Virus record (IMG/VR): IMGVR_UViG_3300021963_000099
DNA: 20,000 nucleotides
Strand: one strand, 5' to 3'
From: an uncultured virus (IMG/VR IMGVR_UViG_3300021963_000099)
Taxonomy: Duplodnaviria; Heunggongvirae; Uroviricota; Caudoviricetes
Shown piece after piece: positions 1 to 20,000 of the stretch. How positions within the stretch are numbered: the stretch's first letter is position 1; every line of letters begins with the position of its first letter. The translations under genes were made by a program, and so were the position numbers. The notes beneath the pieces were generated by a model that worked only from the letters and a program-made list of their open reading frames with translations, had not been told where the DNA came from and made no database searches.

Positions 1-1
1 T

Positions 2-502
2 GAAGTTAAGAGATATAATGAACAGTATATTTCTAAAGGTCGTGCATTAGGAGAACTTGGTCATCCAGATGGTCCAACCATCAATCTTGATCGAGTTTCA
101 CATAAGATTGTTTCTCTTGAACAAAAAGGAAATGATTTTATTGGTAAGGCACAGATCCTTTCAACACCAATGGGTAAGATTGCAGAATCTTTACTTAAAG
201 ATGGGGTAACTCTTGGAGTTTCATCTCGTGGTATTGGTTCACTTCGTCCAACTAAAGAAGGTTATTCTGAAGTTGGTGAAGACTTTATGCTTGCTACTGC
301 AGCAGATATTGTGGCAGATCCTTCTGCACCTGACGCTTTTGTTCAGGGAATTATGGAAGGTAAAGAGTGGGTATGGGAAGGTGGAATCCTTCGTGAAAGA
401 CTAGCGGAGCAAACTAAGCGTAATATTAATACTTTAGTTGATCAAGGAAGACTTGAAGAGCATAAGTTAGACTTATTTAATAAGTTTATAAATAGTTTAT
501 AA
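2..502 (+). CDS. g21: Prohead core protease gp21 (5' truncated by window edge)
   Basis: Frame is open from base 2: EVKRYNEQYISKGRALGELGHPDGPTINLDRVSH...GVSSRGIGS...ADIVADPSAPDAFV. These are the T4 gp21 catalytic His (ELGHP) and Ser (VSSRG) motifs; gene lies upstream of g22/g23. Confidence 0.96.
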   Translation, partial: EVKRYNEQYISKGRALGELGHPDGPTINLDRVSHKIVSLEQKGNDFIGKAQILSTPMGKIAESLLKDGVTLGVSSRGIGSLRPTKEGYSEVGEDFMLATAADIVADPSAPDAFVQGIMEGKEWVWEGGILRERLAEQTKRNINTLVDQGRLEEHKLDLFNKFINSL

Positions 503-525
503 ATTTATATTTTAATAAATAAATA
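487..525 (+). promoter_or_regulatory. Cluster of T4-type late promoters (gp55-dependent) upstream of g22
   Basis: TATAAATA at 487-494 and AATAAATA at 514-521 and 518-525 match the T4/cyanophage late consensus (N)ATAAATA. Confidence 0.75.
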
Positions 526-558
526 TAGATTAAAATAGAGGTTAATCGGAGAGTTCTA

Positions 559-1692
559 ATGTCCAGTGGAGATCTACAAGAAATGGAAGTAGGCACTAAG
601 CAATCCAAAACCGCCGTTAATTCAGGCGCAAAAGCATCTGATCCAATGCCAACCATGGCAGATCCTGGAACCCAGTTAGCTAGCGTAGAAGACCTAGGCG
701 GTCCTACTCCAGAAAACTACAAGTCTGACGACGAATCAGCAAAACTAAAAGATCCTTCAGCAACTCTAAAGCAAGTTAGAGATGTTGTCAACAAGAGTGC
801 AGGCAAAGCAGATGCAATGCCAAAAGGCATGAAGGAAGATGAAGATCTAGAAGATGAAGAAGTAATTGCTGAAGATGAAGATCTAGAAGATGAAGAAGTA
901 ATCTCTGAAGAAGAAAGAGATGAAGATGAGGATGAAGATGAGGAAGAGGAAGTAGAAGAAGAGTTCAATATCGAAGAAGATGTTGAAGCACTTCTTGCTG
1001 GAGAAGAACTCTCCGAAGAGTTCCAAGAGAAAGCAAAACTAGTTTTTGAAACTGCTCTAAGAGCAAGAGTTTCAGAGATTCGTGAATCTCTTGAAGCACA
1101 ATATGAAGAAGTACTTGCAGAAGAAGTTGCTGCAATTAAGATCGCTCTAGAAGAGCGTGTTGATTCTTACTTAGAGTATGTTGCTGATGAGTGGATGACT
1201 GAGAATCAACTAGTAGTCCAGGCTGGTATTAAAGAAGAACTCTCCGAGTCCTTCATGACCGGTCTAAAAGGACTTTTTGAAGAGCATTATGTAACAATCC
1301 CTGAAGATAAATATGATGTACTAGATAGCATGGTAGAAAAACTTGATGAAATGGAGACAAAACTCAACGAGCAAATTGAGAAGAACATCTCCCTAAACAA
1401 GCGTCTCGCAGAGTCGGTTGCTGACGGAATCTTCGATGAAATTTCAGAGGGCCTCGCTGCTACTCAGAAAGAAAAGCTCGCTTCACTTGCAGAAAGTGTT
1501 GAGTTTGAAAGTGAAGAAAAATATCGTGAAAAACTAGAGACCCTAAGGGAATCATATTTCCCAACAAATGGAGTTTCTCCAAAGGCACAAACTGAAACCC
1601 TCTCTGAGGGAGTAGATTCTGCTCCTGAAACTTATAGCAACTCAATGAGTGCTTATTTAAGAGCACTTTCAGTTACTTCGCCAAAAAACTGA
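559..1692 (+). CDS. g22: Prohead core scaffold protein gp22
   Basis: Acidic coiled-coil protein with EDLGGPTPENYK, LSEEFQEKAKLVFETA and YLEYVADEW motifs; located between g21 and g23; GGAG SD upstream. Confidence 0.93.
   Translation: MSSGDLQEMEVGTKQSKTAVNSGAKASDPMPTMADPGTQLASVEDLGGPTPENYKSDDESAKLKDPSATLKQVRDVVNKSAGKADAMPKGMKEDEDLEDEEVIAEDEDLEDEEVISEEERDEDEDEDEEEEVEEEFNIEEDVEALLAGEELSEEFQEKAKLVFETALRARVSEIRESLEAQYEEVLAEEVAAIKIALEERVDSYLEYVADEWMTENQLVVQAGIKEELSESFMTGLKGLFEEHYVTIPEDKYDVLDSMVEKLDEMETKLNEQIEKNISLNKRLAESVADGIFDEISEGLAATQKEKLASLAESVEFESEEKYREKLETLRESYFPTNGVSPKAQTETLSEGVDSAPETYSNSMSAYLRALSVTSPKN
835..906 (+). repeat. Two-copy 36-bp in-frame tandem duplication in g22 acidic linker
   Basis: 835-870 and 871-906 are identical at 34/36 nt (EDEDLEDEEVIA / EDEDLEDEEVIS). 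Confidence 0.92.
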
Positions 1693-1743
1693 ATTTAATA
1701 TTAAATCAAACCTAACAAACACACTTTTAAGAGGTAAAAGCAA

Positions 1744-3144
1744 ATGTTCAGTCAAGAGCATCTGCAGGAAAAGTGGGCACCCCTTCTGAACTATGAAGGC
1801 CTTGATACCATCAAGGATTCACACAGAAGATCAGTAACCGCTCAACTGCTAGAAAACCAAGAAAGATTTCTAAGAGAGCAAAACGATTTTGCAACTTCAG
1901 GTTCATTCCTAACTGAGGCTCCAACCAACTCAGCAGGTACTGGTGGTTATTCAAACACTGGTACTGGTGCTGCTGCTGGTGGTCCTGTTGCAGGTTTCGA
2001 TCCTGTTCTAATCAGTCTAATTCGCCGCGCAATGCCTAACCTGGTCGCTTATGACCTCGCTGGCGTTCAACCAATGACCGGTCCTACTGGACTCATCTTC
2101 GCAATGCGTTCACGCTACACCAATCAGAGTGGTACTGAAGCATTCTTCGACGAAGCAAATACTGCATTCTCTGGTCAGGACAGCGGATTCAACAACGAAG
2201 GTGCATTTACCGATGGAGTTGCTGGTTTCGGTACTACTGCTCAGTCAGGTACTAACCCAGGCGTTCTAAACCCAGTTGGTGCTGCTTCATCCCTATCCTA
2301 CAATGTAGGTCAAGGCATGAACACTGGAGACGCTGAGAATCTCGGCGTATCTGATCAGTTCAACGAAATGGCATTCTCAATCGAGAAAGTCACCGTAACT
2401 GCGAAGTCCAGAGCACTCAAGGCCGAGTATTCACTAGAACTCGCTCAAGACCTCAAGGCTATTCACGGTCTAAATGCAGAAGCAGAACTTGCTAACATTC
2501 TCTCTACTGAGATCCTCGCTGAGATCAACAGAGAAGTTATCAGAACCATCTATAAGGTTGCTGAGCAAGGTGCTGCTGTAAATACTGCTACCGCTGGTGT
2601 ATTTGACCTTGATGTTGACTCCAACGGTCGTTGGTCAGTTGAGAAGTTCAAGGGTCTACTCTTCCAAATCGAGCGCGACGCTAACGCAATCGCACAAAGA
2701 ACTCGTAGAGGAAAGGGCAACACTATCCTTTGCTCCGCTGATGTTGCTTCAGCACTAGCAATGGCAGGTGTACTTGATTACACCCCTGCACTTAATGCAA
2801 ATCTAAATGTAGACGATACTGGCAATACCTTTGCTGGTACTTTAATGGGCAAATTCCGCGTTTACATTGACCCATATTCAGCAAATGTATCTGCTCAGCA
2901 GTACTATGTTGTAGGTTATAAGGGTTCTTCACCTTATGACGCTGGACTATTCTATTGCCCATATGTTCCCCTCCAAATGGTTCGTGCCGTTGGTGAGAAC
3001 ACCTTCCAGCCAAAGATCGGCTTCAAGACCCGTTACGGTATTGTTGCAAATCCATTCGCAGAAGGAACCAACAAGGGTCTCGGTGCTCTTACTCACAACG
3101 CAAACCGTTACTACAGAAGAGTACAGGTCAAGAACCTCATGTGA
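1744..3144 (+). CDS. g23: Major capsid protein gp23
   Basis: KWAPLL, LIRRAMPNLVAYDLAGVQPMTGPTGLIFAMRSRY, KSRALKAEYSLELAQDLKAIHGL and FQPKIGFKTRYG are hallmark T4-like gp23 motifs; GAGGT SD at 1731-1735. Confidence 0.99.
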   Translation: MFSQEHLQEKWAPLLNYEGLDTIKDSHRRSVTAQLLENQERFLREQNDFATSGSFLTEAPTNSAGTGGYSNTGTGAAAGGPVAGFDPVLISLIRRAMPNLVAYDLAGVQPMTGPTGLIFAMRSRYTNQSGTEAFFDEANTAFSGQDSGFNNEGAFTDGVAGFGTTAQSGTNPGVLNPVGAASSLSYNVGQGMNTGDAENLGVSDQFNEMAFSIEKVTVTAKSRALKAEYSLELAQDLKAIHGLNAEAELANILSTEILAEINREVIRTIYKVAEQGAAVNTATAGVFDLDVDSNGRWSVEKFKGLLFQIERDANAIAQRTRRGKGNTILCSADVASALAMAGVLDYTPALNANLNVDDTGNTFAGTLMGKFRVYIDPYSANVSAQQYYVVGYKGSSPYDAGLFYCPYVPLQMVRAVGENTFQPKIGFKTRYGIVANPFAEGTNKGLGALTHNANRYYRRVQVKNLM

Positions 3145-3165
3145 TCCATTTCACAACTCTTTATC

Positions 3166-3191
3166 AGGGACCCGAAAGGGTCCCTTTTTTT
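3166..3191 (+). terminator. Rho-independent terminator after g23
   Basis: AGGGACCC-GAAA-GGGTCCCT perfect 8-bp stem with GNRA loop, followed by a T run. Confidence 0.95.
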
Positions 3192-3192
3192 G

Positions 3193-3200
3193 TCTAAATA
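3193..3200 (+). promoter_or_regulatory. Late promoter variant for g3
   Basis: TCTAAATA directly after the terminator and 11 nt before the g3 ATG. Confidence 0.65.
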
Positions 3201-3211
3201 GTTAGAAAAAA

Positions 3212-3778
3212 ATGGCAGATTATAAGGAATATAATAATGCTATAGAAAATAGAAATTTTCTATCTGCTTTAGGGTTTAGATTTACCGTAAACAGAGCGCC
3301 TAAGGTTGCATATTTTACTAATATTGCTAATATTCCAGGTTTAGAACTCGGTGTTGCAAAACAACAAAACTATCTAACAGAAATTCCAGTTCCTGGAGAT
3401 AAGATAACTTTTGATGATTTTACATTAAAATTTTTAGTTGATGAAAATCTTGAGAATTATATGGAACTTCAAAAATGGATGAGAGGTTTAGGGTTTCCAG
3501 AATCTTTAGATGAAATTTATGACTTGCAAAAGAATAATAAAAAATTTTCAGAGAATATTAGAAAGTCCCAAATGAATATCTATTCAGATGGTACTTTGAT
3601 CGTTTATAATAGTAATCAAAGATATAATTTTGAAGTTAGATTTAGTTATCTCTTTCCATATAAACTATCACCATTACAATTTGATTCTACTACACCAGAT
3701 GATCAATACTTTACTGCAGAAGTATCTTTTAAATATTTGATGTATAATATAACTGATAAAAACGGAAATACCTTATGA
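3212..3778 (+). CDS. g3: Tail tube terminator / tail completion protein gp3
   Basis: NRNFLS..GFRF, ANIPGLELG, IPVPGDKITFDDFTLKFLVDENLENY and LSPLQFD motifs; usual position between g23 and uvsY in cyanophages. Confidence 0.85.
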   Translation: MADYKEYNNAIENRNFLSALGFRFTVNRAPKVAYFTNIANIPGLELGVAKQQNYLTEIPVPGDKITFDDFTLKFLVDENLENYMELQKWMRGLGFPESLDEIYDLQKNNKKFSENIRKSQMNIYSDGTLIVYNSNQRYNFEVRFSYLFPYKLSPLQFDSTTPDDQYFTAEVSFKYLMYNITDKNGNTL

Positions 3779-4212
3779 CATTTGATTTGGAAACAATTCA
3801 AAATATGTGGGAGAAGGATTCAAAAATAGATATTGATAATTTACATACAGAATCTATTAACATTCCTGTTCTTCACGCAAAATATTTTGATCTTTATAAC
3901 AATATAATACTTTTAAAGAAAAAAGCAGAGCAACAAAGAAAAAATATTCGTCACGAAAGATATGAGTATTATTCTGGAAAGGCAGATGCAGAAGTGTATC
4001 AGGAAGATCCTTTTCCTAAAAAAATAAGAGATAAAGATACTATGCAAAAGTATCTAGATGCTGATGATAAATTGATGAATGTAAATCTCAAAATAGACTA
4101 CTATGAAACTCTCATAAATTATATTGAGAGTATTCTTAAACAAGTCTCTAATAGGACTTATCAGATTAAGAATGCCATCGAATTTATTAAATTCCAGGCA
4201 GGTTATGGTTAA
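3775..4212 (+). CDS. uvsY: Recombination mediator UvsY
   Basis: LHTESINIPVLHAKY, YYSGKA, YLDAD and RTYQIKNAIEF motifs; ATGA overlap with g3; directly upstream of uvsW. Confidence 0.9.
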   Translation: MTFDLETIQNMWEKDSKIDIDNLHTESINIPVLHAKYFDLYNNIILLKKKAEQQRKNIRHERYEYYSGKADAEVYQEDPFPKKIRDKDTMQKYLDADDKLMNVNLKIDYYETLINYIESILKQVSNRTYQIKNAIEFIKFQAGYG

Positions 4213-5677
4213 TAGTGCAGATCTCATTATTTCAAAGTCTAATGAAGTATATTTAAAAATAGAAACGGAACCTCATATTGAATATGAACTTAGAGATTAT
4301 TTTAAGTTTGAGGTTCCTAATGCCAAATTCATGCCTCAATATAGAAAAAGAAATTGGAATGGAGAAATTCATTTATTTGATCCTAGAACCAAACAACTTT
4401 ATATTGGTCTTTTAGATAAATTAGCAACTTTCTGCAAAAATTATAATTATACTTATGAGTTTAAAGATAACAAATATTATGGACTTCCATTTGAAATTAA
4501 TGAACACATTTCAATAGAAGGAGTAAAGGATTATATTTCTTCTATTACTCACTTTTCTCCAAGGTCTTATCAAATAGAGGCAGTATATGATGCCCTACGA
4601 CATAATCGAAAACTTCTGATAAGTCCAACTGCGTCAGGAAAAAGTTTGATGATTTACGCTGTCTTGCGGTACTATGCGGATAAGAATCAAAAAATTCTGA
4701 TAGTTGTTCCAACGACCAGTCTTGTAGATCAACTAGTCGGTGATTTTCGTGATTACGGATGGGATGCTGATTCATATTGCCACAAGATATACTCTGGTAG
4801 AGAAAAGAGAAATGATATGCCAGTTACAGTTACTACTTGGCAATCTGTATATAAATTAGAAAGATCTTTCTTTGAAGATTATGATGTAGTTATTGGAGAT
4901 GAGGCACACTTATTTAAAAGTAAGTCTCTTATATCTATAATGACAAAGTTGCATCATGCAAAATATAGATTTGGTTTTACTGGAACTTTAGATGGAACTC
5001 AAACTCATAAATGGGTTCTTGAAGGATTATTTGGACCATCATATAAAGTAACTAGAACATCTGAATTGATGGAAAAAGGACACATATCTAAACTTGATAT
5101 TAGATGTCTCCTATTAAAGCATAACCCTCAAAAATTTGAAACCTATGAAGATGAGATTCAATATTTAATATCTCATGATAAAAGAAATAACTTCATTAAA
5201 AATTTAGCAATAGATTTAAAAGGAAATACATTAGTCTTATTTAATAGAGTGTCTGCTCATGGAGAACCACTTTTTAATAAAATAAATAGTTCTGTTGGTG
5301 ACACTAGAAAAGTATTTTTTGTTCATGGAGGAGTTGATACTGAAGAAAGAGAATTAGTAAGAGAGATAACAGAAAGAGAAAACAACGCTATTATTGTTGC
5401 CTCTTATGGAACTTTTTCTACAGGTATTAATATTAAGAACCTCCATAATGTTATCTTTGCTTCACCCAGTAAATCAAGAATTAGAAATCTTCAGTCAATT
5501 GGAAGAGTACTTAGAAAGGGAAAAAATAAAACTAAAGCTGTCCTCTACGACATCTCTGATGATTGTACATATAAATCATTAAAAAATTATACTCTTAATC
5601 ATCTAATAGAAAGAATAAAAATATATAATGAAGAAAATTTTAATTACGAAATATTACCTATTAATTTAAAAGAATGA
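4205..5677 (+). CDS. uvsW: SF2 RNA-DNA/DNA helicase UvsW
   Basis: PRSYQ, SPTASGKS (Walker A), GDEAH (Walker B), GFTGT and LQSIGRVLR. Start reassigned to ATG 4205 (MVNSADL), which overlaps the end of uvsY. Confidence 0.96.
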   Translation: MVNSADLIISKSNEVYLKIETEPHIEYELRDYFKFEVPNAKFMPQYRKRNWNGEIHLFDPRTKQLYIGLLDKLATFCKNYNYTYEFKDNKYYGLPFEINEHISIEGVKDYISSITHFSPRSYQIEAVYDALRHNRKLLISPTASGKSLMIYAVLRYYADKNQKILIVVPTTSLVDQLVGDFRDYGWDADSYCHKIYSGREKRNDMPVTVTTWQSVYKLERSFFEDYDVVIGDEAHLFKSKSLISIMTKLHHAKYRFGFTGTLDGTQTHKWVLEGLFGPSYKVTRTSELMEKGHISKLDIRCLLLKHNPQKFETYEDEIQYLISHDKRNNFIKNLAIDLKGNTLVLFNRVSAHGEPLFNKINSSVGDTRKVFFVHGGVDTEERELVREITERENNAIIVASYGTFSTGINIKNLHNVIFASPSKSRIRNLQSIGRVLRKGKNKTKAVLYDISDDCTYKSLKNYTLNHLIERIKIYNEENFNYEILPINLKE

Positions 5678-6075
5678 TGGAAGATGAATTTTTTGCTTCA
5701 ATAAAATTAAAGAATGGAGAAGAGATTTTCTCTAAGGTATCTCCTTCTGACGAAGGAGATAAAGTTATTCTAATATTAGAAAATCCAGTAATAATAAAGG
5801 AAATAAAAATTAGATCAGAAACTTCTGGATACAAAGTAGAACCTTGGATTAAATCATCTTCTCAAGATATTTTTGTTATTAATATGGAAGATGTATTAAC
5901 CATATCAGAATCTTCTGATAGTTATTTTATTAAAATATATAATAAATTTTTAAGATCAAGTAGGCCTAATGTAAGTAAATCAAGCACTGATACATTTAAA
6001 AATAGAAAGATGGGATATATCTCTAATGTAACTGATGCTAAAAGTATTCTTGAAAAGATCTATAAGAACAGCTAA
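5674..6075 (+). CDS. Conserved cyanophage hypothetical protein downstream of uvsW (possible Sm-like beta fold)
   Basis: ASIKLKNGEEIFSKV N-terminus and MGYISNVTDAKSILEKIY C-terminus; ATGA coupling to uvsW. Confidence 0.75.
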   Translation: MMEDEFFASIKLKNGEEIFSKVSPSDEGDKVILILENPVIIKEIKIRSETSGYKVEPWIKSSSQDIFVINMEDVLTISESSDSYFIKIYNKFLRSSRPNVSKSSTDTFKNRKMGYISNVTDAKSILEKIYKNS

Positions 6076-6113
6076 AGCTCTTTAATATAATTATTTTAAA
6101 CTCTGACAAAGTT

Positions 6114-6143
6114 ATTATACACAGATTTCAAATTACTTGTCAA
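6114..6143 (-). promoter_or_regulatory. Leftward (antisense) sigma70-type promoter
   Basis: Minus strand reads TTGACA (6143-6138), 18-nt spacer, TATAAT (6119-6114): both hexamers are perfect consensus. Confidence 0.7.
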
Positions 6144-6165
6144 GTGTTTTTCAAAATGGTATAAT
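6137..6165 (+). promoter_or_regulatory. Rightward sigma70-type early promoter for the g55/g47/g46 unit
   Basis: TTGTCA (6137-6142), 17 nt, TATAAT (6160-6165), with extended -10 TG at 6157-6158. Confidence 0.8.
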
Positions 6166-6187
6166 TTAAACAATTCAAACCATAAAT

Positions 6188-6535
6188 ATGAATGATCCAG
6201 AGTTTCCTTGTACATTTTGTGGATGCTGTTGTTCTCATGTGGACATGGCAATAGAAAATGCTAGGAAATCTCCTCATCCGGTTTGGAATAACTCTGCAGA
6301 AACTTTTCCTTTCAGTTACGATATAAACGGTAAGTGTGAAAAACTCATTAATAATAAATGTTCTGTTTATGAAGATAGACCCTTACTTTGTAATTTAAAA
6401 AAATTGGGAGAGCTTCTTGAGTTAGATACAAAAACATGGTATTACATGGTTTCTAAGTCATGTAATCAACTAATGGATCAAGAAAATGTCCCAGATGAAT
6501 ATAGGATCAATGCAGAAAACATACTTACAAGTTAA
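6188..6535 (+). CDS. YkgJ-like CxxCxxCC putative zinc/iron-chelating (Fe-S) protein
   Basis: FPCTFCGCCC ... GKCEKLINNKCSVYEDRPLLC matches the family cysteine pattern CxxCxxCC...C..L...C.iY..RP..C. Confidence 0.8.
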   Translation: MNDPEFPCTFCGCCCSHVDMAIENARKSPHPVWNNSAETFPFSYDINGKCEKLINNKCSVYEDRPLLCNLKKLGELLELDTKTWYYMVSKSCNQLMDQENVPDEYRINAENILTS

Positions 6536-6536
6536 A

Positions 6537-7016
6537 ATGTCTAAAGGAAAAAGGTCGGAACATTATGTCAATAATAAAGAATTTTTAGAAGCTCTTATAA
6601 TTTACAAGAAAAAATTAAAAGATGCTGAAGAGAAGGGATTGCCAAAACCTGTAATTCCAAGGTATATTGGTGAATGTTTCTTAAAGATTGCAAACCATTT
6701 ATCATTTAAACCTAATTTTGTAAATTATATCTTTAAGGATGATATGATTTCAGATGGTATTGAAAATTGTGTTCAATATGTTCACAACTTTGATCCAGAA
6801 AAATCAGATAATCCATTTGCATATTTTACTCAAATTATTTACTATGCATTTCTTAGAAGGATCCAAAAAGAAAAAAAGCAACTAGAGATTAAAAATAGAA
6901 TCCTTGAGAAAAGTGGTTATGATCAAGTATTTGTAGATGATGATTCTAATGGTGGAGGAAATTATAGTGATTATAACAGCATCAAAGATACCGTGTATTC
7001 AAAAATGAGAAGTTGA
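6537..7016 (+). CDS. g55: Late transcription sigma factor gp55
   Basis: HYVNNKEF, YIGECFLKIA.HLS, DMISDGIENC and NPFAYFTQIIYYAFLRRI.KEKKQ. Start reassigned to ATG 6537 (MSKGKRSEHY). Confidence 0.96.
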   Translation: MSKGKRSEHYVNNKEFLEALIIYKKKLKDAEEKGLPKPVIPRYIGECFLKIANHLSFKPNFVNYIFKDDMISDGIENCVQYVHNFDPEKSDNPFAYFTQIIYYAFLRRIQKEKKQLEIKNRILEKSGYDQVFVDDDSNGGGNYSDYNSIKDTVYSKMRS

Positions 7017-7017
7017 A

Positions 7018-8070
7018 ATGAAAGTTGCAATTATTACTGATCAACACTTTGGAGCAAGAAAAAATTCTAAACTATTTCATGACTTTTTTCTAAAGTTTTA
7101 TAATGATGTATTTTTTCCAACATTGGAAGAACAGGGTATTACTACAATTATTGATATGGGTGATACATTTGATTCCAGAAAAGGAATTGATTTTTCTTCT
7201 CTTGCTTGGGCAAAAGATAATTATTATGATAAATTAAAATCTTTAGGTTGCACAATCCATACTATTGTTGGAAATCACACTGCATACTATAAAAATACGA
7301 ATAAGATTAATGCAATCGATTTATTGCTTAGAGAATATGATAATGTCATAACTTATTCAGAACCAACAGAAGTTAATATTTGTGGATTAAATATATTATT
7401 TTTACCTTGGATCAATGAAGAAAATGAAGAACTTGCTATTAAAATTATTAAAGAGACAACTTGCAACTGTGCGATGGGGCACCTTGAACTCGCAGGATTT
7501 GCTGCTAATCGACAGTGCATCATGGAGCATGGTCATGACCGCAAGTTATTTGAGAAAATCACCAAGGTATTGTCGGGGCACTACCATACTAGAAGCTATG
7601 CTGGAAACATTTTCTACATAGGAAATCCATACGAAATTTATTGGAACGATACGGAAGATCAAAGAGGATTTGCCATTTTTGATACTGAAACTTTAGAACA
7701 TGAATATGTAAATAATCCTTATACAATTTTTGAAACTATTTACTATGAAGATTTAAATTATCAAGTTTTTAATTTTAGTAAATACACAGATAAGATTGTA
7801 AAAGTTGTTGTTAGAAAAAATACTAATAAAAATAAGTTTGAAAAGTTTATTGATTCTCTTTATAATGCAAATGTTGCTGATTTGAAGATAATTGAAAATT
7901 ATAATTTTGATGGTTGGTATTCAAAAGAAGAATTTAAAAAGGAAATAGAATCGGAAGATACTCTTTCTATTCTTAATACATATATTAGAGAGTCTGATGC
8001 AGATCTAGACAAAACAAAACTTTCCGATATTATTCGGAACATCTATCAAGAATCTTGTGAGATGATCTAA
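7018..8070 (+). CDS. g47: Recombination nuclease subunit gp47 (Mre11/SbcD-like)
   Basis: Metallophosphoesterase motifs TDQHFG, GDTFD, VGNH, MGHLE and SGHYH. Confidence 0.96.
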   Translation: MKVAIITDQHFGARKNSKLFHDFFLKFYNDVFFPTLEEQGITTIIDMGDTFDSRKGIDFSSLAWAKDNYYDKLKSLGCTIHTIVGNHTAYYKNTNKINAIDLLLREYDNVITYSEPTEVNICGLNILFLPWINEENEELAIKIIKETTCNCAMGHLELAGFAANRQCIMEHGHDRKLFEKITKVLSGHYHTRSYAGNIFYIGNPYEIYWNDTEDQRGFAIFDTETLEHEYVNNPYTIFETIYYEDLNYQVFNFSKYTDKIVKVVVRKNTNKNKFEKFIDSLYNANVADLKIIENYNFDGWYSKEEFKKEIESEDTLSILNTYIRESDADLDKTKLSDIIRNIYQESCEMI

Positions 8071-8071
8071 T

Positions 8072-8341
8072 ATGCATATATTAACAATTCTCGGTGAAGA
8101 AGACAGGGGTGCTTACTCAGTAACAGACGAAAACGGAGAGCAAATCTTATACATCTTTGAAGAAGAAGATGATGCTTTAAGATTTGCTATGATGTTAGAA
8201 GACGCTGGTAGCCCAGAAATGAATGTGGTTGAAGTTGACGAAGAATTGTTGTATAATGTATGTGATATGCATGGTTATGACTATGCAGTTATAACTAAAG
8301 ATGACATTGTAGTTCCACCAGATCAATATGATAGTTTTTGA
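8072..8341 (+). CDS. Conserved small acidic protein, DUF3110-like
   Basis: LYIFEEEDDALRFAMMLE...VCDMHGYDY resembles, from memory, the cyanobacterial DUF3110 core (FE.EDDA.R[FY]A.LE); sits between g47 and g46. Confidence 0.65.
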   Translation: MHILTILGEEDRGAYSVTDENGEQILYIFEEEDDALRFAMMLEDAGSPEMNVVEVDEELLYNVCDMHGYDYAVITKDDIVVPPDQYDSF

Positions 8342-10055
8342 AAAAATCAGATGGAAAAATTTTCTTTCTACTGGAAATCATTTTATTGAAGTTGATTTAA
8401 ATACAGGATCAAACACTTTAATAATTGGGTCTAATGGAGCAGGTAAGAGCACAATATTAGATGCTCTTACTTTTGTTCTATTTGGAAAGGCGTTTCGTAA
8501 AATTAATAAACCGCAATTATTAAATAGTACAAATGAAAAGGACTGTTTAGTAGAAATTGAATTTACAATTGGAACTATTAATTGGAAAGTTGCAAGAGGA
8601 ATAAAACCATCTGTATTTGAAATTTATAGAGATGGAAATTTACTAAATCAAGAATCTTCTAGCGCAGATCAGCAAAAGTTTTTAGAGCAGACAGTTCTAA
8701 AAATGAACTATAAATCTTTTACTCAGATTGTAATTCTCGGAAGTAGTAATTTTGTTCCTTTCATGCAATTACCTGCAGCTGGAAGACGAGAAGTAATCGA
8801 AGATCTTCTTGATATTAAAGTATTTTCTACTATGAATACTTTAATAAAAGATAAGATGAGAATTTATAAAGAAGAAATTAGAGTTCTTGATCTAAAAAAA
8901 GAATCTCTAAAAGATAAAGTTGATCTTCAAAATGGATTTATTGAAGAACTTGAAAATAGAGGTAAAGAAAATATTCAGGATAAAAGAATTTCTATTTTAT
9001 CATTTACAGAAGATATTGGAAATCTTATGGATGATAATCAAAAGATTGAAAAAGAAACTTCTTTATTGCAAGATAAAATTCAAGATTTTTCTGATGCTAC
9101 AAATAAGTTGCGTAAAATGGGAAACCTGAAGGGTAAGTTATCTCAAAAGGTGAAAACAATCACAGATGAACATAAATTTTTCAATGAGAATACAACTTGT
9201 CCGACTTGTACCCAACAAATTGATGATGAGTTTAGAAAATCTAAAATAGAGGATGCTAAAAATAAAGCAAAAGAACTTCAAGATGGATATATTGAATTAG
9301 AAAATGCTATAAAGTTAGAAGAAAAAAGAGAAGATAATTTTATAAAATTATCAAAGCAAATAGTAAATTTAAATCAAGAACTATCAAAAAACAATACAAA
9401 AATTTCAGAGTATAATAAAAATATAAAAAAATTAGAAAATGAAATTATACAGGTAGAAACTCAATTAAAAAATAAAAATGAAGAACATAGAAAATTAGAA
9501 GAATACCAAGAAAAATTAGAAAATGTATATGATGAAATAGTGGAATTGAAGGAGAAGATGAGACATTATGATTTCTGTCAAAATCTTTTAAAAGATGGTG
9601 GAGTAAAAACTAGAATCATTAAAAAATATTTACCTATTATGAATGAACAGGTAAATAGATATCTTCAAATGATGGATTTCTTTATTAACTTTACTTTAGA
9701 TGAAGAATTTAATGAAACGATTCTTTCTCCAATTCATGAAGATTTTACTTATAGTTCTTTTAGTGAGGGAGAAAAACAGAGAATTGATCTAGCATTATTA
9801 TTCACTTGGAGGGAGGTTGCTAAGTTTAAAAATTCTACTAATACAAATTTATTGATATTAGATGAAATATTCGATTCTTCCTTAGATGGATTTGGTACGG
9901 ATGACTTCTTAAAAATTATAAGATTTGTAATTAAAGGATCTAATACTTTTGTAATTTCTCATAAAGAGTCTCTTCATGATAAATTTGATAATGTAATTAA
10001 ATTTGAAAAAAGAAAAAATTTCTCATATAAAACAATTATACAATGCAAAAATTAA
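8328..10055 (+). CDS. g46: Recombination ATPase subunit gp46 (Rad50/SbcC-like)
   Basis: WKNFLSTGN, GSNGAGKST (Walker A), CPTC zinc hook, FSEGEKQRIDL signature, LILDE (Walker B) and ISH. Confidence 0.97.
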   Translation: MIVFEKIRWKNFLSTGNHFIEVDLNTGSNTLIIGSNGAGKSTILDALTFVLFGKAFRKINKPQLLNSTNEKDCLVEIEFTIGTINWKVARGIKPSVFEIYRDGNLLNQESSSADQQKFLEQTVLKMNYKSFTQIVILGSSNFVPFMQLPAAGRREVIEDLLDIKVFSTMNTLIKDKMRIYKEEIRVLDLKKESLKDKVDLQNGFIEELENRGKENIQDKRISILSFTEDIGNLMDDNQKIEKETSLLQDKIQDFSDATNKLRKMGNLKGKLSQKVKTITDEHKFFNENTTCPTCTQQIDDEFRKSKIEDAKNKAKELQDGYIELENAIKLEEKREDNFIKLSKQIVNLNQELSKNNTKISEYNKNIKKLENEIIQVETQLKNKNEEHRKLEEYQEKLENVYDEIVELKEKMRHYDFCQNLLKDGGVKTRIIKKYLPIMNEQVNRYLQMMDFFINFTLDEEFNETILSPIHEDFTYSSFSEGEKQRIDLALLFTWREVAKFKNSTNTNLLILDEIFDSSLDGFGTDDFLKIIRFVIKGSNTFVISHKESLHDKFDNVIKFEKRKNFSYKTIIQCKN

Positions 10056-10885
10056 TTCCTTTCTGCGGTCTTCCTAGAAGTGGATCTACGCTATTATGTA
10101 ATGTGTTAGGACAACATCCAGATGTAACTTTATCTGCAGATTCTTTATTACCTGCTATAGTTTCTGTAATCATGTCTGAGGCTGAGAAGATAATTCAAGA
10201 ATCTCAATATGATGCAGATTTTACTTATAAATTATTTGATAATTTTGTAGATTCTGGAATCAAATCTTGGGCAAAAAATATATCAGATACAAAATTTTAT
10301 TTGGATAAATCTAGAGGTTGGTCTGATACACTTAATTTTTTATTTGGTTTATATCCGGATATTAAACTGATATTCACTATCAGGGATTTGAGAGGAATAT
10401 ATTTATCATTTGATAGACTGTCTCAAGGAAATATTTTATCTGGAGGAATAAGTTCTCACTATGATGAAGTAAGTCAACAAAATAATGATGCAGATTTTTT
10501 AGAGGAAAGAATAGATTTTTTCTTAAATGGAGATATGGTTAAAAAACATCTTAATAGATTGAAAGAAATAATAGATCTTGATAGATGGTATTCTAAAAAT
10601 ATTAAAATTGTTAAATATGAAGACTTTATGCAAAATCCAAATAAAGTTTTAAAATCTATTTCAAATTTTCTTGATTTAAATGAATTTAATTATGATTTAA
10701 ATGATATAACTCAAGTCAAGTATAATGATTGCATTTATCTTCCATACGGATATCATAAACTGAAAAAAACATTAACGCCAAGTATTCCAAATTACGATGA
10801 TAAATTAAGGAAGTCTGCTCAAAATAAAATCTTTAAAGATTATCGCTGGTACTATTCCCTTTTCTATCCAGAGGTGCTAAGGTAG
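10043..10885 (+). CDS. PAPS-dependent sulfotransferase family protein
   Basis: 5'-PSB motif GLPRSGSTLL, DKSR.W, 3'-PB motif IRDLRGIYLSF and VKYEDFMQNP. Confidence 0.85.
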   Translation: MQKLIPFCGLPRSGSTLLCNVLGQHPDVTLSADSLLPAIVSVIMSEAEKIIQESQYDADFTYKLFDNFVDSGIKSWAKNISDTKFYLDKSRGWSDTLNFLFGLYPDIKLIFTIRDLRGIYLSFDRLSQGNILSGGISSHYDEVSQQNNDADFLEERIDFFLNGDMVKKHLNRLKEIIDLDRWYSKNIKIVKYEDFMQNPNKVLKSISNFLDLNEFNYDLNDITQVKYNDCIYLPYGYHKLKKTLTPSIPNYDDKLRKSAQNKIFKDYRWYYSLFYPEVLR

Positions 10886-10893
10886 GATAAATA
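10886..10893 (+). promoter_or_regulatory. Late promoter upstream of small basic ORF
   Basis: GATAAATA ending 10 nt before ATG 10904. Confidence 0.65.
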
Positions 10894-10903
10894 CTTAAAA
10901 ACC

Positions 10904-11125
10904 ATGCAAGTCCCAAACTGGAAACACAATTCTGGGAAACCTCAGAAACGAAAACTTAAACCGCAAGCACTGAGGCAAGCTAAAGCACGACTCGCCCAGT
11001 TCAAAAAGCGTCACATGGGTCGCCCAAAAGGCGACCTTTCGTTTTATGATGGTCTCATACGAAACAAATTCGATGTCAGTTTCTCACGAAATCAAATCCC
11101 AACTTGCCAAACTGCTTGCCACTGA
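10904..11125 (+). CDS. Small Lys/Arg-rich conserved cyanophage hypothetical protein
   Basis: MQVPNWKHNSGKPQKRKLKPQALRQAKARLAQFKK with a late promoter upstream. The 3' part runs through a hairpin/promoter and overlaps the next gene, so the C-terminal half is uncertain. Confidence 0.6.
   Translation: MQVPNWKHNSGKPQKRKLKPQALRQAKARLAQFKKRHMGRPKGDLSFYDGLIRNKFDVSFSRNQIPTCQTACH
10996..11068 (+). promoter_or_regulatory. Phage early-type promoter, copy 1 (for VWA gene), containing a hairpin
   Basis: CCAGTT (10996) ... TCAC ... TTTCG-N3-TATGAT (11045-11050) ... GAAACAAA (11061); GGTCGCC-caaaa-GGCGACC hairpin at 11018-11036 followed by TTTCGTTTT. Confidence 0.7.
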
Positions 11126-13259
11126 AGACCTTGTGGTAGAGCATAAGAAAGTGTCTACCGCTTGCTTCAATGTTCACACTCGTGTCCTGACCCTTCCCTT
11201 GTGGGAGAAGGCAAGCAACCTTGTTTATGACCTTCTAGTTGGTCATGAAGTTGGTCATGCTCTTTTCACTCCAGACGAAGATTGGACAGAGAATGTAAAA
11301 GTTCCTCCTCAGTTTGTGAATGTTGTTGAGGATGCTCGTGTTGAGAAATTGATGAAACGCAAATACGCTGGTCTTGCTAAGACTTTTTATAATGGATATA
11401 AGGAACTGAATGAAGAAGACTTCTTTCAGATTGCTGATGATGATATGTCCACTTTTAATCTTGCTGATCGGGCAAATTTATATTTCAAAGTTGGTAATTT
11501 TATTTCGTTAGATTTTACTCCTGAAGAGAAAGAAATTATTGACTTGATTGCAGTAACTGAAACTTTTGCTGATGCTCTAATTGCTGCTGAAGAACTTTAC
11601 AAATATTGCAAAAAAGAAAAGGAACAGCAGCAGAAAGTTGCTGACTTTGATTCTCATGAGACTCAAGGAAACTCACAATCTCCTGCAAGTGATTTTGTAG
11701 AGACTAATGACTCTTCTTCTGAGCAAGATGGTGAAAGTGATAACTCTTCTGAAAAAGAGTCTGAAGAGTCTTATGGTGGTACTGCTCAAGGTGATGAAAC
11801 TCCTGTGAAATCTTCTGGTGAAAAGGAAGAACCTGAAGTTCGCACTGTAGATTCTTTAGAGAAAAGTATTGAAAACTTAGTATCTAATGAATCTTATGAT
11901 AATGTTTATGTAGAAGTTCCCCAGTTAAATCTTAATACAGTTATTGGTAAAAATTCTGATGTCCATAAAGATATTGATCAATCTTTTTATCATCAGCAGC
12001 AATTTCATAATCAACATGCAAATAATGAAGGATATACTCCTGAAAATCTTTATAAAGAATCTGATACTGAATTCAAGAAGTTCAAGTCTTCTTCTCAGAA
12101 AGAAGTTAATTATCTCGTAAAAGAGTTTGAATGTCGTAAAGCAGCAGATCAATACTCTCGTGCATCTACTGCTCGCACGGGTGTTCTTGATACTACTCGT
12201 CTTCACACCTACAAATACAATGAAGATCTGTTTAAAAAAGTATCTGTGATTCCTGATGGTAAGAATCATGGTCTAGTATTTGTTCTAGACTGGAGTGGTT
12301 CTATGGCAGATGTAATGCTTGATACTTGCAAGCAACTCTTTAACCTTGTTTGGTTCTGCAAGAAAGTTTCTATTCCTTTTGAAGTTTATGCCTTCACTAA
12401 TGAGTGGCGTCGTGGAGAATATAATTATGAGAATGATCACTATATTGCTGCAGATCGCACTCCTCATTATGAGAAAAAAGAAAATCTTCTAATTGTGGAT
12501 GAGAATTTTTCTATGATGAATATTCTTACTAGCAAAGTAACTAGTAAAGAACTGGAACACCAACTTCTTAATATTTGGCGTCTTGCTTATTGTTTTGGAA
12601 GGTCTTATTATTCTCATTATACTTATTCTAATCGTTTAAGTCTTTCAGGAACTCCTTTAAATGAAGCACTGATCGCACTTCATCAAATTCTTCCTAAGTT
12701 CCAGAAAGAAAACAAACTTCAGAAAGTTCAGTGTATTGTCTTGACTGATGGCGAAGCAAATCAACTTAATTACCACAGAGAAGTAAAGCGTAACTGGGAA
12801 AAAAATACATATCTTGGAAGTGGTTATGTTAATCCTAATCTTACATTTCTTCGTGATCGTAAATTAGGTACTACCTACAAAGTTAGTCATGGATATCATG
12901 CATTTACTGATACGCTTTTAAGAAATTTAAAAGATAAGTTTTCTTGCACAAACTTTATTGGTATTCGTATTATGGAAAGTCGTAATGCCCAAAAATTTAT
13001 TGGACTTTATCATTCTGAGTCGGATAAACATTGGGAAAAAATTCAAACTGATTGGAAGAAACTGCGTAGTTTTACTATTATTAATTCTGGTTATGATGCA
13101 TATTTTGGAATGTCTTCAATTGCTCTTTCTCAAGATTCTGAATTTGAAGTTGCTGAAGATGCAACCAAGTCTCAAATTAAATCTGCATTTCTAAAATCTC
13201 TTAAGACCAAAAAACTAAATAAAAAAGTACTTAGTGATTTTATTACATTAGTTGTATGA
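11073..13259 (+). CDS. CobT-like protein: N-terminal HEXXH metallopeptidase-like domain, acidic linker, C-terminal VWA domain
   Basis: GHEVGHALFT, NVVEDARVE, MIDAS DWSGS, SGTPL and LTDGE. Start reassigned to ATG 11073, downstream of the -10 box. Confidence 0.85.
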   Translation: MSVSHEIKSQLAKLLATEDLVVEHKKVSTACFNVHTRVLTLPLWEKASNLVYDLLVGHEVGHALFTPDEDWTENVKVPPQFVNVVEDARVEKLMKRKYAGLAKTFYNGYKELNEEDFFQIADDDMSTFNLADRANLYFKVGNFISLDFTPEEKEIIDLIAVTETFADALIAAEELYKYCKKEKEQQQKVADFDSHETQGNSQSPASDFVETNDSSSEQDGESDNSSEKESEESYGGTAQGDETPVKSSGEKEEPEVRTVDSLEKSIENLVSNESYDNVYVEVPQLNLNTVIGKNSDVHKDIDQSFYHQQQFHNQHANNEGYTPENLYKESDTEFKKFKSSSQKEVNYLVKEFECRKAADQYSRASTARTGVLDTTRLHTYKYNEDLFKKVSVIPDGKNHGLVFVLDWSGSMADVMLDTCKQLFNLVWFCKKVSIPFEVYAFTNEWRRGEYNYENDHYIAADRTPHYEKKENLLIVDENFSMMNILTSKVTSKELEHQLLNIWRLAYCFGRSYYSHYTYSNRLSLSGTPLNEALIALHQILPKFQKENKLQKVQCIVLTDGEANQLNYHREVKRNWEKNTYLGSGYVNPNLTFLRDRKLGTTYKVSHGYHAFTDTLLRNLKDKFSCTNFIGIRIMESRNAQKFIGLYHSESDKHWEKIQTDWKKLRSFTIINSGYDAYFGMSSIALSQDSEFEVAEDATKSQIKSAFLKSLKTKKLNKKVLSDFITLVV

Positions 13260-13921
13260 AAAAAGATTATTTGGCTGAAAAAAATATTTTAGATAAAGAA
13301 AATGATTTTGAAAAATATATTAGAGAAAGATCTCAAGTAGTTTCAGATTGGTATTATAATTGTTTTTCTATAGATATTGGTTATTTTAGAGAGTCGGCAG
13401 TATTCCCTGCTATACAACTAATTGATTTAATGGAATATACTGTTGGTGCAGAAATAGGAGTTTCTCATGGACATAGTACTATTACTCTTATAGAAAAATG
13501 TGATAAATTAAAAACTCTTTATTGTATAGATAACTATAAACCATATCAAGATTATTATACTGAAAATTTTTTCGTAGATGAATATGAAATTGCTATTATT
13601 AAAAATTTAGCATTTAAGAAAATAAAAAATTCTAAAAGTAGTGATAAAGTAGTTTTTTATGAAGAGGATAGTAATGTATCTGTAGAAAGGTTTAAAAATG
13701 GTGAATTAGATTTTGTGCTTTTGGATGCTCATTTAAATGCAGAACAAATTAAAAATGATTTGGAAAAATGGTATCCAAAAGTTAGATCTGGAGGTCTAGT
13801 TATGATTCATGATACAAATTATCCTTCAGTTTTGGAAGAAATAAAAATTTTTCTTGATGATATAAAATTCAATGGAAAGTATAGTAATATTATTGATTTA
13901 TGTTGTTTGATAAAAGAATAA
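13256..13921 (+). CDS. Class I SAM-dependent methyltransferase (Methyltransf_24-like)
   Basis: VGAEIGVSHGHS (motif I), LYCID, LDFVLLDAH and WYPKVRSGGLVMIHD. Confidence 0.85.
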   Translation: MKKDYLAEKNILDKENDFEKYIRERSQVVSDWYYNCFSIDIGYFRESAVFPAIQLIDLMEYTVGAEIGVSHGHSTITLIEKCDKLKTLYCIDNYKPYQDYYTENFFVDEYEIAIIKNLAFKKIKNSKSSDKVVFYEEDSNVSVERFKNGELDFVLLDAHLNAEQIKNDLEKWYPKVRSGGLVMIHDTNYPSVLEEIKIFLDDIKFNGKYSNIIDLCCLIKE

Positions 13922-14104
13922 ATGAAAAAATTTCCTTTAGAGCATGTAGTTAAATATAATACTAAAGAAGTGTGGATTAAATGCTCTAGTAGTATTACTG
14001 CTATGGGTATTTCTTCTTTAGTTGAAAAATATTATCCAGGATATATTGGAAGAATTGCTACAGATGATTACTTGGATCAACTAAGGAACCAGTTGGCAAA
14101 CTGA
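13922..14104 (+). CDS. Small hypothetical protein (60 aa)
   Basis: ORF abuts the upstream stop; KEVWIKCSSSITAMGISSLVEKYYPGY; fills the gap exactly. Confidence 0.7.
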   Translation: MKKFPLEHVVKYNTKEVWIKCSSSITAMGISSLVEKYYPGYIGRIATDDYLDQLRNQLAN

Positions 14105-14160
14105 CCACTACGGGAAGTTCATGACCCCATTTCGCACTATAATAACGGAGTTGAAACAAA
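14089..14160 (+). promoter_or_regulatory. Phage early-type promoter, copy 2 (for AAA+ gene)
   Basis: CCAGTT-ggca-AACTG inverted repeat (14089-14103), CCAC, TTTCG-N3-TATAAT (14138-14143) and GAAACAAA (14153). Confidence 0.72.
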
Positions 14161-14166
14161 ACACAC

Positions 14167-15258
14167 ATGACACTTTCTTCCGATTACATTCGCACTTCTC
14201 TTCAATCCCTTTATGGTAATAATATTACCGGAGCAGATATTCGTGCTTGGTGTAATATGAATGAATCTAATTATCAAACCGTAACTAATAAACTTGCACA
14301 ATATAAAACTAGTCGCGGTAAATGGAATCTTGAAGTCACTCAACAAAAAGTAGAAGAAATCGAGCGTTCTTTCCAAGCCCCTTCTGTTCTTCCTACTTCT
14401 GAACAAAATCTTATTCCCGAAAAAGATGATACCTTCGTCAAGTTTGGTAATTTTTCAGATATTAAAAAAATTATTCAGTCCAGTCTTTTTTATCCTACAT
14501 TTATTACGGGCCTCTCTGGTAATGGTAAAACACTCAGTGTGGAGCAAGCATGTTCTCAACTGAAGCGAGAACTGATCCGTGTTAACATCACCATTGAAAC
14601 AGATGAAGATGATCTTATTGGTGGTTTCCGTCTACTGAATGGCGAAACAGTTTGGCACAATGGACCTGTAATTGAAGCACTAGAGCGAGGTGCTATTCTA
14701 CTGCTCGATGAGATTGACCTTGCTTCCAACAAAATCCTTTGCTTACAATCCGTGCTAGAAGGTAAGGGTGTATTCCTGAAAAAAATTGGTAAGTTTGTAA
14801 AACCTGCTTCTGGATTCAATGTAATTGCTACTGCAAATACCAAAGGCAAGGGTTCTGATGATGGTCGTTTCATCGGTACGAATGTTCTTAATGAGGCATT
14901 CTTGGAACGCTTCCCTGTGACCTTTGAGCAGTCCTATCCTGCCCCTGCAACTGAACAGAAGATTCTGGAAGGCATCGCTCTAGATCTTGGCGTGGAAGAC
15001 CGTGACTTCTGCAAGCGTCTGGTAGACTGGGCAGATATCATCCGTAAGACCTTCTACGATGGTGGTATTGAGGAAATCATCAGCACCCGTCGTCTGGTTC
15101 ACATCATCCGTGCCTACAGCATCTTCCAAGATAAGGCAAAGGCAATTCAAGTGTGCGTGAACCGCTTTGATGACGAAACCAAGCAAGCATTCCTTGAACT
15201 TTATGACAAGGTAGACGCTGATTTCCAAATGCCTATTGACCAGGAAACGCAATCCTGA
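14167..15258 (+). CDS. cobS: CobS-like MoxR-family AAA+ ATPase
   Basis: GLSGNGKT (Walker A), ETDEDDLIGG, LLLDEID (Walker B), ATANTKG, NEAFLERF and ISTRRL; matches the cyanophage 'cobS' core gene. Confidence 0.92.
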   Translation: MTLSSDYIRTSLQSLYGNNITGADIRAWCNMNESNYQTVTNKLAQYKTSRGKWNLEVTQQKVEEIERSFQAPSVLPTSEQNLIPEKDDTFVKFGNFSDIKKIIQSSLFYPTFITGLSGNGKTLSVEQACSQLKRELIRVNITIETDEDDLIGGFRLLNGETVWHNGPVIEALERGAILLLDEIDLASNKILCLQSVLEGKGVFLKKIGKFVKPASGFNVIATANTKGKGSDDGRFIGTNVLNEAFLERFPVTFEQSYPAPATEQKILEGIALDLGVEDRDFCKRLVDWADIIRKTFYDGGIEEIISTRRLVHIIRAYSIFQDKAKAIQVCVNRFDDETKQAFLELYDKVDADFQMPIDQETQS

Positions 15259-15264
15259 TATAAT
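15236..15264 (+). promoter_or_regulatory. Sigma70-type promoter for pebS
   Basis: TTGACC (15236-15241), 17 nt, TATAAT (15259-15264), with extended -10 TG. Confidence 0.8.
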
Positions 15265-15267
15265 ATG

Positions 15268-15289
15268 GGGAGGTAAGTCCTCCCTTTTT
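15268..15289 (+). terminator. Rho-independent terminator after cobS
   Basis: GGGAGG-taagt-CCTCCC followed by TTTTT. Confidence 0.75.
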
Positions 15290-15293
15290 AATT

Positions 15294-15914
15294 ATGGATC
15301 TCTGGAAAAATTACAAAAAAGTTTTATTTGAAACTTTTCCCGATCTGACCTACCAATCTACTTGGTGCCAGTGGGAGGGTAAAATTAATCTAGATGCAAA
15401 ACTCTATTCTAGTCCAACCATTTTAAAATCTAGAGAAGCAGAAATCTGGAATGAAAAGACTTGCATCTATAACAATATAATCTATCCAAAAACAGGTTCT
15501 GATTTGCCATGTTTTGGAATGGATCTTATGGGGTTCTTTGAAAAGAAAGTTGTTATTACTTTTGATTTCCAACATCCTAGAGAGAATTATCTTTTTTCTT
15601 TAGGAGATGCTCTTCCAAAATGTGAAGGTGGTATTAGGTTTTTTGAACCAGGAAATCATTTCTCAGAACATTTATTTGTCGCCAAGTGTGTAATGAGTGA
15701 AGTTGACAACTACCTAGAAGACTTCACCAAATACTTGCTTAAATTTAAAGAAATGCTAGACTTAAAGAAACCATCTGGACTAGACACTTCAGAGTATCAT
15801 GATTTTGATTCTTATATGACAAAACTAGATCCTGTTGCTGGTTATCTTTCTAGCAACTTTGGAAAAGAAAAATCAGAACAATTTGTAAACGATTTTCTTT
15901 TTGAATATGGTTAA
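15294..15914 (+). CDS. pebS: Phycoerythrobilin synthase (ferredoxin-dependent bilin reductase)
   Basis: YPKTGSDLPCFGMDLM, FDFQHPRE.YLFS, RFFE.GNHFS, DFDSYMTKLDPV.GY and FVNDFLF closely follow phage PebS as recalled for P-SSM2, including both catalytic Asp (GMDL, LDPV). Confidence 0.92.
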   Translation: MDLWKNYKKVLFETFPDLTYQSTWCQWEGKINLDAKLYSSPTILKSREAEIWNEKTCIYNNIIYPKTGSDLPCFGMDLMGFFEKKVVITFDFQHPRENYLFSLGDALPKCEGGIRFFEPGNHFSEHLFVAKCVMSEVDNYLEDFTKYLLKFKEMLDLKKPSGLDTSEYHDFDSYMTKLDPVAGYLSSNFGKEKSEQFVNDFLFEYG

Positions 15915-16491
15915 TTCTTGGAGTTTACTTTACGACGCTATGTACGGATCTGAAGAAGAAAAAAATTCTCTTGATTGGAATAAAATTTATTCTGGTCAAG
16001 ATGAAAAATATGAACTAACTGCTGATGGATTTCTTTGGGCGAAATCTAACGATATTCCTCCAACAGATACATCTAAAAACATTTTTGAATATGGAGATAC
16101 TTTGTTGAATTTAAATTATCCTATGTCATCTACAAATAGTGAAGATAAAATTGATCTAACTTTTGGGTTAAATGCTTCCAATCAAACCAATAAGAATGGT
16201 TTTTGGAAATATGAAGAAGATAAAACTCTGAAACAAGTTGAAGAGTATCTTGCCAGTACTTATCATTCTCATTACACTTCTGAACAATCTAAAACTCAAA
16301 CTCTTGATCTGATCGAAAGTATTGGTGATGCAGAAGCATTTACTCGTTCAAATGCTATTAAATATCTTTCCCGTTTTGGTAAGAAGAATGGTAAGTCTAA
16401 AATGGACATTCTAAAAGCAATTCACTATTGCGTTCTTCTTTATCATTTTGCTGGACTTCACAAAAACACTGTCTCTGATTTTCACTATTGA
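15907..16491 (+). CDS. Conserved cyanophage protein with C-terminal DUF3310-like (T7 gp1.7 nucleotide kinase-like) domain
   Basis: STYHSHY...AFTRSNAIKYLSRFGKKNG...DILKAIHY; variable low-complexity N-terminus; ATG at 15907. Confidence 0.7.
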   Translation: MVNSWSLLYDAMYGSEEEKNSLDWNKIYSGQDEKYELTADGFLWAKSNDIPPTDTSKNIFEYGDTLLNLNYPMSSTNSEDKIDLTFGLNASNQTNKNGFWKYEEDKTLKQVEEYLASTYHSHYTSEQSKTQTLDLIESIGDAEAFTRSNAIKYLSRFGKKNGKSKMDILKAIHYCVLLYHFAGLHKNTVSDFHY

Positions 16492-16493
16492 TT

Positions 16494-17162
16494 ATGAAAC
16501 TTTCTGATAAAACTCTGTCACTTCTTAAAAACTTTTCTTCTATTAATCAGTCTCTACTATTTAAAGAAGGAAATAAAATTCGCACAATTTCTGCTATGAA
16601 AAATATTCTAGCAGAAGCAACTGTATCGGAAGAATTTCCAAAAGAATTTGGTATTTATGATCTGAATCAATTTCTTAATAGTCTTTCTCTTTACCAGTCT
16701 CCAGAACTTGATTTTCAAAATGATGGTTATTTGGTAATGAGAGAGGGTAAAATGCGTACCAAATTCTTTTTTGCAGAATCAAACTTGATTGCATCTCCTC
16801 CAGAAAAAGGAATTTCTATTCCATCTGAAGATGTTTCTTTTGAACTTAATACTCAAGATCTTAATAGTATGCTAAAAGCGGCATCTATCAATCAACTTCC
16901 AGATTTGTGTGTCGTTGGTAATGCTGGAGTAGTTAAATTGGTAGTAACAGATAAAAAAAATGAAACATCTAATGATGTGGATTTAATTGTGGGAGAAACT
17001 GATAGTGAGTTTTCTTTTAATTTTAAAGTAGAGAATATTAAAATTATTCCAGGAACATATGAGGTAACTATTTCTCAAAAACTAATTTCATCATTTACAA
17101 GCAAGAATTATGATCTAAAATATTATATTGCTTTAGAACCAGATTCTACATATAATGATTAA
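16494..17162 (+). CDS. g45: DNA polymerase sliding clamp gp45
   Basis: MKLSDKTLSLLKNFSSINQS, FGIYDLNQFL and YYIALEPDS; ATG at 16494. Confidence 0.96.
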   Translation: MKLSDKTLSLLKNFSSINQSLLFKEGNKIRTISAMKNILAEATVSEEFPKEFGIYDLNQFLNSLSLYQSPELDFQNDGYLVMREGKMRTKFFFAESNLIASPPEKGISIPSEDVSFELNTQDLNSMLKAASINQLPDLCVVGNAGVVKLVVTDKKNETSNDVDLIVGETDSEFSFNFKVENIKIIPGTYEVTISQKLISSFTSKNYDLKYYIALEPDSTYND

Positions 17163-17727
17163 TGATATATCTGTAATAGATAACTTTTTAAATCCCGATA
17201 TATTTTCAGAGTTTAAAAAAAGCATAATGAATCAAACATCATGGTATTTTACTGAAAATATATCTGGTGAAGAAATTAGAGATCCTAGAAAATATTATGG
17301 ATTTGGATTTACTTTCGTTGAGTTTGAAAATCCAGATGTATATAAAAAAGTAAGAGGATCTTGGTTTCTTCAAAATTTAAATAATAAAATAATGAAAAGA
17401 TTTAATTTTAGAACAGTTCTAAGATGTAGGTCTGATATGACAACCTACAGAGGAGAAGATGATCTAATATTAGATCCACATATTGATTTGGAGGGAAAGC
17501 ATTATACTACTATTTTTTATTTAAATGAATGTGATGCTCCCACCATTATATACAATGAGAAAATAGTTTATGGTGATGTAAAAAACTATTCAGGATCATT
17601 GACTGAAAAGAAAAGAGTCTATCCAAAAGAAAATAGATTACTCGTATTTAATGGAAACCACATACATACTGGAATGTGTCCCAAAAATACCTCATACAGG
17701 ATATTAATTAACTCAAACTTTAAATGA
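17155..17727 (+). CDS. 2OG-Fe(II) oxygenase superfamily protein
   Basis: VIDNFL, HxD (PHID), TIFYLN, PKENRLLVFNG, distal His (HIHTG) and R-x5-N (RILINSN). Confidence 0.85.
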   Translation: MINDISVIDNFLNPDIFSEFKKSIMNQTSWYFTENISGEEIRDPRKYYGFGFTFVEFENPDVYKKVRGSWFLQNLNNKIMKRFNFRTVLRCRSDMTTYRGEDDLILDPHIDLEGKHYTTIFYLNECDAPTIIYNEKIVYGDVKNYSGSLTEKKRVYPKENRLLVFNGNHIHTGMCPKNTSYRILINSNFK

Positions 17728-18674
17728 TGAACAAAAATGACTTTCTATGGGTTGAGAAATATCGCCCACAAAAAATTGAAGATTGCATTCTTCCATCTGG
17801 AACAAAACAAACTTTTCTAGATTTTCTTAAGAAAGGAGAAGTACCAAATCTTCTTCTTTCTGGTCCTGCTGGATGTGGCAAGACTACAGTTGCTAAAGCA
17901 CTATGTAATGAACTAGGAGTAGATGTTTACATCATCAATGGATCCGACGAAGGTAGATTCCTTGATACTGTCCGAAACAATGCGAAAAACTTCGCTTCGA
18001 CCGTATCACTTACTTCAACTGCTAAACACAAAGTCATCATCATTGATGAGGCAGATAACACAACCTCGGATGTACAACTCCTCTTACGGGCGTCTATTGA
18101 GGAGTTTGCTGGTAACTGCAGATTCATCTTCACTTGCAATTACAAAAACAAAATCATCGAACCACTTCATTCAAGATGTGCGGTTGTGGATTTTACCCTC
18201 AAGGGAAAAGAAAAAGCGAAACTTGCTGCTGAGTTTTATCAAAGACTTCAAGATATTCTAACTTTGGAAAAAGTAGAGTATGAGCAAAAAGTTCTTATTG
18301 AGTTAATCAATAAGCATTTTCCAGATTGGCGTAGAGTATTAAATGAATGTCAAAGATATTCTGTTAGTGGTAAAATTGATTCCGCTATTCTTGCATCTTT
18401 TTCTGATATTTCCGTAAATGATCTCACTAAAAATCTTAAGGAAAAGAATTTTGCAGAAGTCCGTAAATGGGTCATTAATAATCTTGATAATGACCCTGGG
18501 GTACTTTTGCGTCGTATTTACGATGCTCTTTATGTATCCCTTGAAAACGCTAGCATTCCTGCTGCTGTGCTTATTATTGCTAAGTATCAGTACCAGATTG
18601 CATTTGTTGCCGATCAAGAAATTAACCTTTTGGCGGCATTGACTGAAATTATGGTAGAATGTGAATTTAAATAG
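17724..18674 (+). CDS. g44: Clamp loader large subunit gp44
   Basis: LWVEKYRP, GPAGCGKTT, IIIDEAD, FIFTCN, PLHSRC and FPDWRR. Confidence 0.97.
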   Translation: MMNKNDFLWVEKYRPQKIEDCILPSGTKQTFLDFLKKGEVPNLLLSGPAGCGKTTVAKALCNELGVDVYIINGSDEGRFLDTVRNNAKNFASTVSLTSTAKHKVIIIDEADNTTSDVQLLLRASIEEFAGNCRFIFTCNYKNKIIEPLHSRCAVVDFTLKGKEKAKLAAEFYQRLQDILTLEKVEYEQKVLIELINKHFPDWRRVLNECQRYSVSGKIDSAILASFSDISVNDLTKNLKEKNFAEVRKWVINNLDNDPGVLLRRIYDALYVSLENASIPAAVLIIAKYQYQIAFVADQEINLLAALTEIMVECEFK

Positions 18675-18683
18675 GAGAAAAAA

Positions 18684-18974
18684 ATGAATGTAAAACTTAT
18701 CCGTATGTCTTCTGGTGAAGATGTAGTCACTGAAGTTCTAGAAGAAAAAGAAAATAGCATTGTAGTTCAAAATGCTATTGTTGCTATTCCTGCTGGAAAT
18801 AGTCAACTTGGGTTTGCACCTTGGGCACCAATCCTAAGTCGCTCTAAAAAAGAACTTGAAGTGAATTCAAAGTTCATTGTGTTTATTGCTGATCCAGATG
18901 ATTCTGTAGTTGAACAATATGAACAAATGTTCTCACCAATTTCTAAACCAGCAGGCAAAAAACTGATCCTCTGA
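18684..18974 (+). CDS. Conserved T4-like small hypothetical protein (possible Sm-like fold)
   Basis: MNVKLIRMSSGEDVV...GFAPWAP...YEQMFS...KKLIL; AGGAG SD upstream. Confidence 0.75.
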   Translation: MNVKLIRMSSGEDVVTEVLEEKENSIVVQNAIVAIPAGNSQLGFAPWAPILSRSKKELEVNSKFIVFIADPDDSVVEQYEQMFSPISKPAGKKLIL

Positions 18975-18992
18975 TTTTTATTTTTTTATATT

Positions 18993-19604
18993 ATGATTAA
19001 ATTGAATGTATCTAGACTACGCAGTATCACAGAGCAGACTAAAGTAGGAAAAAGAAAAAAGAAAAAGAATTGGGAAGAATACTGCATAGTATCTTATAGA
19101 GAAATGAAATCAATTATTGATCTATGGCAAGATCCTAATTTTGATTCTCGCCCTCTTACTAGGAGTTACTATATTAAAGTTTTTGATTGTGCTCAGGTAA
19201 ACTTTACTGGTCTTGCTAGTGAGAATGCAATAAAAAATAAGATTGAAGGTAAAAAGGTTGTTTATGATCACTGTCTTTCACCTCAATTCGTGACGAGAAT
19301 GATCTTGGATAATCCAGATATCTATCTTAAAGATTATGAAAGTTTTAGAGATATTTTTTGGGAAAGTTGTAAAACCATAATGGTAACGCAGAAAGAAAAT
19401 CTAATGCTTTCTTATCTTACCGAGAATGATGGATATAGTTATAAGATTCATGTACCAACTCATTTAAAATATAAGCATATGGGAATAAATCTTTTCTTCA
19501 GACCGACTATTAATGGTAGGTGGAAAGAAGCTGTTCCTTTAGATACCAATATTATTGAAGTTCCAGAAAATCTGGTAGAATATGAAAAATACTTTTTGGT
19601 TTGA
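18993..19604 (+). CDS. Hypothetical protein, possible divergent HNH/His-Me nuclease fold
   Basis: 203-aa ORF; VYDHCLSP ... IMVTQKEN resembles the DHxxP...(V/L)TxxEN pattern. The ORF is solid, the function tentative. Confidence 0.5.
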   Translation: MIKLNVSRLRSITEQTKVGKRKKKKNWEEYCIVSYREMKSIIDLWQDPNFDSRPLTRSYYIKVFDCAQVNFTGLASENAIKNKIEGKKVVYDHCLSPQFVTRMILDNPDIYLKDYESFRDIFWESCKTIMVTQKENLMLSYLTENDGYSYKIHVPTHLKYKHMGINLFFRPTINGRWKEAVPLDTNIIEVPENLVEYEKYFLV

Positions 19605-19609
19605 TTATT

Positions 19610-20000
19610 ATGTTATCTCCTGAACAAGCAATTTGGGCAGCAGATCAGTTTATTGATTACTATTCAAAATTTAATAGAATCGATGACTATTTGAGGTATG
19701 TAAAGGGCAGTAGAATTCAAGACTCATCTGGAAAATTATTTGGTCCAGAAGATGAAATATTTTCTAATTTCGATCTTCATCCAAATGATATGAAGTTTTC
19801 TATTCATGTTGTAGATACATCTTCAAAACCAAAATCAAAATACAATCAAGAATTGTATTCTGAAATTTTGAATGAAACTGCTTCCAATCCTATCGAAGAA
19901 GCAATTCCTGGAAGAACTATTAAGTGGATAGTTACAGAAGATACTACAAATAAAATTGTTGGAGTTGTTAGATTTGGATCTCCAACAATCAACTCTAAAC
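19610..20000 (+). CDS. Conserved cyanophage protein, DUF4338/DruA-like (3' truncated by window edge)
   Basis: Not in the ORF track. Manual translation: MLSPEQAIWAADQFIDYYSKFNRIDDYLRYVK...EEAIPGRTIKWIVTEDTTNKIVGVVRFGSPTINSK, open to the window end. Family call from recalled PGR...G.I..GSP pattern. Confidence 0.6.
   Translation, partial: MLSPEQAIWAADQFIDYYSKFNRIDDYLRYVKGSRIQDSSGKLFGPEDEIFSNFDLHPNDMKFSIHVVDTSSKPKSKYNQELYSEILNETASNPIEEAIPGRTIKWIVTEDTTNKIVGVVRFGSPTINSK

Follow-up and report, generated by a model that had tools for sequence, protein, structure and literature searches.

Why does one short patch of an otherwise AT-rich phage gene turn to rare codons and vary so little at its silent sites? 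The question is raised by gene 47 (g47) in a stretch of 20,000 nucleotides from an uncultured virus, here called the window, which is DNA of a T4-like cyanophage whose closest cultured relative by DNA is S-SCSM1 (74%). The gene encodes an ordinary member of the T4 gp47/SbcD/Mre11 family: it matches the phrog_100 profile, its metal-ligand motifs are intact, its relatives in S-SM2, P-SSM2 and other phages are annotated gp47, and residues D8, H10, D49, N86, H87, H155, H188, and H190 are invariant among 26 sequences. The codon switch described in an initial annotation of this DNA is real, with a GC3 of 0.42 in codons 136-194 vs. 0.14 elsewhere in g47; in 12 genes of the window GCG accounts for 11 of 242 Ala codons, GGG for 6 of 214 Gly codons, CGA for 7 of 164 Arg codons, and TCG for 10 of 298 Ser codons. 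The same annotation held that both Gly-His motifs are encoded by GGG CAC, which is true of the window, whereas among 73 homologs only the first is fixed (GGG in 70, as opposed to 7 for the second). It attributed the patch to a cis-acting RNA or ssDNA structure. Here, we present evidence that positions 7424-7621 instead very probably encode a protein of their own, as a real gene nested within g47 in its +1 frame (Table 1).

Table 1. Features of the window around the nested gene (all on the plus strand).
Feature	Position	Strand	Remarks
Sigma70-type promoter match, TTGTCA-17-TATAAT with TG, 11/12	6137..6165	+	consensus match only
g55, late sigma factor	6486..7016	+	phrog_234; upstream of g47, same gene run
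g47, SbcD/Mre11-like nuclease subunit, mother gene	7018..8070	+	phrog_100, E 4e-112
Nested start region: A-rich, weakly folded, conserved ATG at 7424-26	7408..7426	+
Putative nested gene, 65 aa (P0001)	7424..7621	+	homologs 59-95 aa; conserved core residues 1-58
Codons of nested K10 and R17-W18-G19	7451..7480	+
Helices of the initial annotation	7458..7585	+	present in the window sequence; neither significant nor covarying
gp47 Gly-His motifs	7477-7482 and 7576-7581	+
Conserved 89-aa gene	8072-8341	+	phrog_470; downstream of g47, same run
g46	8328-10055	+	downstream of g47, same run

The complementary stretches on which the structural proposal was built do exist. AACTTGC (7458-64) faces GCAAGTT (7541-47), ACTGT-g-CGAT (7466-75) faces ATCGACAGT (7508-16), and GCAG/CTGC, ATCATG-gag-CATGGT, and the palindrome at 7531-40 are likewise in place; the hairpin at 7566-85 is present with one T-C mismatch, leaving 7 of its 8 pairs. 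Such complementarity is no more than chance. Relative to shuffled sequences the patch folds at z +0.25 as RNA (116 of 200 shuffles fold as well) and at -1.07 as DNA (29 of 200), and relative to protein-preserving controls at -0.01 (232 of 500) and -0.67 (122 of 500). The folding energy thus lies within the range of codon-preserving controls, an outcome that the initial annotation itself had named as speaking against a structure. The minimum-energy RNA fold lacks helices 2-4, and in the RNA centroid nothing but the outer helix and the final hairpin is left. When 35 homologs were folded, one reached z -3.65, while the mean was -0.46 and the other extreme +1.36.

Comparison among homologs gives the structure some points in its favor. 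Across 59 distinct homologous sequences the helix at 7519-33 is paired in 97.7% of cells and the outer helix in 85.7%; overall pairing is 67.2%, a level often reached by related sequences without structure, and was equaled by 4 of 500 shuffles, the covariation score by 15 of 500. Against this, the five helices are paired very unevenly (86, 58, 17, 98, and 63% of cells), with helices 2, 3, and 5 the poorly kept ones, and double-change pairs number 9, compared with 9.2 in shuffles. In the well-kept helix, none of the 6 pairs is compensatory; the columns at 7519-33 barely vary and therefore carry little information, and a small hairpin may exist there. The consensus fold of the alignment is weak (-4.5 kcal/mol), has a different structure and 0 of 13 compensatory pairs, and no Rfam family reaches threshold on the patch. 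Sites that are silent in both frames vary freely (see below), and the local synonymous suppression that is expected of structured RNA is accounted for by the +1 frame. That a cis-acting RNA or ssDNA structure constrains these codons, alone or beside a nested gene, is therefore highly improbable, and a protein in the +1 frame takes its place as the cause of the constraint.

The constraint itself, which the initial annotation had proposed, was borne out. A codon alignment was made of 74 unique g47 sequences, window included, taken from the best 80 among at least 593 related loci. In codons 136-194 observed/expected synonymous variation is 0.40, the lowest value for an equal 59-codon window elsewhere in g47 is 0.83, and none of 100,000 random column sets is as low. 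The drop begins near codon 135, where a conserved out-of-frame ATG precedes the proposed structure by about 35 bases. Within the patch, Leu177 (TTA/CTA) and Arg192 (AGA/CGA) vary by first-position swaps, and Ala152 (GCG in 70 of 72) and Gly154 (GGG in 70 of 73) are nearly fixed. Judged from the aligned sequences, this substitution pattern is that of a second reading frame. The third positions of g47 are the second positions of the nested gene and are frozen for that reason, which produces both the GC-rich rare codons and the chance complementarity.

The +1 frame is kept open in most of the alignment. An ATG at the same codon followed by at least 59 codons (59-95) occurs in 66 of the 74 unique sequences (38 of 95 codons, 16 of 65, 10 of 76, and one each of 59 and 61). 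Four more are open with an ATG one to three codons away, three are broken (L031, L066, L075), and one could not be anchored, so that 70 of the 73 alignable sequences are open across codons 136-194. The ATG itself stands at the same codon in 67 of 74, and Asn136 is AAT in 72 of 73. The window has another in-frame ATG, at 7415, which homologs share only partly. Summed over the 74 sequences, +1 stops in successive bins of 10 codons from 131 to 200 number 4, 3, 1, 2, 0, 0, and 2, vs. 71 and 19 in the flanking bins, and no other alternative frame of the patch is open. Among the 70 open sequences, which are relatives and not independent, no stop falls in the nested region, for which codon usage in the rest of g47 predicts 120.7; in the flanks, 451 stops stand against 388.9 predicted and 370 against 339.5. 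An antisense ORF at 7523-7353 and other alternative frames were rejected on account of stops in homologs, the lack of a matching selection pattern, and the lack of a PHROG match. In L031 the nested frame is broken by two stops within codons 136-194, and L059 has an in-frame stop in g47 itself at about codon 135, which is either a sequencing error or a broken gene.

Selection acts on the frame and not merely on its openness. Rates of change were taken from 35 disjoint closest pairs with bootstrap ranges, the three broken sequences and the unalignable one having been left out here as well as in the stop-expectation and length-tracking analyses. Changes that are silent in g47 and alter the +1 product run at 0.158 (95% range 0.107-0.220) inside the patch vs. 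0.463 (0.435-0.493) outside, the pair counts not being independent events. Doubly silent changes are not reduced (0.74 inside vs. 0.66) and fall mainly in codons 165, 177, and 192. The pSN/pSS ratio is 0.21 for the +1 frame and 0.34-1.62 for the other frames, and changes that alter gp47 (pNN/pNS) do not differ between inside and outside (0.56 vs. 0.60 and 0.58). Among the changes that are tolerated, conservative +1 substitutions are overrepresented (0.108 vs. 0.042, as opposed to 0.18-0.20 vs. 0.14-0.15 outside). The constraint also tracks the length of the frame: in codons 213-230 the 95-aa group has a rate of 0.075 vs. 0.494 outside (19 pairs), whereas the same codons are unconstrained in the 59-65-aa group (0.499 vs. 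0.541 outside; 9 pairs). The three g47 genes with a broken frame show no suppression, with a pS of 0.68-0.90 inside vs. a mean of 0.29 for nested pairs. The extra part of the 95-aa form (codons 201-230, as in L024 and in S-SM2, L109) is itself constrained; the window does not have the long form.

An open frame may also be a stop-free relic or by-product that encodes nothing useful. For the window alone the probability of an open frame is 0.16, and phages S-B05 and MC09 carry stop-free +1 stretches without the gene. However, the constraint far exceeds stop avoidance, and conservation at the level of residues is common to free-standing genes that are under purifying selection, which leaves this explanation hardly credible. 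The +1 frame of g47 in S-B05 (L115; P0024) is stop-free, bears a faint family likeness and has no start codon; it is possibly a decayed nested copy.

Alternatively, ribosomes could enter the +1 frame by programmed frameshifting, giving a truncated gp47 with a new C-terminus. In line with this, the nested start lacks a canonical ribosome-binding site (no Shine-Dalgarno motif at the usual spacing, with GGA at -15 to -13), and gp47/+1 chimeras occur among database proteins (P0007, P0009, P0011-P0013, P0024). These chimeras, however, change frame at varying places, as sequencing or assembly errors would; the nested ATG is kept, the constraint starts at this ATG, and the free-standing homologs begin at about the same residue. 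Frameshifting is thus very improbable. For a separate nested gene, we propose that ribosomes would start internally at the nested ATG on a g55-g47-g46 message, whose transcription would be driven by a host-type promoter and fall early in infection. The mean fold energy at the nested start is -2.0 kcal/mol vs. -4.8 at 1157 other out-of-frame ATGs. From its sequence, the promoter match listed in Table 1 is a candidate for this transcript, sigma70-type matches in the window being no commoner than chance (16 sites vs. 18.1 expected in shuffles). The motif TATAAATA, which we take to be the late promoter motif, does not occur near the nested gene and has a single match in the whole window, at 487.

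The nested protein has relatives that are encoded outside g47. When 1.84 billion proteins were searched with a profile built from 60 nested ones, there were 21 matches, 10 of which are proteins of 53-69 aa with R-W-G followed by residues that could not overlie the gp47 Gly-His codons; P0015 (1445 aa) was taken as a chance match of the profile search. Free-standing homologs occur in cyanophages S-SCSM2R, MC09, S-H34, S-CREM2, and DSL-LC03, and the MC09 form also in S-H34, MA01, MA10, ME01, S-N03, and S-CREM2. Their loci are separate genes in which the g47-equivalent frame is full of stops, and they are under purifying selection (pN/pS 0.11-0.50 in 8 of 8 pairs). The reverse search leads back to g47: tblastn with one free homolog against 50,697 phage records matched 18, 17 of them in the nested frame of g47 and the remaining one being the free gene SSCSM2R_55, and with another free homolog 8 of 9 matches lay in the nested frame of g47 and one was a free gene. 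The top viral fold match of the nested protein is A0A6G8R6U0, a 54-aa protein of Synechococcus phage S-H34 (E 0.64, probability 0.87, TM 0.60, 34% identity). This protein, SSCSM2R_55, WVQ00733.1, and SCREM2_gp175 are free-standing members of the family, tied to it by fold match, profile or tblastn; they are recorded as hypothetical only, are not nested, and their records mention no link to g47. Conservation of the frame, selection on it, and the existence of these homologs can be stated with great confidence.

The family is distributed more narrowly than its mother gene. The nested protein matches 18 phage records (10 phages), all annotated just as nuclease, and gp47 matches 2002. In a profile search of 19 cultured phage genomes, four had the nested form, three the free form (S-SCSM2R, MC09, DSL-LC03), and 12 gave no match. 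Among 185,579 cellular genomes there were three matches, all on short contigs with g47 and the nested frame (L157-L159); these contigs, from archaeal and Bacteroidota metagenome bins, are probably misbinned phage DNA. A metagenome scan with P0017 found no locus. Nested and free copies do not exclude each other, as contig G002 and two sister contigs carry both, and contig G001 has only the free form. The two copies in G002 (6001-6174 and 6864-7052 of L084; both forms also in L083 and L085) are not a fresh duplication, being 32% identical, and the free one has almost the same sequence as copies in other genomes. Most free copies are remote from g47, with varied unrelated genes beside them, and four fragments that carry them lack g47. 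Others are found among small hypothetical genes or near tRNAs, for instance just after or near tRNA genes in MC09 (L150 2647-2912) and L152 (3319-4162). One is the first gene after a near-consensus sigma70-type TTGACT-17-TATAAT, and one lies between a peroxiredoxin and an hli gene. The latter, in DSL-LC03 (L133 1504-1638, about 8837-8971 of the genome), is an unannotated member of 44 aa.

How did one family come to exist both inside and outside g47? We consider it likely that it was born by overprinting on gp47 and then copied out as a free gene, the patch also having been lost or recombined between alleles several times. The gp47 motifs under the overlap are the metal ligands of the ancient Mre11/SbcD family and are far older, which makes birth on g47 and later escape the simpler direction; they are kept in all 20 cyanophage g47 genes compared. 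The Met-Gly codons of the mother gene always give Trp in the +1 frame. With a profile made from free copies only, about 1500 offsets were ranked in each of 16 phages whose g47 lacks the nested gene, and in 13 of them the homologous +1 position came within the top 6%; the 16 genes are relatives of one another, and loss may have left relics among them. That Met is missing from the three exceptions, but also from S-T4, where the position ranks ninth.

The opposite order, in which the free-standing family is older and the nested copy derives from it, or both derive from a form no longer seen, draws on several observations. A branch with 98% support in a 58-column tree divides the free copies from the nested ones, the free side being far more diverse, and the free form is also present in distant genera, for example Makaravirus. 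Five changes are required for the nested state on the gp47 tree, and nested alleles as one clade were rejected (p-AU 1.6e-5). The 58-column tree is unrooted with the forms split by that branch, so it makes no statement on which form is older. Faster divergence of the free copies would follow from release from double constraint. Together with the age and retention of the overlapped gp47 motifs, the fixed +1 Trp, and the likeness that non-nested g47 genes already have to the free family at this position, this makes the free-first order improbable.

Within the history that starts on g47, the scattered nested state fits exchange of the patch by recombination, although shared constraint with repeated loss gives a similar picture. 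The patch DNA of G002 and S-SKS1 is nearer to most nested alleles (0.67-0.74 and 0.74-0.77, respectively) than to their sisters by flanking sequence (0.62, 0.63), and L031 differs from its sister L029 mainly in the patch (0.75 vs. 0.94 and 0.90). On balance we favor a fuller account, in which the family arose de novo on the catalytic motifs of gp47, is still selected there, gained its longer form by extension of the frame, moves as an in-gene patch from one g47 allele to another, and left the overlap as a mobile free early gene acting on the host. If true, all stages in the life cycle of an overprinted gene are visible in living, partly cultured phages.

The product is predicted to be a protein of 59-95 aa with three short helices. 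Two structure models agree on helices at 2-18, 23-31, and 34-39 (pLDDT 80-86) and on a poorly defined tail; the first helix is amphipathic (moment 0.3-0.7), and the nested forms are basic. K10, R17, W18, and G19 are invariant in 44 nested and free-standing sequences, and the nested R-W-G overlies Ala-Met-Gly-His of gp47, so GCG ATG GGG CAC is fixed. In these models, the first helix with K10, R17, and W18 may form a binding surface. The family has no significant match in Pfam, PHROG or NCBIfam; none of 60 or 35 members matched any Pfam profile at E up to 1, and SapC, the best family match (E 0.0025, in 2 of 35), was taken as chance. No sequence match was found in the PDB, Foldseek on the PDB gave nothing, the structural scans had best Z scores of 4.0 and 4.3 in a flat list with no standout, and the ESM Atlas returned unnamed clusters under 0.9 or nothing. 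CsbD/YjbJ and NblA are, like the nested protein, short helical proteins with a Trp-Gly turn; the family matched neither by Pfam profile, and in fold comparison the nested protein is a small helical model within the same flat list (best Z 4.0-4.3).

A role in regulating the gp46/47 nuclease or gp55, with the protein co-expressed from the same message, is suggested by the position inside g47 in the g55-g47-g46 run and by the free copy that directly follows g55 in G002. In G001 and most sister contigs, however, this free gene stands in an unrelated small-gene region; g47 is distant from most free copies, and the 12 cultured phages without a family match have g46/g47. Modeling the nested protein together with the nuclease domain of gp47 gave a score of 0.00, which speaks neither way. 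We regard such a regulator as unlikely and rank ahead of it, at about even chances, a dispensable early accessory of host takeover that would bind a cyanobacterial protein or membrane surface independently of gp47. The neighborhoods of free copies vary and point to no single function.

Nested genes as such are known from phages, for instance lambda Rz1 within Rz and T4 30.3' within 30.3. Rz1-type embedded o-spanins have a lipoprotein signal and a conserved Cys and are nested in the gene of an inner-membrane spanin; an o-spanin was rejected here because the alignment has no conserved Cys and the host gene encodes a nuclease. Genes E in D and B in A of phiX174 are further examples, gene overlap in this phage being described in PMC8227390. 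Like all of these, the g47 case is a short gene contained completely in another on the same strand but in a shifted frame, is rarer than its mother gene and suppresses synonymous variation. It differs in that its mother gene encodes a core recombination nuclease in a phage of roughly 200 kb, that the overlap covers two metal-ligand motifs, and that free-standing homologs exist; there is no family link in sequence between the known examples and the nested protein. In E. coli, families of out-of-frame remodeled genes (ORgenes) have been cataloged (Watson et al., PMC8788219). The likeness is that members of one annotated family match another, unrelated gene family in an alternative frame of the latter. 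In g47, by comparison, the whole protein matches and not a component, the alternative frame is still selected in many genomes, and nested and free forms coexist. Among main texts open without subscription we found no paper on a gene inside cyanophage g47, an earlier mention being possible. Proteomic work bears little on the product: the six-frame analysis of S-SM1 is reported to cover only virions (PMC3037559), and virion peptides of S-SCSM1 are reported to have been matched against annotated ORFs, so the nested protein was undetectable there (PMC9602691). Nested genes are already known as a kind, and we have little doubt that the g47 case is a conserved nested gene, from a new small family with free-standing members.

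The gene would be an unannotated addition to the cultured cyanophages S-SM2, S-SCSM1, Bellamy, S-CAM9, S-PRM1, S-SKS1, and others. It lies hidden in a core gene that is used for phylogeny, its family is absent from Pfam, PHROGs, and NCBIfam, and dual coding distorts analyses of codon usage and selection on g47 in this cyanophage group. Since nested, free-standing, double, and lost states all occur, two questions become testable, namely whether overprinting supplies large phages with their many small orphan genes and whether overprinted genes leave their overlap; a direct follow-up is to compare orphan phage proteins with core genes read in alternative frames. Upstream of g47, the window holds two further features of its own. 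A minus-strand sequence at 6143-6114 matches the sigma70 consensus at 12 of 12 positions, overlaps the plus-strand match and faces the upstream genes, possibly as a divergent or antisense promoter, and a Cys-rich ORF of 115 aa with a weak PHROG match (E 3e-4) occupies 6188-6535, between the promoter match and g55.

What the first reader, a model, noticed from the sequence alone, without database searches (positions are those of the whole stretch)
17949..18128. Two consecutive structured elements inside g44 around the Walker B region
Seen, element 1: TGATACtGTCcGAA(17963-76) pairs with TTCGACcGTATCA(17996-18008), capped by GCGAA-aaac-TTCGC(17982-95) and extended by GAAGgTAG(17949-56)/CTTACTTC(18009-16). 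Element 2: perfect 8-bp AACTCCTC(18076-83)/GAGGAGTT(18099-106), enclosed by GCAG/CTGC and GATGAG(18045-50)/TTCATC(18123-28). The patch uses CGA, GCG, TCG and CGG codons that are rare elsewhere in the window. Inference: a second layer of information, potentially tuning gp44:gp62 stoichiometry (4:1 in T4) or mRNA processing.
Basis: partly seen in the sequence, partly recalled or inferred. Interest (0 to 1): 0.72.

Follow-up and report, generated by a model that had tools for sequence, protein, structure and literature searches.

The report
Hidden genes inside cyanophage clamp loader
The odd codon patch in this marine cyanophage's DNA clamp-loader gene is best explained by a second, unannotated protein gene read in a shifted frame of the same DNA (with another one further along), not by conserved RNA hairpins, although its translation has not been shown.

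Summary
The stems are in the sequence, but only a 5-bp cap hairpin (17982-17995) survives comparison with homologs. The patch lies inside a nested +1-frame ORF of g44 (ORF-A, 17923-18261). That frame is stop-free over 17931-18150 in 64 of 69 near relatives and 36 of 40 Syn9-type phages (null P(open) 0.04 and 0.009), and in 0 of 24 S-RIM44-type phages. ATG 17929 and a GGAG/GGGG site 9 nt upstream come and go with the frame. Radical +1 amino-acid changes are depleted (223 vs 359 expected). A second nested ORF (ORF-B, 18418-18642, hydrophobic) behaves alike. Neither has an independent homolog. Against: no translation data; this phage has lost ATG 17929 and would need ATG 17923 or 17938; the C-rich third positions also occur where ORF-A is absent. 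Function is inferred: small accessory proteins made alongside the replisome, probably acting at membranes or on protein partners. The gp44:gp62 tuning idea is unsupported. The scan already reported a nested g44 gene on other genomes (e1-5789025, e1-5758504); nine paper searches showed none in print.

The parts
17724..18674 (+). g44, clamp-loader large subunit of a T4-like cyanophage (mother gene, frame 0)
   Evidence: ORF; phrog_168 E 3.7e-131; Pfam AAA and Gp44_lid; nearest named records are cyanophage g44 at about 76% nt
17916..17919 (+). Internal Shine-Dalgarno-like GGAG, 9 nt before the family start of ORF-A
   Evidence: GGAG/GGGG in 65 of 69; 3 of the 4 GGTG sequences carry 4-7 stops, 0 of the other 65 carry more than one; 36 of 40 in the Syn9 clade, GGTG in 15 of 24 in the S-RIM44 clade
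17929..17931 (+). Family start codon of ORF-A (ATG in relatives, ACA in this phage); alternative ATGs here at 17923 and 17938
   Evidence: ATG in 67 of 69, 40 of 40, 1 of 24; contigs of all four runs laid match the window across this site with no difference
17923..18261 (+). ORF-A: nested +1-frame ORF, 112 aa (107 from ATG 17938), basic and Ser/Thr-rich, with an amphipathic helix near residue 55; conserved core to about 18170
17982..17995 (+).
   Evidence: intact in 56 of 69 and 40 of 40, 7 of 24 in the S-RIM44 clade; one G-C/A-U switch; four of five pairs are fixed by the gp44 protein
17949..18016 (+).
   Evidence: outer stem intact in 2 of 69, main stem in 15 of 69
18045..18128 (+).
   Evidence: core intact in 34 of 69, 1 of 40, 0 of 24; +1 residues at 18076, 18079, 18097 and 18100 kept in 64-66 of 69
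18418..18642 (+). ORF-B: second nested +1-frame ORF, 74 aa, starts right after a TAA, basic ends and two hydrophobic stretches
   Evidence: open over 18420-18599 in 60 of 69, null P(open) 0.017; radical changes 155 vs 263 expected; median best 19-residue hydropathy 2.4; absent from the Syn9 clade

Best explanation
The patch is dual-coding DNA. Ribosomes bind an internal GGAG on the g44 message and start at an ATG in the +1 frame, making a 75-125-residue basic protein (ORF-A); this clade also makes a small hydrophobic protein from ORF-B. Third positions of gp44 codons are second positions of ORF-A codons, so keeping ORF-A open and its Arg, Gly and Ser residues forces otherwise rare codons (TCG, GCG, CGG), and the G/C-richer sequence gives chance stems. 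Shown: open frame, start and SD conservation, depletion of stop-creating and radical changes, joint loss in one clade. Inferred: translation, and function. My most likely function (about 0.45 if the gene is real) is an accessory protein expressed with the replication genes that acts on the host membrane or a host protein. Next (about 0.2) is binding gp44 itself and placing it at the membrane, as GndA relocalises Gnd. In this phage the usual start is lost, so its own copy is about 0.65 likely to be expressed.
For: Frame open over 17931-18245 in 61 of 69, null 0.010-0.047 per sequence; over 17931-18150 in 64 of 69, 36 of 40 and 0 of 24; 17 of 21 and 9 of 12 after thinning at 85% and 80% identity within the patch. 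Avoidance is context-specific: Val before A is GTA in 4 of 190 inside vs 77 of 123 outside, but 89 of 175 before C/T inside. It is frame-specific: the three reverse frames show no comparable depletion and +2 only a mild one. In 34 disjoint pairs, stop-creating changes were 5 vs 47.2 expected and radical changes 223 vs 358.8, against 311 vs 350.3 for milder ones; Syn9 clade 2 vs 26.4 and 100 vs 184.6; no depletion of radical changes in the S-RIM44 clade (147 vs 141.6), in g45, or in the ORF-B region of the Syn9 clade (128 vs 110.6). Tyr before G is TAT in 67 of 68 at the start vs 36/46, 23/69, 25/35 at other sites. Where gp44 varies (F/S/N at 18093) the +1 residue stays L/V/I in 63 of 69. Of 20 cultured cyanophages, 11 are open for 75 or more codons, one for 56, and all 8 broken within 11 codons have GGTG.
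Against: This phage lacks ATG 17929; its ATG 17923 is 3 nt from the GGAG and 17938 is 18 nt away. ORF-A differs in character between clades (median best hydropathy 0.56 vs 2.27) and its stop wanders from 18199 to 18415. GC3 is also raised in the patch of the ORF-less clade (0.49 vs 0.32, 23 of 24), so the C-ending codons are not due to ORF-A; only TCG/GCG/CGG are specific to this clade. A first pairwise SN/SS test was weak (0.47 vs 0.55-0.77, four informative columns). The ORF-A tail 18171-18245 avoids stops but shows no amino-acid selection. Stop-creating changes outside the ORFs in this clade are also somewhat low (0.65). P-values are not fully corrected for relatedness. No Pfam or PHROG family; AlphaFold gives pLDDT 56, pTM 0.20.
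Confidence: 0.85

Rival explanations
1. Conserved RNA secondary structure inside g44 constrains the codons and tunes mRNA processing or gp44 output; the open +1 frame is a by-product.
For: Window fold z -2.66; cap hairpin intact in 56 of 69 and 40 of 40 with one G-C/A-U switch; covariation score above all 500 shuffles; ORF-internal structure gates GndA initiation (bioRxiv 10.64898/2026.10.22.760973, abstract and Discussion read).
Against: Long stems intact in 2-34 of 69; pairs with double changes at the shuffled level; mean z -0.71 in homologs. It does not predict frame-specific stop avoidance, a conserved ATG with SD, or depletion graded by +1 amino-acid effect. No conserved structure covers the SD or ATG.
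Confidence: 0.05
2. The +1 frame is translated but the act of translation is what matters: ribosomes in the nested ORFs damp or couple translation of gp44 or downstream genes, or protect the message, and the peptides are secondary.
For: The +1 frame is tiled by successive ORFs in two different patterns (A then B here; A1 then A2 from 18196 to 18400 in the Syn9 clade); the stop of ORF-A wanders; protein character differs between clades.
Against: Radical amino-acid changes are depleted more than mild ones within A, B and A1 (p 5e-5, 1e-3, 4e-6 uncorrected), which points to selection on the peptides.
Confidence: 0.06
3. Homogenisation by recombination, or codon optimisation at a highly conserved ATPase region, froze a sequence whose +1 frame happened to be open.
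For: C-ending codons are raised in the patch even in the ORF-less clade; the patch recruits contigs of many relatives at 85% identity or more.
Against: All 69 haplotypes differ, median 36 of 180 nt; the frame stays open across clades whose gp44 is about 67% identical; substitutions occur but avoid stops; the same gp44 residues in the S-RIM44 clade carry 3.7 stops.
Confidence: 0.03
4. Programmed +1 frameshifting from gp44 into ORF-A gives a trans-frame clamp-loader variant, like the dnaX gamma product (recalled).
For: Clamp-loader genes are known frameshift substrates (recalled); a small hairpin lies in the patch; this phage keeps the frame without the usual ATG.
Against: A +1 stop at 17920 in 52 of 69 is followed by a conserved ATG with a well-spaced SD, which a frameshift does not need. 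The gp44/ORF-A fusions in databases look like frameshifted assemblies at scattered junctions; the one fusion looked up is a singleton.
Confidence: 0.01

Closest known systems
E. coli GndA, out-of-frame altORF inside gnd (bioRxiv 10.64898/2026.10.22.760973; abstract and Discussion read)
   Same: Same-strand out-of-frame ORF inside an enzyme gene, overlapping functionally important residues, internal initiation, amphipathic-helix product
   Different: GndA is under 40 codons, bacterial and gated by an RNA thermometer. ORF-A is 75-125 codons, no gating structure is conserved over its start, and no sequence relation was found
Lambda Rz1 in Rz, phiX174 E in D, T4 30.3' in 30.3 (all recalled; one search retrieved no paper on 30.3')
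   Same: Phage genes fully nested in the +1 frame with their own start; E is a membrane protein inside an essential gene, as ORF-B would be
   Different: Host gene here is a replication ATPase; two successive nested ORFs; no family hit; Rz1-type lipobox not evident by eye
Overprinted viral accessory genes (review PMC8227390, passages read)
   Same: Restricted distribution inside an older gene, no homolog elsewhere, disorder-prone composition
   Different: The review deals mainly with small eukaryotic viruses; this is a 170-250 kb phage family where genome compression is an unlikely motive
Small two-helix holins (recalled)
   Same: ORF-B has similar size, basic ends and two hydrophobic stretches
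   Different: No holin family hit; sits in a replication gene; missing from the Syn9 clade; T-rich third positions make +1 frames hydrophobic by default

Membership tests
Nested (overprinted) same-strand gene | Alternative frame kept open beyond what the mother protein and codon usage give | tested here: met
   64 of 69 and 36 of 40 open vs null 0.042 and 0.009; 0 of 24 in the control clade
Nested (overprinted) same-strand gene | Own conserved initiation signal | tested here: met
   Family level: ATG 67 of 69 and 40 of 40, GGAG/GGGG 65 of 69 and 36 of 40. This window lacks that ATG
Nested (overprinted) same-strand gene | Purifying selection on the alternative protein | tested here: met
   Radical changes 0.62, 0.59, 0.54 and 0.68 of expectation in A, B, A1, A2; 0.96-1.16 in controls except 0.76 in the B region of the S-RIM44 clade; the SN/SS test was weak
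Nested (overprinted) same-strand gene | Younger than the mother gene, no homolog outside it | tested here: met
   The 16 of 85 profile hits read are frame products of g44-like genes; tblastn hits listed all lie in g44 (60 of 264 shown); broken in DLP6 and Melnitz
Nested (overprinted) same-strand gene | Translation and phenotype shown | not testable with these tools
   No Ribo-seq or proteomics available
Conserved cis-regulatory RNA structure | Helices maintained by compensatory changes | tested here: not met
   7 pairs with double changes vs 7.2 shuffled; only the cap pair is convincing
Conserved cis-regulatory RNA structure | Match to a described RNA family | tested here: not met
   No Rfam match in the patch up to E 5
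Holin (ORF-B) | Small membrane protein with one to three transmembrane helices and a basic tail | tested here: inconclusive
   Hydropathy fits; AlphaFold gives one long helix, pTM 0.36; no family hit
Holin (ORF-B) | Lethal membrane lesions that release an endolysin, late expression | not testable with these tools
   Needs expression tests

The most novel reading that the evidence does not exclude
T4-like cyanophages carry a hidden second-frame proteome tiled through their core genes: g44 holds two successive nested genes whose set differs by clade (A+B here, A1+A2 in Syn9-type phages, none in S-RIM44-type), cobS holds another, and the basic amphipathic or transmembrane products tether the clamp loader or replisome to the host membrane or supply membrane-acting functions that annotation has missed.
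Probability: 0.3. Interest if true: 0.85.

Novelty: new member of a known kind. Interest (0 to 1): 0.6.

Why it matters
g44 is a core gene of some of the most abundant ocean phages, and none of the 20 cultured cyanophage records opened here annotates a nested gene in it. Two selected proteins of no known family inside it add to the gene count of model phages (Syn9, S-SM2, P-SSM2), distort synonymous-rate and codon-adaptation estimates on g44, and give a directly testable target: a gp44-silent stop codon, or ribosome profiling of infection. Natural loss in whole clades offers a built-in comparison. Overlap of this kind is known in principle, and the scan has seen the g44 case before on other genomes.

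Tried and rejected
Rfam: two chance miRNA hits outside the patch. Promoter and terminator scan: nothing above shuffles, no promoter-like site just before ORF-A. Other frames: none conserved open. ESM Atlas: ORF-A scores 0.90 to RFC/AAA clusters, the artefact the tool warns of for a wrong frame over a real gene; ORF-B only unnamed hits under 0.85. Homolog searches: ORF-B alignment gave 1 protein among 1829 candidates of 34-135 residues, which reads like the same +1 product; ORF-A shorter forms gave 1 among 17; longer forms were covered only. AlphaFold models were too featureless for fold searches, which I did not run. Complex prediction of gp44 with ORF-A was not available, so binding is untested. 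P0070, a 201-aa +1 product of a distant g44, led to Melnitz, whose own +1 frame is broken; not pursued. Paper searches (listings and abstract starts only) showed no report of a nested gene or RNA element in cyanophage g44. Passages of PMC10690425 do not mention the clamp loader; its supplements were not opened. PMC5314882 was irrelevant. Subscription papers on cyanophage transcriptomes and proteomes, and their supplements, were not seen and could bear on the claim.

Full report
Setting. The window is part of a 37.5-kb contig of a T4-like cyanophage. The finding lies in g44 (17724-18674; phrog_168), whose nearest named relatives are cyanophage g44 genes at about 76% nucleotide identity.

Observation. 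The quoted stems and rare codons are present. The region folds with z -2.66 against dinucleotide shuffles but -1.6 against synonymous permutation, and 9 of 32 tiled windows of six window genes reach -2.0 or lower. I took 80 IMG/VR loci (mean pairwise identity 0.753 with the window included) and kept 69 after removing 12 that were 90% or more alike outside the patch. Synonymous divergence is lowest, 0.53-0.58 of expectation, in windows starting 17991-18036, with a second dip of 0.54 at 18546. The constraint is real.

The stems do not explain it. Intact whole stems among 69: element 1 outer 2, main 15, cap 56; element 2 core 34. In 40 Syn9-type and 24 S-RIM44-type sequences the element 2 core is intact in 1 and 0. 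On 70 of the 107 sequences extracted, 7 pairs had a change on both sides against 7.2 in shuffles; the covariation score beat all shuffles, which relatedness can cause. RNAalifold keeps the cap hairpin with one G-C/A-U switch, 12 of 70 broken. Four of its five pairs are fixed by the gp44 residues, so it stays a possible minor element.

The +1 frame does explain it. One search lists an ORF at 17923-18261 in the +1 frame. Over 17931-18245 that frame has no stop in 61 of 69, where synonymous randomisation gives P(open) 0.010-0.047. Val before A is GTA in 4 of 190 cases inside and 77 of 123 outside, while before C/T it is GTA in 89 of 175 inside. Other frames show nothing comparable, nor does g45 (59 sequences). 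An ATG at 17929 is present in 67 of 69, 9 nt after GGAG or GGGG (65 of 69); three of the four GGTG sequences have 4-7 stops, though two of them are close relatives.

Two further clades test this. Syn9-type loci (80 reduced to 40): ATG 40 of 40, frame open in 36 of 40, null 0.009. S-RIM44-type loci (78 full-length of 80, reduced to 24): ATG 1 of 24, open 0 of 24, 3.71 stops against 3.19 expected, and no clear synonymous dip (0.78-0.95). After thinning at 85% identity within the patch 17 of 21 remain open. Of 20 cultured cyanophages 11 are open for 75 or more codons, P-RSM3 for 56, and the 8 broken ones all have GGTG; two open ones also have GGTG and S-BM3 has TTG for a start.

Selection acts on the peptide. 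In disjoint nearest pairs, third-position changes silent for gp44 were binned by their effect in +1. In the ORF-A core: stop-creating 5 vs 47.2 expected, radical 223 vs 358.8, milder 311 vs 350.3. Syn9 clade: 2 vs 26.4 and 100 vs 184.6. S-RIM44 clade: radical 147 vs 141.6; g45 0.99 (p-values, uncorrected for relatedness). An earlier SN/SS test was weak. TCG, GCG and CGG are enriched in the patch in this clade (0.34, 0.31, 0.23 vs 0.07, 0.10, 0.04) and not in the S-RIM44 clade; they give Arg, Arg and Gly in ORF-A. Against the reading: C-ending codons and GC3 are raised in the patch in the ORF-less clade too, so part of the GC-richness has another cause, perhaps codon choice at conserved residues or a relic of a lost ORF.

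More nested ORFs. ORF-B (18418-18642, 74 aa) starts straight after a TAA and is open in 60 of 69 (null 0.017); Asn before G is AAT in 60 of 61 at its start, and radical changes are 155 vs 263. It is basic at both ends with two hydrophobic stretches. The Syn9 clade lacks it but has A2, from ATG 18196 (37 of 40) to a stop at 18400 (39 of 40).

This phage. It has ACA at 17929; contigs from four runs of four studies match the window across that site without a difference, so the loss is real. One of these samples could be the window's source. The frame is still open for 112 codons (P 0.018), with ATGs at 17923 and 17938. Either it uses one of these or it lost the gene recently.

What the products are. 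No Pfam or PHROG family. A profile search of 1.84 billion representatives gave 85 hits; the 16 I read are +1 calls or frameshifted fusions of g44-like genes, and the 8 looked up are singleton clusters. AlphaFold models are uninformative. ORF-A is basic and Ser/Thr-rich with its highest hydrophobic moment near residue 55; the Syn9 version has a hydrophobic stretch near residue 22. I infer small accessory proteins made with the replication genes and acting at the membrane or on a partner protein. GndA, an altORF product that relocalises its mother protein, is the closest worked-out model, by analogy only. Binding to gp44 is untested.

g62 lies 1.4 kb and three genes downstream of g44 in S-SM2, so mid-gene hairpins are poorly placed to set gp44:gp62.

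Novelty. Nested +1 genes are a known kind (phiX174 E, lambda Rz1, T4 30.3' recalled; review PMC8227390, passages). Nine searches showed no paper on this one, but the library lacks most subscription journals. The scan noted a nested g44 gene on two other genomes; I reached the reading before looking (note). I could see only a few lines of those reports, so I cannot say whether ORF-B, A2, the control clade or the cobS ORF were in them. Interest 0.6.

Noticed in passing
window 14426-14563 (+), inside cobS 14167-15258: A third nested +1 ORF, 45 aa, basic and hydrophobic; synonymous ratio 0.43-0.54, +1 stops 0.07 vs 1.06 and 0.02 vs 0.43 per sequence in 61 relatives, stop-creating changes 1 vs 16.0, Met present in all 45 rows shown. 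Depletion is not graded by amino-acid effect, so a nucleotide-level element is also possible.
   Followed up: partly
Syn9-type loci, e.g. L266, positions equivalent to window 18196-18402: ORF-A2, about 68 aa in the +1 frame, open in 37 of 40, ATG 37 of 40, radical changes 98 vs 144; in the window's clade this stretch is the variable tail of ORF-A.
   Followed up: partly
L011, L030, L031, L039, L053, L056, L068: In 7 of 69 ORF-A runs to the TAA at 18415 directly before the ATG of ORF-B, an arrangement that suggests translational coupling.
   Followed up: no
proteins P0070 and P0071: 201- and 216-aa products that look like +1 frames of g44 from a more distant phage lineage; nested frames in g44 may reach beyond cyanophages.
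   Followed up: partly
window 18509-18526 (+): Terminator-like hairpin inside g44 and ORF-B, at the second synonymous dip; conservation not tested.
   Followed up: no
window 18684-18974 (+): Gene after g44 belongs to phrog_527, a conserved family of unknown function, with a clear GGAG site.
   Followed up: no
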